A DNA stretch of 64,000 bases from Candidatus Nanohalarchaeota archaeon (GTDB taxonomy: Archaea > Nanohalarchaeota > Nanosalinia > Nanosalinales > JAFCCC01). Under the pieces are notes generated by a model. It made no database searches. It was not told the origin of the DNA and was given only the letters and a program-made list of their open reading frames with translations. Below are positions 1 through 64,000 of this stretch, piece by piece. The stretch spans positions 112,424-176,423 of the forward strand of contig JAFCCC010000002.1 of NCBI GenBank assembly GCA_017610385.1. The letters are read 5' to 3'. A program made the position numbers and the translations under genes. Each line of letters starts with the position of its first letter. Positions within the stretch are counted from its first letter, which is position 1.

Positions 1-2
1 GG

Positions 3-1073
3 TTGAGTTTCCCTCTTTCAACAGAGTTTATTTCTAAGTTTATTAAAGGAAAGAAAGAAGTTTTAATTTTGGAAGAATTAGAATCTGTTTTGGAATCAGA
101 AATTAATGCAATTGCCAAAAATGTTAATCCAAAAATAATTGTGCATGGAAAGGATATTTTGCCAAATTATGGAGAATATACTCTAGAGCTTCTTGCTCCT
201 GCTTTTGAAAAGATTTTCAAAAAGAAATTAGGAATTAACTTTAAGAAACAGCAAAAAATGGTTAAAAAAGTAGATGAGAATTTGCCACCGAGAAAACCAG
301 TTTTTTGTCCGGGTTGTCCTCATAGATCTACCTTTTATGCAGTTAAACAAGTTTATGGAGATAATGCGATTTATGCGGGAGATGTGGGTTGTTATGTTTT
401 AGGAATATTTGAACCATATAAAACAATTGATTTTATGATTAGTATGGGTGCCAGTTTAGGTTTGGCGCATGGAATTTCTAGAGTAAGTGCGCAAGATATT
501 GTTGCATTTATTGGTGATTCTACATTTTTCCACGCAGGATTACCTGCTTTAGCAAATTTGAAATTCAATGACGGAACTTCTCCATTGATTGTTGTTTTAG
601 ATAATAGCGTAACTGCAATGACCGGTCATCAACCACATCCAGGAACAGGAAGAACTGGAATGGGGGACATAACAGAAAAGATCAAAATTGAAGACGTTGC
701 AAAAGCTATGGGTGCTGAAGTTAGAGTTGCTAATGCATTCAATCAAAAACAACTAATTGAAACAATAAAAGAAATGAGAAAAATGAAGGGATTAAGGGTG
801 TTGGTTAGTAGAGGAGAGTGCAGATTAGTTACAAAACGTAAATTTGAGAAACAAGGAATACCTTTACCAGTATTTGAAATAGATCCGGAAAAATGCGTCG
901 ACTGTGAAAAATATGCTAATACTTTTGCTTGCCCAGCAATAACTAAAGTTAAAGATACAAAAGGTGGTGAACCAAAATATGAAATCGATCCTGATCTTTG
1001 TTTAGGTTGTGGTGTATGTATGCAAGTATATCCAAAAGGAGCAATACGTGTTAAAAAGGTGAATAAAAAATGA
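3..1073 (+). CDS. iorA: Indolepyruvate:ferredoxin oxidoreductase alpha subunit (5'-truncated by the window edge)
   Basis: P-x-FCPGCPHR motif, GDVGC, TPP-binding GDSTFFH...DN..TAMTGHQPHP, C-terminal ferredoxin-like domain; overlaps the beta subunit gene. Confidence 0.9.
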   Translation: MSFPLSTEFISKFIKGKKEVLILEELESVLESEINAIAKNVNPKIIVHGKDILPNYGEYTLELLAPAFEKIFKKKLGINFKKQQKMVKKVDENLPPRKPVFCPGCPHRSTFYAVKQVYGDNAIYAGDVGCYVLGIFEPYKTIDFMISMGASLGLAHGISRVSAQDIVAFIGDSTFFHAGLPALANLKFNDGTSPLIVVLDNSVTAMTGHQPHPGTGRTGMGDITEKIKIEDVAKAMGAEVRVANAFNQKQLIETIKEMRKMKGLRVLVSRGECRLVTKRKFEKQGIPLPVFEIDPEKCVDCEKYANTFACPAITKVKDTKGGEPKYEIDPDLCLGCGVCMQVYPKGAIRVKKVNKK

Positions 1074-1687
1074 GTTTTAGTGTAATGTTAACTGGAGTTG
1101 GTGGAGAAGGAGTTCTAACTACGGGTGTTTTGCTTGCTAGAGCTGCCAACTTGGATAATTATTATGTTAGAGGTGTACAACTTCATGGATTAGCACAAAG
1201 AGGAGGAACAATTCCGACGTTCGTAAGATTCGGAAAAGAAAACGAAGTATATTCTCCTGCTATCATGCAGACAGATGCCGACCTAATATTAGCATTTGAA
1301 CCATTGGAAGCAATTCGAGCTACATATTATGCTAGTAAGAAAAAAACTACTTTTGTAATAAATGATTCACCATATATGCCTATTTACGGAAATTTAATGA
1401 AGTTATCATATCCGACTAAAAAAGAAGTTTTAAAAAGAATAAGCCCATTTTCCAGAGATGTGTTTATGTTTAAGGCGTCGGAAATGGGAGAAAAACAATT
1501 TGGAAAGACACTTTTTGGAAATATTATTATACTTGGTTTTGCAGTAGGTCATGGTTTATTGCCTCTTTCTAAAGAAGCAATTAGAAAAGCAATCAAAGCC
1601 ACAGTACCCAGATCTGTTGATCTTAATCTCAAGGCGTTTGAATCGGGCATAAAATATGGAAAAGGGATTGAAAAAATAATAGATTGA
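1070..1687 (+). CDS. iorB: Indolepyruvate:ferredoxin oxidoreductase beta subunit
   Basis: GVGGEG and HGLAQRGG motifs, FEPLEA.R; ATGA-type overlap with iorA. Confidence 0.88.
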   Translation: MSFSVMLTGVGGEGVLTTGVLLARAANLDNYYVRGVQLHGLAQRGGTIPTFVRFGKENEVYSPAIMQTDADLILAFEPLEAIRATYYASKKKTTFVINDSPYMPIYGNLMKLSYPTKKEVLKRISPFSRDVFMFKASEMGEKQFGKTLFGNIIILGFAVGHGLLPLSKEAIRKAIKATVPRSVDLNLKAFESGIKYGKGIEKIID

Positions 1688-1737
1688 AAGTAAAAACAAA
1701 GGGTTTTTTAAATACGCAGTACCATTCTTAAAGTCTT

Positions 1738-2346
1738 ATGTCCATTAAATACATTATATTTGATTTTGCAGAAGTTTTTGCTAAAGGGCTTATTGGCATA
1801 GAAAAATCTATATTTGAAATTACCGGGATTCCTGAAAAATTAATTGAGAAACATTTGAGACACGAAGAACTTTATTTATTTTTTAGAGGTAAATTAACAG
1901 AAGAGCAATACTGGAAAAAAGTTATTAATCGGGGTTTAAGTGGAATTTCAGTGGATGAACTTAAGAAAATTATAAGATATAATTTTGACGAGATTCCGGG
2001 AACTAAGAGTCTTTTGGAAACTTTAAAAAAGGCAGGATATACAATAGGATTATTATCTGATATGCCAAAAGAATGGGCAGAACAACTTGTAGTTAAGTAT
2101 AACACTTTATTTTCCCTTTTCGATATAATACAGTGGTCTTATGAAATTGGTGCGAGCAAAGAAGATGAAGACGCATTTGAAAAATTTTTGAGAAAAAGTG
2201 GTTTTATTCCTGAAGAAACATTATTTTTAGATGATCGGGAAATTAACTTAAAAATGGCGAAAAAGCAAGGAATAAAATATACTATACAATTTAAAGACGC
2301 AAAAAGCGCTAAAAAAGAAATGTTGCTTTTGGGCATTAAACTATAG
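1738..2346 (+). CDS. HAD-superfamily hydrolase
   Basis: IIFDFAEV motif I, LLSD motif II, K and FLDDR..N motifs III/IV. Confidence 0.8.
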   Translation: MSIKYIIFDFAEVFAKGLIGIEKSIFEITGIPEKLIEKHLRHEELYLFFRGKLTEEQYWKKVINRGLSGISVDELKKIIRYNFDEIPGTKSLLETLKKAGYTIGLLSDMPKEWAEQLVVKYNTLFSLFDIIQWSYEIGASKEDEDAFEKFLRKSGFIPEETLFLDDREINLKMAKKQGIKYTIQFKDAKSAKKEMLLLGIKL

Positions 2347-2464
2347 TAGTTTACAAAAAGGAGTTTATTTTTATGCTTTAATAGTATGATTTTATATAAA
2401 ATAGGCGTAAAATTTAAAAATGTTAATCTAATTACATGTATTACAAAAAAATTATATTACTAAA

Positions 2465-2998
2465 ATGGTGAAAAAAATCAGTCAAAAAGCATCTGAAAAA
2501 CAATTGCAAGAAAAAATTAAAAAACTTCGAAAAGAGTTAGAAGAAAAAACAGATCTTGCCGAAGAGAGATTTACTCAATTAAAATATTTGCAAGCAGATT
2601 TTGAGAATTACCGTAAAAAATTTGAAAAAGAAAGAGAAAATATAATAGAATTATCTAATGAGAAGCTAATAAAAGAACTTTTGGTAATACTTGATGATTT
2701 TGAAAGAGCTTTACAATCAATAAAAGATGAAAAAAACAAAGAAGGTTTAAGATTACTTTACCAAAAGTTTTTTAAAATATTAGAACAACAGGGATTAAAG
2801 AAAATTAAAACAGTGGATAAAAAATTTGATTCATATTATCATGATGTAATATCAAAAGAAAAATCAAAAAAAGATGATGGCACTATTTTAAATGAAATTC
2901 AATCAGGATATATGCTAAAATCAAAAATCATAAGACATTCAAAAGTAAAAGTTGCAGATAATAAAACTAAAATTGATGTAGGTAATAAAAATGAATGA
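2465..2998 (+). CDS. grpE: Nucleotide exchange factor GrpE
   Basis: [27 protein letters not shown]; directly upstream of dnaK. Confidence 0.93.
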
Positions 2999-4895
2999 TA
3001 AACCAAAAAAAGAAAGAATAATTGGAATTGATTTGGGAACTTCAAATAGTCAAGCTGCAGTTCTGATGGGTGGGAAACCTACTATTATACCGTCTGCAGA
3101 AGGCGTTACTCTTTACGGAAAATCATTTCCATCTGTTGTTGCATTTACAGAAAATGAGGAATTATTAGTCGGGGAACCAGCAAGAAGGCAAGCCGTCTCA
3201 AATCCAGAGGGGACCATAACAGGAGCAAAAAGAAAAATGGGAACTTCCTTTAAATATAAAATTAGAGGTAAGGAATACACACCTCAACAAATATCTGCTT
3301 TTATTTTACAAAAAATAAAAAGAGACGCAGAAGCTTTTCTTGGAGAAAAAATTGAAAAAGCAGTAATAACTGTTCCAGCATATTTCAATGATAATCAAAG
3401 AACAGCTACAAAGGATGCAGGAAAAATTGCAGGTATAAATGTTGTTAGATTGGTTAATGAACCTACTGCCGCGTCTATGGCATATGGAATAGATAAAGAT
3501 GGCGAGCATAAAATTTTGGTTTTTGATTTCGGCGGTGGAACTTTAGATGTTACAGTAATGGAATTAGGAGACGGAATTTTTAGTGTTTTGTCAACCTCTG
3601 GGGATACTCATCTTGGTGGACGAGATATGGACGAAAGTCTAACAAAGTTCATAGTCGATGATTTCAAAAGCAGAGAAGGAGTAGATCTTACTAAGGATGA
3701 TTCAGCGATGCAGAGAATAAACGAAGCTGCGGAAAAAGCGAAAATTGAATTATCAAACGTAGTAGAAACAGAAATTAATTTGCCATATATAACTGCAACA
3801 GATAAAGGTCCGAAACATTTGGTAATGAAAATAACTAGAGCCAATTTAGAAAAATTAGTTAAACCAATAATTGAAAAATGTGAACATCCACTACAACAAG
3901 CAATAAAAGATGCTAAATTATCAAAAGATAAAATAGATAAAATTATTTTAGTTGGTGGACCTACTCGAATGCCTATTGTTCAAAAATTTATTGAAGAAAA
4001 AATAGGGAAAAAAGCAGGAAGGGGTATTGATCCAATGGAGTGTGTCGCGCAGGGCGCAGCAATACAAGGAGCGGTTCTTTCCGGTGAAATAAAAGATTTG
4101 GTTCTTTTAGATGTTATACCCTTAACATTAGGAATAGAAACTTTAGGCGGTGTAAGGACGTCATTAATAGATAGAAATACTACCATTCCAACCAAAAAGA
4201 GTCAAATATTCTCAACAGCGGCTGATAATCAAACTGCAGTCACAATTCATGTTTTACAAGGAGAAAGATCAATGGCGACAGATAACACTAGTTTAGGACA
4301 ATTTAATTTAGTCGGAATTCCTCCTGCACCACGTGGAATTCCTCAAATAGAAGTTACATTTGACATTGATGCGAATGGAATTCTAAATGTTTCTGCAAAA
4401 GATTTGGGAACTGGCAAAGAGCAAAAAATAACTATTGCTGCATCAACAAAATTATCTGACGAAGAAGTTGAGAAAATGGTTAAAAATGCAGAAAAATATG
4501 AAGACGAAGATAAAAAAAAGAAAGAAGAAATCGAAGTTAGAAATAATGCAGATTCTCTAATATACACAACTGAAAAAACACTTTCAGATTTGGGAGATAA
4601 ATTAAGTAAAAAACAGAAGGATGAAATCTCAGCTGCTTTGAAAACGGCAAAAGAGGCATTAGAAGGAAAAGATATAGATAAAATAAAGAAAGAAACAGAG
4701 AATTTACAAAAAATTATACAAGAAGCAGGAGCTTCAATATATCAGGAAGCCGCAAAAAAAGCTGCAGAAGAACAATCAAACCAAAAAACAGAAGCAGAAA
4801 GTGAAAATTCGGAAAATAAAACCTCAAAGGAAAAAAATAAAGATGAAAAAGTAGTAGATGCTGATTTTAAGGTTGAAAAAGACGAGAAAAAATAA
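2991..4895 (+). CDS. dnaK: Chaperone DnaK (Hsp70)
   Basis: [44 protein letters not shown]. Confidence 0.98.
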
Positions 4896-4977
4896 TTGTT
4901 CTCAAAAATGTAAATAAACCCGCATATACCATTATTGAAGATTAAAATTTATGAGTCTAAATATGAGTTGACGCTCT

Positions 4978-6090
4978 ATGACAAAAAAAGACTATTATAA
5001 AATTCTAGGCATAAGTAAAACAGCGTCACAAGAGGAAATTAAAAAAGCATTTAGGCATCTAGCTAGAAAATATCATCCAGATATTGCGGGAAAAGATTCT
5101 GAAGAAAAATTTAAAGAAATAAATGAAGCGTTTCAGGTTTTAAATGATCCACAAAAAAGGGCACAATATGATCAATTTGGTCATGCTGCATTTAAACCAG
5201 GAGATTTTAGTGGATTTAGATGGTCTAATTTTGAAGATTTATTTAGGGATTCTGGTTTTGGAGATATATTTGATATTTTTTCAGGGGCCAGAGGTAGAAC
5301 AAGAAATAATCCAGAACAGGGAGAGGATTTAAAGTATGAGTTAGAAATAACATTGGAGGATGCTTTTTCTGGTTTAGATAAAAAAATAAAGGTTCCTAAA
5401 GTTGTTCTTTGTGAAGAGTGCGGTGGTAGTGGTGCAAAACCAGGTTCTCTTAAAACCTGTCCAAAGTGTCAGGGCAGTGGTAGACTTAGAAGAGTCCAGA
5501 GATCCGCGTTTGCACAGCTTGTGAATGTTGTCACGTGTGATGAATGTGGTGGTTCTGGAAAAATAACAGAAACGCCCTGTAAACACTGCAATGGGACTGG
5601 AAGAATCAAAAAAACAAGCATAATAACTGTTAAAATACCCCGAGGAGTAGATAATGAGTCTTATTTGCGAGTTACAGGTCAAGGAAATGCAGGGTATAAT
5701 GGTGGTCCTTCAGGCGATTTATATGTGGCTATTAATATAAAATCACATTCAATTTTTGATAGATATGAAAATGATTTATTTTGCAAAACGACAATTTCTT
5801 TGGGACAGGCGATTTTCGGCACAGAAATAGAGATTCCAACCATAGATGGTAAAGCGAAATTAAAAATTCCTGTTGGAACACAAAGTCACACCATTTTTAA
5901 ACTAAAAAATCAAGGCATGCCTGACGTACACACTAAAAAAAGAGGTAATCAACTAGTAAAAGTTGTTGTAAAAATTCCTGACAAATTAAACAAAAACCAA
6001 AGAATCATTTTACAAAAATTTGTTGATCTGAACGAAGAAAAAATTAAAACAACAAAAGGATTTTTTGATAAGATAAAAAAACACATTTGA
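4978..6090 (+). CDS. dnaJ: Chaperone DnaJ
   Basis: J domain with HPD, four CxxCxGxG repeats, C-terminal domain. Confidence 0.97.
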   Translation: MTKKDYYKILGISKTASQEEIKKAFRHLARKYHPDIAGKDSEEKFKEINEAFQVLNDPQKRAQYDQFGHAAFKPGDFSGFRWSNFEDLFRDSGFGDIFDIFSGARGRTRNNPEQGEDLKYELEITLEDAFSGLDKKIKVPKVVLCEECGGSGAKPGSLKTCPKCQGSGRLRRVQRSAFAQLVNVVTCDECGGSGKITETPCKHCNGTGRIKKTSIITVKIPRGVDNESYLRVTGQGNAGYNGGPSGDLYVAINIKSHSIFDRYENDLFCKTTISLGQAIFGTEIEIPTIDGKAKLKIPVGTQSHTIFKLKNQGMPDVHTKKRGNQLVKVVVKIPDKLNKNQRIILQKFVDLNEEKIKTTKGFFDKIKKHI

Positions 6091-6126
6091 ATTAATTTTT
6101 CAGGCGTAATTCCTTAGCTCTGTGTA

Positions 6127-6867
6127 TCACATATATTGTGCGAATAACTCATTCTGTTTAATAACCTTTATTAAATCTCGGGAGAATCCTGTTTCTATAA
6201 GTTCACTTGTGTTTCCTATTGCTTCTTCAAAGTCTTCATCAAAATGTATTGAACCTAAAAAAGCCACATCAAACATTTTCAGTTGATTTTTCACTAATGA
6301 AAGATTTGTAGTTTTCATATTTTCCAGAATGCCTAAAATAGGAATCTTTAGCTCTTTCAGCAGTTTTAACATTTTTTTGACAATTTCTAATGTCACTTTT
6401 GATTGTGTAGTTACTATCAGGAACTCGATTTTTTTTATCAGACGAATTACGTCCATGGTTGTATCCCCAATGCCAGGGGGCATATCTATGATTAAAAAAT
6501 CTAATTTATCCCAAATAGTAATTGCTAATAATTCTATTAACGCATTTGAAATATCAATACCTCTTACAGGCAATGGTTTGTCGCTAGCATAATATATAAT
6601 TGACATAAACTTAATGCCATGAATTTCCGGGGGAATAACTCCATTTTTTTCTTCTGGGAAAACATTACCAATATTTAATATAGTATGATCTGATGGACCA
6701 CAAAAATCTAAATCCATCAAACCAACCTTATGACCGGTTTTAGATAAATTTAGAGCCAAAACAGAAGCAACTGAACTTTTACCAATTCCTCCTTTGCCAC
6801 CAGAGACTGCAATTATTCTTTTTATGTTTTTTAATCTTTCATCAATGATGTTTATCCTTGCGTCCAT
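6127..6867 (-). CDS. Mrp/NBP35-family P-loop ATPase (Fe-S carrier; hydrogenase-associated)
   Basis: SGGKGGIGKS, DLDFCGP, IDMPPG.GD, ENM; co-oriented with hypA. Confidence 0.88.
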   Translation of the reverse strand: MDARINIIDERLKNIKRIIAVSGGKGGIGKSSVASVLALNLSKTGHKVGLMDLDFCGPSDHTILNIGNVFPEEKNGVIPPEIHGIKFMSIIYYASDKPLPVRGIDISNALIELLAITIWDKLDFLIIDMPPGIGDTTMDVIRLIKKIEFLIVTTQSKVTLEIVKKMLKLLKELKIPILGILENMKTTNLSLVKNQLKMFDVAFLGSIHFDEDFEEAIGNTSELIETGFSRDLIKVIKQNELFAQYM

Positions 6868-6869
6868 AA

Positions 6870-7274
6870 TTAATTCACTCCTTTAATAGAATCTACCCAG
6901 ACTCCGCGTCCTTTTATTATTTCGAAATCTGGGCTTTTACACTTAGGACATTTGATATAAATATGAGAAACTTCAGGAACAAAATGAATAAGCTCTGCTT
7001 CATCGTCATTTAGACTTGCTAGAGCATCACGGAAATTCCAGACATGGTTACAAACTCTACATTTTAAAATGGCGTCTTCTATTTTGATTTTTATTTTTGC
7101 GTCTATTTTCTTGAATTGGGCGATTTCATGAAGAGCAAATTCAAAAATCTTCTGATCAATTTGCTGTAATTTACCAAGTTTAACACTAATTTCAGTTATT
7201 TTTTTGAGTTTATTTTCATTCTGATATTTAATTGCAGTATAAATTACTGCCTGTGCCAAGGACCATTCGTGCAT
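6870..7274 (-). CDS. hypA: Hydrogenase nickel incorporation protein HypA
   Basis: N-terminal MHE.SLA, two CxxC motifs (CRVC, CPKC) with an archaeal-type insert, GRG near the C-terminus. Confidence 0.92.
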   Translation of the reverse strand: MHEWSLAQAVIYTAIKYQNENKLKKITEISVKLGKLQQIDQKIFEFALHEIAQFKKIDAKIKIKIEDAILKCRVCNHVWNFRDALASLNDDEAELIHFVPEVSHIYIKCPKCKSPDFEIIKGRGVWVDSIKGVN

Positions 7275-7330
7275 AGTATATTACTCCAATCTGATTTGTA
7301 TTTTCATTAATGTAAAGGCATTTGACAAAA

Positions 7331-7609
7331 TTATTTTGGCCGCCAAGTGTATACGGCATCATGATGATCAAAATAGTAAACTTCTATAACCTTGCGATTA
7401 TGATCTATGTGAAATATCAGAACAAAGTGCTTATCAATATGAACTCTATTGAACTTATTAAGTGGTTTTCTTAAGACTTTGTAACCTGACGAATTTTTTC
7501 GAATTTCTTGTATTTTTTTATCAATAATTAGTAATTGTTTCGGATTCTTCTTTGCTAACTTTGAAAATATCTTATCAGCTTCGGGTTTGATTTCTAAATC
7601 ATACATCAA
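7331..7609 (-). CDS. RelE/ParE-family toxin
   Basis: 92 aa, basic; K.LRKPL....RVHI..FVLIF and C-terminal HHD.VY; downstream of a small putative antitoxin. Confidence 0.78.
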   Translation of the reverse strand: MMYDLEIKPEADKIFSKLAKKNPKQLLIIDKKIQEIRKNSSGYKVLRKPLNKFNRVHIDKHFVLIFHIDHNRKVIEVYYFDHHDAVYTWRPK

Positions 7610-7626
7610 TTACCAGCTCTTTTTTA

Positions 7627-7863
7627 TCAACTTCTTAGTCCATATCGCTTTGCAAAATTAGTGACTTTTATACTTTTCTGCTTTTTAATTTCTTTTATTT
7701 TTAGAATAAATTCAGGTTTCAATTCCGGCTCGTTTTCAAAGTCAATATATTCAGAAACCACAAATTCAATAGCGGCTCCCTTATCGTTAAGTCCAAATTT
7801 TGCCTTAACAATATTTAATACACGATTTGTATTATCATTAATTTCAACAAGTGCTTGTACCAT
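7627..7863 (-). CDS. Putative antitoxin (DUF2683-like)
   Basis: MVQA.V.I.D.TNRVLNIVKAK.GL.DK..AI and EPELKPEFI patterns; paired with the RelE-like gene. Confidence 0.72.
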   Translation of the reverse strand: MVQALVEINDNTNRVLNIVKAKFGLNDKGAAIEFVVSEYIDFENEPELKPEFILKIKEIKKQKSIKVTNFAKRYGLRS

Positions 7864-7950
7864 CTTAGTTCACCTAAGTTCGTATAATCTTCGCTTAGTT
7901 ATAAGCTTTTCTGTTAGGCCCTTTGTTTTATTTTGGTGGAAAGAATGTGG

Positions 7951-8043
7951 ATATAACACATCATGCGTAAACGAGGTTATGGATGTATAGAGCAATTTTG
8001 GAGAGTGAAGTGCAACGAGCGAACCGGTTAATTGTTGTTATGG
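7951..8043 (+). mobile_element. Degenerate attC-like site
   Basis: ATATAAC...GTTATGG ends with weak internal pairing (TAAACG/CGGTTA); lies upstream of the endonuclease III gene. Confidence 0.3.
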
Positions 8044-8145
8044 TCTCTGAACTAAGTGAAGGTCGAGAATTTTTCTAAAAGAAAATTCGGAGGAGCCTCA
8101 AGGCGGTGAGAAGTATTTAAAAGACTTCCATTTTATCTATGTAAT

Positions 8146-8832
8146 ATGTCAAAGCTCTATGATTTATTAAACAATTATTATGGCTCAAAAGGAGCGTGGG
8201 TAGAAGTAGAGGCAGTTTTCAAAGAAGAAGGAATACAAATTAATATGAATGATATGTATAATCCATTCAAAAACCTTATTATAGGTATTCTCTCACAAAA
8301 TACAAGTGATAGAAATAGCACGCGAGCTTATATTGGTTTATCAAACCAATTCAAAATAACACCCACTGAACTATCTAACGCATCAATTAATAAAATACGC
8401 GATTCAATTAAAGCAGGCGGATTATATAATATGAAAGCTAAACGAATCAAAGAGCTCGCACAAACTGTTTTGAAAAGATTTCATGGTGACCTATCTACAA
8501 TAACCAAATTGCCAAAAAATAAAGCGAGAGAAGCCCTGCTAAATCTAAAAGGAATTGGTGTGAAAACTGCTGATGTGTTTCTAGCTTATTGTATGAACCA
8601 AGATACATTACCAATAGATACAAATATTGAGCGCGTTGCTAAACGAATTGGGATCACTAAATGTGGGGTAAAATATGGGGAAATACAAAAAGCACTCGCT
8701 AAAGTTATTCCGCCCATGCGACGTGCCAGAGGACATGAACTTTTAATCAGATTGGGAAGAGATTTTTGTAAAGCACAAAAACCCCTGTGTAACAAATGTC
8801 CTGTAATTTCTATATGCAAGAAACAGCTTTGA
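8146..8832 (+). CDS. nth: Endonuclease III (HhH-GPD glycosylase with 4Fe-4S cluster)
   Basis: LSQNTSD, LKGIGVKTAD helix-hairpin-helix, PIDTNI.R, C-x6-C-x2-C-x5-C. Confidence 0.9.
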   Translation: MSKLYDLLNNYYGSKGAWVEVEAVFKEEGIQINMNDMYNPFKNLIIGILSQNTSDRNSTRAYIGLSNQFKITPTELSNASINKIRDSIKAGGLYNMKAKRIKELAQTVLKRFHGDLSTITKLPKNKAREALLNLKGIGVKTADVFLAYCMNQDTLPIDTNIERVAKRIGITKCGVKYGEIQKALAKVIPPMRRARGHELLIRLGRDFCKAQKPLCNKCPVISICKKQL

Positions 8833-8852
8833 CAGGGCTGCCGAGCAATTGC

Positions 8853-9001
8853 ATTTAACATCGGGATTATACGAAGTTCAAATCCCCTCGTAAGAAAAAT
8901 CTCCCTCGACTTGTCAGAGTTGGAGATTTTTTGATACAGAGTTGGGATTTGAATTTGGGTCGAGAGCCTGCAAGGCTCGAGCCGTATAAGCCATGTTAAA
9001 T
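8853..9001 (+). mobile_element. attC-like recombination site (imperfect palindrome)
   Basis: ATTTAAC (RYYYAAC) and GTTAAAT (GTTRRRY) are exactly complementary; inner TTATACG/CGTATAA pair; central branched hairpins; the next ORF starts 17 nt downstream. Confidence 0.55.
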
Positions 9002-9017
9002 CCGCCTTAGTAGTGTT

Positions 9018-9434
9018 ATGACAGATGAAAAGTATATGAAAATAGCTATCGAAGAAGCAAAGAAAGGCGATTTTTCATTTGGAGTGGTGATTGTTAAAGA
9101 TAATGAAATTCTTGCCAAAACTCACAATACTGCATCATTAGATCCAACCGCCCATGCTGAAATAAATGCAATAAGAGAAGCATGTAAAAAATTAGGAAAT
9201 ATAGATTTGAGCGGTTGCACTTTGTATTCTACTTGTGAGCCTTGCCCGATGTGTTTTACAGCTTGCTGGTGGGCAAGAATTTCTAAAATAGTTTATGGGG
9301 CAGAAGGAGAGGATGTCCCAGAAGATGAATGGAAAATCGACGTTAAGTGTAGCTATTTGAATGAAAAATCTGGAAATAAAATAGAAATTAAGGGCGGATT
9401 TCTAAGAGATGAATGCCTTAAATTGTTTAACTAA
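9018..9434 (+). CDS. Zn-dependent nucleoside/guanine deaminase (CDA/TadA superfamily)
   Basis: HAEINAIR and EPCPMC zinc motifs. Confidence 0.9.
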   Translation: MTDEKYMKIAIEEAKKGDFSFGVVIVKDNEILAKTHNTASLDPTAHAEINAIREACKKLGNIDLSGCTLYSTCEPCPMCFTACWWARISKIVYGAEGEDVPEDEWKIDVKCSYLNEKSGNKIEIKGGFLRDECLKLFN

Positions 9435-9597
9435 TTTTCGGAAACTCAAATTGGATATAACAATTTATATACGTAATTTTATATCTAATTTAAGTGTATA
9501 AAACTATATGGGCGAACTTGAAACGTTGAATTTGGAATTCTTTTATCTATCTGATCTTTAGAATGCTGGGAGACGAGATTCAAACGCAACTGCGGTC

Positions 9598-9662
9598 AGT
9601 TGCATCAACACGTAAAACTCTTACGAGTTTTCCTAACTTGTGAACAAAATTCACAAGCACAG
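9598..9662 (-). repeat. Dispersed hairpin element F, copy 1 (core)
   Basis: Reverse complement matches 17455-17519 at 63 of 65 nt; contains hairpins CTTGTGAA/TTCACAAG and AAAACTC/GAGTTTT. Confidence 0.9.
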
Positions 9663-9689
9663 CGGATTACTGCGTAACTTACTTCACTT

Positions 9690-9719
9690 TTCGCTTAAGC
9701 CTTTTGTTAAAAAGGCTTA
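9690..9719 (-). repeat. Palindromic module B, just 3' of tRNA-Leu
   Basis: Minus strand reads TAAGCCTTTTTAACAAAAGGCTTAAGCGAA, matching module B in the arrays near 28.7, 30.5 and 63.9 kb. Confidence 0.85.
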
Positions 9720-9722
9720 TTT

Positions 9723-9805
9723 TGCGAGGGACGAGATTTGAACTCGCGGACTCCTACGAGACTAGGCCCTCAACCTAGCGCCTTTGACCACTTGGCTACC
9801 CCCGC
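9723..9805 (-). tRNA. tRNA-Leu(GAG), no intron
   Basis: GCGGGGG/CCCTCGC-A acceptor; anticodon arm CTAGG-TTGAGGG-CCTAG; long variable arm; GTTCAAATC T loop. Confidence 0.95.
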
Positions 9806-9872
9806 AACTGAAACGCCAGCTGGTACCAACAGCGAATTATTAATATAACTCATTTTCATTTTCAGTTTAATT

Positions 9873-9902
9873 TTCGCTTAAACCTTTTACTGAAAAGGTT
9901 TA
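9873..9902 (-). repeat. Module B variant upstream of tRNA-Leu
   Basis: Minus strand TAAACCTTTTCAGTAAAAGGTTTAAGCGAA, with a compensatory stem change relative to module B. Confidence 0.75.
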
Positions 9903-9931
9903 GAATAAGAAGGAATATTAATCTTTCTTTA

Positions 9932-11350
9932 TTGCTTTTTTCGTGTTTTATACAAATTTATAATAACTCTATTAGCCAATTTTTGAGTATGCCGTTTGAA
10001 GAAACTAAAAAGTTGGAAGGTCATGAAGAACAGGTTTTCATAAAAAGAATTTTAGTTTCATTATCTCTTGCAGTTGTTTCTTGGGTTTTAACTCCGGGTC
10101 TGATTTATGAACAAAGAATTGTTCTTTGTATAACTGTCTTAAGCGTATTATTGTGGGCGACTGCGGCTATTCCGTTATATATCACATCTTTGCTTTTGCC
10201 GATCTGGTTAACGTTATTTGGACTTTATTTGCCAATTAAAATTTTGCCTTTGTTTTTTGATCCAGTAATTGTTCTTTTATTGGGTGGATTATTAATTGCA
10301 AGAGCGATGCATAATCTAAAATTAGATGAGAAAATTGCTATAACATTGGTTTCTTTGGCTACGAATACAAAAAATATTGTGATATTTTTGATGATTACAA
10401 CAGCTTTTCTTTCAATGTGGATGTCCAATACAGCTACAACCGCATTAATGCTTCCTATAGGAATAGTTCTTTTGAAGAAATTAAAATTGGAAACCAAAAT
10501 TTATGCGAAAGTTGTGGTGTTGGGTATTGCGTTTGCAGCGAATATTGGAGGAATTGCTACCTTAGTTGGCTCTCCGCCGAACGCATTAACTGCTGGCTTT
10601 TTAAAAGAATTAACTGGGAATGTAATTACTTTTGGAGGGTGGATGATGTATGCCTTGCCTCTAACTATATTATTATTACCTATTTGTTGGAATTTATTGT
10701 GGTATTGGTTTAAACCAGAATTTAAAGAAGTACAAATTAAAAAAGAAAAATTTAAAATAGGAGGGAAAGAAAGAATTTTTAGTTTAATTTTCTTCTTGAC
10801 AATTGTGGCTTGGTTAACTACTCCACTTCATGGAGTTTCTAGTTCAATTATTGCTTTAGGATCTGCTATTATACTTTTACTTCTTAGATTCATTAAAAAA
10901 GAAGATTTAAGTAAGATTAGCTGGTCCACCTTGTTTTTGGTGGGTGGAGGGCTAATTCTTGGCCACGCCATTGTTGAATCCGGATTATCAAAAAGTTTTA
11001 TTCAGTTATTAGGTAATAGTTTACTTACTCAACCATTATGGATTATAGCTTATGGCTTAATTGCAGTTGCAATGTTCTGGGGGGTTTTTATTTCTAATAC
11101 TGCTGCGGCTGCGTTAATTGTTCCTTTAATTATCCCACTATCTGCACTTTTGGGAGTTAATCCTATAATTTACGCTGTATCAGTAGGGATCGCTGTCTCA
11201 TTAACTTTTATTTTTCCAATAGATACGCCTCCATTGGCCCTGGCTTATGCTACGGGGTATATAAAAATTAAAGATATGCTGAAAGTTGGATTAGTTATGA
11301 CTTTGATTTCTTTAATTTTGGTTGGGTTGTTTGCTTTATTTATTTGGTGA
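9932..11350 (+). CDS. SLC13/DASS-family Na+/di- or tricarboxylate or sulfate transporter (true start probably ATG near 9989)
   Basis: SMWMSNTAT, GGIATLVGSPPN, FISNTAAA, TPP motifs; many transmembrane segments. Confidence 0.9.
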   Translation: MLFSCFIQIYNNSISQFLSMPFEETKKLEGHEEQVFIKRILVSLSLAVVSWVLTPGLIYEQRIVLCITVLSVLLWATAAIPLYITSLLLPIWLTLFGLYLPIKILPLFFDPVIVLLLGGLLIARAMHNLKLDEKIAITLVSLATNTKNIVIFLMITTAFLSMWMSNTATTALMLPIGIVLLKKLKLETKIYAKVVVLGIAFAANIGGIATLVGSPPNALTAGFLKELTGNVITFGGWMMYALPLTILLLPICWNLLWYWFKPEFKEVQIKKEKFKIGGKERIFSLIFFLTIVAWLTTPLHGVSSSIIALGSAIILLLLRFIKKEDLSKISWSTLFLVGGGLILGHAIVESGLSKSFIQLLGNSLLTQPLWIIAYGLIAVAMFWGVFISNTAAAALIVPLIIPLSALLGVNPIIYAVSVGIAVSLTFIFPIDTPPLALAYATGYIKIKDMLKVGLVMTLISLILVGLFALFIW

Positions 11351-11427
11351 GGTCCGAGTACTCGGATATCTTGATTTTATTGGCTTTTAGAAATATTTAT
11401 AAGAATACTACCACTTATAAATAATAA

Positions 11428-12153
11428 ATGCCAGAAAATACGGTAGATGATGTATGGAATGCCTTTAAGGTTGATGACGTATGGAATGCCTTTAAGGTTG
11501 ATCTTTCTAGAAGAGATTGTCCAGTAGGTTTAACTCCGAAGAAATTCGAAGGTGGAGAATTAATCTATGGTCCAGAAGATGCAGATCAAATTCTATATCT
11601 TATTTCAGGGTATGCAAAAGGAATAAAATATGGTGGGAGGGTTCTTATCGTGGATATTTTTGGTCCTGCCACAATTATCGGCGAATTAAGAATACCAGAA
11701 GCTCATGAAGAAATAGAATATCAGACATTAATCAGAGGAACATATGAATCTGCATCTTTAACAGATTTTAAAATATTTTTAGCAAATAATCCAGAATATG
11801 TTTTTCCATTATTGGTAAACAATTTAAGAAATTCTAATAACTTTATTAATAAAATATCTCATTTCGACATGGAGCAAACTTCAAAAAGGATTTCTTACAT
11901 TTTAGGTGAATTAATGGATTGTTTTGGAGAACAAACAGATAGAGGTACAATACTTCCGTTTCCAGTAACACATGAAGAAATAGGTCAATTAATAGGGCGT
12001 GCTAGAGAAAATGTTACTCTAGAATTAAATAGATTAACCGAATATGGAATTGTAGACATAAAGAGGAGAGATATTGCAGTTATAGACCTTGAAAAATTGA
12101 AAAGTTGGCCAAATTTGTCTAAATCAAAATTTAAAGAAACCTATCAATCCTAA
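11428..12153 (+). CDS. Crp/Fnr-family transcriptional regulator
   Basis: cNMP-binding beta-roll (LY.I.SG...G...IGE) and C-terminal HTH VTHEEIGQLIGRARENVT..L..L. Confidence 0.85.
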   Translation: MPENTVDDVWNAFKVDDVWNAFKVDLSRRDCPVGLTPKKFEGGELIYGPEDADQILYLISGYAKGIKYGGRVLIVDIFGPATIIGELRIPEAHEEIEYQTLIRGTYESASLTDFKIFLANNPEYVFPLLVNNLRNSNNFINKISHFDMEQTSKRISYILGELMDCFGEQTDRGTILPFPVTHEEIGQLIGRARENVTLELNRLTEYGIVDIKRRDIAVIDLEKLKSWPNLSKSKFKETYQS

Positions 12154-12294
12154 AATTAATGTAAGTAACCCTATTGCCAACAATAGATGACCAAGCCAAT
12201 CATCTTTAACGTGTTTGTTTGTTAGAAGTGTATGTGCGTATTTTACTATTCCTAAAAAAATAGGTATTGCAGTCAACAGAATTCTTGCATCCAT
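12124..12294 (-). CDS. Small two-TM membrane protein (56 aa, not in the ORF track)
   Basis: Manual translation MDARILLTAIPIFLGIVKYAHTLLTNKHVKDDWLGHLLLAIGLLTLILGLIGFFKF. Confidence 0.45.
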   Translation of the reverse strand: MDARILLTAIPIFLGIVKYAHTLLTNKHVKDDWLGHLLLAIGLLTLILGLIGFFKF

Positions 12295-12380
12295 GGTAAA
12301 AAGTTAACTTCTGTTGTTTAAATAATTTAATAAAATAAAAAAAGGAAAAGAGATGATTTGATTATTTTGTTCCTCTAATC

Positions 12381-12578
12381 TTAATCTTTTGTTTCTATGA
12401 TCTTAATTGCACCAACAGGACATGCTGCTTCAGCATCTTTGTTGCATCCAACAACATCTAGATTTATCTCTATTGGATTTGACTTTCCTTCTGAGGTCAT
12501 TTCCCAATTATTTGGACAAATTGCAGCACAAGAACCACAACCAATACATGCTACTTTGTCGTGTTTTATTACAAACAT
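12381..12578 (-). CDS. Single-cluster [4Fe-4S] ferredoxin
   Basis: CIGCGSCAAICP and distal CPVGAI; GAAGGTGA ribosome-binding site upstream. Confidence 0.9.
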   Translation of the reverse strand: MFVIKHDKVACIGCGSCAAICPNNWEMTSEGKSNPIEINLDVVGCNKDAEAACPVGAIKIIETKD

Positions 12579-12613
12579 AATTTCACCTTCTTCTAGTATG
12601 GAGTTGCGCGCTA

Positions 12614-12913
12614 TTAATAGTTTGTGGGTCTGGGCAAATAATCAGAGTCTAATTTCATCATAAGTTCGTCGTATATTCCTTGTACGGGATTTCTGAACTT
12701 GGAACCGTGTTGCTCAAGAAATTGCGTGGCCAATACTCCACAAAGATATGGTTGCGCAAAACCAATAACACCTAAGGCTGCAGCAGAAAACAACATTGAT
12801 TCAGAAGAAAGTACATGGGTTGTTATCTCAAACGAAGTATCTGAAACTGCACCCAGTACATTCTTAATAATATCTAAAACAACCATTTGAATCACTAAAT
12901 TCCCCAGAACCAA
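12614..12913 (-). CDS. Hypothetical protein with a hydrophobic segment
   Basis: ORF only; no recognised motif. Confidence 0.45.
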   Translation of the reverse strand: MVLGNLVIQMVVLDIIKNVLGAVSDTSFEITTHVLSSESMLFSAAALGVIGFAQPYLCGVLATQFLEQHGSKFRNPVQGIYDELMMKLDSDYLPRPTNY

Positions 12914-13050
12914 CCCATTAGAATATAGTATTAGATAGAATATAAAGATTCTATAAAGAAATCCTAAGGTATAAAAATTCTATAGAATAGTGCTGAAGCA
13001 ACAGATTGACAGTAATAAAAGTAATATACTCAGAGATTTAATTTAGCTTT

Positions 13051-13788
13051 ATGCAAAAAAAACCGTCATTAGGCTTTTTCTCATTCACCGGTTGCTCTGG
13101 ATGTGAATTTACTGTTTTGTTTATTGATGGCATATTAGATATTCTAGATAAATTTAATATAGAATATTTTCATTTGCTGAAAGAGAAAAATAGAGAAGCG
13201 CAATATGATTTGGCATTTGTTGAGGGTGCAATAACAACTAAAAGAGAGATTGAAAAACTAAAACGAATTAGAAAACAAAGCAAATTTTTAGTTGCAATGG
13301 GTGCCTGCGCTACTCACGGAGGAATTCCGATTCAACGAAATTTTATTGAAAAAAAAGAATTACAAAAATATGTTTACAATCAAAAAATGTTGAAAGATTC
13401 TATTGATGTTGCGCCGATAGACAAATTCATCAAAGTGGATCATTATTTATATGGATGTCCAATCATTAAATCAGAATTTATTGAGTTTATTGAGGCATAT
13501 TTGAAAGGTAAGAAAAAAGAACAGTTTAAAGGGCCAGTTTGCATGGAATGTCCTAGAAGAGGTAAAGACTGTTTCTTGAACCAAGGGATAGAATGTCTTG
13601 GATCTATCACGCAAGGAGGTTGTAAGGCGCTTTGTACATCTCAAAATGTTCCTTGTACTATGTGTAGAGGACCTTTAGAATCTGCAAATTTCCCTGTTGA
13701 AATTAAGCTTTTAGAATCTTTTGGGCTGAGTAAAAAAGAAATATTAAATAAATTAAGATATTTTACAGATAAGGTGAAAAGCAAATGA
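13051..13788 (+). CDS. [NiFe] hydrogenase small (delta-type) subunit, group 3-like
   Basis: TGCSGC, VEGAIT, GACATHGG, GCP, and distal VC.EC...C...C.G..T.GGC...C...C..C.GP ligands. Confidence 0.92.
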   Translation: MQKKPSLGFFSFTGCSGCEFTVLFIDGILDILDKFNIEYFHLLKEKNREAQYDLAFVEGAITTKREIEKLKRIRKQSKFLVAMGACATHGGIPIQRNFIEKKELQKYVYNQKMLKDSIDVAPIDKFIKVDHYLYGCPIIKSEFIEFIEAYLKGKKKEQFKGPVCMECPRRGKDCFLNQGIECLGSITQGGCKALCTSQNVPCTMCRGPLESANFPVEIKLLESFGLSKKEILNKLRYFTDKVKSK

Positions 13789-15059
13789 AAAACATTAAAT
13801 TAGATCACGTAACGAAAATAGAAGGACACGCGAAATTACATGTTATCATTGATAAAGGAAAAGTAAAAAAAGCGGATTTACAAGTATTTGAAGGTTCTCG
13901 TTTTTTTGAGGGCATTTTAAAAGGAAAGAGATATGATGATTTAAGTCCTATTTCTTCTAGAATTTGCGGGGTTTGTTCTGTTGTTCATGCAATAACTGCA
14001 TTAGAGTCTGTTGAAAAAGCAATGGGGGTTAAAGTATCTAAACAGACTAGAAAATTAAGACAAGTAATGAATATTGCAGGGACACTTCAAAGTCATACGC
14101 TTCATTTATATTTCATGGTTTTGCCAGATTATTTTGGTTTTTCAAATGCGTTAAAACTAGCTGCAGAGAATAAAGAGTTAATTGTAAGAGCACTAGATTT
14201 GAAGCGGTTTGGAAATAGAATTGTAAGAGCAATAGGGGCTAGAGATGTTCATCCGTTCACGTTCGTGGTTGGAGGGATTTCTAGATCTCCAGAGCAAGAA
14301 GAATTGGATTCTATTTTACAGGAATGCAAAAAATTAATTCCTGCAGGTAAAAAAACAATGGAACTTTTTGCTAAAATTAAAGTTCCAGATTTTGAATTAA
14401 AAAGAAATTATTATGCACTAACAGGCGGCAATTATTTTTGTGGCGGAGATAAAATAACTTGTTATTCTAATGAAGAGATTTCAACTCAGAAATATGAAAA
14501 TCATGTTTCAGAATATTTTCAAGAAGGAAGTACCTCGGAATTTGTAATGGATAAAAAAGGAAACAGTTACATGGTCGGAGCGATGGCTAGAATACTAATT
14601 AAAGGAAATCTGCTTTCTGAAGAATCAAGAAAATATCAGAAGATTATTGAAAAAAATAAATTTAATCCTTTTTATAATAATTTAGCTCAGGCTATTGAAA
14701 TTTTTGAATGTTTGAAACAGATTGAGAAAATTTTGACAAATTTTAAAGTTAAAAAGGAGTTACCTATTAAATTTAAAGAGAAAGCGGGGAATGGTATTGG
14801 CGCATTCGAAGCGCCCAGAGGTATTTTATTCCATAGATACACCATTGATAAAAACGGATTTTGCACTAGTGCAAATATAACTACTCCAACTTCCCAAAGC
14901 TTACAAAATTTACAAGAAAATATCAGAAATTTCTTACCTAAAATTGTAAATCAAAGTGAAGAAAAAATAAAATTGATGGTAGAAGAACTAATAAGAGCGT
15001 ATGATCCATGCATATCTTGTTCTACACATTTTTTAGAATTAAAATTAGAAAGAAAGTGA
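13785..15059 (+). CDS. [NiFe] hydrogenase large subunit, group 3b-like
   Basis: TKIEGH, L1 RICGVCSVVH, EAPRG.L.H, L2 RAYDPCISCSTH followed by a cleavable C-terminal tail. Confidence 0.93.
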   Translation: MKNIKLDHVTKIEGHAKLHVIIDKGKVKKADLQVFEGSRFFEGILKGKRYDDLSPISSRICGVCSVVHAITALESVEKAMGVKVSKQTRKLRQVMNIAGTLQSHTLHLYFMVLPDYFGFSNALKLAAENKELIVRALDLKRFGNRIVRAIGARDVHPFTFVVGGISRSPEQEELDSILQECKKLIPAGKKTMELFAKIKVPDFELKRNYYALTGGNYFCGGDKITCYSNEEISTQKYENHVSEYFQEGSTSEFVMDKKGNSYMVGAMARILIKGNLLSEESRKYQKIIEKNKFNPFYNNLAQAIEIFECLKQIEKILTNFKVKKELPIKFKEKAGNGIGAFEAPRGILFHRYTIDKNGFCTSANITTPTSQSLQNLQENIRNFLPKIVNQSEEKIKLMVEELIRAYDPCISCSTHFLELKLERK

Positions 15060-15064
15060 GAGCG

Positions 15065-15445
15065 TCATTCTACCGAACAGTCTTGTAATAGTTCTAGTAC
15101 GTCTGATTTAATCTTAGAAATATTGCCTTTTTGAGGAACCCCAATAATTCTTATTTTGTCAATGTTGCCCATATCTTTTAACAGGTTTAGGAAAAAGGCC
15201 ACATCTAAGTCATGCGTCGTAATAGAACTTACTTGCTCAAATTCTTCTAGACTGTTAAATAATTTTACTTTATGTAAATTTTTGACAACATCTACAATAA
15301 CAAACTCTTCTCGAAATTCGATTTGTTCGAGTGTGTTAACTTGATTAAATTCAAAGGAACCTTTCAGAGATTTCATTACTCTTAAAGCTAAATTATCTTC
15401 TTTGAGAAATCCATTTCCTAAAACATATATTTTCATTATATTCAC
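15065..15445 (-). CDS. Putative hydrogenase maturation protease-like protein (HycI/HybD fold, truncated)
   Basis: VLGN.FL.ED.LAL, IVDVV, S.TTHD, I.IIGVP motifs. Confidence 0.6.
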   Translation of the reverse strand: MNIMKIYVLGNGFLKEDNLALRVMKSLKGSFEFNQVNTLEQIEFREEFVIVDVVKNLHKVKLFNSLEEFEQVSSITTHDLDVAFFLNLLKDMGNIDKIRIIGVPQKGNISKIKSDVLELLQDCSVE

Positions 15446-15465
15446 TTAGTCACTTTTCACCGTAC

Positions 15466-16368
15466 TCACTCAGTTACAAATGTGCTTTTTATTCTTCCAA
15501 TTTTATAAGCACCAATTAAGATTAAAAAGGATCCCAAAAGAGGTACTATTCCAAGAGGTTCTTTGAAAATCAAAATTCCCAGAATTAAAGAAATTACTGG
15601 CGCAAGCAATAAAAAACTGGTTGCTTTTGAAATATCAATTAATTTTATGCTCCAATACCAGCAGAAAACATATGCAAATAAGAGTGCTGTGGATATTATT
15701 ATTTTGATTATTTGGGCTGAGTTTAATTGCAATAATAAATTAAATTTCCCAAAAATACCTATGACTCCGAAAAGCACTATTGCCCCGATAAACATTCTTG
15801 AAAAAGAAATTATCCAATTGCTCTCCCCTTTGTTCATTGCTTTTTTAGATATTGTAATTTCAATTGCCCACAAAAATGTGGCGCCCAATATCAGCAAATC
15901 ACCTAATTGTGGATTTGAAAAAAATTCTGTTGGATTAATTTTTGTAAACACAATAAAAATAATTCCGATAAACATTGCAAGTAAATATGGCAAATATTTT
16001 TTCACTTTTTCTTTTAAGAAGAAATAAGCTAGTCCAAATGTAAAAAAGGGTAAAGTTTTATGCAAAAATGCCGCTCGCCCACCAGTTGTTAATTTTAGAC
16101 CGCTGAAGAATAATAGAAAGGCTAAACCACCACCAATTATTCCTATAGCCAATAAATACTTCCATGAAACGCTGTTAAATCCTTTAAAACTAAATTTGTT
16201 ACTGTAAAAACATATAATAAAAAAAACAAGACCGATAAACAGCGCTCGAATTGCTGTGAATAAAAATGGATCTATTGTTGCTACAAAGAACTTATTTGCA
16301 ATAATCGAAACACCGCTTATTATTGCAGTTAAAATTGCAAGCAGACTTCCAAGAGTTTCGTTATTCAT
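15466..16368 (-). CDS. EamA/DMT-family transporter
   Basis: About 10 TM helices in two EamA repeats (F.KE motifs). Confidence 0.88.
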   Translation of the reverse strand: MNNETLGSLLAILTAIISGVSIIANKFFVATIDPFLFTAIRALFIGLVFFIICFYSNKFSFKGFNSVSWKYLLAIGIIGGGLAFLLFFSGLKLTTGGRAAFLHKTLPFFTFGLAYFFLKEKVKKYLPYLLAMFIGIIFIVFTKINPTEFFSNPQLGDLLILGATFLWAIEITISKKAMNKGESNWIISFSRMFIGAIVLFGVIGIFGKFNLLLQLNSAQIIKIIISTALLFAYVFCWYWSIKLIDISKATSFLLLAPVISLILGILIFKEPLGIVPLLGSFLILIGAYKIGRIKSTFVTE

Positions 16369-16910
16369 AACGGTATATTATCATAGGTCATTAAAATATG
16401 TTTTAATTTGGAATAATTTTTCTCAGAAATTTTTTCTATTGCATTATCATAGTGAATCGTAATCAAATCATTGACTTTAAATTCATCTAAAAATTCTGAT
16501 TTCACCTTCCTTTCACCAAAAAGTGTTTTAACAGTTAATTCAGTAGAGTTGGTGGCTATAATTTTTGCAGGCAAAACTAAACAGCGTTTTACATTAAGAT
16601 CTCCAAAATCTGCGTTTCTATCTAAAACCACTGCTGCGTGCATATCCCAAAAATAGGTGTGTAGGATTTCTTTGTCGATTTTTTCTTTTCCTTGTTTTTT
16701 TGCTAGAACAAGAAGATTTCCTGTTGCAAATGGCCAGATTTCCTGTAAATCTTTTTCAATTTTCTCTTTTTTAGTTACTTTGTCTTCTAATTCATCGAGA
16801 AAGTTTTGGGTTATGTTCCCTCGCTGAACCAAAACACACCCACAAGGAACCGCATATCTAAGAAATAATTGCTCGGTTTCAGAATCTGTAAATTTAATCA
16901 TCTGAATCAC
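16365..16910 (-). CDS. Hypothetical hydrogenase-associated protein (DUF6390-like, HypC-like C-terminus)
   Basis: LFLRYAVPC N-terminal motif; C-terminal KVNDLITIHYDNAIE resembles the HypC OB-fold motif; overlaps hypC. Confidence 0.5.
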   Translation of the reverse strand: MIQMIKFTDSETEQLFLRYAVPCGCVLVQRGNITQNFLDELEDKVTKKEKIEKDLQEIWPFATGNLLVLAKKQGKEKIDKEILHTYFWDMHAAVVLDRNADFGDLNVKRCLVLPAKIIATNSTELTVKTLFGERKVKSEFLDEFKVNDLITIHYDNAIEKISEKNYSKLKHILMTYDNIPL

Positions 16911-17116
16911 TCATTTGCACTAGCATATAATTCGATAATTTTTTCAGCTTCCTCTCTTTTTAAGATTTGAACAATTTCCTTTTGAGAAACTAAGACATAA
17001 TCATTCAATTTTGGTTTTAAAATTAGGACTCCTGCCTCTCTTTTTAATCCAGAATAGTCTACAATAACTGAATCATCTTTTAGTTCAATCACTTTTCCAG
17101 GAATTGCCATACACAT
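16907..17116 (-). CDS. hypC: HypC/HybG-family hydrogenase chaperone
   Basis: MCMAIPGKV start (ATG at 17116), VDY.G.KRE, DYVLV; the usual His after this motif is absent. Confidence 0.85.
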   Translation of the reverse strand: MCMAIPGKVIELKDDSVIVDYSGLKREAGVLILKPKLNDYVLVSQKEIVQILKREEAEKIIELYASANE

Positions 17117-17454
17117 TTTAATCAATTAATTATATTTTCTTTCTAATTACTCTCTTTGAAGCATAGTATAAACTATATTATTTTTTAAGAATTTTTACTA
17201 TTAATAAGATGATGTCCGAACGCTCGGATGCCTGCAAAATCAGGCAACACTTTGGGCTACACTCATTTCGTGAGGCAACCTTCACAAAAGTAACCGGCAA
17301 ATCAGAGAACACTTAAAGATGGTTTTGGTTTCATCTCAAGCACATATTTAAAAACTTATTTGAAAAAGGAAGTATAGTAAGTTGCTCGCAATTACGCTTT
17401 TTAGATAGAAAGTATAATTTAAACTAAAAAGTGAAGTCTGTTGTGTATAACCGA

Positions 17455-17519
17455 CTGTGCTTGTGAATTTTGTTCACAAGGTAGGAAAACTCGTAAGAGT
17501 TTTACGTGTTGATACAACT
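17455..17519 (+). repeat. Dispersed hairpin element F, copy 2 (core), in the tRNA-Tyr leader
   Basis: 63/65 match to the reverse complement of 9598-9662; lies between TATA-like TTTAAA (17418-17423) and the tRNA. Confidence 0.9.
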
Positions 17520-17530
17520 AACTGTAGTTT

Positions 17531-17708
17531 CCCGACTTAACTCAATGGTAGAGTGTCCGGCTGTAGACTTTGGACGCCGCAAACCTTCAAAGGTTTGTAC
17601 CGGGATGTTCCCGGTTCGAATTAGCCCTTTGTACAGGCAAGCGTACAAAAGCGTTAGCAGAAAGTACGCTTCCGCAAATGAATGGTTACGAAAATCCGGG
17701 AGTCGGGA
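17531..17708 (+). tRNA. tRNA-Tyr(GTA) with two introns: 17567-17598 (37/38) and 17621-17694 (59/60)
   Basis: Acceptor CCCGACT/AGTCGGG-A; T arm CCCGG-TTCGAA^T-CCGGG; intron 2 has a clean BHB (TTCG/CGAA helix, AAT bulges, TAGCC/GGTTA stem). Confidence 0.88.
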
Positions 17709-17784
17709 TTTCTTTTTATTTTTGTAAAGGTTCTGTAGTGTACTCAGAACATAGAGATATATTATTTTATGAGAATGGTATTTT

Positions 17785-18156
17785 ATGAAAAGAGAGAATA
17801 CGAGTTATCAACAACAACTAGGGGCTCTATTACGTAAAGATTTTGAAATATATGTTGAAAAGTATATTAGAGAAGATGTTGCAATACGAAACATATACAC
17901 TGAACTTGATAAATCAAGTGTAGCACCACCAGAAAGGCTAGTAAGATCGTACATAAACTCTTTATTTACTGAGGGCATATACGGACGTTGTGGCATACTG
18001 AATGAAAAGAAAGAGAGAGAAAGACTAACACGGTTGGCAATTTTCGGGAGACTTGTGAATCTTAGTTCTGAAACACGCCAACGCCTTGAAGAAGAAGTTA
18101 CTAAAAAAGGTGCATGGGCTCTAGAAGAATTTAGGCGTTTATTTGACGCTGACTAA
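17785..18156 (+). CDS. Hypothetical protein
   Basis: ORF with typical codon usage; no recognised motif. Confidence 0.6.
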   Translation: MKRENTSYQQQLGALLRKDFEIYVEKYIREDVAIRNIYTELDKSSVAPPERLVRSYINSLFTEGIYGRCGILNEKKERERLTRLAIFGRLVNLSSETRQRLEEEVTKKGAWALEEFRRLFDAD

Positions 18157-18279
18157 CTCCTTAGAAAAACATTTCTGGAAACTATGGGCTAAGTTTTATT
18201 TAATAAAAAAACCGCAAGAAAATATCGTGTTGTTTATCCACCACGCCTTTTTTTAATTGTTCTTTTTTATGTTCTTTTT

Positions 18280-19398
18280 ATGGGTTATGCAATGGATTTC
18301 TTAATTCCGGCAGCAATTATGTATGCAAATCCGGGACTTACTAGAGAAGAATATGCTGAAGTTTTAAGACAGATAAGATTTCCTGCAAGTAGATTGATGA
18401 TAGAAGATTTTGAATATGTGGGTGGGGAGTATGCTAGTTCAGATTACAAGGCAGGATTATTCTCTGTTGCAAGAATTCTTGGATTAGAACCGACTCAAGA
18501 ATACAAAGAATTCTCTAAACCTGTCAAAGATGAAAAGGGATTGAATGTTTATGCGCCATCCATTAGACCCATAGTGAGACCTATTGTTGGAGCATTTTTA
18601 GAACCAATGTATAAGGTTACACTACATTTGCAAAACAAAGTTACTGTTCCAAAGAAAAAGGTGGAAGTTTGGAGACATGTATCTAATAAAAACGAAAAAT
18701 TTAAACCACAAGAGATAATCGACATGGAGTTTTATCAATCAATGGACTCTTCTGCAAACTGGCAAATCTTAGAAGTTCTTGATCAAGATTTTTGTCCAAC
18801 GGAACTAGATGAAACTGGTTTTCCTATAGATTTCGATGATTACGGGATGCCAGGAGATATGTTTCATGCACATTTACGAGTCTTAGAATTTATAAGAGAA
18901 TTTGATGAAGTAACTTTTCCTGATTTGGATTCTTTGACTGCGGCGTATCCTATGCTTCATCCAGATCAGATCTGGGATTGGTCTCAAGAAAAAGGGGATA
19001 TTTCTTTGTCTAATGTTTTTCTATCTGACCGCCGTAAAGACGGGGGGGTTCACTGGATTATGAAAAACAGAAGATATTACATTGATTTCTCTTCGAGGGT
19101 CTCTGAAAAAATTTATACAAGTCTTAGAGTTACAATGGCGGCTATAAAACAAGGGGCTATGGGTGCTTTTGGACACCAACCATCAGATGGGCATTACTGG
19201 CCAAAACTAAAGACAAATTTTCCAGAAATACGCCAGGAAAATAATGATGCCGTAGTAGATTATTGGACTTCGCGACGCGCGATTCAAACTGGCTCATCTA
19301 TTTCTGAATGGCTTAGGAAAAATATCATGCTAATCAGCCGCTCAGGTGAAAAATCTCTTAGGGATACTCAAATAATGAAAAGAGGTAGATATCACTAA
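18280..19398 (+). CDS. Hypothetical protein (372 aa)
   Basis: Long ORF; no recognised motif. Confidence 0.75.
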   Translation: MGYAMDFLIPAAIMYANPGLTREEYAEVLRQIRFPASRLMIEDFEYVGGEYASSDYKAGLFSVARILGLEPTQEYKEFSKPVKDEKGLNVYAPSIRPIVRPIVGAFLEPMYKVTLHLQNKVTVPKKKVEVWRHVSNKNEKFKPQEIIDMEFYQSMDSSANWQILEVLDQDFCPTELDETGFPIDFDDYGMPGDMFHAHLRVLEFIREFDEVTFPDLDSLTAAYPMLHPDQIWDWSQEKGDISLSNVFLSDRRKDGGVHWIMKNRRYYIDFSSRVSEKIYTSLRVTMAAIKQGAMGAFGHQPSDGHYWPKLKTNFPEIRQENNDAVVDYWTSRRAIQTGSSISEWLRKNIMLISRSGEKSLRDTQIMKRGRYH

Positions 19399-19405
19399 GT
19401 TATTT

Positions 19406-19681
19406 TTAAAGAATTTTTTTAATGTCGTTCCTTAATTCATCAATCTTGGAATGAATATGCTCCGGAACGATTTTATTATGAAGTTCATTTAGAACAGTTA
19501 ATCTTTGAGCTGCGACGCCAATCAAATGAGTGGCTTCATCAATGAGCGCCTGTGGTTCAGAAATTGGTTCTCCTGTTCTATTTTTTGTGTTGACTGTTGA
19601 TTTGCAAGATGGGCAGGTTGGTCTCAATAACTTTCCTTTGTATTCCCAGTCATATCCGCACTTATTACACGTCAATCTCAT
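19406..19681 (-). CDS. Small Zn-ribbon protein
   Basis: C.KCGY.W.Y.G.....CPSC N-terminal Zn ribbon with a coiled C-terminus. Confidence 0.7.
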   Translation of the reverse strand: MRLTCNKCGYDWEYKGKLLRPTCPSCKSTVNTKNRTGEPISEPQALIDEATHLIGVAAQRLTVLNELHNKIVPEHIHSKIDELRNDIKKIL

Positions 19682-19814
19682 AAATATAAAAGTAGTAGTA
19701 TAGGTTTATATAGGTTTTGGTGTGGAAGGCTTTGCACATAACTCAAGTAAAGTGTATGAAATGGTTTATACGACACTACACAGATTTTTAAAGATTTAAT
19801 ATAAACTTAGTTCT

Positions 19815-20282
19815 ATGACAATAACGAATGTAGGGGACATATCAGAATTTTTAGGGGTCCAATTACCTGAAAAAGAAGTATTGGGAGGTTATGTTGTAGA
19901 GAATTGGCATGGAATAGATGTAAGAGTTATAGTATATACAAAAGGAACTGGCTGGAGTTCTTCTCTACCTTCAGCTGCGTATATGGAATACTGTGAAAAC
20001 AATGGAATTGGGGGGGAGATAGTTTGGTCTCCATACAGGTTTGCACCACGAGAGGTTCTGGTCAATGAGAAATATGGAGGAACGACACACGTATCTCTTT
20101 CTCTAAGAAATGAACTTCCAGAACAAGTTTCTAATATCATTTTAAAAAGAGATGATTTTAAAAAAGAGGCGAGGCGGTTATTCAAATCCAAAAGAAGTAA
20201 TGGGGGGTTTGTGGTTATAACAGATACTGCACTCAGAAATTCTAGAGCGGCGGGTTGGAAAGAATTGAGAAAACTATTTTAA
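19815..20282 (+). CDS. Hypothetical protein
   Basis: ORF with a TATA-like element about 25 nt upstream. Confidence 0.65.
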   Translation: MTITNVGDISEFLGVQLPEKEVLGGYVVENWHGIDVRVIVYTKGTGWSSSLPSAAYMEYCENNGIGGEIVWSPYRFAPREVLVNEKYGGTTHVSLSLRNELPEQVSNIILKRDDFKKEARRLFKSKRSNGGFVVITDTALRNSRAAGWKELRKLF

Positions 20283-20377
20283 ATGGAATGCTAGTAGCGT
20301 TATTATTTAAAAATTCAATTATTAGAATCTAATAAGCTTTCTGGACAATTAAATCAAGTACAATCTAGTTTTTTCCT

Positions 20378-20572
20378 TTATTCTCTTTTTGACGTATCGT
20401 TTAATATTTCAATGGTAAGCTTGGCTTTTTTTATCATGCCAACCTGAGGCACCAAAAACGCCATTAAATCACCGAAAGATTGATTATCGCCTTCAAAACC
20501 AATATGATTGTATTTTTTATTACCTAATTCTTCTATTCTATTAAATAAATGCCCTTCTATTGTTTTTTTCAT
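20378..20572 (-). CDS. Small hypothetical protein
   Basis: 64-aa ORF starting at ATG. Confidence 0.5.
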   Translation of the reverse strand: MKKTIEGHLFNRIEELGNKKYNHIGFEGDNQSFGDLMAFLVPQVGMIKKAKLTIEILNDTSKRE

Positions 20573-20716
20573 AATATTTTATTCTCTTGTTTGATTTAAT
20601 AGTTACCCATAAGGACAACAATACATGGATTAAAAGAAATTCTGCCAAGCAAAGACTATTTTAAGAATAATTACATAATCGTTATTTATAAAAATCTGAA
20701 AGTTTATTTTAATTAT

Positions 20717-21598
20717 TTGTTATTAATGACGGCTAAATCAAAAGTCTTATCCTTCACGAACTCAAACGGGAAAATAGTTTATAATCCGTCTATTCCATTT
20801 GAACACAAAGGGAAAATATACATGTGTGTTAGGATAGAATCTTTTGAAAGTGAGTTAGATTCTCAAACTTTTTTTGCATATGAAATAGACAAGAATGCTA
20901 ATTTATGGAGTATTGATTATTCTTTAGAATCATTACCCTTGCAAGATCCATCATATATCAAAATTAATGGAGAAACATTAATTTTAGGTGTGAGAGTTTG
21001 GCAAAAGGATGGTAAAATAAAATGGAAACAAGATATTTACAGAGGAAATTCAATTAATAATTTGGAGTATTTCACTTCTGGCCCTATCGGGATGAAAGAT
21101 ATTCGTTTAGTTGATTTAGAAGATAGAATAGGTGTATTTACAAGGATGCGAGGAAGAGTTTGGAGTAGAGGAAAAATTGGATATTTTGAGGTAAAAAATG
21201 TTGATGAATTAGGTGCCCTTACAAAAAAGAAATGGTGTAGCGCAAAAATTATTAACGATCTATTTGGTAATACGGAGTGGGGTGGCGTAAATCAAGCAAT
21301 AAAACTTCCAGGAGGCGAGATCGGTGTAATTGGTCACATTGCACATCAAACCATTAATAATAAAAGTGAATTAGAAAAGCATTATCGCGGAATGTGTTTT
21401 AGATTTAATCCAAAAACAAATACCCATTCTGAACTTAGGATTATTGCCACCAGAGCGGATTTTCCACGCACCAGCTCTAAAAGAAGTCCTGAATTGAATG
21501 ATGTTATATTTTCTGGTGGAATTGATATAGAAAATAATTTCTATTGTGGATTATCTGATTTTTGTGTTGCGAAAAAGAAAATTGAAAACTTATTCTGA
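20717..21598 (+). CDS. DUF1861/MTP-like five-bladed beta-propeller glycoside hydrolase/phosphorylase (start probably ATG 20726)
   Basis: VYNPS.PF, R.ES, LQDP, GP.GMKDIRL, IGVFTR, WGGVN, GHIA, DVIFSGG, GLSD motifs. Confidence 0.75.
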   Translation: MLLMTAKSKVLSFTNSNGKIVYNPSIPFEHKGKIYMCVRIESFESELDSQTFFAYEIDKNANLWSIDYSLESLPLQDPSYIKINGETLILGVRVWQKDGKIKWKQDIYRGNSINNLEYFTSGPIGMKDIRLVDLEDRIGVFTRMRGRVWSRGKIGYFEVKNVDELGALTKKKWCSAKIINDLFGNTEWGGVNQAIKLPGGEIGVIGHIAHQTINNKSELEKHYRGMCFRFNPKTNTHSELRIIATRADFPRTSSKRSPELNDVIFSGGIDIENNFYCGLSDFCVAKKKIENLF

Positions 21599-21649
21599 GC
21601 GAGTGTTGGTTTTTTGGAGTAATGTAAAAAAACTAATTGTGCGAAGCAA

Positions 21650-21925
21650 TTATTTTGAGCGTAATTGTTTTTTGTATTTGCCAGTTTTCTTGTCTATTAT
21701 GGCCTGTGCTTTAATTTTTTGCAGGGTAGATAAAATTTCAATGGTGTCTTTTTGTAATTTTTTTGGTTTATCTCCTGTTTTGGTCTTCTTCAATTCTACT
21801 TGGATTTTATTTTTCTTTTTTTTAAGCAGAGAGAATATAAAGGACTTTCCAAAGCGTATTACGAACAGAGTTAAAATAATAAGTGCGCCCCACTCCAAAA
21901 TCGCAAAGAGTACTTGTTCTGCCAT
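21650..21925 (-). CDS. Small membrane protein with a Lys-rich tail
   Basis: N-terminal TM segment, basic C-terminus. Confidence 0.55.
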   Translation of the reverse strand: MAEQVLFAILEWGALIILTLFVIRFGKSFIFSLLKKKKNKIQVELKKTKTGDKPKKLQKDTIEILSTLQKIKAQAIIDKKTGKYKKQLRSK

Positions 21926-21973
21926 ATTAAAAAATAGGAAAGTATTATTTTTAAGCTTGACCTAACTTAGACT

Positions 21974-22324
21974 ATGAAAATAGAATCATATGATTTTGGT
22001 ACAATTACAATCAATAATCGCGTTTACTTCAAAGATGTGATTGTATTTCCAGATCATGTTTTGAATTATTGGGTTCGGGAAGAGCATCTTGTTCTGAAAC
22101 CAGCAGATTTAGTTGAAGTAATTAAGACTGCACCAGATCTTTTGCTGATTGGTACAGGCTATTCTGGAGTTTTGGAAATTCCAAAGGAGACTAGAAAATA
22201 TTTGAAAGGAGAAAGGATTAAATTTAAGATTATGAATTCACGAGGTGCTATTAAAGAATATCAAAAAATTATGGAGAAAAAACCTAAAAACAAGGTTGTT
22301 TTGGCTATTCATCTTACAAGTTAA
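21974..22324 (+). CDS. Mth938-like (DUF498/AAMDC) protein
   Basis: IESY.FG.I.I, DVIVFP, LLIGTGY.G, C-terminal HLT. Confidence 0.85.
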   Translation: MKIESYDFGTITINNRVYFKDVIVFPDHVLNYWVREEHLVLKPADLVEVIKTAPDLLLIGTGYSGVLEIPKETRKYLKGERIKFKIMNSRGAIKEYQKIMEKKPKNKVVLAIHLTS

Positions 22325-22423
22325 TAGGAAATATCATTTTCTTTGCAAAGTTTCGTGTACTTATTGGTTTTACGTGTTCCTTAGATAAGATATTTAAACT
22401 AAAAAACATAACTTTTACTAGTT

Positions 22424-22437
22424 ACTGAAAGTTCAGT
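22424..22437. promoter_or_regulatory. Palindromic operator candidate ACTGAA-N2-TTCAGT
   Basis: Perfect 6-bp inverted repeat between a TATA-like TTTAAA near 22393 and the regulator start. Confidence 0.5.
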
Positions 22438-22945
22438 GAATTATAAAAGGTCATTGCTTATGAGTGCTCGCGACGAATTTATAAAATTATTAACTCAAAG
22501 TATGAGAAATAATGGTTTAGATGAACTTCCATCTAAATTAGTTGCAATTTTGTACATTTCTCCAGAACCAGTTTCTTTAGAGAGCTTGGCAGAGGAAACA
22601 AAATACAGTTTATCTGCAGTCAGTACCGCTATGAAATTCATGACTCAGTTAGGGATGGTGAAAACAACCAAAAAACCAAAATCCAGAAAAATATATTATT
22701 ATTTTGAAAAAGATTTGATTACGTTTACTTTAGAGTTGGCTAAGAAAAAACGAGATTTAAATATTAGACCTACATTAGAAAAACTTCCGAAAATTCTTAA
22801 AAAATACAAAAAATCTAAAATGCCTCGAGCAAAAAAAGAATTGGAAATTGCACAGACATATTATACTCAAACAAAACACTTAGAAACTGTTTTGACCAAA
22901 ACGATTCAAAATCTTGAAAAAATACATCAGGGCGATTATAAATGA
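22436..22945 (+). CDS. GbsR/MarR-type winged-HTH regulator (start probably ATG 22460)
   Basis: LYISPEPVSL..LAEET.YSLSAVSTAM..L.....V......SRK.YY. Confidence 0.8.
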   Translation: MNYKRSLLMSARDEFIKLLTQSMRNNGLDELPSKLVAILYISPEPVSLESLAEETKYSLSAVSTAMKFMTQLGMVKTTKKPKSRKIYYYFEKDLITFTLELAKKKRDLNIRPTLEKLPKILKKYKKSKMPRAKKELEIAQTYYTQTKHLETVLTKTIQNLEKIHQGDYK

Positions 22946-23628
22946 AAAAGAAAGATGCGACGATTATTGAACTAAAAGACGTGTACAAAATATATGAATT
23001 AGGTGGGAAAGAAGTCCGTGCTCTAAATGGTTCTAGTTTACATATACGAAGAGGCGAATTTGTCTTAATTATGGGTCCAAGTGGGAGTGGAAAATCAACT
23101 TTAATGAATATGGTAGGTTGTTTGGATCTTCCAACTTCCGGCACCATTCATTTAGAAAATTATAATATTGCTCATTTACCTGAATCTGATTTGGCTCAAA
23201 TCAGGGGAAAAACAGTTGGATTTGTTTTTCAAACATTTAATCTAATTGCAACACTAACCGCATTAGAAAATGTTATGTTACCTATGACTTTTCAAGGGGT
23301 TCCAAAAATCAAGCGAATTCAACGCGCCCGAGAATTATTAATAGAGGTTGGTTTGCTTGATCGAATTAATCATAAACCAAGTGAAATATCTGGTGGAGAA
23401 AGACAAAGGGTGGCTATTGCGCGCGCTTTAGCAAATGATCCGGATGTGATTTTAGCTGATGAACCAACAGGTAATTTAGATACTAAAACAGGTGTAAAGA
23501 TAATGGAAATGTTAAGTTCCTTGAATAAAAACAAAGGAAAAACAATTGTGGTAGTAACTCATGATTCTCGATTAACAACTTATGCTGATCGTGTAATAAA
23601 AATTATGGATGGTGTAACAAATGAATAA
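22942..23628 (+). CDS. ABC transporter ATPase (LolD/MacB type)
   Basis: [37 protein letters not shown]. Confidence 0.95.
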
Positions 23629-24844
23629 AAAGTTTTTGGGTGGTTGTTTGCCAGTATTATTTGGTTTATTTTTAGTTTTTTCTACATTTACTGCAGCAAC
23701 ACCTACCGGTACAAATCTACAACTGGTTTTAATAAAAAGTGAACCAGTTTCTCTACAGGCAGGCACATATGCAGATATTTGGTTAAAAATACTAAATAAT
23801 GGAACAGTGACTGCGAGAAATGTTGAATTGCATTTTAATGATAATTTTCCATTTTATGTTGTTTCTGGAGAAAAAAGAGTCTGGGATTTTGGGAAGATTA
23901 TTGCAGGAGATGAGGTTCAAGTAAAAACAAGAATTGCAGTTAATGACACCGCTCTAGAGGGAGATAATGAACTGCGCTTTTTGCTGAAAATCAATGGTTT
24001 TAGCATTGTAAAGAAAATTTCAGTGGATATTGGGGAAGACAGTCCTGCATTGCTAATCACTAGAGTATCTACTGAACCTAATTACATTGCTCCGGGAAGT
24101 GAAGCTAAAATTATCATAGAATTGAAAAATGGGGGGTACAAATATCTTCGAGATATTGACGTAAATCTAAGTTTTTCAAGCAATATACCCTTACTTCCAA
24201 TTGGATCTTCATCTGTAAAGAGAATAAATGAAATTGCGCCACAAGAAACAACAAAAATAGGATTTGATGTGAAAGCGACAGAATCTGCGACATCACAGAC
24301 CTATGGGGTTCCTATAAATCTAAAATTCTTTGACAGTGCCGGAACTCAACATGAAAAAACAGAAATTACTGGAATTAAAATTGGAGGAACACCAAAATTA
24401 GTCTTTCATATAGAAAATACAGTAGTACTAAAATCAAAGCAAACCAACACAATACAATTGAGTGTTGTTAATAAAGACATGATTGACGCCAAGTTCGTTA
24501 ATTTAGAATTTGTAACAACAGACGGTTACAAAATTGTGTCTCCCACATCAGTTTATCTTGGAAACATAGATTCTGACGACTATCAGACCACAGACGTAGA
24601 GATTTACTGTGAAAAGTCTGGAATAACAAAGCTTACAGTCAATTTAGAATACAGCTCACCAGACGGTATTGGGTTTGTAGAAACAAAAACTGTGCCATTA
24701 AAAGTCTACACAAAAAAAGAAATTTCAACCCTTGGTTTAGAACAAAGGAACAATAACTGGATAGGTGGATTAGTTGTTATTTTGGCAATTGGAAGCTATT
24801 TTGGTTATAGAAAATACAAGAAAAAGAAACAGAACAAAAAATAA
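23621..24844 (+). CDS. COG1361-type S-layer-domain exported protein
   Basis: Signal peptide, repeated Ig-like beta segments, C-terminal TM and basic tail; position within the ABC operon. Confidence 0.75.
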   Translation: MNKKFLGGCLPVLFGLFLVFSTFTAATPTGTNLQLVLIKSEPVSLQAGTYADIWLKILNNGTVTARNVELHFNDNFPFYVVSGEKRVWDFGKIIAGDEVQVKTRIAVNDTALEGDNELRFLLKINGFSIVKKISVDIGEDSPALLITRVSTEPNYIAPGSEAKIIIELKNGGYKYLRDIDVNLSFSSNIPLLPIGSSSVKRINEIAPQETTKIGFDVKATESATSQTYGVPINLKFFDSAGTQHEKTEITGIKIGGTPKLVFHIENTVVLKSKQTNTIQLSVVNKDMIDAKFVNLEFVTTDGYKIVSPTSVYLGNIDSDDYQTTDVEIYCEKSGITKLTVNLEYSSPDGIGFVETKTVPLKVYTKKEISTLGLEQRNNNWIGGLVVILAIGSYFGYRKYKKKKQNKK

Positions 24845-24853
24845 GGGATCGCG

Positions 24854-26077
24854 ATGTTAGAAGATTTCGCAAAGATGGCATTTAGAAATATAACTAGAAG
24901 AAAAATGCGATCCTGGCTTACCATGTTAGGAATTTTTATTGGGATCGCCGCAGTGGTAACTTTAATTTCTTTGGGTCAAGGATTTCAAGGTACAATTAAT
25001 GAGCAATTTGAAAAGTTGGGACCAAATAGATTGATAATAACTCCGGGAAATTCTGAAATGGGATTTCAGGGTGGTTCATTAACAACAGAGTATCTAACTG
25101 ATCGAGAAACCGAAATTGTTAGAAAAACAAGGGGAATTAGATTTGCGACAGGACTTTTGATAGAAAACGCGCGGATTGATTTTAATGATGAAGTAGCTCA
25201 TTTGAACGTAATTGGAGTAAAAACAGATTCAGGAACTACTGAGGAATTAGAACGTATTGGTTTTTTTGAAATAGAAACAGGAAGACAATTTAGCAATACA
25301 GATGGTTATGCTGCGATTCTAGGGCAAAACATAGCTAAAAAAACATTTGATAGAGAACTTAGAGTTGGCAATAAAATTCTAATAAATGACGTGCAATTTA
25401 AGGTGATTGGTATCCAAAAAACAGCTGGTACTGGCGTTCATGATGCCGTAATTAGAATTCCATTAGATACTGCAAGAGAAATTTTTGATGAACCGGTAAA
25501 AATCTCAGAGGTTATGGCTGCTACTCAAACAGTAGAGGATTTAGACGCTGTTGTAGATTCGGTAGAACGGGCTTTAAGAAAGTATAGAGATGTAAAAGAG
25601 GGAGAAGAAGACTTTAGTGTTCAAACGTCTAAACAAATCATAAACCAACTAAATCAAATATTAACTTTGGTAAATGTTGTGTTTATTGGTATTGCGGCTA
25701 TTTCTTTAATTGTGGGAGGTATTGGAATTACCAATACAATGTACACCTCGGTTTTAGAAAGAACAAAAGAAATAGGAATTATGAAATCGGTGGGTGCGCG
25801 AAATTCAGATATTAGAAATATTTTTTTAATGGAATCTGGATTTCTTGGACTGGTTGGTGGAATTATTGGGGCGATTCTAGGACTTATGATTGCTAAAGTG
25901 GGAGAACTTATTGTTTTAAAGGCTGCAAATATTGTTTTAAAGCCATACATAAGCATTGAACTGATTGCGGGAGTTTTATTATTTTCATTTTTAATTGGGG
26001 CTCTCTCAGGAACATTTCCTGCGATGCAAGCAGCTAAAATGAACCCAGTTGAATGTTTGAGAGGCCGTATGAAATGA
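24854..26077 (+). CDS. ABC transporter permease (MacB/FtsX type) 1
   Basis: RSWLTMLGI.IGIAAVV, GGIGI.NTMY.SV.ERTKEIGIMK, PA..AA..NPVE.LR. Confidence 0.93.
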   Translation: MLEDFAKMAFRNITRRKMRSWLTMLGIFIGIAAVVTLISLGQGFQGTINEQFEKLGPNRLIITPGNSEMGFQGGSLTTEYLTDRETEIVRKTRGIRFATGLLIENARIDFNDEVAHLNVIGVKTDSGTTEELERIGFFEIETGRQFSNTDGYAAILGQNIAKKTFDRELRVGNKILINDVQFKVIGIQKTAGTGVHDAVIRIPLDTAREIFDEPVKISEVMAATQTVEDLDAVVDSVERALRKYRDVKEGEEDFSVQTSKQIINQLNQILTLVNVVFIGIAAISLIVGGIGITNTMYTSVLERTKEIGIMKSVGARNSDIRNIFLMESGFLGLVGGIIGAILGLMIAKVGELIVLKAANIVLKPYISIELIAGVLLFSFLIGALSGTFPAMQAAKMNPVECLRGRMK

Positions 26078-27285
26078 TAAAGGATTATTTTAAAATTGCG
26101 ACAGGAGGATTTATTCATAGGAAAAAAAGGACGTGGTTAACTCTTTTAGGAATAATTATAGGAATTGCATCTGTTGTTTCTTTGCTTTCATTAGGTTTTG
26201 GTATGTATGAGTCTTTAAATGAACAATTTGAAATGATGGGGGCAGATAAAATAATTATTACCCCTGGCGGATCTCTTTTTGGGTTGGGCGCTGGCGGGGC
26301 CAAAATACTAACAGAAGACGATCTAAGTAGTATTGAATCTGTTTCTGGAATATATAGTGCAACTCCTTGGCTTTACAAATCCGCAAGACTGAAGTTCAAT
26401 AGAGAGATTAAGTATGGAATGATTTTGGCTACAACTACGAATCCTGACGAAAGTATGCTTAAATCATTTAGTAATTTAGAAATCATCGCTGGTAGAGACT
26501 TTAAATTACGAGATCATAACAAAATGATTATAGGTTATCGTATTTCTACTGGAAAATTCTTTAATCACGGAGTTAAAGTCGGAGATAAAATTGAAGTTCA
26601 AGACAGAAAATTTGAAGTTATAGGGATTACGAGTGAAGTTGGAAATCCTCAAGACGATAGTCAAATCTATATTCCAATAAATGACGCGAGAGAGATTTTT
26701 AATGAAAATGAAAAAATAGATATGATCTTTGCTCAAGTAAGAGATGAAAACAAAGTAGTATCTGTCTCTGAAAACGTAGAACGGGCTTTAAGAAGATCTA
26801 GAAATGTAAAAGAAGGACAAGAAGATTTTAGTGTTATTACTTATGATCAAATTAGGGGCACATTCAATATAATTTTTTCAGCATTAATTGCAGTAATTAT
26901 TGGTATTGCGGCTATTTCTTTAATTGTGGGAGGTATTGGAATTACCAATACAATGTACACCTCGGTTTTAGAAAGAACAAAAGAAATAGGAATTATGAAA
27001 GCTCTTGGCGCGAGAAATAGGGCTATTTTAACAATTTTTGTAATTGAGGCGGGTTTATTGGGGTTGGTTGGTGGAGTAATTGGAATAATTTTGGGGGTGT
27101 TCTTGGGCTTGTTAGTTAAAACCGTTGCTAGTGCTGGGGGTATTAGTCTAATCAGAGCATCATTTCCAGCTTGGTTAATTATTGGTTCTTTACTTTTTTC
27201 TATTTTGATAGGTATTATTTCGGGGGTTTTTCCAGCTAAAAAAGCAGCTAAATTGAATCCTGCAGATGCTCTTCGGTATGAATAA
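26074..27285 (+). CDS. ABC transporter permease (MacB/FtsX type) 2 (start taken at ATG 26074)
   Basis: Same motifs as permease 1; ATGA overlap with its stop codon. Confidence 0.92.
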   Translation: MIKDYFKIATGGFIHRKKRTWLTLLGIIIGIASVVSLLSLGFGMYESLNEQFEMMGADKIIITPGGSLFGLGAGGAKILTEDDLSSIESVSGIYSATPWLYKSARLKFNREIKYGMILATTTNPDESMLKSFSNLEIIAGRDFKLRDHNKMIIGYRISTGKFFNHGVKVGDKIEVQDRKFEVIGITSEVGNPQDDSQIYIPINDAREIFNENEKIDMIFAQVRDENKVVSVSENVERALRRSRNVKEGQEDFSVITYDQIRGTFNIIFSALIAVIIGIAAISLIVGGIGITNTMYTSVLERTKEIGIMKALGARNRAILTIFVIEAGLLGLVGGVIGIILGVFLGLLVKTVASAGGISLIRASFPAWLIIGSLLFSILIGIISGVFPAKKAAKLNPADALRYE

Positions 27286-27330
27286 TTCTTTTTGGTAAAT
27301 TCAATATTCGGCAATATAGAAAGTTTCGAT

Positions 27331-27669
27331 TTAATTTAAATTTTCATTAAGCCATTGTTTTATGGCCTCTTCAGATTGTATCCCAATAAACCCACCGATA
27401 ACTTCACCATCCTTGAAAAGTTTAACAGAAGGTATACTTACTACATTATATTCTCTAGCCTTATTTGGATTTTCATCGGCATCTGCTTCTGCTAAAATAA
27501 ACTTTCCATTAAAATCCTTGGTCAGCTTTTCTAGGATGGGCTTTAGTATCTGACATGGCATACACCAACTAGCCCAGAAATCAACAAGTACTGGCACTGT
27601 TTTAGATTTTTCTATGACGTTCTCATCAAAATTTGTATCTTGGATGTCTATTTTGTGTTCTATATTCAT
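27331..27669 (-). CDS. trxA: Thioredoxin
   Basis: VDFWASWCMPC active site, V.SIP. Confidence 0.93.
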   Translation of the reverse strand: MNIEHKIDIQDTNFDENVIEKSKTVPVLVDFWASWCMPCQILKPILEKLTKDFNGKFILAEADADENPNKAREYNVVSIPSVKLFKDGEVIGGFIGIQSEEAIKQWLNENLN

Positions 27670-27754
27670 TTTTCTGCCCTTAGAGTCAATTGATAAGACA
27701 CTATTATCTATAATGAGCTCATACTGCTTTTTATATTATTAGATTTTATAAAAC

Positions 27755-28351
27755 ATGCTCAATTTTATATGGGTCGAAGTTCAATATTTTTTTATGGGGC
27801 AAAAAAAGAAAAATGAGACGCAGAAGATGTTGGGTGAATCTGATCAGGAAAATCAGAAAACACTATCTGAACAAACTGAACAAACCAAAATCGAAGATAC
27901 ACAAATTGAAGAAAAAGTTCCAGAACAAACTCTAGAAGAACTATCTGCAGAAGAATCAGTTCCAATAGAAAAAACTGTGCCAGAACCTTCTAAGGTTACT
28001 ATCGGAGAGACGCCTAAGAATAAGGAAACAGAAAAAAAGAAAGAAGAATCTGAGGAAAATGTAATTCCTATTGAGATGGCTCCAGATTGTGAAAGCTGCG
28101 GAATGCCTATGCAAAGAGCTACAGATCATGGTAACGAAGATTTGAATAATCCGTACTGCGTGAGTTGTACTGATGACGAAGGTAAACTAAAAAGTTTTGA
28201 TGTTGTTAAAACGCAGATGATTGAGTTTTATACTCAAATTAAAAATTGTTCGTGGTTAGAGGCTGAGAATGTAGTTGCTGAAATGATGAAACATTTGCCA
28301 GCATGGAATAAAAATGAAAAACCAAAAGAAGAAAGTGTGTCTACCCAATAA
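27755..28351 (+). CDS. Protein with an acidic low-complexity N-terminus and a Zn-ribbon domain (start probably ATG 27794)
   Basis: CESCGMPM...YC..C...G and L.AW motifs. Confidence 0.7.
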   Translation: MLNFIWVEVQYFFMGQKKKNETQKMLGESDQENQKTLSEQTEQTKIEDTQIEEKVPEQTLEELSAEESVPIEKTVPEPSKVTIGETPKNKETEKKKEESEENVIPIEMAPDCESCGMPMQRATDHGNEDLNNPYCVSCTDDEGKLKSFDVVKTQMIEFYTQIKNCSWLEAENVVAEMMKHLPAWNKNEKPKEESVSTQ

Positions 28352-28610
28352 ACTCTTGAAGTTCCGTTTCAGCTTCTGGGGTATCTAATACTCCCGCAAC
28401 TTCCTCAATTTCTGCATATTCTCTTAATTCGTCTAACTTTTTGTCTAATTTTTCAATAGATTCATCTTCACAAACGCAAACAATCACAAAAGGGTCTAAT
28501 GCAAAATGATGAAGTTCTTTTAATTCTAAGGCAAATCCTTTATTTTTTACTTTGCTTATGAACTCCTTGAACTTCGCTTCAATTACTCTAAACTCCAAAA
28601 AGAATTTCAT
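28341..28610 (-). CDS. Hypothetical protein (possibly EF-1beta-like ferredoxin fold)
   Basis: 89-aa acidic ORF with an alpha/beta pattern; fold assignment is weak. Confidence 0.5.
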   Translation of the reverse strand: MKFFLEFRVIEAKFKEFISKVKNKGFALELKELHHFALDPFVIVCVCEDESIEKLDKKLDELREYAEIEEVAGVLDTPEAETELQEFIG

Positions 28611-28651
28611 TTCCTTTAGTTTTTAATACAAAACATTTAAATACGTTAAAT

Positions 28652-28944
28652 TCCGAGCGTTCGGATAAGCTTTTTGCACAAAAGTAAAGGCGCAAAAATC
28701 TTAAGCAAATAAGCCTTTTTAGTAAAAGGCTTAAGCGAAAATTAAACAGCGAGTTACGAGTATAACTCACTAAGCCTTTTTAGTAAAAGGCTTAAGCGAA
28801 AAGAAAATGAGCTTTTCAGATAAAAGCTCACGGAAACTTGTTAAGTTTCCTAAATCGGAAATTAATGCATTTCCAATTCAAGCAAAATAAGCGTTTTGCA
28901 CAAAAGTAAACGTGCAAAAATCTTAAGCAAAAATACGTTACCAC
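28652..28944 (+). repeat. Mosaic array of palindromic modules (G-A-B-C-B-D-A-E)
   Basis: Modules recur at 30367-30578 and 63774-64000; 80-nt module D at 28808-28887 is identical to 30441-30520. Confidence 0.92.
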
Positions 28945-29127
28945 CAAGCGTTTTTAAAGAACGGTTTAATCCAAATTAATCTTAATCACATGAAGGCAAT
29001 TACCAACTTAAGTGACATTCCTTTGCAAATCCATTTTACAAGACCACGCACAAGAAAATAAATAAAAATAAAACAAAACGAAATACACTTAAAGTTGTAA
29101 AGTAATTACTTACTCAGGGTAAAAACA

Positions 29128-29580
29128 ATGGATTACAAACTTACGCAAGCAGAAAAAGAAGATTTAATCCAACTCGGTCTTGAAACAGAATTCAACTTTG
29201 ATTGTGATGATTTAGACGAAGGTCAACGTGGATCTTACATTCCAAAAATCTTCGAAAGATCAGAAACACCAGGTTATTCTGTCGTGATTCAAAATGGTCG
29301 CCTTTTAGTGGTGGCGGATGACTCTGGTCAAGAATATGTTGCAGTTGCAGCATCATCCCAGTTAACTACCGATGATTTTGCTACAGAAAAATCTCAAAAT
29401 GCTGAAAAAATGTTTGATGAACTATTTTTGGCGGACGAACAAGGAGATCTTTTACCAAAATCAAGAGAAGAAGAAATTTCGGCATTTTTGAATGGCGTCA
29501 AAAAAGAACTTGGAAGAATGTATGATAAATCACAAAAAGACTACGAACAGTGGAAAAAAGAACAGGAAACAGAAGTATAA
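29128..29580 (+). CDS. Acidic hypothetical protein
   Basis: 150-aa ORF; no recognised motif. Confidence 0.7.
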   Translation: MDYKLTQAEKEDLIQLGLETEFNFDCDDLDEGQRGSYIPKIFERSETPGYSVVIQNGRLLVVADDSGQEYVAVAASSQLTTDDFATEKSQNAEKMFDELFLADEQGDLLPKSREEEISAFLNGVKKELGRMYDKSQKDYEQWKKEQETEV

Positions 29581-29685
29581 TAAATTAAATTAAAAACAAA
29601 ACATATTCTGTTCAAATTAGAAATTTCTATTGAGTTTTGAAAATCAAGAAATACCTTTAAAAGCTTTGCGATAGTATATTGAATT

Positions 29686-29799
29686 GTTGGCGGTCACAGC
29701 GAAGGGGCCACACCCGTACCCATTTCGAACACGGAAGTTAAGCCCTTCAGCGATTCGAACAGTACTTTCTTCGGAAGGGAAAATCGAGACGCTGCCAGC
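29686..29799 (+). rRNA. rrf: 5S rRNA (stand-alone)
   Basis: GTTGGCGG/CTGCCAGC terminal helix; conserved CACCCGTACCCATTTCGAACACGGAAGTTAAGC; TATA-like CTTTAAAA near 29656; T-rich run after the gene. Confidence 0.93.
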
Positions 29800-29816
29800 T
29801 TATTTTTACTTTTACT

Positions 29817-30275
29817 CTACTGTGTGAGGTTCATTGGCAAGTGAGAGAGTAGATCTTTTAATTCTGAGAGATTTTTTGTGTTGTTTAAGGGCAATCCACT
29901 AAAAATTTCTTTAAGGTTTCCTATACGCGGAATAAAGAACTCTTTAATGGCAAAAAATGCAAAAATCAATAAAATAGTCATAACAATGGATAAAATTAAT
30001 CCAATTATGCTTGTAATTAAACCAGCAGTTCCAACACCTGTGGGAGTTCTCTTTTGTTGAACAGCGCTAAATACTATTCCGAAGATTCCAAGAATAATTC
30101 CAATAGGCGGCAGAAGCGTTATACACACCAAACTTAAAATTCCAAGAACTAATCCTGTAATACCAAAACCATTTCCATATTCTTTTTTGGTAGGTTTTTT
30201 AGATTCAACTTTTATCACTTTCTTAACTGGTTTTTTAAGAGTTTTTTTAGTTTGTGTTGTTTTCTTTATAGGCAT
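29817..30275 (-). CDS. DUF4190-like membrane protein with a Lys-rich N-terminus
   Basis: GLVLGILS...GI.LGI.GIV and AGLITSIIGL TM pattern. Confidence 0.7.
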   Translation of the reverse strand: MPIKKTTQTKKTLKKPVKKVIKVESKKPTKKEYGNGFGITGLVLGILSLVCITLLPPIGIILGIFGIVFSAVQQKRTPTGVGTAGLITSIIGLILSIVMTILLIFAFFAIKEFFIPRIGNLKEIFSGLPLNNTKNLSELKDLLSHLPMNLTQ

Positions 30276-30366
30276 AAATATATTTAAGGTGAGTGATCAT
30301 TTATTAATTATCCATACTTGCCCTAAACGAAACCTTTAAAAATTCAAGCACAGAATGGTTACAAAG

Positions 30367-30578
30367 TAAGCCTTTTTAGCGAATAAGCTTTTTGCACAAA
30401 AGTAAACGTGCAAAAATCTTAACCAAAAATACGTTACCACTGAGCTTTTCAGATAAAAGCTCACGGAAACTTGTTAAGTTTCCTAAATCGGAAATTAATG
30501 CATTTCCAATTCAAGCAAAATAAGCCGTTTAATAAAGGCTTAAGCGAATAAGCTTTTCAAATAAAGGCTTAAGCAAAA
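30367..30578 (+). repeat. Mosaic palindromic array (partial B, A-E-D-B-B) upstream of tRNA-Asp
   Basis: Same modules as 28652-28944 in a different order. Confidence 0.92.
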
Positions 30579-30619
30579 TAAAAACAAAAATCCTAAACCC
30601 AAAATTAAAAATAGATGAT

Positions 30620-30754
30620 GCCTCGGTAGTGTAGTGAAGTTTATGTCTTTTTGACAAACTCTATAGGCCCATCATACACGCCTGTCAATCCGCAAAAGAA
30701 GGAGCTTTGTGGAACAGATCGCGTGTGACACGGGTTCGACTCCCGTTCGAGGCG
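30620..30754 (+). tRNA. tRNA-Asp(GTC) with two introns: 30637-30666 (D loop, about 18/19) and 30688-30719 (37/38)
   Basis: Acceptor GCCTCGG/TCGAGGC-G; both introns have BHB geometry (GTAG/CTAT with AGTTT/AAACT; CTGT/ACAG with TCCGCAAA/TTTGTGGA). Confidence 0.9.
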
Positions 30755-30787
30755 CTCTTTAATTATTCTAAAGTTTCATTACTAAAT

Positions 30788-30925
30788 ATGAATATTTTTC
30801 TAACATTTGTGTGGATTTATGCGGCCATGTTTGCGATGTCGTTTTAGGAGGCGTATGTAGAAGGAAGAATGCGCGGATAAAGGGAAAATTGAGTTAGAAA
30901 TACAATATAACAAAAAAGTTATGGG
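30788..30925 (+). pseudogene. Decayed 5' copy of the membrane protein gene at 31370
   Basis: Translates MNIFLTFVWIYAAMFAMSF*EAYVEGR, versus MNIWLIFVWIYAAMFAMSFWESYVEGR at 31370; TGG>TAG stop, then a frameshift. Confidence 0.85.
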
Positions 30926-30981
30926 GGTGTTTGGTTTAACTCAAAAAAACAAAGTTAAAAAAAGAAAAAACAGAAGAGAAC

Positions 30982-31104
30982 TTAGTCCTCTTCATCAGAT
31001 TCATCGAAGTCAGGGTCGTCGCCTTCTTCAGGTTTTTTTGTACCTTCTTCTGGTTCCTTTTCTTCTTCGTCATCTTCTTCTAAAAAGTCGAAATTGAATC
31101 TCAT
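30982..31104 (-). CDS. 40-aa highly acidic microprotein (not in the ORF track)
   Basis: MRFNFDFLEEDDEEEKEPEEGTKKPEEGDDPDFDESDEED; SD-like GAGTTGA upstream; T-rich tract after the stop. Confidence 0.6.
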   Translation of the reverse strand: MRFNFDFLEEDDEEEKEPEEGTKKPEEGDDPDFDESDEED

Positions 31105-31369
31105 TTTTATCAACTCTTCCTCAGTTTGAGGAGCATAATCTTCTACAATTAAATACTAAACGGAATTGTCTTCGTAGAAGTTTTTTGATATTCGATAATT
31201 AATCGATTTTTGTTATAACTAACTTTAATAGATTAAATCAGTTTCGATTTTTCTGACTTTGCACATAAGCTCTGAGTTTATTATAGAAAATGATTAATTT
31301 GTATAAAAAACAGGTTTTTCTTAAGTGTTTTTAGAATTACATTTAAACTGAAAAATGTAATTTTTATAG

Positions 31370-31813
31370 ATGAATATCTGGTTAATTTTTGTTTGGATAT
31401 ATGCCGCTATGTTTGCAATGTCTTTTTGGGAATCATATGTTGAAGGTAGAAAAGCGTGGACAAAAGGAAAACTTGGTTGGAAATGGAAAATAACTAGAAG
31501 GCTTTGTTTTGACGGATATCATTTTTATTTGGATATAATCATGTTGCCTTTGTTAATTATGCTTCCTTTAGTTGTTTTTGGATGGGATCAAAGGATTTTT
31601 GGAGTCTTACTCAGCGCATATTTTTCCGGAACAATAGTCGAAGATTTTGGATGGTATATAGTTAATCCAAAAGTTAAATTAAGAGAATTTTGGAGTTCTT
31701 TTTCAGATTATTATCCTTGGATTAAAATTGGAAAAAAGAAAATACTTCCTTGGGGGTATGTTATAGCAATTGTAATTTCAATTCTTTCTTGGTACTTTTT
31801 GTGGAGGTTGTGA
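31370..31813 (+). CDS. Hypothetical integral membrane protein (Trp-rich)
   Basis: About four TM segments; YH and EDFGWY..NP motifs. Confidence 0.75.
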   Translation: MNIWLIFVWIYAAMFAMSFWESYVEGRKAWTKGKLGWKWKITRRLCFDGYHFYLDIIMLPLLIMLPLVVFGWDQRIFGVLLSAYFSGTIVEDFGWYIVNPKVKLREFWSSFSDYYPWIKIGKKKILPWGYVIAIVISILSWYFLWRL

Positions 31814-32991
31814 TGCACAAAAAGGGGGTTATTATGATTGTAGTTGTAGTGCTCCTTTTTTTAATTGTTTTTGGGTTTAAATACAAACAAGAATCAACAG
31901 AAGTTTTCGGGGTTTCAAGAAGCGGCGTAATTCAGGGAAACGAAGTGTGGTCTAAAACAATTTATATTACAGGGGATACAATTGTTCCAAAAGGAATAAC
32001 GGTTATTATAAAGCCGGGAACCAAAATTTTAATAAAGGCGAATTATGACGACCAAAATGAGGGGGGAAATCACATAATTGATGAAGTAACATATAATGAT
32101 CCTACTTCAAGCACAGAATACACTTCAATGCATGCACATTTTTTTATACATGGGAAATTAATCGCTGTTGGTACTCCAGAAGAAAAAATAATTTTTACCT
32201 CTGATTCAGAAGATCCGAAACACACGGACTGGGATGGCATAACCTTTGAGTCCACTAGTTCTGGAGAGATGAAATATTGCATCATAGAGTGGGCACATAC
32301 TGGACCAGCAATACATAGAACAAACAAAGTAAATATTTCTTATTGTGAAATTAAACACATTTTTTGGGGTGGTTTACATGCTTTTGAAAGTTCGCCAACT
32401 TTTGAATATAATCTTTTAGATGATATTGGTCACGAAGCTTTTGACACGCACAAAGCAAGCCCAATGATTCGATTTAATAATATAAGCCACGCAAGAACAG
32501 GCGCTGTATTTAATTATTATGATCTTTCCACACAAAAGCCATTGATATTTGAAAACAACATTATTGAAAACAGTGGTAATTTAGCAGCATTGCAAGAGAA
32601 TGCAAAGGTCATTATCAGAAACAATAAATTTATTGGTTCTAAAGATACTGGCGGACCGTGGCAGTACAAGGGATTTACATTATTTTCTGAGGAATATTCA
32701 AATGGGTTTTTATTGACAGATAACGTTGGCGTTGAAATAACTAACAATATTTTTGTGGGAATTGAAAATGCAATAAGCTATAAACGAATCGGGCCGAATG
32801 CGGGCGTAGGTCATACAACGAATATTCCAGAACCTTTTGAAATTGGAGAAAATCCAATTAGAATTCTAATAAAAAATAATTATTTTGATGACCTGCGAAC
32901 TGAGAAACAATTGGAAGAAATAGAAGAAAAGTGGGAAAATGTTGAACTCATTAATAATTCTTTTGGAGATTCTGAACAAAGCTTTCCTTAA
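31813..32991 (+). CDS. Membrane-anchored right-handed parallel beta-helix protein (start taken at ATG 31813)
   Basis: N-terminal TM; G.L.A.GT....I.FTS...P...DW.GI; repeated I..N.I/F motifs. Confidence 0.75.
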   Translation: MHKKGVIMIVVVVLLFLIVFGFKYKQESTEVFGVSRSGVIQGNEVWSKTIYITGDTIVPKGITVIIKPGTKILIKANYDDQNEGGNHIIDEVTYNDPTSSTEYTSMHAHFFIHGKLIAVGTPEEKIIFTSDSEDPKHTDWDGITFESTSSGEMKYCIIEWAHTGPAIHRTNKVNISYCEIKHIFWGGLHAFESSPTFEYNLLDDIGHEAFDTHKASPMIRFNNISHARTGAVFNYYDLSTQKPLIFENNIIENSGNLAALQENAKVIIRNNKFIGSKDTGGPWQYKGFTLFSEEYSNGFLLTDNVGVEITNNIFVGIENAISYKRIGPNAGVGHTTNIPEPFEIGENPIRILIKNNYFDDLRTEKQLEEIEEKWENVELINNSFGDSEQSFP

Positions 32992-33034
32992 AAAGCTAAG
33001 CTTTATATGGTAGTCCCTTTAAAGTATTGTTATT

Positions 33035-33190
33035 ATGAGAAAAATAGCAGCCAGAAGAAGACAAGTTGCAAGTATTGATCGGGCAAGAGAACTTCGAATG
33101 GACGCGGCAGTAAGAAGGACTAGAATGAGAAGAGCTGCAGCATATCGATCCAGTTCTATACGAAGATCAAGAAGCGCCGTTAGGAAATAA
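33035..33190 (+). CDS. 51-aa Arg-rich microprotein (not in the ORF track)
   Basis: MRKIAARRRQVASIDRARELRMDAAVRRTRMRRAAAYRSSSIRRSRSAVRK; TATA box CTTTATAT at 33001-33008. Confidence 0.65.
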   Translation: MRKIAARRRQVASIDRARELRMDAAVRRTRMRRAAAYRSSSIRRSRSAVRK

Positions 33191-33298
33191 GACTAAAAGT
33201 TTTAAGAAGCTTTTTAGTTGTATTTTAATTTTTATAGGTTTTGAACTCTTTAAAGAAGTATGACTTTAAAGAAATTTCAGATGGTTTTATAAAGAGGT

Positions 33299-33868
33299 TT
33301 GGTCAAGTTTAATTTTATGTGGTTTATTTGGACATTAATTGCCCTTGCAATTCTATTCGTAACTGCGTTTACTAGTTATTTTAATAAAATTGTTCGCTTT
33401 GAAAATAGGATAGATAATTCTTGGCAACAGATTGATGTTCAATTGAAAAAAAGGGCCGATTTGGTTCCTAATTTAGTAGAAACAGTTAAAGGATATGCTA
33501 AACACGAGAAGAAGATTATGGAAGAGGTTTCTACAGCTCGTGAAAGAATGGTGAATGCAGGAACTTTTGATGAAAAGGTTAAGGCAGGAAATGTTTTGGG
33601 AAATGCCTTAAGATCTGTTTTTGCTATCGCAGAAAATTATCCAACGTTAAAGGCTAATGAAAATTTTAAACAATTACAAGAAGAACTTTCTGCAATAGAA
33701 AATAAAATTGCATATGCACGACAACATTATAATGATTCTGTTTTAGTTTTTAATAATACAATTGAAACCTTTCCAGGAAACATTTTTGCAGGATTCATGA
33801 ATAAAAAAGAAAGAAAAGGATTGGAAATAACAACTGCTGAAAGAGAACTTCCGAAGGTTTCATTCTAA
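33299..33868 (+). CDS. lemA: LemA family protein
   Basis: W.QIDVQL..R.DLVPNLV.TVKGYA.HE, AENYP.LKANENF..LQ, FP. Confidence 0.95.
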   Translation: MVKFNFMWFIWTLIALAILFVTAFTSYFNKIVRFENRIDNSWQQIDVQLKKRADLVPNLVETVKGYAKHEKKIMEEVSTARERMVNAGTFDEKVKAGNVLGNALRSVFAIAENYPTLKANENFKQLQEELSAIENKIAYARQHYNDSVLVFNNTIETFPGNIFAGFMNKKERKGLEITTAERELPKVSF

Positions 33869-34765
33869 TTGGTTAAAATGCTATTAGAAGAGCAAATTTC
33901 TTCAAATAAACGAAAATCTGTGTTCTTATTAATTTTCATTCCCGCGATTTTGTTTGGTTTGGTTTATCTAATTGGGAGGTTCTTCTTTGCTGGAAATGTT
34001 ATTCTATCGTGGTTCATTGGTTTTATTATTGTATTAGTATATTCCTTAAGTTCGTATTATGCCAGTGATCAAATGGTATTAAAAGCAGTTAAAGCAAAAA
34101 ACGCGGATAAAATTCGGCATAAACGACTTTATGATTTAATGGAAGGTCTTTGTTTGGGTTCTGGAATGCCTATGCCTAAATTGTATGTTCAGAAAAGTGA
34201 TATGATTAATGCTTTTGCGACTGGTAGAGACCCACAACACGGAAAAGTCTGTGTAACAACTGGAGCTATAGAGAAATTAAATAAAACAGAATTAGAGGGT
34301 GTTTTAGCTCATGAACTATCTCACATAAGAAATTATGATATTCGTTTTATGACCTTGATTGTTGCGATGGTTGGCGCAATAAGTTTGTTGGCAGCAATAT
34401 TTTGGAGAGGAACCTTATATGGGGTTGGCAATAACAATAGAAAATCTCAGGGAAATGCCGCAATAATTATGTTAATTATTGGTGTAGCTTTTGCGATTTT
34501 GGCTCCGTTATTTGCGAAATTAATTCAACTAGCAGTTTCAAGAAAAAGAGAATATTTGGCAGATGCAAGCGGAGCTCATTTAACGAGATATCCCGAAGGA
34601 TTGGCCTCTGCACTAGAAAAAATTAAAGGTGAAAATAAAAAAATGAAAGTTGAACAATCTGTTTCTCCCTTGTATTTTTCAGACCCGTTTAAGAAAAAAG
34701 TTAATAGTTTATTTGCAACGCATCCTTCAATAGATAAAAGAATATCTGCATTACGAAAAATGTAA
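33869..34765 (+). CDS. htpX: Zinc metalloprotease HtpX (M48)
   Basis: NAFATGR, HELSH, SR.REY.AD, THP...RI. Confidence 0.93.
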   Translation: MVKMLLEEQISSNKRKSVFLLIFIPAILFGLVYLIGRFFFAGNVILSWFIGFIIVLVYSLSSYYASDQMVLKAVKAKNADKIRHKRLYDLMEGLCLGSGMPMPKLYVQKSDMINAFATGRDPQHGKVCVTTGAIEKLNKTELEGVLAHELSHIRNYDIRFMTLIVAMVGAISLLAAIFWRGTLYGVGNNNRKSQGNAAIIMLIIGVAFAILAPLFAKLIQLAVSRKREYLADASGAHLTRYPEGLASALEKIKGENKKMKVEQSVSPLYFSDPFKKKVNSLFATHPSIDKRISALRKM

Positions 34766-34858
34766 TTCTAAAACATCTAAATTCAAAAATAGAGTATAGC
34801 ATCTAAATTTTTTTTCAAATAAATGAATTTAAAAGTCAAAATAAAATTATAAGTTATT

Positions 34859-35194
34859 ATGACTTGGTTTTCTTTTTTATCGTTGAGTACCGAACCTCTG
34901 AAAAATATTCTTTGGTTTTTAGAGAATCCTTCTCACGGAGAAAGACTAGTGAATGCACTTTATAATTTACCCGTAGAAGTATGCGGAAATAATGGAATTG
35001 CACCGCATCTAATAATCAAAGAAACAACTTATGGCGGCGTAAAAAAAATCGAAATAATGCCTCAGCAAGGTTACAGTCCAATTTCGATTCGATCTGGTGA
35101 GAATCTCATTGAACAGGAAGCATATGAACAAAAAAGTGATGGTTATTTGTTTAGAATAATGTCTTCAAGATTGAACGGTAGCGGGCAATTGTAG
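34859..35194 (+). CDS. Hypothetical protein
   Basis: ORF with a TATA-like element upstream. Confidence 0.5.
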   Translation: MTWFSFLSLSTEPLKNILWFLENPSHGERLVNALYNLPVEVCGNNGIAPHLIIKETTYGGVKKIEIMPQQGYSPISIRSGENLIEQEAYEQKSDGYLFRIMSSRLNGSGQL

Positions 35195-35292
35195 TTACAG
35201 TTATAATAAAATATTTCTCAAAGATGGGAAAGATTTAAAAGATTTAATTCTAAAGTGTATTTTATAAAAATTTTTACAAGGCGCATATTAAG

Positions 35293-35676
35293 ATGAGATT
35301 CAAACTAAAAAACGGTCAGCCCTTTGAAGCAGAAGGAATTAAAGGTCTTCGGTATAATACGAAAGAAGAATATTCTGTCGGATCTGCACAATATATTGAA
35401 GTGAATGGTCGCAGAGAAAAAGTAAGAAGTTTAAATAGCGACAGAATTTATTATGTTATTGAAGGTGAGGGAAATTTTATGGTTGATGGGCAAATTTACC
35501 CTGTTAAAACTTCTGATGTAGTTATAGTCCCAAAAATGAGCCCTTATAATTATTGGGGAACTATGAACTTGTTTTCTATTTATACTCATACAGGAGAACC
35601 AATCGAGGAAGAAAAACTGGAATCTGTTCAAGATGGAATCAGAAAAGTTAGAGTAAGAGTAATTAAGCCAGAATAG
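35293..35676 (+). CDS. Cupin-domain protein
   Basis: YYVIEGEG.F.VDG....V...DVVIVP. Confidence 0.8.
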   Translation: MRFKLKNGQPFEAEGIKGLRYNTKEEYSVGSAQYIEVNGRREKVRSLNSDRIYYVIEGEGNFMVDGQIYPVKTSDVVIVPKMSPYNYWGTMNLFSIYTHTGEPIEEEKLESVQDGIRKVRVRVIKPE

Positions 35677-35732
35677 AGAGATTTATATCTTATTTTTTTA
35701 GATGCATGTAATATTTCTTTAAATAATTGAAG

Positions 35733-36098
35733 TTAGAAAAGGGCTCGAAGTAGTGGTGGTATCAAAATAAAACAAGCGATTATGAGTGATAAAATAATCA
35801 TTGAAAGTACTGCTCCGGCCACAGCATCTTTAATTAAAGCAGTTTCTTCGTCTTTAAATGGAACTAAACGATCTAATAATTTTTCTACAGCCGTATTGAC
35901 GAACTCCAAAGTTGGAATTATAAAAGAAATTATTATGATAATAATTAATTCAATTCTATTAATTCTTAGCAGAACCCCAGAAAATATTGCTAAAGCAGCA
36001 GCAATAAGTTCCATTTTTAAATGTCTGTCGTTGTGGACGCAGTGAATGATTCCTTGAATTGCGTGTTCAATACTGTCTCTGTCAGAGCGTTTTTTCAT
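35733..36098 (-). CDS. DgkA-family (diacylglycerol/undecaprenol) kinase
   Basis: S..HA..G, E..NTAVE.L.D, IKD..AGAVL; three TM helices. Confidence 0.88.
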   Translation of the reverse strand: MKKRSDRDSIEHAIQGIIHCVHNDRHLKMELIAAALAIFSGVLLRINRIELIIIIIISFIIPTLEFVNTAVEKLLDRLVPFKDEETALIKDAVAGAVLSMIILSLIIACFILIPPLLRALF

Positions 36099-36200
36099 AT
36101 TATATCTACATAGAACAGAAACACATAATAATATAAATCCAATTAGTTACACATTGGATAAGGGCAATCTCATGCGAGATTTCCAGGTTTCAAAAATTTT

Positions 36201-36364
36201 GGGCTCGTAGCTCAGTTGGTAGAGCACCAGGCTTTTAACATGTTTTAAAAGCTCTGAGGTCAATTAGACCTGTGATTGGGAGTTACCTGGGTGTCGCGGG
36301 AAGTTTAAAAGTCAGATAACTATCGTTGGCTTTAAACTCGCGAATTCGAGCCCCGTCGGGCCCA
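36201..36364 (+). tRNA. tRNA-Lys(TTT) with two introns: 36238-36284 (37/38) and 36301-36344 (53/54)
   Basis: Acceptor GGGCTCG/CGGGCCC-A; intron 2 has a clean BHB (CGCG/CGCG helix, GGA and AAT bulges, AGTTTAAA/TTTAAACT stem). Confidence 0.9.
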
Positions 36365-36419
36365 AATCATTTTTTTCTTCTATTTTTTATTATATTAAAA
36401 TTAATGTTGTTTCATCAAA

Positions 36420-36980
36420 TTAATTAAGAAGATGCTTCATGAGATTATCTAAATTTTTATATAAGACTTCCACATTATTTTCATTAATAATTCTAAAGTC
36501 TGCTAATTTGGCTGCTTCATAATACTGCAAAGATTCTTCTCGTTTTTCCTGAATCATAAAATCCTGATAATTATCTGTATCCTTTGGCCCAGCTCTTAAT
36601 TTTAGTCTTTCAAATCGGGTTTGAGTTGAGGCGACAATTTCTATAATTTTAAAGTTTTTCTTAAACTCTTTGATTGCGGGAAGAACATCTTCTCTTACTC
36701 TTGGCTCTTTGAAAATAAGTCTCTGACTGTTCATTGTTTGCGCTTTTCTAACTAACTCTTGGGCCCAATAATCCATTCCATATTTTGTTCTAAACTCGAA
36801 GGCAATATCTTGTTGAATTTTTCTATGATTTTTCGCTTTTAAGGACTGACCGCGTTCTAGAATCTTTTCATCAATTAGATCTGCAAAAGAAAGTGCTTTA
36901 AAACCATATTTAGAACACAAATAATCACTAGTTGTATCTTTTCCAGAGCCAATTTTACCGGTTATTGCAAGAACGATCAT
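36420..36980 (-). CDS. P-loop nucleoside/nucleotide kinase-like protein (UPF0200/dephospho-CoA kinase-like)
   Basis: ITGKIGSGKDT Walker A, R..RL..R lid, AD..I.NE. Confidence 0.75.
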   Translation of the reverse strand: MIVLAITGKIGSGKDTTSDYLCSKYGFKALSFADLIDEKILERGQSLKAKNHRKIQQDIAFEFRTKYGMDYWAQELVRKAQTMNSQRLIFKEPRVREDVLPAIKEFKKNFKIIEIVASTQTRFERLKLRAGPKDTDNYQDFMIQEKREESLQYYEAAKLADFRIINENNVEVLYKNLDNLMKHLLN

Positions 36981-37199
36981 TAGAATTTTTATGATATTGG
37001 AACTATTTAAGAATTCGGTTTTGTAAAATAATATTCAATTTTAGAACGATTGTAAGCTGTAAAATAGAAAGTTTATACTAAATCTAAACAAGAAACTATA
37101 TGTACTGGATGAAGAATCTAAAAAATATAAAGAAAATTTGAGGGAGGTTTATTTTATATGCAGAATAAACAAAGCTAAAAGAGGTATAAAGGCAATATT

Positions 37200-38366
37200 A
37201 TGATAAATATTTTCTTGTTTCTTGCGATTGTATTTTTCTTTACATTTGTGATTGGAAAATTATTAGAAAAGATAAGAATTCCATGGATTTTTGCTGCATT
37301 GCTTTTGGGTGTTTTACTATCAATATATTCCCCATTTAGTTCTATTACTTCTTCGCCTACATTTACATTTCTTGCACAACTTGGTATGTATTTCTTACTT
37401 TTTATAATCGGTTTTGAGATAAATCTGAAAAAAATGAAAAAGAAACGTAATTTTCTTATAAAAGCGACATTTTTTATTATTTTTCTAGAAGCCATTTTTG
37501 GAAGTATTGTTATTTATTTTGTCTTTCAAACTACTTGGTTCATAGCATTTTTAGTGGCATTATCTTTTGCAACCGTTGGCGAAGCAATTCTGATTCCTAT
37601 TCTAGACGAATTTAAAATAATAAATACTCGTCTCGGACAGGCGATAATAGGAATAGGAACCTTAGATGACGTTATTGAAATAATGACTTTAATTTCAGTT
37701 GTTATTTTGATTGGTTCTCGTATTCAGACTCCTTTTAACCTCGGTTTAATAATAGGTTCACTATTTGTTTTGTTTGCTCTAACAGTAGGTCTTACTAAAC
37801 TTAAAAAACAAGGTATAAAATTCAAATTTAAAAATATAGAAACTCTTTTTTTATTTGTTGTTTTTGTATTTTTCTTATTTTTGGGAATTGGAATTTATGG
37901 TGAAATTGCGCCCTTAGCAGCATTACTTGCGGGAATTGGGCTTAGAACATTTATTCCAGAAAAAAGATTGAAACTAATAGAAAATGAAGTTAAGACAATT
38001 TGCTATGGTTTTTTTGCGCCACTATTTTTCTTGTGGGTTGGTGCCTCAATGAATATGACGTATCTTGTTACATATCCATTAATTATTATATTAATTGCGA
38101 GCGTATCAATTGCAGCGAAACTTTTAGGTAGTTATGTCGTTGGAAAAAGAGAATTTGGTAAGAAGAAATCGATTTTGCTTGGTATTGGGCTTTCAGTAAG
38201 GTTTAGTACCAGCATTATTGTGATAAAAATTCTGTTTGATAGCGGTTTAATTAGTGTGGGATTGTATTCTGTTATTATTGCTTCAAGTCTGGTATTTACA
38301 TTTATTATTCCAATTTTATTTTCTAACCTGCTTGTAAGATGGAAAATATCTAAAATCAAAGAATAA
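37200..38366 (+). CDS. Cation:proton antiporter (CPA2)
   Basis: FLLF.IG.E, LDD, FFAPLFF..VG; about 12 TM helices. Confidence 0.88.
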   Translation: MINIFLFLAIVFFFTFVIGKLLEKIRIPWIFAALLLGVLLSIYSPFSSITSSPTFTFLAQLGMYFLLFIIGFEINLKKMKKKRNFLIKATFFIIFLEAIFGSIVIYFVFQTTWFIAFLVALSFATVGEAILIPILDEFKIINTRLGQAIIGIGTLDDVIEIMTLISVVILIGSRIQTPFNLGLIIGSLFVLFALTVGLTKLKKQGIKFKFKNIETLFLFVVFVFFLFLGIGIYGEIAPLAALLAGIGLRTFIPEKRLKLIENEVKTICYGFFAPLFFLWVGASMNMTYLVTYPLIIILIASVSIAAKLLGSYVVGKREFGKKKSILLGIGLSVRFSTSIIVIKILFDSGLISVGLYSVIIASSLVFTFIIPILFSNLLVRWKISKIKE

Positions 38367-38379
38367 GAGGAAATTAAAA

Positions 38380-40923
38380 ATGTCGCAAGAATTGGGATTA
38401 ACAACAGAAGAAGCAAGAAAAAGATTGGAAAAATATGGTCAAAATGAAATAAAAAGAATTCATAAAATACATCCTACGAAAATATTTATTTCTCAATTTA
38501 CATCTCCATTAATTTTAATCTTGATTGCGGTAGCAGTAATCTCGTGGGGAATTGGTTTTCTTCCAAGGCAAGATTCAAATATAGCAGATACTATTTTGAT
38601 TTTACTGATAGTTCTTGTTTCTGGTGTCTCTGGATTCTTTCAAGAGTATAAATCTGAGAAAACAATAGAGGCTCTTCAAAAAATGGCTGTTCCTACCGCA
38701 AGAGTTATTAGAGATGGAAAAGAAAAGGAAATAAAAGTGACTCAAATTGTTCCGGGGGATTTGGTTTTGCTTGAATCTGGTGATGTAGTACATGCAGATG
38801 CCAAAATAATAGATTCATTTGGTCTCAAAATTGATGAATCAGTTTTAACAGGGGAATCTAGAGCAGTAAGTAAAAAGCCTTCAGATGTTCTCTTCAGGAA
38901 TACGTTTGTTACTTCTGGCAATGCAAAAGTAATAGTTACAGCAACAGGAATGCAAACAAAAGTAGGAAGCATTGCAGTTAAACTTCAAAATATGAAAGAA
39001 GAAAAAACTTCATTTCAAATAGAACTAAGTAAATTTAGCAAGAAAATTTCCTTTGCAATTCTAGGCATAATTGTAATTATGATGTCTCTTAGTCTTTTTA
39101 AATACAGCTTATACGCGTCATTACTTATTTCCATCTCATTAGCTGTTGCTGCAATTCCAGAAGGTTTACCTGCGGTTGTGGTTCTTACTCTTGCTGTTGC
39201 AGCGAGAGTGATGTCAAAAAAGAATGCGCTGATAAGAAAATTGTCAGTAACAGAATCTGTAGGTGCTGTGAATATTATTTGTACTGATAAAACTGGAACA
39301 TTAACAAAAAATGAAATGATTGTAACTAAGTTATTTTTTAATAATGCTGTTCTTGATGTTTCTAAAATTCAGAAAATGAAAATTGAAGAAATAAAACCGC
39401 TTCTTGTTTGTGGCGCATTATGCAATAATTCTCGAATAGGTTCTGATGAAAATGAAAATAAGAAATATTTGGGTGACCAGACAGAAGTTGCTTTAAGACA
39501 GATTTCAGATAAATTTGGATTCGTAAAAGAAAAACTGGAAAAAGACTATGAAATACTGGATGAACTCTCGTTTACATCTAAAAGAAAGATGATGAGCGTT
39601 ATTTGTAGTTCTTCGGATCCGGACACATATTTTATTTATTCAAAGGGCGCTCCAGAAGTGCTTATAGAACGGTGTGATAGGATTTATAAGAATAAAAAAA
39701 TCTTAAAAATGAATAAGGGGATGAAGGAACAAATTTTGGAACAAAATAAAAAATTTGCTTCTCAAGCGCTACGAGTTTTGGGTTTTGCTTTCAAAGAGAC
39801 AAAAAATCCAAAAAAAGACACAGAAAAAAATCTGATTTGGATAGGTCTGGAGGCAATGATAGATCCGCCTAGAAAAGAAGTTAGAGAAGCTCTAATAGAG
39901 TGTAGAAACGCGGGGATACGAGTTATTATTTTAACTGGAGATAATCCTCTAACTGCAAGAGCCATAGCAAATGAAATTGGGCTGAAAAGTAAAGATGTTT
40001 TAATTGGAAAAGAATTAGATAAACTTAGCGATAAAGAACTTGAAGCAAAATTAAAGTCTGGCACAAACATTTTTGCAAGAATTTCATCATTTCACAAATT
40101 GCGTATTTTGGAGATTTTAAAAAAAGAAAACAAAGTGGCAATGACTGGTGATGGGGTTAATGATGCTTTAGCTTTAAAAAAGGCAGATGTTGGAATTGCC
40201 ATGGAAATCCGAGGAACAGAAGTAGCTAAAGAAGCTAGCGATATGATTTTACTTGATGACAATTTTGCAACAATAACGTTAGCCATAAAAGAAGGGAGAA
40301 GAATTTTTGATAATATAAGAAAATTTGTTAATTATCTATTTGTGTGTAATTTTGCAGAAGTAGGAATATTGCTTTTAGCTACTTTATTTTTAACGCTTAA
40401 GGAACCGATTCTTTTACCCATACAGATTTTATGGATTAATTTATTAACATATGGGTTACCTGCGCTTGCTTTGGGGGTTGATCCAGCCAGACCAGATATT
40501 ATGCACAAACTACCAAGAAAAAAAGGGGAACCAATAATAAATAAACGTTTAGGTTGGTTGATAGGAACAATTGGAATTAAAAAGATGCTCATTTTATTTG
40601 CCACCTTTTTCGTGATTTTGCCTTTTGGAGTAGAGTTAGCTAGAAGCACATTATTTACAGGATTTATTCTTTATGAATTTGTAAGAATTGCTACAATAAG
40701 ATATCAAGAAAAATTGAACTGGTTTTCAAATAAATGGCTTCTTATCGCCCTGTTTGGTTCTGTCGCATTACAATTATTAATTATATATACCCCTCTAAAT
40801 CGATTTTTTCACATAGTGCCGTTGGGGTGGTATGAATGGGCAATTCTTCTTGCAGGAATACTGTTAGGGTATATTTTAGCTATATTAATAACTAAACTGA
40901 TACTGAAATTTGTTAAAGAATAA
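38380..40923 (+). CDS. P-type ATPase, type IIA-like (Ca2+/cation), with substitutions at conserved sites
   Basis: TGES, IPEGLP, DKTGTLT, KGAPE, TGD, GDGVND. Confidence 0.93.
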   Translation: MSQELGLTTEEARKRLEKYGQNEIKRIHKIHPTKIFISQFTSPLILILIAVAVISWGIGFLPRQDSNIADTILILLIVLVSGVSGFFQEYKSEKTIEALQKMAVPTARVIRDGKEKEIKVTQIVPGDLVLLESGDVVHADAKIIDSFGLKIDESVLTGESRAVSKKPSDVLFRNTFVTSGNAKVIVTATGMQTKVGSIAVKLQNMKEEKTSFQIELSKFSKKISFAILGIIVIMMSLSLFKYSLYASLLISISLAVAAIPEGLPAVVVLTLAVAARVMSKKNALIRKLSVTESVGAVNIICTDKTGTLTKNEMIVTKLFFNNAVLDVSKIQKMKIEEIKPLLVCGALCNNSRIGSDENENKKYLGDQTEVALRQISDKFGFVKEKLEKDYEILDELSFTSKRKMMSVICSSSDPDTYFIYSKGAPEVLIERCDRIYKNKKILKMNKGMKEQILEQNKKFASQALRVLGFAFKETKNPKKDTEKNLIWIGLEAMIDPPRKEVREALIECRNAGIRVIILTGDNPLTARAIANEIGLKSKDVLIGKELDKLSDKELEAKLKSGTNIFARISSFHKLRILEILKKENKVAMTGDGVNDALALKKADVGIAMEIRGTEVAKEASDMILLDDNFATITLAIKEGRRIFDNIRKFVNYLFVCNFAEVGILLLATLFLTLKEPILLPIQILWINLLTYGLPALALGVDPARPDIMHKLPRKKGEPIINKRLGWLIGTIGIKKMLILFATFFVILPFGVELARSTLFTGFILYEFVRIATIRYQEKLNWFSNKWLLIALFGSVALQLLIIYTPLNRFFHIVPLGWYEWAILLAGILLGYILAILITKLILKFVKE

Positions 40924-41128
40924 ATTACCTATGCTGAACCTATAAAATTAAAAAGGGAGATAGAAAATTTATGGAAAAATTAAGACGTCAAAATAGGTCA
41001 AAAATCGCATGAATTTTATTAGTCCGGCAGTAATGCGTTAACTTTAAAAAGGTTAGTATAATGTAATATGATAAGCTGCTGTAGTCTTTCTGATAAAATT
41101 CCACTCAGCCCAACTCATCGTGATTGAT

Positions 41129-41359
41129 ATGACAAAGAACAAACTGACGCAGGAGTTAGTCCCGAATCATAAGAAATTAAGTGAGGGGGAAGCTAAAAAA
41201 ATTCTAGAAAGCTACAAAATTAATAAAAAACAATTACCAAAGATTAGTTTAACAGATCCCGCCTTAAAAGGAATGGATTCGGAAAAGGGGGATGTTATAG
41301 AAATAACACGGAAAAGTCAAACTGCGGGTACTGCAATGTATTATAGAATCGCGTATTAG
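41129..41359 (+). CDS. rpoH: RNA polymerase subunit H (Rpo5)
   Basis: LVP.H..L, LPKI...DP, GDVIEI.R.S.TAG...YYR. Confidence 0.95.
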   Translation: MTKNKLTQELVPNHKKLSEGEAKKILESYKINKKQLPKISLTDPALKGMDSEKGDVIEITRKSQTAGTAMYYRIAY

Positions 41360-41375
41360 TTGGGTTTAGATAAAG

Positions 41376-42836
41376 ATGAAGTTAGATTTCCTGAAATACT
41401 TAAATGAGAAAACATTGGTTAAGCATCAAATAGATTCTTATAATGATTTTGTGGTTAATAGGTTACAACGAATTATAAATGATATTGAAGAAATTAAACC
41501 AGAATTATTGGGTGGTGAAGATTTGGTTATTAAACTAGGTCGTATTTCTGTTGAAGAACCAATTGTTAAAGAAGCTGACGGATCTATTAGAAAAATTTTG
41601 CCAAGTGAAGCACGAACCCGAAATTTAACTTATGCTTCACGATTAAGAGTAACAATGACTCCTGTTTTTGAAGGAGTTAAACAAGATTCTGAAAAAGTTA
41701 TTATTGGAGAAATTCCTGTTATGGTAAAGTCAATTATTTGTCCAACAGCTAAAATGAATAAAGAAGAATTAGAAAAAAGTGGTGAAGATCCAGATGATCC
41801 TGGTGGCTATTTTATAATTAATGGTTCAGAAAAGGTTATTGTAACTTCAGAAGAATTAGCAAATAACCAACCAATGTATCTTAGGGACTTAGGCGAAGAA
41901 ATTGCTCGTTTGAACTCTGAAAGACGAGGTTATGTGCAAAGACATGTATTCAGACGAAAACATGGAATTATTTACTTAAATTTTGCGAATGTAAAAAGTG
42001 TTCCTGCTGTTGTGGTTATGCGCGCGTTGGGAATGGAAACTGATAAAGAAATTATAGAAGCAATCTCTGAAAAATACGCGGGAGAGGTTTATTTGAATAT
42101 TTATGAAAGCGAGGTTTCAACAAAAGAAGAGGCTGTTGATGTTATTGGTAAAAAAGCAAGCGTTACAAAAGACAGGGAATCTCGAGTTTATACAATACTT
42201 GATAAGTATTTATTACCTCACTTGGGTCAAGACCCTGAAATTAGAAAGTTAAAAGCAGAATATTTAGGAAAAATTATCAAAAATTTAGTTGCATTGGCCA
42301 AAGGAGATTTACAAGAGGATGACATAGATCACTATGCAAATAAAAGATTAAAATTAGCAGGAGACTTATTGGAAATGCAATTCCGGTCTGTTTTCTTAGG
42401 CAAATGGGGTTTCGTTGCAAGAATAAAATATAATTTTCAGAAAAGTGTTAAAAGAGGAAGAATGCCCTCTTTGCAATCTACGGTTGTTGCAGATACTTTA
42501 ACAAAACAAATTATGAGTGCTATGGCAACTGGTAGTTGGGTTGGTGGAAGAACGGGTGTCGCTCAAAGACTAGAAAGAAGTAATTTCTTGAAAGCATTAG
42601 ATCATTTAAGAAATGTTGTATCTCCGTTAAGTTCTCAAAGACAACACTTTGAAGCGAGAGAATTACATGCAACTCAATGGGGTAGATTATGCCCAATTAA
42701 AACGCCAGAAGGTATGAATATTGGTTTAAGAAAATATTTGGCGTCTTTTGCACTGATTACTAATGGAATCCCAGAAAAAGAAAGAACTCCGTTAAAAGAA
42801 GTACTTCTAAAAAATTTAAAAGAAGGTGAAAAATGA
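41376..42836 (+). CDS. rpoB2: RNA polymerase subunit B''
   Basis: HQIDSYN.F, DPGGYFIINGSEKV, RELH.TQWGRLCP..TPEG. Confidence 0.96.
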   Translation: MKLDFLKYLNEKTLVKHQIDSYNDFVVNRLQRIINDIEEIKPELLGGEDLVIKLGRISVEEPIVKEADGSIRKILPSEARTRNLTYASRLRVTMTPVFEGVKQDSEKVIIGEIPVMVKSIICPTAKMNKEELEKSGEDPDDPGGYFIINGSEKVIVTSEELANNQPMYLRDLGEEIARLNSERRGYVQRHVFRRKHGIIYLNFANVKSVPAVVVMRALGMETDKEIIEAISEKYAGEVYLNIYESEVSTKEEAVDVIGKKASVTKDRESRVYTILDKYLLPHLGQDPEIRKLKAEYLGKIIKNLVALAKGDLQEDDIDHYANKRLKLAGDLLEMQFRSVFLGKWGFVARIKYNFQKSVKRGRMPSLQSTVVADTLTKQIMSAMATGSWVGGRTGVAQRLERSNFLKALDHLRNVVSPLSSQRQHFEARELHATQWGRLCPIKTPEGMNIGLRKYLASFALITNGIPEKERTPLKEVLLKNLKEGEK

Positions 42837-44635
42837 CTGATGTATATTTAGATGGAGAATTAATTAGTACAACAAATAATGCAGAAAAACTAAGAAAATA
42901 TGTCATTACATCTCGAAGAAAAGGAGAATTAAACGAAGAAATTAATGTTTATTTAGATACGACAAAAGATGAATTAAGAATTTTAACTGATTCTGGAAGA
43001 GTTCGAAGACCTTTAATTATTGTAGATGAAGGGAAACCAAGGATTACAGAGGATCACCTTAGAAAATTGGAAACAGGTGAATTAAAATTTTCAGAATTAG
43101 CAAAAGAAGGAATAATTGAATATTTGGATGCTAGTGAAGAAGAGAATTCTTATGTTGCATTAAATTTAGAGGATGTAACCAGAGAGCATACTCATTTAGA
43201 AATGGATCCTGCAATTATTCATGGTTTATCTGCATCAGTTGTAGTTTATCCGCAATACAATAGAGGAGATCGTGTAAATTATGGATCTAAAATGTGTACA
43301 CAAGGGCTTGGAATGTATGCTAAAAACTTCCATTCTAGATTTGATACAAATTCTAATATACTCCTTTATGCACAAAAACCGCTTGTTTCAACTCAAAGCT
43401 CTGATAAATTAATTGGGACCCATCCAATAGGACAAAACATGATTATTGCTATTGCTTCTTTTGAAGGATATAATATGGAAGATGCAGTTATCATGAATAA
43501 AGCATCTGTCGAAAGAGGGTTAGGAAGATCATTTTATTTTAGAACATATACCACAGAAGCAAGAAGATATTGGGGCGGTCAAAAAGATAGGGTAGGAATT
43601 CCAGACAAAGACGTTAGAGGATATAGATCAGAAGAAGCTTATCAACATTTGCCAGATGATGGTATAATTAATCCAGAAACGTTTGCTAATGAAAATTCAG
43701 TTTTAGTCGGAAAAATGTCTCCGCCAAAGTTCTTAGGATCTTCAGAAGAAGTTAAATTGGGTCTAGCTGCAAGCAGAGAAACCTCGACAACGGTTAGAAG
43801 TGGGGAATCAGGAATGGTGGATAAGGTTTTAGTTTCTGAAACAGCGGGAGGCAACAAATTGATTAAAGTAAAATTAAGAGAAGAAAGAATTCCAGAATTA
43901 GGTGATAAATTCGCATCAAGGCACGGCCAGAAAGGAGTTATTGGTTTAATTATTCGAGAGGAAGATATGCCATTTACGAGAAATGGTATTGTTCCGGATT
44001 TAATTTTTAGTACTCATGCCATACCATCTAGAATGACAATATCTCATTTAATGGAATTAATTGGAAGTAAAGTTGCAGCTCTACGGGGCTCTTTTGTAGA
44101 TGGAACCGGATTCCATGGGCAATCTGAAGAGGACTTGAGAAAAGAACTACAAGAATTGGGATTTAGATATGACGGCAAAGAAAGAATGTACAATGGAATA
44201 ACTGGGGAATTAATTTCTGCTATGATCTTTATTGGCCCGATGTTTTACTTAAAATTAGAACACATGGTAGCAAATAAAATTCATGCAAGAAGCAGAGGTC
44301 CTGTAACATTATTAACAAAACAACCAACAGCAGGAAGAGCGAGAGAAGGTGGTTTAAGGCTTGGTGAAATGGAAAAAGATTGTTTTGTAAGTCACGGCTC
44401 TGCATTACTTCTAAAAGAAAGGTTCGGATCAGATTTTACAAGCACGTTTATTTGTCAGAAGTGTGGCGAATTAGCAGTGCAGGATAAAAGAAAGAAAATA
44501 GTTTATTGCCCAATTTGCAAAGACCGAGCAGAGTTAGTCGAAGTAAAAATACCACAAGCATTTATTTTACTATTAGATGAATTAAAAACACTACTAATTT
44601 CATTAAAGATAAAAACAGAGGAAAGTGAACTATGA
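42833..44635 (+). CDS. rpoB1: RNA polymerase subunit B'
   Basis: GYNMEDA, GDKFASRHGQKG, HARSRGP, GGLRLGEME, C-terminal Zn ribbon. Confidence 0.96.
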   Translation: MTDVYLDGELISTTNNAEKLRKYVITSRRKGELNEEINVYLDTTKDELRILTDSGRVRRPLIIVDEGKPRITEDHLRKLETGELKFSELAKEGIIEYLDASEEENSYVALNLEDVTREHTHLEMDPAIIHGLSASVVVYPQYNRGDRVNYGSKMCTQGLGMYAKNFHSRFDTNSNILLYAQKPLVSTQSSDKLIGTHPIGQNMIIAIASFEGYNMEDAVIMNKASVERGLGRSFYFRTYTTEARRYWGGQKDRVGIPDKDVRGYRSEEAYQHLPDDGIINPETFANENSVLVGKMSPPKFLGSSEEVKLGLAASRETSTTVRSGESGMVDKVLVSETAGGNKLIKVKLREERIPELGDKFASRHGQKGVIGLIIREEDMPFTRNGIVPDLIFSTHAIPSRMTISHLMELIGSKVAALRGSFVDGTGFHGQSEEDLRKELQELGFRYDGKERMYNGITGELISAMIFIGPMFYLKLEHMVANKIHARSRGPVTLLTKQPTAGRAREGGLRLGEMEKDCFVSHGSALLLKERFGSDFTSTFICQKCGELAVQDKRKKIVYCPICKDRAELVEVKIPQAFILLLDELKTLLISLKIKTEESEL

Positions 44636-47600
44636 GAAAAATTACACAACTAGAATTTGGGCTGGTCAGTCCTGAACGAATAAAACAGCTGGCTGTTAAA
44701 GAAATTACTAAAACAGAAGTGTATGATGCAGATGGTTATCCTGTAGAAGATGGGGTAATGGATCATCACTTGGGAGTCATTGATCCGGGAATGATTTGTG
44801 CTACCTGTGGAGGTAGAATGAAGGATTGTAATGGTCATTTTGGATATATTGACTTGGCAAAACCAGTAGTTCATGTGTTGTATGTTAAAAAAATTAGAAC
44901 ATTATTGAGATTTACGTGCACTAAATGTCAGGCATTATTAATGAAAGATGAAAAAGAGGGTTTTAAAAAAGGCAATTTATTAACAAAGTGTCCAAAATGT
45001 GGTGCAGAACAAAAACCAATCAAAATGGAAAAACCATATTTTTATTATGAAGGGGATACGCTTGTGAGTCCTGAAGAAATGAGACGAAGATTTGAAAATA
45101 TTCCTGATGAAACTGCTAGAAAACTAGGAATTAGAGGTGGGCGACCAGAATGGTTAATTTTAACTAGAGTTTTAGTTCCTCCAGTAACAATTAGGCCATC
45201 AATCACATTAGAAACAGGCGAAAGAAGTGAAGATGATTTAACACACAAATTAGTTGATGTTATTCGAATTAATCAACGTCTAAAAAATAATGTAGAAATA
45301 GGCGCTCCAGAATTTATCATAGAAGATTTATGGGAGCTTTTACAATATCACGTTTCCACTTTTATTAAGAATGATTTAACTGGTGTTCCTCCTGCAAGAC
45401 ACAGATCAGGTAGAGCTCTAAAAAGTCTAATCGAACGATTAGAAGGAAAAGAAGGACGATTTAGGCAAAATTTGATTGGAAAAAGAGCAAATTTTTCAGC
45501 AAGAACAGTTATCTCTCCAGATCCCAATATTGATTTTGATGAGGTTGGTGTTCCACAAATTATTGCACAAGAAATTACAATTCCCGTTGTCGTAAGAAAA
45601 GAAAACATAGAAGAAGCAAAACAATGGATTATAAACGGGGAAAAGTATCCGGGATCAAATTATATTATTAAAAAGGATGGTGGAAGAAAAAAGGTTACTG
45701 AATTAAACAAAGATATGCTTTTGGAAGAATTAATGCCGGGTTATAAAGTTGAGCGACATTTAATGGACGGTGACATTGTTTTATTTAACAGGCAACCATC
45801 TTTACATAGAATGAGCATAATGGCCCATAGAGTACGTGTTATGCCTTATAGAACGTTTAGATTAAATTTACTTGCTTGTGCACCATATAATGCGGATTTT
45901 GATGGAGATGAAATGAACTTACATGCGCCACAGACGCAAGAAGCGATGGTAGAAGCAAGAGAACTTTTGAAGATTACACATCATATAAAAAGTCCTAAAT
46001 TCGGGGGTCCGATTATTGGCTTCATTCAAGATCATGTTTCAGGACTTTATTTACTTTCTAAAGATACATTACCAAAGGAAGCTGCATTTAATTTACTAAT
46101 TCAATCAGGAGCCTATGACATGGAGCTTCCAAAAGGAAATGAAATCAAGGGAACCGACTTAATTAGTTTGTTTATTCCAAATAATATTAATTTAACAATG
46201 CCTGGTGCAACAGATGAAGAATTAGTCATAAAAAATGGAAAAATGATTTCTGGAGTTTTGGGTAAGAAAAGTATTGGAAATTATGGAGGAGAATTAATTA
46301 ACCAGATTTTATTAAATAATGGAGAAGAAGTTACTTCTGAATTTTTAAATAAAGTTTCTAAATTAGCAATTGCGTATTTGACAAGAAGAGGTTTCTCTAT
46401 TAGCACATCAGACTTGGAAGTTTCTCAAAAAGCTAAAAAAGAGATCAGAGAGTCTATCAAGAAAGGTCATAAAGCTGCTCAGGAAATTATTGATACATAT
46501 GAGAAAGGAGAATTAGAAGTAATGACTGGAAAAACCAAAAAAGAAACACTAGAAACAACTCTTGCAGTAAGATTACGATCAATTTCAACAGATGTTGAAA
46601 AGATTATTAAACAAGATATGGGAATGACCAGTGCACGAGTAATGGCAGAAAGCGGGTCGAGGGGATCTATAACAAATTTAGCGCTAATGGCGGGATTAAT
46701 GGGCCAAGAAACTGTGCGGGGTGCGCGTATTTCAAGAGGTTTTAAAAATAGAACTACGTCTCATTTTAGAGCAGGAGATTTAAGTCCAGGCGCTCATGGT
46801 TTTGTAGATTCGTCAATTATGGATGGTCTAAAACCAATTGAGTCTTTCTTTGATATTATGAGTCAGAGAGAAGGTTTAATGGATACGTCACTAAGAACCA
46901 GAACATCTGGTTATATGTATAGACGAGTTTCAAATGCCTTGCAAGATTTACGAGTAGAATATGATCTTTCTGTGCGGGGTGCAACAGGAACCATTGTTCA
47001 ATTTATGGCGGGAGAAGATGGAATAGATCCTTCAAAGAGTGATAAGGGAAAATCAGATCCAGATAAGATTGAACAGATGAAATTTGAACCAGGAGAAGCT
47101 ATCGGGGTTGTTGCAGCACAATCTATTGCAGAACCAGCCACGCAGATGACTATGGAAACATATCATTCTGCAGGTGCAGCAAAGGTATCTGTAACTTTAG
47201 GTTTACCAAGATTAATTGAATTGATAGATGCAAGAAAAAACCCTAAAACACCGTCTATGCAGATTTATCTGAAAAAGGAATTTAGCACAAAAGAAAAAGC
47301 AAAAGAAATAGCTTCTAAAATTAGAGAAGTTATGTTTGAAGATACAGTACAAGAAGATACTATTGATTTAATTAATTTAACAATTGAAATTATTTTGGAT
47401 GAAGAAATTTTAAAAGAATATAATCTTGCAGTTGAAGAAATAAAAGAAGTTCTTGAAAAAAGCACATTAACTGTTGATGTTACCGTGGAGGGAAATAAGC
47501 TCGTAATAAGACCTAAGAAAGATAATTATGATTTGGGTGATTTACAAAAGGTCAGAAAAAAGCTGTGGTCGATTCACGTCAAAGGAATTAAAGGAATTTC

Positions 47601-48192
47601 TCAAGTTGTTTTAAGTCAAGAGGGTGATGAGTGGAAAATTGAAACTGCAGGAACTAATTTGAAAAAAGTAAGGGAACTAGACGGAGTAGATGCGTATCGA
47701 ACAGTAAGTAATGATATTTTTGAAATAAGAAAGGTTCTTGGAATAGAGGCTGCTAGAAATTCAATCATAAATGAGATTCAAGACACTTTAAAGGAGCAAG
47801 GAATTTACATTGATGTCCGTTGGATTATGTTAGTAGCAGATACTATGACTTTGGATGGAGAAATTCATGGAGCAACAAGATATGGTATTGTAGGTGCCAA
47901 ATCTTCTGTATTGGCAAAAGCAAGTTTTGAAGAAACTAAAAAACATTTAACTAATGCCGCTATGAGAGGACAAGTAGATCATTTAAATAGTGTTGTTGAA
48001 AATGTGATTTTAGGACAATTGATCCCAGTTGGCACTGGTGTTATCAAATTAAGAGCCAAATTACCAGAGGTCGCATCAAAGAAAGAAAAACAGGTTACCA
48101 AAAAAGTTACAAAAACTAATGAAAAGGATAATAAATCAAAAACAGAAAAAGAAGGACCAATAAAATCCAAAGAAAAAGTGAAAAATAAATGA
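44632..48192 (+). CDS. rpoA: RNA polymerase subunit A, with A' and A'' fused
   Basis: NADFDGD active site; A' end (GEDGIDP) runs in frame into A'' motifs (PGEA.GVVAAQS..EP.TQMT, LGLPRLIE, ASFEET, GTG). Confidence 0.95.
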   Translation: MRKITQLEFGLVSPERIKQLAVKEITKTEVYDADGYPVEDGVMDHHLGVIDPGMICATCGGRMKDCNGHFGYIDLAKPVVHVLYVKKIRTLLRFTCTKCQALLMKDEKEGFKKGNLLTKCPKCGAEQKPIKMEKPYFYYEGDTLVSPEEMRRRFENIPDETARKLGIRGGRPEWLILTRVLVPPVTIRPSITLETGERSEDDLTHKLVDVIRINQRLKNNVEIGAPEFIIEDLWELLQYHVSTFIKNDLTGVPPARHRSGRALKSLIERLEGKEGRFRQNLIGKRANFSARTVISPDPNIDFDEVGVPQIIAQEITIPVVVRKENIEEAKQWIINGEKYPGSNYIIKKDGGRKKVTELNKDMLLEELMPGYKVERHLMDGDIVLFNRQPSLHRMSIMAHRVRVMPYRTFRLNLLACAPYNADFDGDEMNLHAPQTQEAMVEARELLKITHHIKSPKFGGPIIGFIQDHVSGLYLLSKDTLPKEAAFNLLIQSGAYDMELPKGNEIKGTDLISLFIPNNINLTMPGATDEELVIKNGKMISGVLGKKSIGNYGGELINQILLNNGEEVTSEFLNKVSKLAIAYLTRRGFSISTSDLEVSQKAKKEIRESIKKGHKAAQEIIDTYEKGELEVMTGKTKKETLETTLAVRLRSISTDVEKIIKQDMGMTSARVMAESGSRGSITNLALMAGLMGQETVRGARISRGFKNRTTSHFRAGDLSPGAHGFVDSSIMDGLKPIESFFDIMSQREGLMDTSLRTRTSGYMYRRVSNALQDLRVEYDLSVRGATGTIVQFMAGEDGIDPSKSDKGKSDPDKIEQMKFEPGEAIGVVAAQSIAEPATQMTMETYHSAGAAKVSVTLGLPRLIELIDARKNPKTPSMQIYLKKEFSTKEKAKEIASKIREVMFEDTVQEDTIDLINLTIEIILDEEILKEYNLAVEEIKEVLEKSTLTVDVTVEGNKLVIRPKKDNYDLGDLQKVRKKLWSIHVKGIKGISQVVLSQEGDEWKIETAGTNLKKVRELDGVDAYRTVSNDIFEIRKVLGIEAARNSIINEIQDTLKEQGIYIDVRWIMLVADTMTLDGEIHGATRYGIVGAKSSVLAKASFEETKKHLTNAAMRGQVDHLNSVVENVILGQLIPVGTGVIKLRAKLPEVASKKEKQVTKKVTKTNEKDNKSKTEKEGPIKSKEKVKNK

Positions 48193-48593
48193 ATATCAAA
48201 TTAGACGCGAACACCATACGAAGCATTAATGCATTTGAAAGAATTACGGGTGCAGAAGTACGTGATTGCATTATTGAAGGAAATTCTATATATTTTGTAG
48301 TAGAACCAGGAAAGGTTGGTTTAGTTATAGGTAAAAACGGGCGAACAATAAAAAAGGTTCAAGAGACACTCAACAAAAAAGTAAGAGTTTTTGAATATTC
48401 TGAAAAATTAAAGGATTTTGTTAAAAATATTGTCGGTGCATCCATTGAAGACGTTAGGAAGGAAGGAAGTGTCATTTTTATAACTTTTCCAAAAAATAAA
48501 AAACCTTCAATTATTGGTAGAGATGGAAAGAATATAGAACTAATAGTGAGACTATTAAAAAGAAACTTTGGAATTACCCAAGTTAAAATTTAA
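48189..48593 (+). CDS. nusA: Archaeal NusA
   Basis: Two KH domains (IGKNG.TI, IGRDG.NI); follows rpoA. Confidence 0.92.
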   Translation: MNIKLDANTIRSINAFERITGAEVRDCIIEGNSIYFVVEPGKVGLVIGKNGRTIKKVQETLNKKVRVFEYSEKLKDFVKNIVGASIEDVRKEGSVIFITFPKNKKPSIIGRDGKNIELIVRLLKRNFGITQVKI

Positions 48594-49285
48594 TAGCCGC
48601 GTAATTCTACTTTTGGAATATACTTTTCTAAAAGTTTTTTAAATTCTTCTGCAGTTGACTTTGGATATGGGGATTTAAACTTAAAATCTTTATTAAGAGT
48701 TATATCTGGCCTAAACTTTTGTAAAAAATATTTTTTACAACCACTTATTTCTTTACCAATTTGTAAAATATCGTTTCTTGAGATTAATTCTGGTAGAATA
48801 GTGGTTCTGAACTCATAATCAATAGAGGAATGCATAAGAAGGTTAACACTACTCTTTACTTTTTCTATATTCACATTGGTGTTAGCTACTTTATTATAAT
48901 TTTCAAATGGCGCTTTAATATCCATGGAGACAAAATCTATAATTTTATTGTCAAGCAATTTCTTTAGTAATTCTGGATTTGTACCATTCGTATCTAGTTT
49001 CACTAAAAAATGTTGTTTTTTGATTCTTTCGATAAAAGAATAAAGATCTTTTTGAAGAGTTGGTTCACCACCGGTGATTACAACTCCGTCTAAATAATTG
49101 ATTCTAGATTCTAAGAATTTAAAAAACTCTTCTTCTGGAATCTTTGGAATTTTTGATTCTAATACTAATTCTGGATTATGACAATAAGGGCATCTAAAAT
49201 TGCATCCAAATAGAAAAACAATACAACTTAATTGATTTGGGTAATCAATCAAAGAAAGTTTTTGCAATCCTCGAATATCTATCAT
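48590..49285 (-). CDS. nrdG: Anaerobic RNR activating enzyme (radical SAM)
   Basis: GCNFRCPYCHN, TGGEP, KLDTNG, EFRTT; directly downstream of nrdD. Confidence 0.92.
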   Translation of the reverse strand: MIDIRGLQKLSLIDYPNQLSCIVFLFGCNFRCPYCHNPELVLESKIPKIPEEEFFKFLESRINYLDGVVITGGEPTLQKDLYSFIERIKKQHFLVKLDTNGTNPELLKKLLDNKIIDFVSMDIKAPFENYNKVANTNVNIEKVKSSVNLLMHSSIDYEFRTTILPELISRNDILQIGKEISGCKKYFLQKFRPDITLNKDFKFKSPYPKSTAEEFKKLLEKYIPKVELRGY

Positions 49286-49289
49286 TGTC

Positions 49290-51545
49290 TCAATTATGTT
49301 GCAAACTTTTTATTACGTTATAAACTTTCCGTTCAGAAAATTCCTGCTGTTTTCCGTCATTCCAATCAGAAACTGGACGATAGAAACCTACAACTCTACT
49401 AAATACCTCACAAGGAGCACCACAAACAGAAGTTTGATTACTATTATTGCTCTCGTGCGGACATGTTCTATGTTCACCGTTTATATAACCGTGTTCTGGA
49501 CAAACACTAAAGGTAGGAGACAATGTAAAATAAGGTAATTTAAAGCCATGAGAGATTCTCTTAACTAATTTTTTAGTTGTGTCTAAAGAATCTAAACGCT
49601 CGCCTAAAAATGCATGGAAAACAGTTCCTCCAGTATATTTGGTCTGTAGTTCGTCTTGGTGTTCTAACGCTTCAAAAAGATCATCCGTGGCTCCAACAGG
49701 AAGCTGGGAAGAATTTGTATAATAGGGTGTTTGTTGGGTTCCTGCAGTGTGTATTTTAGGATAGGTTTTTCTATCTAATCTAGCTAATCTGTAAGCAGCA
49801 CCCTCTGCTGGTGTGGCTTCTAAATTATAAATGTGGTTTGTTTCTTCTTGAATTTCAATTAAACGATCTCTCATAAAATTTAAAACTTTCAATGCGAATT
49901 TTCTTCCTGTTGGCGTTGCAATACCTTCATTTAGAAAGTTTTCACAAGATTCATTCATTCCAAGTAAACCAATTGTTGAAAAATGAGTGTTTAAATGCCC
50001 TAAATAACGTTTGGTAAATGGCAAAAGTCCTTGGGCCATGTTTTTTTCAACTTCCTTTCGCTTAATTTCCAAACTGCTCTTAGCTAAATGCATTAAATGT
50101 TCTAGTTTATCAAAATACTCTTGTTCGGTTCTGGCAGTGTATCCAATTTTGGGAAGATTTATTGTTACTACACCAATACTTCCTGTTCTTTCACCAGAAC
50201 CAAATAAACCACCAGTTTTAGCACGTAAATCCTTCAAATTTAACTGCAATCTGCAACACATAGAACGAACATCAGTTGGCTTTAGACTGGAATTTACAAA
50301 ATTTTGGAAATATGGAGTTCCATATTTAGCAGTCATTTTAAATAACAAATCTGTATTTTCATCATTCCAATCAAAATCTTTGGTAATATTATATGTGGGG
50401 ATTGGAAATGTGAAGGTTCTTCCATCAGCGTCTCCTTCTAACATAATTTCACAAAAAGCCTTGTTAAATAAATCCATTTCTTCTTGAAAATCAGCATAGG
50501 TTTCTTTCTGTAGTTTGCCTTTATATATTACAGGCAGATCCTTTAAATCTTCTGGAACTTTCCAATCCAGTGAAACATTAGTAAATGGAGACTGGGCACC
50601 CCATCTGCTTGTCTGATTTATTCCAAAAACAAACATCTGTACTGCTTGCTTTACTGCTTTATAATCTAGTTTGTCATAGTAAATAAATGGGGCCATATAG
50701 GTATCTAAACTTGAAAATGCTTGTGCTCCAGCCCACTCGTTTTGCAAGGTTCCAAAAAAGGTTACAATTTGAGCTAATGCGGGAGATAAATGTGCTGCGG
50801 GTTTTCCGGATACTTTTCCACTAATACCACCGAATCCTTCTCGTAATAGTTGGGAAAGAGACCATCCAGCACAATACCCGCAGAAAGTTCCAGTTTCAGA
50901 ATCATGTAAATGAAAGTCACCTGCTCTATGTGCTTTAGAAATCTCTTTAGGGTAGACATTGTTCAAAACATAATCTCCCATAATTTTTCCGGAAATATGT
51001 GCTCGAAGTCCATTAAAGGAATAATTTAAATTTGCATTTTCTTTTACTTTCCACGCGCTTTTTTTAACATAAGAATCTACTGTTTTTTTAATATTTTCCA
51101 TCAGGGCTTTGGAAGACCTTACTTCAGATCTCTTTTGCCGATATAAAATAAAGCTTTTCGCAGTAATATAATATTCTTCTTTAAGAAGGATCTTTTCAAC
51201 AATATCTTGGATTTGCTCCACTGTTGGGCTTTTTCCATCAAATTTGTTTTCTAATTCATCAATTACTTCTTCACTTAATTTTTCAGCTAAAACTTCATCT
51301 CCTTGACCAGAAGATTTCATGGCTTTTTTTAATACCCTTGTAATTTTTTCTTGCTGGAATGGAACTAATCGACCATCTCTTTTTTCAATATTAATTATAT
51401 TGCTACCTTTTTGAACTTTTTCAAAAGTAGTAAATCTGCGTCCACAATTTAAACAGATTCTTCTTCTTCGATTAGAACTAAGATCTTGTGTTTTTCGTTT
51501 ATCAATAACCCTTGTTTGATCATGTGAACAATATGGACAACGCAA
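49290..51545 (-). CDS. nrdD: Class III ribonucleoside-triphosphate reductase with N-terminal NrdR-type Zn ribbon and ATP cone (start probably TTG at 51545)
   Basis: RCPYC...T.VID.R.....RRRR.C..CGRRFTTFE, KRDG ATP cone, GYCAGW, SMCCRL, SRVVGFYRP glycyl-radical motif; GGGGGA SD before the TTG. Confidence 0.93.
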   Translation of the reverse strand: MRCPYCSHDQTRVIDKRKTQDLSSNRRRRICLNCGRRFTTFEKVQKGSNIINIEKRDGRLVPFQQEKITRVLKKAMKSSGQGDEVLAEKLSEEVIDELENKFDGKSPTVEQIQDIVEKILLKEEYYITAKSFILYRQKRSEVRSSKALMENIKKTVDSYVKKSAWKVKENANLNYSFNGLRAHISGKIMGDYVLNNVYPKEISKAHRAGDFHLHDSETGTFCGYCAGWSLSQLLREGFGGISGKVSGKPAAHLSPALAQIVTFFGTLQNEWAGAQAFSSLDTYMAPFIYYDKLDYKAVKQAVQMFVFGINQTSRWGAQSPFTNVSLDWKVPEDLKDLPVIYKGKLQKETYADFQEEMDLFNKAFCEIMLEGDADGRTFTFPIPTYNITKDFDWNDENTDLLFKMTAKYGTPYFQNFVNSSLKPTDVRSMCCRLQLNLKDLRAKTGGLFGSGERTGSIGVVTINLPKIGYTARTEQEYFDKLEHLMHLAKSSLEIKRKEVEKNMAQGLLPFTKRYLGHLNTHFSTIGLLGMNESCENFLNEGIATPTGRKFALKVLNFMRDRLIEIQEETNHIYNLEATPAEGAAYRLARLDRKTYPKIHTAGTQQTPYYTNSSQLPVGATDDLFEALEHQDELQTKYTGGTVFHAFLGERLDSLDTTKKLVKRISHGFKLPYFTLSPTFSVCPEHGYINGEHRTCPHESNNSNQTSVCGAPCEVFSRVVGFYRPVSDWNDGKQQEFSERKVYNVIKSLQHN

Positions 51546-51552
51546 TAAAATC

Positions 51553-51599
51553 CCCCCACATCTTGTGTGTTTAGTACTAACAAACACAACATCTTGTGT
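51553..51599. promoter_or_regulatory. Tandem NrdR-box-like operators (51553-51568 and 51584-51599)
   Basis: ACACAACATCTTGTGT and CCCCCACATCTTGTGT, 31 bp apart, compared with the NrdR consensus acaCwAtATaTwGtgt; minus-strand TATA TTTATATA at 51638-51631. Confidence 0.75.
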
Positions 51600-51910
51600 T
51601 ACAAAAGTAAAACTAATTTGATTTGAAGAATATATAAAACCACATTATACAGAAAAATTCATGTTAAAAACCAAATGTTAGAAAATAGTTTTTAGAATAA
51701 ATACAACGATAAAGAATAAAGAAGCCATATAAAAGAAAGAGGGGTAAATTAAAAATCAAAAAGAGATACTATTTGTAAAAAAGCGAATTTTTCATAAAAA
51801 GAAGGATTAAAGAACGTAAATGTGATGTTCTTTTTTAGTGGTATTTTTCTTGGTAAATAAAGGGGTTAGTATTTAAATATTTCGTTCTAAGAGTAAATCT
51901 ACAGGTAAAA

Positions 51911-52333
51911 ATGGGACTTTATAATGCACGACAAGTAAAGAAAAAAAGGAAAGCGAGTAAATGGATGAAAATAGACTATAAAAGATCAAAACTACATATG
52001 CAAAAGAAAAAAGATCCATTAGAAGGGTGTCCACAAGCTAGAGCAATTGTTCTAGAAAAGAGACAGCTAGAGGCGAAACAGCCAAACTCTGCGTTAAGAA
52101 AGTGTGTTCGAATTCAATTAATTAGAAATGGTAAACAGATTACTGCCTTTGTTCCAGGAAATAAAGCAATCAGCTTCATTGATGAGCACGACGAAGTTGT
52201 TATTGAGGGGATAGGTGGGGCGCAGGGCGGACCAAAAGGAGACATTCCAACTGTAAAATATCAGGTTTCTAAAGTAAATAATGTTGCTTTGGAGCAATTA
52301 GTTAAAGGAAAGAAACAAAAACCAGGCAGGTAA
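51911..52333 (+). CDS. rps12: 30S ribosomal protein S12 (uS12)
   Basis: [26 protein letters not shown]. Confidence 0.97.
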
Positions 52334-52338
52334 GTTTA

Positions 52339-53175
52339 ATGGTAAAAATGGAACAGGTTCAGGAAGTTAAAGAAAAGAAAATTAGAAAAACAGAGGTAGT
52401 GAAAACTATAGAAAAAACTGAAGAAGTAAAAAAAAGTGTTGATACTAAAAAGATTAAAAAAGAAAAAAAAAGTAAAAGTAGTCTAGTTAAAAAGCCAAAT
52501 AAAGAAGCAACTAAAAAAGAAGTTGAATCTAAAGATCCTGAAAAAGTAGAAAAACAGATTTCTAGGAAAGAACCAAAGGCAAATGATATCTTATTATTTG
52601 ATAGATGGGATTCTGAAGATGTTGAAATTAAAGATATGGGATTAGCTCAGTATATGAATGTTAAAAATATTTTAGTACCTAATGCGCATGGAAGACATGC
52701 AAAAAAACAATTTTATAAAAGCGATTTGAATATTGTCGAACGATTGATGAATAGAATGTACGTTGCAGGACACAGAGGGAAAAAACATAAAATCTTTTCT
52801 GGACAAAATATTGGAAAATCCCAAAAATTGTGGGGTATTATAGAAGATTCTTTTGAAATAATTGAAAATCAAACAAAAAAGAATCCTGTTCAAATCTTAG
52901 TTACTGCTATTGAAAATTCAGCACCCAAAGAAGAAGTTATTACATATCAAAGAGGCGGACAGATGGCACGAAAACCAGTTGTTGTTTCTTCTCAAAGAAG
53001 AATTGACTTGGCATTAAGGATGTTAACTCAGGGGGCGTATGAAAATCGTCTGAATAATAAAATGACCGCAGCAGAATCTTTAGCTAAAGATATTATCGCA
53101 GCTTCCAAGAACGAAAGATGCAAAGCAATTATGGAAAGAGAGAGAAGAGAAAAAGAAGCTAAAGGTGCAAGATAA
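52339..53175 (+). CDS. rps7: 30S ribosomal protein S7 (uS7) with a long Lys/Glu-rich N-terminal extension
   Basis: LFDRW, NIVERL.N, NPVQILV.AIENSAP.EE, S.QRRID.AL. Confidence 0.95.
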   Translation: MVKMEQVQEVKEKKIRKTEVVKTIEKTEEVKKSVDTKKIKKEKKSKSSLVKKPNKEATKKEVESKDPEKVEKQISRKEPKANDILLFDRWDSEDVEIKDMGLAQYMNVKNILVPNAHGRHAKKQFYKSDLNIVERLMNRMYVAGHRGKKHKIFSGQNIGKSQKLWGIIEDSFEIIENQTKKNPVQILVTAIENSAPKEEVITYQRGGQMARKPVVVSSQRRIDLALRMLTQGAYENRLNNKMTAAESLAKDIIAASKNERCKAIMERERREKEAKGAR

Positions 53176-53357
53176 TTAAAGTAACTGCAATTTATGTTCC
53201 ATATATTTTATATTGCCTGCTTTTATGTATTAGAGTTTATCCAGTAAATTAATTTTGTTAGACTATTTGCATAACAGGCCTTTGTTTAGCAATAGATAAT
53301 ACAATAATACTAAGTTTTTAGAAGGTTTAATAAACTCTAAGAAAAATTATACTAAAT

Positions 53358-54026
53358 ATGAAAGTTGGTGTTTTATTCTCTGGAGGAAAAGATAGTGCTT
53401 TTGCAGCGTATTTAGCTAAAAAAGAAGGACACGAATTAGCTTGTTTAATTTCAATTTTTTCAAAAAATGATTATAGTTATATGTTTCACACACCTTCGAT
53501 TTCCAAAGTTGAAAAGCAAGCAGAAGTTATGGAAATTCCCTTAATTAAATTTCAAACAAAAGGTGAAAAAGAACTGGAATTACAAGATTTGAAAAAGGCG
53601 GTTTTAGAAGCGAAGGAAAAATTCAACATAGACGCAATTATTACTGGCGCAGTTGCAAGTGTTTATCAGGCGAGTAGAGTTCAAAAAATTTGTGAAGAAT
53701 TAGAATTAAAAGTAATTAATCCTCTATGGCAGGTGAATCAGATTGAGCTTTTGGAAGACCTAATTAAAAATGATTTTGAAGTGATTATTACTGGAATTGC
53801 AGCGTACCCGTTAGATGAACGTTGGCTCGGGCGCAAAATTGATCAGAAATTTATCGAGGAAACAAAAGAACTTCAGAAAAAATATGGAATAAATCCAGTA
53901 GGTGAGGGTGGTGAATTTGAGTCATTTGTTTTAAATTGCCCTTTGTTTAAAAAAAGATTAAAAATTAAAGACCAAGAAATCACTGGAGAGAAAAATAGTT
54001 TTAGAATGGAACTTGAATTATTATGA
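53358..54026 (+). CDS. dph6: Diphthine--ammonia ligase (Dph6)
   Basis: LFSGGKDS PP-loop, SYMFH, S.YQ..R, PLW, GEGGEFES.V. Confidence 0.9.
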   Translation: MKVGVLFSGGKDSAFAAYLAKKEGHELACLISIFSKNDYSYMFHTPSISKVEKQAEVMEIPLIKFQTKGEKELELQDLKKAVLEAKEKFNIDAIITGAVASVYQASRVQKICEELELKVINPLWQVNQIELLEDLIKNDFEVIITGIAAYPLDERWLGRKIDQKFIEETKELQKKYGINPVGEGGEFESFVLNCPLFKKRLKIKDQEITGEKNSFRMELELL

Positions 54027-54163
54027 GAGTATATTTCGCAGTTCTCGAAAGATTTAAATATACTACTTCTTATTTCAATGCATCGAGGAATTTATATGGC
54101 AAAATTTACAGTAGAAGATATTCAAAAATTGGCCCAAAACCCAGAAAACATTAGGAACATTGG

Positions 54164-55729
54164 AAGGCCGAAGAATTATTTAAAAGATTTGAAACGCATG
54201 GGGATATTTTAAAGGAGAATGAAGACGAAAAAATTATCAAAATTGAGAATTCAAACGTATTTGTAAATAGTTTTGATGTGGAATCTGGGAATGTTAAAAG
54301 AGGAAGAATAACACATATTTGGAGAATGAAGAAAACAGATTCTTTGATTGAAGTTTCTGTAGAAAATGGAAGAAAAATCAAAACCACTTCAGAACACAGA
54401 TTTCTAATTTTGTCTAAATCAGGAAAATTTATAGAAAAAAGGGCGGATGATTTGTCTGAGAAAGATGTTTTGGTCTGTGCAAGAAAACTAAATTATTCTG
54501 CATTGACAATTACAGAATTAAAAAACGAATTCCTAAGAACGCTTGGTACAGAGTATAATTTTTATGTTAACTTAAAGAAAGAATTAAAAAATACTATACA
54601 TAAAAAAGTTCTAGGATATGGAAAAGAGGATGTTTGGAAGGATATTAATTCTAAATTAAAAATGGATTCTTTTTATAATGGGGTCTGGAGAGGACAGTAT
54701 AGACTCAAAGATCTGATAAATTTGGCAGATTTTCTAAAGATAGATTTTAATGAAATCTATATGGGAATACTTAGTTTAAATTATCGAGAAGCAAAAAGGA
54801 GGGGTGTGCATTCCTCTATTGCTTTAAAATTACCACATACTTTGCATGATTTTGAGAAGTTGTACTATCTTTCGGGGGTTTTCTTTGGAGATGGAAGCTC
54901 TGGATCAATTTCAAATAAAAGTGAGGAATTACAGCAAAAAATAGAAAAGTTTTGTAAATATTTGGGAATTGATGTAGCTATAAGAAAATATGGTGATAAA
55001 TGCCCTAGAATTGATGTTAAAGGGGGTTTAACTCTTCAAAAAATACTGAATCTTGTTTTTTTATATCCTCTAAAGCAAAAATCGCATAACATTTCAGTAT
55101 CTTCTTTTGTAGAAAAATCTCCGGTTGAATTAATAAAATGTTTTATAAGGGGTTATTTTGATACAGATGGAACTATTGAAAAAGCTAGAAGTGCTGTGTC
55201 TATAACTTCTGTTAGCAAAGAAATGCTAGAGGGTTTGCAACTTCTACTTTACAAATTTGACATTGGTTCTATCATCAATGAAAATAAACAGACTTTGTAT
55301 ATCTCTGGAAGAAGTTCACTTGAAAAGTTTAAAGAAATTGGATTTTCAATTAAGTCTAAAAATAACAGATTTGAAACTCTTTTGAATAAAAGTTCAGTGT
55401 CGAAATTAGAATACATCCCAATAAATGCTGATATTTTAAGGAATGCTAGGAAAAGACTTAATTTAAGCCAAAATCAAATTTTTAATAATTATAGAAACTA
55501 TGAAATAGAAGCTGTTGGGTTGTCTAAAACTTCCTTAAGGAAAATTAAAGATAAAATAAGTGCTTTTGGAGAAGTAAAAGAGTTAAAGCTAATGAATGTT
55601 TTATGTACAGAAGATACTACTTTTTTGAAAGTCAAGACTCTTAAAAAATCATCCAAAGAAGACTATGTTTACGATTTTACAGTTGAAAAATATCACAATT
55701 TTGTTGCAGAAGGGTTTATAATCCACAAC
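54164..55729 (+). mobile_element. Intein with LAGLIDADG homing endonuclease in EF-2 (N-terminal block A missing)
   Basis: Block B TT.EHRF, LAGLIDADG motifs SGVFFGDGS and IRGYFDTDG, blocks F/G VYDFTV...HNF...IHN followed by Thr. Confidence 0.92.
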
Positions 55730-55852
55730 ACGACACTGACAGATAACCTGTTATTTAGAGCTGGAATGATTTCTGGAGAATTAGCGGGTCATCAATTGTT
55801 TATGGATTATGATCCTCAAGAACAAGAAAGAGGAATTACGATTTATGCGGCC

Positions 55853-55945
55853 AATGTATCTATGGTTCACGAATTAGATGGGAAAAAATATCTGATTAAT
55901 GTATCTATGGTTCACGAATTAGATGGGAAAAAATATCTGATTAAT
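55853..55945 (+). repeat. Exact in-frame 45-nt tandem duplication in EF-2
   Basis: AATGTATCTATGGTTCACGAATTAGATGGGAAAAAATATCTGATT occurs twice (NVSMVHELDGKKYLI x2). Confidence 0.95.
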
Positions 55946-57942
55946 TTAATTGATACTCCAGGCCATGTAGATTTTGGAGGAGACGTTACAAGAGCTATGA
56001 GAGCGGTTGATGGGGCATTAGTGGTAGTAGACGCAGTAGAAGGTTGCATGCCACAAACAGAGACGGTTCTGAGACAAGCGTTAAAAGAAAAAGTAAAACC
56101 GATTTTATTTGTTAATAAAGTAGATAGATTAATCAAAGAATTAAAATTAAATCCAAAAGAAATGCAAGCGCGTTTTATTGCGGTTATTGAAGAAGTTAAT
56201 AATTTGATAAGAAAAATGGCCACAAAAGACATGAAAGAAAAATGGCTTGTTTCAGTAGAAAATGGATCTGTTGCCTTTGGAACAGGCCTTAGAAATTGGG
56301 CAATTTCTATTCCATTTATGAAAAAGACTGGAATTACATTCAAAGACATTATTGACCTAGTAAATGAAGATAATGAAAAGAAATTGGCAGAAATAGCACC
56401 ATTGCACGAAGTTGTGTTGAATATGGTTATTAAACACCTATTAGATCCAGTTAAAGCACAGGAATATCGTATTCCCCAAATTTGGAAAGGAGATTTAGAG
56501 TCAGAATATGGCAAATCAATGCGCATGTGCGATAAAAACGGAAAACTAGTTGCAGTTGTAACTAATGTTATGACAGATCAACATGCTGGTGTTATTTGTA
56601 CAGCTAGATTGTTCTCAGGAACCATAAAAGAAGGAATGGAATTATATGGCGTTTTATCTCATAAAGAACAAAGATTACAGCAAGTGGGAGTTTATTCTGG
56701 ACCAAGGAAAATGAAAATTGATTCTGTTCCCGCAGGCAACATTGTTGCTTTAACTGGTGTAGATTATTCAACAGGAGAGACTTTAGTTTCAAAGGGAGAA
56801 CACTTAGAACCTTTCGAAAGAATAGAACATATGTTTGAACCAGTTGTTACTAAATCTATAGAGGCTGCTAAAACAGCAGATCTTCCAAAGTTAGTTAAAG
56901 CCTTACGAATAAGAGCAAAGGAAGATTCGACTATCCGAATTAAAATTAATGAAGAAACTGGGGAAACATTGGTTTCTGGTTTAGGTGAATTACATATTGA
57001 AGCGAAAATTGAACGATATTTAAAAGACAAAGGTATTGAAATTAATGTTTCAAAGCCAATTGTGGTTTATAGAGAAAGCGTAAAAGGATTATCTCCTGAG
57101 ATGGAAGGTAAATCTCCAAATAGGCACAATAGATTTTACTTTACTTTGGAACCAGTTACTCCTGAGGTTTATAAGGTATTGACTGAAGGAAATCTTCCTG
57201 AAGGTAAAATAAGATCTCAAGATAAACTTTTAATTAGGGACAAAATGCAGGAAGCTGGAATGGCCAAAGAAGATGCTAGCCGAATTATTGCAATTAAAGG
57301 TTCAAATTTGATTATTGATACCACAAGAGGTATTCAATATTTGAGTGAAACTTATGAATTAATAATTCAGGCATTTGAATCTATAATAGAAGAAGGGCCT
57401 CTTGCTAAAGAGCCATGTATGGGAGTACTCGCCAAACTTCGTGATGCGAAATTGCACGAGGATGCTATTCACAGAGGTCCAGCTCAAGTAATTCCTGCAG
57501 TAAGGGAGTCTTTAACTAATGGTATTTTAACAGGTGGAGCGAAATTACAAGAACCAAAACAAATTATCAGAATAGATACACCATCTTCAGAACTTGGTGG
57601 TGCTATCAGAGAATTAAGTAATCGAAGAGGTCAGGTATTAGAAATGACTGATGAAGAAGGGTCAGGCATAATTAAAGCAAAGATACCCGTAGCAGAAATG
57701 TTTGGATTTGAAGCGGGTTTGAAAAGCGCCACAGGTGGGAAAGGATTTTATTCGTTAATGGATCAGGTGTTTGAACCATTACCAGAAGCACTTCAGAACG
57801 AGGTTGTTTTGAATATTAGGAAAAGAAAAGGAATGAAATTAGAAATCCCGCGAGCATAAGTTAAACGAGTTCTAAATTAAAAGCAGTATTAAATCACAAA
57901 AGAAGCGTAAGCTTTAAATATTTTTGATAGAATCATACTACT

Positions 57943-58500
57943 ATGGAAAGCACAATGAAAGCGCCTTTAACATACGCGTGGGAAAAAGAAATTTTGGATA
58001 AGGATCCACGAGGAGAACGTTTTTTGCAAGAACTACCACCATATTCTTTGCCATCAAAAGACCTACAGAAAAATAGACATACTTATTCAGAGGAACCAGA
58101 CGATTCAAAGGATTCTAGAAATTTAGAATATTCAAGAACATTAATAATTGCTTCTTCTGCAGAATTGGGTGAAATTGATCGTGTTGTTAAAGGACAGACT
58201 TCGGCCTATTCTGGAACAGATTTGGATGAATTAAAAAGTGTATTACAAAAAGAAAAAATAACTACATTAAAGGATGTAAGATTATGTTGTGTTCCAAGAA
58301 ATTTTTGGAGAGAATTTTACGGCACATCAAATTATATAGATGCTCCTTTTTCTCAAGAACCAGTTGAAAGAATTTTAACTACAGGGCATATGTGTATTCC
58401 ACAAGACCATGCAAGTCCAGAAGACATTTCAGTACAAGGCTATCTTGAAATATTTGAAAAGCGTTTTGGAATTCCTGTGATTGAGCTTCCGTCTTTATAG
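57943..58500 (+). CDS. Hypothetical protein
   Basis: ORF with TATA-like TTTAAATA about 25 nt upstream. Confidence 0.65.
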   Translation: MESTMKAPLTYAWEKEILDKDPRGERFLQELPPYSLPSKDLQKNRHTYSEEPDDSKDSRNLEYSRTLIIASSAELGEIDRVVKGQTSAYSGTDLDELKSVLQKEKITTLKDVRLCCVPRNFWREFYGTSNYIDAPFSQEPVERILTTGHMCIPQDHASPEDISVQGYLEIFEKRFGIPVIELPSL

Positions 58501-58561
58501 ATTTTGTGTATTCAACGTCCCAGCAGTTACTTTTATTAACAACTCCTGATAAAGTTATTCT

Positions 58562-59410
58562 ATGTTTAAATGGTATGGTTTTTTAGGTTCAATATTGGTT
58601 CTCTTCGCAGAATTAAATTTCTTTTTAAGGATCCAGCCTTTTGCTAACTGGTATTTTCCGATCATTTGGTTTGGATATATTTTACTAGTTGACGCAGCAG
58701 TTTACAAGATAAAAGGAAAATCAATGATATGCGGAAATCTCAAAAAATTTGTTTTAATTGTTTCTATTTCTGCTTTAATATGGGTCCTATTTGAGATGTT
58801 CAATCTTTTCATAGAAAATTGGGTCTATGTTGGAGTGGGTGGTTTTGGTTCTGAATTTACAAAAATGCTATTTGGTCTCCTTTCTTTCGCAACAGTTCTT
58901 CCGGGGGTTTTTGAAACTGCAGAACTTCTAGGTTCTTTTAAATTATTCCATAAAGTTAAACTCAAAGAAAGTCACAAAATAACTCATAAATTCTTATATA
59001 TTATGATTGGTCTTGGTTTTGTGTCTCTTATTGCTCCAATACTTTGGCCGAAATACACTTTTGCGTTAGTTTGGGTAAATTTATTTTTCATATTGGATCC
59101 AATAAATTATTTACATAACCAGCCATCAATTATCAAACATTTGAAAGATAGAAAATTACAAATTCCTTTAATTCTTCTGCTCGCGGGATTGGTCTGTGGT
59201 TTCTTATGGGAATTTTGGAATTTTTGGGCGATTCCTAAATGGAATTATACTGTTCCTTTCGTAGGATTCTTAAAAATCTTTGAAATGCCTGTCTTGGGAT
59301 ACATTGGATTCGCATTCCTTGCCTGGGAACTTTATGCAATATATCATTTCATTGGAACTCTTTTTAATAAGGACAAAACAGTCAAAAAATTTCTATTGAA
59401 GACTTATTAG
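58562..59410 (+). CDS. Conserved hypothetical integral membrane protein
   Basis: Repeated W..FE..N....NW.Y and WEFWN.WA..KW.Y...FEMP.LGY motifs; multiple TM helices. Confidence 0.8.
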   Translation: MFKWYGFLGSILVLFAELNFFLRIQPFANWYFPIIWFGYILLVDAAVYKIKGKSMICGNLKKFVLIVSISALIWVLFEMFNLFIENWVYVGVGGFGSEFTKMLFGLLSFATVLPGVFETAELLGSFKLFHKVKLKESHKITHKFLYIMIGLGFVSLIAPILWPKYTFALVWVNLFFILDPINYLHNQPSIIKHLKDRKLQIPLILLLAGLVCGFLWEFWNFWAIPKWNYTVPFVGFLKIFEMPVLGYIGFAFLAWELYAIYHFIGTLFNKDKTVKKFLLKTY

Positions 59411-59505
59411 GATTAAGTAAGATTTTTTAAATATGAAGGCAGAGGTTTCTTCGATAGGCTTATAAAGTTTACACTAAATAAATGAGATTATAAGGTGAAT
59501 ACACT

Positions 59506-60789
59506 ATGGCAACAAAACCACATATGAATTTGGTCGTTATCGGTCATGTAGACCACGGAAAATCAACTATGGTCGGAAGACTTCTTTATGATACGGGAAG
59601 TATTGATGAAGCACAAATGAGGAAGTTAAAAGCGGCCGCAAAAGAAGTAGGAAAGGATACTTTCGAATTCGCTTTTGCATTGGACGCTACAAAAGAAGAG
59701 CGAAAAAGAGGTGTTACAATAGACCTAGCACACAAAAGATTTGACACTAAGAAGTATTACTTTACTGTTATTGATGCCCCAGGACATCGTGATTTTGTCA
59801 AAAATATGATTACAGGAGCATCTCAAGCAGACGCAGCAATTTTAACAATGGATGTCAGTGAAGGAGTACAACCACAAACAAGAGAACATGCATATTTGTC
59901 TAAAACATTAGGTATTAACCAAGTCATTGCAGCAATTAACAAAATGGACAAGGTAAAATACGATGAGGCAAAATACAATGCAGCAAAAGCGGAAATGGAA
60001 AAACTCTTGAAAGGGGTTGGATTCAAAGATGTGACATTTATTCCTACATCAGGTTATATGGGAGATAACATTGCTAAAAAAAGTACAAATATGCCATGGT
60101 ACTCTGGTCCAACTATTGTTGAGGCTTTGGATAATTTCAAATTGCCAGAACAACCTATTGACTTTGATTTAAGGCTTCCTGTTCAGGATGTTTATAAGAT
60201 CAAGGGAGTTGGAACTGTTCCAGTAGGACGGGTGGAAACTGGTAAATTAAAAAAAGGAGATGTTATTATCTTCGAACCGGCATCTACGAGGATGAATAAA
60301 CCTATTAAAGGAGAAATAAAATCTTTGGAAATGCATCACGAAGAGATTTCAGAAGCATTGCCAGGAGATAATATTGGTTTTAATATCCGAGGTATCACTG
60401 CAACAGACATTAAAAGAGGAGACGTAGCAACCATTGCAGGTAAACCATTAACTGTTGCAGAGGAATTTACAGCTCAAATTATTGTTTTGAGTCATCCAAA
60501 TGTAATTACAGTTGGATATACTCCGGTATTCCATGTTAATACGGCACAAGTTGCTTGTACCTTCACAGAATTGGTAAAAACACTGGATCCAAGAACCGGC
60601 GCAGTAAAGAAAGAAAAACCAGACTTTATCAAGCAAGGTGAAGCAGCTATTGTAAAGCTAAAGCCAACTAAGCCAATGGTTATTGAACCAAACAGCAAAT
60701 TCCCACAATTATCTAGATTTGCTATTAGAGATATGGGAATGACAATTGGAGCAGGCATGTGCATAGATGTAGTACCAGCAAAGAAATAA
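59506..60789 (+). CDS. tuf: Elongation factor 1-alpha
   Basis: [41 protein letters not shown]. Confidence 0.98.
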
Positions 60790-60848
60790 TTCAATTCTTT
60801 GCTCCATTTTCTTTTATTTTCTATTTATCTGTTTACTTAGATTTAAAA

Positions 60849-61361
60849 TTAGTTCTCGGCGCAAATATATGTTAGTTCATGTAATCTATCAAGATTAATT
60901 TCAATTGTTCTAACTGTGCGCTCGCAAATTGTGATTTCATTAATTGTTCTTGTTTTTTTCTTGTAAAGCTCTTCTAAAAATAAAATAAGTTCGAGTAATA
61001 GAGCCTCTCTTAATTTTACTTCTTGATCGGCAACCAAGAGCTCCTCACGAGATTGGACTTCAAGAAGCATAAAGGCGTTTGATAGGCTCATTGTAATACC
61101 ATTAAGTGCTTTTAAACCATTTTTTAAAAGGAGTTTTCGGCCTTCTGCTATAAGAAACTCAGGGTTAGTTGTATGCCAATTTAATTTTTTAGAGAAATTA
61201 TATGTTCCACCATCTTTGGTTGGAATAAACCCTTTGACTCTTTTTCTAGCATATATTCTTGCCTTTCTTGAAAATTTCTGAGATTTTAAATTGAGAATTA
61301 TTGGATTTTGTAAAAACGAGTGAAATTTCATTTCAGGTTCTTTGTAATCACTTATTCTCAT
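60849..61361 (-). CDS. Hypothetical protein
   Basis: 170-aa ORF with a TATA-like element upstream. Confidence 0.6.
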   Translation of the reverse strand: MRISDYKEPEMKFHSFLQNPIILNLKSQKFSRKARIYARKRVKGFIPTKDGGTYNFSKKLNWHTTNPEFLIAEGRKLLLKNGLKALNGITMSLSNAFMLLEVQSREELLVADQEVKLREALLLELILFLEELYKKKTRTINEITICERTVRTIEINLDRLHELTYICAEN

Positions 61362-61576
61362 AACATATGATTGAATTTTGATTTAAATAACTTTTTTAGA
61401 AAAAATGGGAAGGGGGAGGAAAACTCTTAGTAAAATAAGAGTTCCCCTCATAGTAGTGTTACTACTATTTACGATATTATACTCAATAAATATATAAATC
61501 TTTCGTTCAAGTTGTACCGGTCGAATAGTAAAACTAAAAAGATAGCCTTTTATGTATTCGAATAATAGTTAAGCTT

Positions 61577-62788
61577 ATGAATGTAGAAAAATTAAGACGG
61601 GATTTTCCAATCTTTGAAAGAAAAATTAGGGGTCAGAATATTGTTTATTTGGATAGTGCCTGCATGACTTTACGACCAAATTGCGTTATTGATAAAATCA
61701 AAGAATATTATGAAAAATATCCTGCTTGTGCGGGTCGATCTTCTCATGTTTTAGCAAACGAGGTTACTGAGAAATACAATAATTCTAGGAGAACTTTAAG
61801 TAAATTTATCGGTGCTAAGACACCAGAAGAAATTATTTTCACTAAAAACACAACAGAAGGAATTAATTTAATCAAAAATTCATTGAATTTTGAAAAAGGA
61901 GATGTTGTTTTAACAACAGACAAAGAACATAATTCAAATTTAATTCCGTGGCAAATTCTAAGAGAGAAGGGGGTTACTCATAAAATTGTTCAGTCTAATG
62001 AAGATTTAACATTTAATTTGGAAAATTATGAAAAGAAATTGAAGGAAGGCAATGTCAAACTGGTTTCTATGGTTCATACATCAAATTTAGATGGAGTAAC
62101 TAATCCTGCTAGAGAAATAGTAAATATAGCACACGATTTTGGAGCTTTAGTTTTATTAGATGGGGCACAATCAATTCCAAGCTTAGAATTTAATGTTAAA
62201 AAGATGGATGTGGATTTTTTGGCTTTTTCAGGTCATAAACTGTGTGGACCAAGCGGAACAGGTGTGTTATATGGAAAAAAAGAATTATTAGAAAAATTAA
62301 ATCCTTTTTTAGTTGGTGGAGATACTGTTGCTCAAAGCACTTATGAAGATCATGAATTCTTACCTATTCCTGAAAAATTTGAAGCTGGGTTGCAAAACTA
62401 TGCAGGAATAATTGCATTGGGCGAAGCAACAAATTATCTATTACGAATCGGCAAAAATAAAATAGAGAAGCATGAAACTAATTTGAATAGCTTTATTACA
62501 GAGAAATTAAATGAATTTGATTCTATTGAACTTATTGGTCCTTCAGATCCAAAATTACGTGGGAGTATATTTTCATTTAATGTTAAAGGAATGAATGCGC
62601 ATGACGTTGCATTAATGTTAAGTAATTTAAGGAATGTGTGTGTGCGATCAGGTCAACATTGTGTTCACTCATGGTTTAATGCACATAAATTAGAAGGCTC
62701 TGTAAGAGCCTCATTTTATTTATACAATACTTTGGAAGATATTCAAATATTTATAGAAACTTTAAAAAGAGTTCTTGTCTTAAAATAA
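61577..62788 (+). CDS. sufS: Cysteine desulfurase, SufS-like
   Basis: YLDSA, EH.SN..PW, DGAQS, FSGHK..GP.G.G, RSGQHC, RASFY.YN. Confidence 0.92.
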   Translation: MNVEKLRRDFPIFERKIRGQNIVYLDSACMTLRPNCVIDKIKEYYEKYPACAGRSSHVLANEVTEKYNNSRRTLSKFIGAKTPEEIIFTKNTTEGINLIKNSLNFEKGDVVLTTDKEHNSNLIPWQILREKGVTHKIVQSNEDLTFNLENYEKKLKEGNVKLVSMVHTSNLDGVTNPAREIVNIAHDFGALVLLDGAQSIPSLEFNVKKMDVDFLAFSGHKLCGPSGTGVLYGKKELLEKLNPFLVGGDTVAQSTYEDHEFLPIPEKFEAGLQNYAGIIALGEATNYLLRIGKNKIEKHETNLNSFITEKLNEFDSIELIGPSDPKLRGSIFSFNVKGMNAHDVALMLSNLRNVCVRSGQHCVHSWFNAHKLEGSVRASFYLYNTLEDIQIFIETLKRVLVLK

Positions 62789-62789
62789 A

Positions 62790-63272
62790 GTGATTCAAAT
62801 GGTTATATGCATTATAGCACTGGTTGTTTGTGGAATTTTAGGAATCTTTTCTGTGAAATATCGCGCTATTGCAAAAGAATCTTTTAAATGTACTTTCAGA
62901 TTGATAACTTTTCGTCCATGTAATACAAATCTAGATCAAAGAATTAAAGCAAATATCACTTCTAAACTATTAAAAAGAACTCCAAAACTTGCAAAATTGG
63001 TTTATAGGTATTTTACATTACTTTCGGTTGTATTTGTAGTGATTTTCTTTGCAAGTATGGGCTATGGTGCGTATGCACTTTATAATTTAGGAGTACATGG
63101 AACGTGTAACTTGAAAAATCCAGATGAATGTATTTTTGATCCAAATGCCGGAGAAGAACAATCATGCAATTTAGGTGTAACTCACAATTTTATACCAAAT
63201 ATATTATCAAGAAATAAAATTTCACTTGATTCTGCTTGGAACTTCAGTAAACAATATAAAAGTATCATATAA
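62790..63272 (+). CDS. Hypothetical membrane protein
   Basis: Two TM segments and several Cys residues. Confidence 0.65.
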   Translation: MIQMVICIIALVVCGILGIFSVKYRAIAKESFKCTFRLITFRPCNTNLDQRIKANITSKLLKRTPKLAKLVYRYFTLLSVVFVVIFFASMGYGAYALYNLGVHGTCNLKNPDECIFDPNAGEEQSCNLGVTHNFIPNILSRNKISLDSAWNFSKQYKSII

Positions 63273-63289
63273 TTTAGAAAGAGATTAAA

Positions 63290-63598
63290 ATGCAAAAAGC
63301 TCGCGTTAAATTAACTAGCACAAACTGTGAAAAGATAGAGGGACTATCAAAAGAGATTGTGGGAATTGCTAGAAAGTTTCATGCAGAAGTAGCTGGACCG
63401 ATTCCATTGCCTACAAGAAAGCTAAGAATTACTACAAGAAAAAGTCCTTGTGGAGATGGAAGTTCGACCTGGGAACGGTGGGAAATGAGAGTTCATAAAC
63501 GTATGATCGACATTGGACAAAATGAGCGAGCTTTAAGACAAATTATGCGTGTTCATGTTCCGGAAGGAGTTAATATTGAAGTCGAACTATTACGTTAA
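63290..63598 (+). CDS. rps10: 30S ribosomal protein S10 (uS10)
   Basis: GPIPLPT, RKSPCG.G..TWE.WEMR.HKR.ID. Confidence 0.97.
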   Translation: MQKARVKLTSTNCEKIEGLSKEIVGIARKFHAEVAGPIPLPTRKLRITTRKSPCGDGSSTWERWEMRVHKRMIDIGQNERALRQIMRVHVPEGVNIEVELLR

Positions 63599-63672
63599 AT
63601 AACAGCTATTTCTAATTCAATTGTACAGCAATAAAATTATATTTAAATACCATCAAAAATTCATTTGAAAAT

Positions 63673-63757
63673 GCTGTGATGGCAGAGTGGTCTAATGCGC
63701 CAGCCTGGAAAGCTGGTCTCTGTTACGGAGGCGCAAGTTCGAATCTTGCTCACAGCG
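63673..63757 (+). tRNA. tRNA-Ser(GGA), no intron
   Basis: GCTGTGA/TCACAGC-G acceptor; CCAGC-CTGGAAA-GCTGG anticodon arm; long variable arm; GTTCGAATC. Confidence 0.95.
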
Positions 63758-63773
63758 TAGCCTTTTTGCGCAG

Positions 63774-64000
63774 TGAGCTTTTTAGATAAAAGCTCACGGA
63801 AACTTGTTAAGTTTCCTAAATCGGAAATTAATGCATTTCCAATTCAAGCAAAATAAGCTTTTTAATAAAGGCTTAAGCGAATAAGCTTTTTGCACAAACG
63901 TAAACGTGCAAAAATCTTAAGCAAATAAGCCTTTTAATAAAGGCTTAAGCGAAAATTGAACAGCGAGTTACGAGGGTAACTCACTAAGCCTTTTCAGTTA
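63774..64000 (+). repeat. Mosaic palindromic array (D-B-A-B-C-partial B) just after tRNA-Ser; runs off the window edge
   Basis: Module D 63774-63853 differs by 1 nt from 30441-30520; modules A, B and C as in 28652-28944. Confidence 0.92.

Follow-up and report, generated by a model that had tools for sequence, protein, structure and literature searches.

The window analysed here, a stretch of 64,000 nucleotides from a Candidatus Nanohalarchaeota archaeon, contains on its minus strand an open reading frame (49290..51587(-)) in which a zinc ribbon of the kind found in the repressor NrdR is continuous with NrdD, the class III ribonucleotide reductase (RNR). The activase gene nrdG begins 4 nt downstream of the fusion gene, and two putative NrdR boxes lie between a TATA-like element and the TTG start codon. 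The features are given in the direction of transcription:

51631..51638, minus strand: TATA-like element TTTATATA of the predicted archaeal promoter, 39 nt before box 1 begins
51584..51599, minus strand: NrdR box 1, ACACAAGATGTTGTGT, sole exact core match in the 788-kb genome
51553..51568, minus strand: NrdR box 2, ACACAAGATGTGGGGG, one of 21 one-mismatch sites genome-wide
51551..51557, minus strand: Shine-Dalgarno-like GGGGGGA, 5 nt before the TTG, read from sequence
49293..51545, minus strand: 751-aa coding sequence of the fusion (NrdR-ribbon::NrdD), opened by TTG and followed by the stop codon at 49290-49292
51420..51545, minus strand: NrdR-type zinc ribbon, residues 1-42 (PF22811, 58.1 bits, cut-off 27.2)
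51123..51392, minus strand: single ATP-cone, residues 52-141 (PF03477, 82.5 bits), RNR type
49320..51041, minus strand: class III RNR catalytic core, residues 169-742 (PF13597 (NRDD), 609.9 bits; alignment to 4COI)
48590..49285, minus strand: nrdG, radical-SAM activase of class III RNR (TIGR02495, 214.7 bits, cut-off 131.15; Pfam Radical_SAM)

The TTG at 51545 was favoured as the start of the fusion, giving the N-terminus MRCPYC, and this choice matches the M-x-C-P/I with which every homologue begins; in homologous loci, GAGGTG occupies the Shine-Dalgarno-like site. The ribbon displays the motifs CPYC, RRRR, CLNC and RFTTFE, with two CxxC pairs and the RRRR run present, and is joined to the enzyme's own ATP-cone at the point where the cone of NrdR would start. 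The protein reached 1048.9 bits against the NCBIfam model NF006126 for NrdD with a cone (cut-off 548, residues 51-744) and 510.5 bits against TIGR02487 (cut-off 326.35), while the full-length NrdR model TIGR00244 gave 66.1 bits, under its cut-off of 124.65. The NrdD core contains MCCRL at 429-433, which we take to be the active-site cysteine loop, RVVGFY at 717, presumably the glycyl-radical motif, and the C-terminal Cys cluster CPEHGY...CP...C..C, and these core motifs align with those of active homologues and of 4COI. An earlier note on this DNA, made by a model from the letters alone, had claimed a ribbon, one ATP-cone and an intact class III core in a single frame, which the Pfam and NCBIfam profiles confirm; it had also pointed to a stop between the domains as one observation that would speak against it, and there are zero stop codons between ribbon, cone and NrdD domains, the frame being continuous here and uninterrupted on more than 30 independent contigs. 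The gene probably encodes a working anaerobic RNR that has an NrdR zinc ribbon as its N-terminus.

In the cone tree, the cone of this one-cone layout (ribbon, RNR cone and NrdD, hereafter type A) groups with RNR cones, in a starred split of value 99 whose members are 67 RNR cones, 7 type-A cones and 3 type-B second cones, with 0 NrdR cones among them. The best solved relatives of the fusion cone are the NrdB cone of 5OLK and the NrdD of 8P23. By this comparison the single cone of the fusion is of the NrdD/RNR type, the NrdR-type cone having been lost. The earlier note, in which one ATP-cone would control both catalysis and DNA binding, needs correcting in that the tree places this cone with the RNR type and not with the NrdR type. 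Two other arrangements resemble type A in carrying an NrdR ribbon and NrdD in one polypeptide and differ from it in keeping the NrdR-type cone, namely the two-cone fusions (type B; P0007, P0008, L118) and a cone-less subclass of NrdD with NrdR joined to it (type C; P0018, L120-L122). Boxes lie upstream in the type-B locus L118 and in the type-C loci L121 and L122, and none was found upstream of the type-C locus L120. Since type A is without the NrdR-type cone, one cone would have to serve both roles, and because that cone is of RNR type the ATP plus dATP logic of NrdR would not simply be transferable to the fusion. For the same reason, the cone-cone contacts described for the DNA-binding tetramer of NrdR, and its double occupancy by ATP and dATP (PMC9110341), are absent here.

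Both 16-bp sites previously noticed in the leader, 31 bp apart and one of them said to agree with the consensus at 14 of 16 positions, were re-found. Box 1 matches a palindromic reading of the published NrdR-box consensus, acaCwAtATaTwGtg (quoted in PMC4009431), at 14/16, and the 15-bp spacer between the boxes falls within the published optimum of 15-17 bp (PMC12051234). Box 2 shares its first 11 nt with box 1 but is weak in its 3' half, with 5 of 16 positions off the strict palindrome; this half merges with the ribosome-binding G-run, and the claimed overlap with the Shine-Dalgarno sequence was borne out in that the box runs into this G-rich, Shine-Dalgarno-like stretch. Box matches with at most 3 mismatches numbered 5 in the window against 0.63 expected, a figure attained by 0 of 100 shuffles. 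The genome-wide counts listed above, with box 1 as the one exact site and box 2 among 21 sites with one mismatch, refer to the 10-position core CACNANATNTNGTG. When pairs were defined by a spacing of 30-33 or 41-43 bp, box 1 and box 2 emerged as the sole strong pair (0+1 mismatch) in the whole genome; a second pair, weak at 2+1 mismatches and spaced by 30 bp, lies at about 22101 of the window, and 0 of 5 shuffled genomes gave any pair.

A stand-alone nrdR, whose absence the earlier note wanted confirmed, was not found by profile search in this genome, which is 93.5% complete, so that a copy could conceivably have been missed. At the same completeness, the fusion holds the only Zn_ribbon_NrdR match and the only RNR. 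Two weak ATP-cone matches elsewhere in the genome proved to be an FttA-like nuclease and a PPDK-like enzyme, and a weak ribbon match at C14 (E 0.25, 10 model positions) was discarded as noise. Seven other fusion genomes likewise contain one Zn-ribbon match each (G070, G186, G394, G370, G213, G217, G248), and relatives from the archaeon's own phylum carry a stand-alone nrdR beside a class I/II-type RNR.

The one-cone arrangement recurs in related uncultured archaea: 33 metagenome contigs carry it, as do several species-representative genomes. Fusion loci for the box count were picked by protein motifs only, which left 28 dereplicated type-A loci with at least 150 nt upstream. A box is present upstream in 24 of the 28 and a pair at 30-33 or 41-43 bp in 21, against a background of 11 sites in 262,826 nt of the same loci (0.008 sites per 200 nt), an enrichment of about 100-fold; boxes thus accompany orthologous fusions, and with this all the comparative checks named in the earlier note turned out in its favour. 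The remaining 4 of 28 have no box within 200 nt upstream, and in some loci the boxes are a long way from the start codon or precede the nearest TATA-like element (L123, L140); in 6 of 22 loci, such an element lies at −38 to −40 relative to box 1. The ribbon aligns position by position with those of NrdR from S. coelicolor (7P37), E. coli (9FVR) and others, and in the residue-for-residue alignment with 7P37 the window fusion keeps every DNA-contact residue reported for the S. coelicolor protein, that is, R12, D15, R17, R26-29 and R37 (PMC9110341). Among 34 fusions, which are mutually only 44-66% identical and form old clades, R17, R26-29, R37 and the four Cys are invariant (34/34), while D15 occurs in 33/34 and position 12 is basic in 33/34. 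In the enzyme-dead descendants P0004 and P0036 the CC motif, NLEATPAE and the glycyl-radical domain are gone whereas ribbon and cone remain, which points to a separate function for the N-terminal module. The closest apparently non-fused NrdD, P0011, is 63% identical in the core and has an odd L-A-D-G-C N-terminus. In several related archaea (L040, L043, L056, L087), cone-bearing RNR genes are preceded by nrdR at a distance of 30-50 bp. The survey shows predicted NrdR-type regulation to be common in small uncultured archaea; to our knowledge, reviews present it as rare or absent in archaea.

The operator follows the known NrdR pattern of tandem 16-bp palindromic boxes, with a 15-bp spacer and about three helical turns between them, upstream of an RNR operon. 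The protein departs from NrdR, a stand-alone polypeptide of 140-220 aa, in being 751 aa long and continuous with NrdD and in carrying an RNR-type cone in place of the NrdR-type one, and its host, unlike those of bacterial NrdR, is an archaeon with a TATA-type promoter. The NrdD of Prevotella copri (8P23-8P2S) shares the ATP-cone, the NrdD core and the adjacent NrdG activase, a likeness that for the cone is one of sequence, whereas the window enzyme has a DNA-binding domain in addition; we know of no described NrdD that has one. PutA and BirA are metabolic enzymes that double, in a single polypeptide, as repressors of their own operons, the two roles being coupled by ligand state. Their folds and DNA-binding domains are unrelated to those of the fusion, and we are not aware of such an arrangement having been described for a ribonucleotide reductase.

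Taken together, these data make it probable, in our judgement, that the enzyme binds its own boxes through the NrdR ribbon and represses nrdD-nrdG as a dATP-linked tetramer. Self-repression of the gene by its enzyme is well supported by comparison, as a prediction from aligned proteins and leaders; within it, the fusion's binding to DNA, its repressing action, the transcription start, the tetramer stoichiometry and the dATP dependence are what we infer. Zinc-ribbon pairs on NrdD dimers would bind the two palindromic boxes, situated at about +10 to +57 downstream of the predicted nrdD-nrdG transcription start and one of them covering the ribosome-binding site, and this binding would bend the DNA and block the archaeal transcription machinery, so that the enzyme would repress its own synthesis. 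The DNA-binding form would most likely be a tetramer made of two NrdD dimers, since a pair of boxes separated by three helical turns calls for four ribbons, and the ribbons of the NrdD dimer or tetramer would need placing 80 Å apart. In a complex prediction for two copies of residues 1-150, covering the ribbon-cone module, the score was 0.27 with a mark of 0.42, an outcome that favours neither the presence nor the absence of self-association. In P. copri, dATP shifts NrdD towards tetramers and cone-bound dATP inhibits catalysis (PMC11226230); with a dATP-bound cone favouring the tetramer and catalysis switched off in this manner, high dATP would stop both the enzyme and the gene. More tentatively, and as a possibility that we do not expect to hold in full, the single RNR-type cone could be one switch with two outputs, where dATP would silence catalysis and at the same time drive the dimer-to-tetramer change that clamps both boxes, making the enzyme its own dNTP-sensing repressor at an archaeal promoter, with the dead catalytic body of P0004 and P0036 left no role but that of oligomerisation scaffold in a new large repressor.

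On the other hand, the fusion might bind the boxes and repress its own gene without nucleotide gating, the ribbon pair of any NrdD dimer occupying each box whatever the state of the cone. The loss of the NrdR-type cone that senses ATP plus dATP is in favour of this, as is the finding that apo-NrdR is already dimeric through its ribbons (PMC12176259). Nevertheless, the ribbon passes into the cone at the same position as in NrdR, its linker exceeding that of NrdR by only about 2 residues, the nucleotide-binding motifs KRDG, VEQIQD and TAKxxILYR of the cone are invariant or nearly so in fusions, the cone is retained even in the enzyme-dead forms, and helically phased tandem boxes imply a higher oligomer, so that we regard ungated repression as unlikely. 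It is highly unlikely that the ribbon is vestigial, or an addition to the enzyme with a structural role alone, and that the boxes are leftovers of an ancestral stand-alone NrdR to which nothing binds now. A recent replacement is conceivable from the own-phylum relatives that have nrdR beside a class I/II-type RNR, but the age and divergence of the fusion clades, the contact residues kept in 33-34 of 34 members and the enrichment of boxes in front of them all speak against it.

Scarcely probable, too, is the reading in which some other, unrecognised factor uses the boxes as its operators while the ribbon of NrdD serves otherwise, for instance in leader RNA binding or DNA tethering. The overlap of box 2 with the ribosome-binding site makes a translational effect conceivable, but the leader RNA (51520-51610) shows no excess of stability over its shuffles (z = +0.55), 143 of 200 of which fold equally well or better, and an Rfam search of this leader returned no family at threshold and one sub-threshold chance match, on which grounds RNA-level control was rejected; moreover, a second NrdR-type ribbon was not found in the genome, and the ribbon of NrdR is known to bind double-stranded DNA boxes of exactly the window's kind (PMC9110341). 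As to an assembly or sequencing error joining adjacent nrdR and nrdD genes, which the closely spaced pairs of related archaea might bring to mind, its probability is negligible and we reject it, given that read-through would yield two cones and not one, that 33 independent metagenome contigs share the one-cone layout, and that identical proteins are recorded from contigs differing in length (P0002 and P0003, 3 contigs each).

The self-repressing enzyme proposed here, a ribbon-NrdD fusion with boxes in its own leader, appears to be undescribed. In literature searches and in the texts of the main NrdR papers, recombinant tags and reporter fusions were met only, and no natural NrdR-RNR fusion, in agreement with the earlier note, which knew of no characterised example. 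The architecture is already visible in automatic annotation, the JGI name of P0007 being NrdD/transcriptional regulator NrdR.

Control of RNR acts both on the activity of the enzyme and on the expression of its gene, and ATP-cones are used at either level. In all the studied systems that we know of, the cones of the two levels sit on separate proteins; here both levels seem collapsed into one molecule with one cone. The size of the fusion protein and of its 60-bp operator is modest enough to allow direct biochemical and cryo-EM tests. The fusion bears on how an ATP-cone passes nucleotide state to different outputs and on whether a bacterial-type repressor module works on an archaeal TATA/TFB promoter and, with active, two-cone, one-cone and enzyme-dead forms all on record, on the birth of regulators from enzymes.

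The fusion gene encodes a product of 751 aa in which an NrdR-type zinc ribbon, one ATP-cone and a class III NrdD follow each other in frame, as the earlier note had claimed and as the Pfam and NCBIfam matches agree. The features of the gene and its leader, including three Pfam domains, are as follows (box 1 and box 2 are the NrdR operator-like sites).

51638-51631, minus strand: predicted TATA-like element TTTATATA, 39 nt upstream of box 1
51599-51584, minus strand: box 1, NrdR-box match
51587 to 49290, minus strand: open frame as called
51568-51553, minus strand: box 2, NrdR-box match
51545, minus strand: likely start codon TTG, yielding M-R-C-P-Y-C, the N-terminus common to all homologues, with a G-run 5 nt upstream
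Residues 1-42: NrdR-type zinc ribbon (Pfam, 58.1 bits against a cut-off of 27.2)
Residues 52-141: single ATP-cone (Pfam)
Residues 169-742: full NRDD domain (Pfam, 609.9 bits)
4 nt downstream of the fusion gene: nrdG, the activase (TIGR02495, 214.7 bits)

By the NCBIfam model of NrdD with a cone, residues 51-744 score 1048.9 bits (cut-off 548), and the whole-NrdR model reaches just 66.1 bits, below its cut-off of 124.65. The sequence retains the active-site loop MCCRL, a cysteine cluster at the C-terminus and, as glycyl-radical segment, RVVGFY; all three align with active homologues and with a solved NrdD. In the same window, RNA polymerase subunit A, split into A' and A'' in most archaea, appears as one 1186-aa ORF (44632-48192, plus strand) with Rpb1 domains 1-5.

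Profile searches of the genome (93.5% complete, 18 contigs) returned one Zn_ribbon_NrdR match above threshold, that of the fusion gene; the stand-alone nrdR whose absence the earlier note had left to be confirmed was indeed not found in the 93.5% of the genome covered. Likewise, the genome holds one NRDD and one real ATP-cone, and the 18 contigs yielded no class I/II RNR catalytic domain. Two weak ATP-cone matches, to FttA-like and PPDK-like proteins, were rejected. With one ribbon in the genome, any encoded NrdR-ribbon protein that binds the boxes is therefore the enzyme.

The starts of the two boxes lie 31 bp apart, leaving a 15-bp spacer; the measured spacer optimum for four bacterial NrdRs is reported as 15-17 bp, with a second optimum at 24-27 bp (PMC12051234). 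Measured against the consensus acaCwAtATaTwGtg (PMC4009431) read as a palindrome, box 1 has 2 mismatches in 16 positions. Box 2 is identical to box 1 over its first 11 nt and has the conserved C4 and G13, its remainder degenerating into the G-run ahead of the start codon. Hence, the description of two 16-bp sites 31 bp apart, one matching the consensus at 14 of 16 positions and the other overlapping the Shine-Dalgarno sequence, stands in full. Across the 788,277-bp genome, the 10-position core CACNANATNTNGTG has a single exact match, box 1, and 21 sites with one mismatch, box 2 among them. Genome-wide, boxes 1 and 2 form the only strong pair (0+1 mismatch) at 30-33 or 41-43 bp; a second pair satisfying the search is weak (2+1 core mismatches, 30 bp apart, C11:134524-134567, about 22101 in the window), and five shuffled genomes gave no pair by the same criterion. 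One other site within two mismatches of box 1 lies at C17:1019. Both this site and the weak pair are at chance level.

From the position of the TATA-like element and the usual archaeal TATA-to-start distance, transcription is predicted to start about 10 nt before box 1, so that the boxes would span roughly +10 to +57, ribosome-binding site included. Among 22 paired loci, six carry a TATA-like element at −38 to −40 from box 1 and six further ones at −15 to −29. Upstream of another fusion of the same layout (L119), between −152 and −18, two box pairs at −152/−120 and −64/−33 stand either side of a TATA-like element, a disposition that suggests a double operator.

Searches for further fusions indicated a family. 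A word-indexed protein search found other ribbon, cone and NRDD proteins (P0004-P0008, P0018), one of them named NrdD/transcriptional regulator NrdR by JGI. An exhaustive HMMER search with residues 1-165 against 1.84 billion cluster representatives returned seven proteins at E ≤ 1e-30; the layout is rare at that clustering level. In species-representative genomes, the best 80 of at least 600 candidates included one fusion, L038, and in the phylum of that genome eight of the 150 ribbon matches listed, with 169 more beyond that listing, lie in frames of 758-1158 aa, one from an unpublished genome. A DNA pattern built from protein motifs only (ribbon start, RFTT and the RNR-cone TAKxxILYR) matched 33 metagenome contigs, where the frame continues into the NrdD core in 29, runs off the contig end first in two, ends at 273 aa in one and belongs to a fusion from another ATG in one; these contigs (248 kb in total, contigs and not whole genomes) hold no second ribbon gene.

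Three layouts could be distinguished: type A, that of the window (ribbon, one cone, NrdD); type B, a complete NrdR followed by the NrdD cone and NrdD; and type C, a complete NrdR joined to a cone-less NrdD subclass. Several long fusions (1015-1443 aa; P0005/L125, P0006, P0038/L130, L038/L155, L148, L150) owe their extra length to one or two big insertions within the NrdD core, which look intein-like by eye and make Pfam split NRDD in two stretches; Pfam reported no intein family in them at the threshold used.

The co-occurrence of boxes and fusion across genomes, for which the earlier note had proposed a test, was found. With a 90% identity limit across the first 150 residues, type-A loci collapsed into 31 clusters, the window included, after removal of L143 (misread start) and L132 (truncated variant); 28 have 150 nt or more of DNA upstream, L144, L151 and L154 falling short of it. 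At least one site with up to one core mismatch lies within 200 nt upstream in 24 of the 28, and 21 have two sites spaced 30-33 or 41-43 bp apart. Elsewhere in the same loci, sites with up to one core mismatch number 11 in 262,826 nt (0.008 per 200 nt). Boxes also precede six of the seven fusions from other genomes (L118-L123 and L038), L120 being the one without, and each of these genomes as assembled has a single ribbon match.

In Streptomyces coelicolor NrdR, the reported DNA contacts are R12, R26-29 and R37 to the backbone and D15 and R17 to bases (PMC9110341). All are present in the window protein under the same numbering. R17, R26-29, R37 and the four cysteines are retained in 34/34 type-A sequences, and D15 and a basic position 12 in 33/34 each; C3, F38, T39 and T40 were set by the search pattern and are not counted. 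Judged by this conservation, the ribbon is under selection. Two enzyme-dead relatives, P0004 (637 aa) and P0036 (639 aa), have neither the CC loop nor the NLEATPAE segment, and their glycyl-radical domain is missing entirely; they nonetheless retain a ribbon and cone 49-55% identical to the window's, and their NrdD bodies form long branches. Both are candidate pure repressors on an NrdD scaffold.

In a tree of 157 cones (all trees were built with FastTree only), a split with support 99 contains the window's cone and no NrdR cone; its members include 67 cones of unfused RNRs, all seven type-A cones and the three second cones of type B. The closest solved relatives are the L. blandensis NrdB cone and P. 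copri NrdD. The linker between ribbon and cone exceeds that of S. coelicolor NrdR by no more than about two residues, so the RNR-type cone seems to have taken the place of the NrdR cone at the equivalent position. Type A may have arisen in this way from a type-B ancestor, through a deletion running from one of its cones to the other. A ribbon with an RNR-type cone also occurs alone (P0041, 146 aa) and fused to another kind of C-terminal region, about 200 aa long and without Pfam match (P0040, 348 aa), so that this module seems mobile.

Architecture, uniqueness and spacing of the boxes, lack of another binder, box/fusion co-occurrence and conserved contact residues are the steps of the mechanism that come from data. 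We propose that the fusion protein would bind the boxes and, once bound, repress its own gene. By analogy, the DNA-binding form may be a tetramer and binding may depend on dATP, since the NrdR tetramer is described as holding two ribbon pairs 80 Å apart (PMC9110341) and dATP as shifting P. copri NrdD to tetramers with ordered cone pairs (PMC11226230). However, NrdR organises its DNA-binding tetramer through its own cone, which the fusion does not have, and this absence is the main weakness of the mechanism. With that organiser missing, the DNA-binding geometry would have to be supplied by the NrdD body.

In the NrdD trees, the sister of the window protein is L133 (69% identical core, support 96), and its group also contains type-A L145 and L154, P0004 and P0036, and one NrdD that seems unfused, P0011. 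The remaining type-A and type-B fusions mostly fall in a clade of their own (support 100) and type C in another; these well-supported branches, as drawn, require two or more origins or losses. The close relatives L145 (6326-8416) and L154, with cores 64-67% identical, stop immediately behind the first CP of the Cys cluster at the C-terminus, the glycyl-radical segment lying outside that ORF; the gene may be split, the segment may have a small ORF of its own, or there may be a frameshift.

Within the window's phylum (70 genomes, one order), the ribbon is present in 61, and the 60 besides the window's have it in frames of at most 273 aa, as stand-alone nrdR. A larger gene lies close downstream of nrdR in 30/30 relatives' loci examined, with class I/II RNR domains in the one checked (L016). 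A box with up to four mismatches precedes nrdR in 12 of these 30, some nearly the same as box 1. NrdD occurs in just 2 of the 70 genomes. Given stand-alone nrdR and rare NrdD, the fusion gene is foreign to the phylum's usual arrangement of nrdR with class I/II RNR. In a second phylum, that of L038's genome, the ribbon appears in 317 of 401 sampled genomes, six unpublished ones included. In these two phyla the ribbon genes are usually stand-alone, and often adjoin an RNR gene with boxes upstream.

NrdR ribbon genes are thus common in such small archaeal genomes, whereas reviews describe NrdR or its boxes as rare or absent in archaea (PMC4009431; a 2025 bioRxiv preprint) and another account places NrdR in 'some archaea' (PMC9110341). 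The dual domains of the fusion were already visible in automatic annotation. In line with the earlier note, which knew of no characterised example, the NrdR and RNR literature, as covered by full-text search and in the papers named, gave no mention of a natural NrdR-RNR fusion. What would be new is that control of the NrdR type resides in the enzyme.
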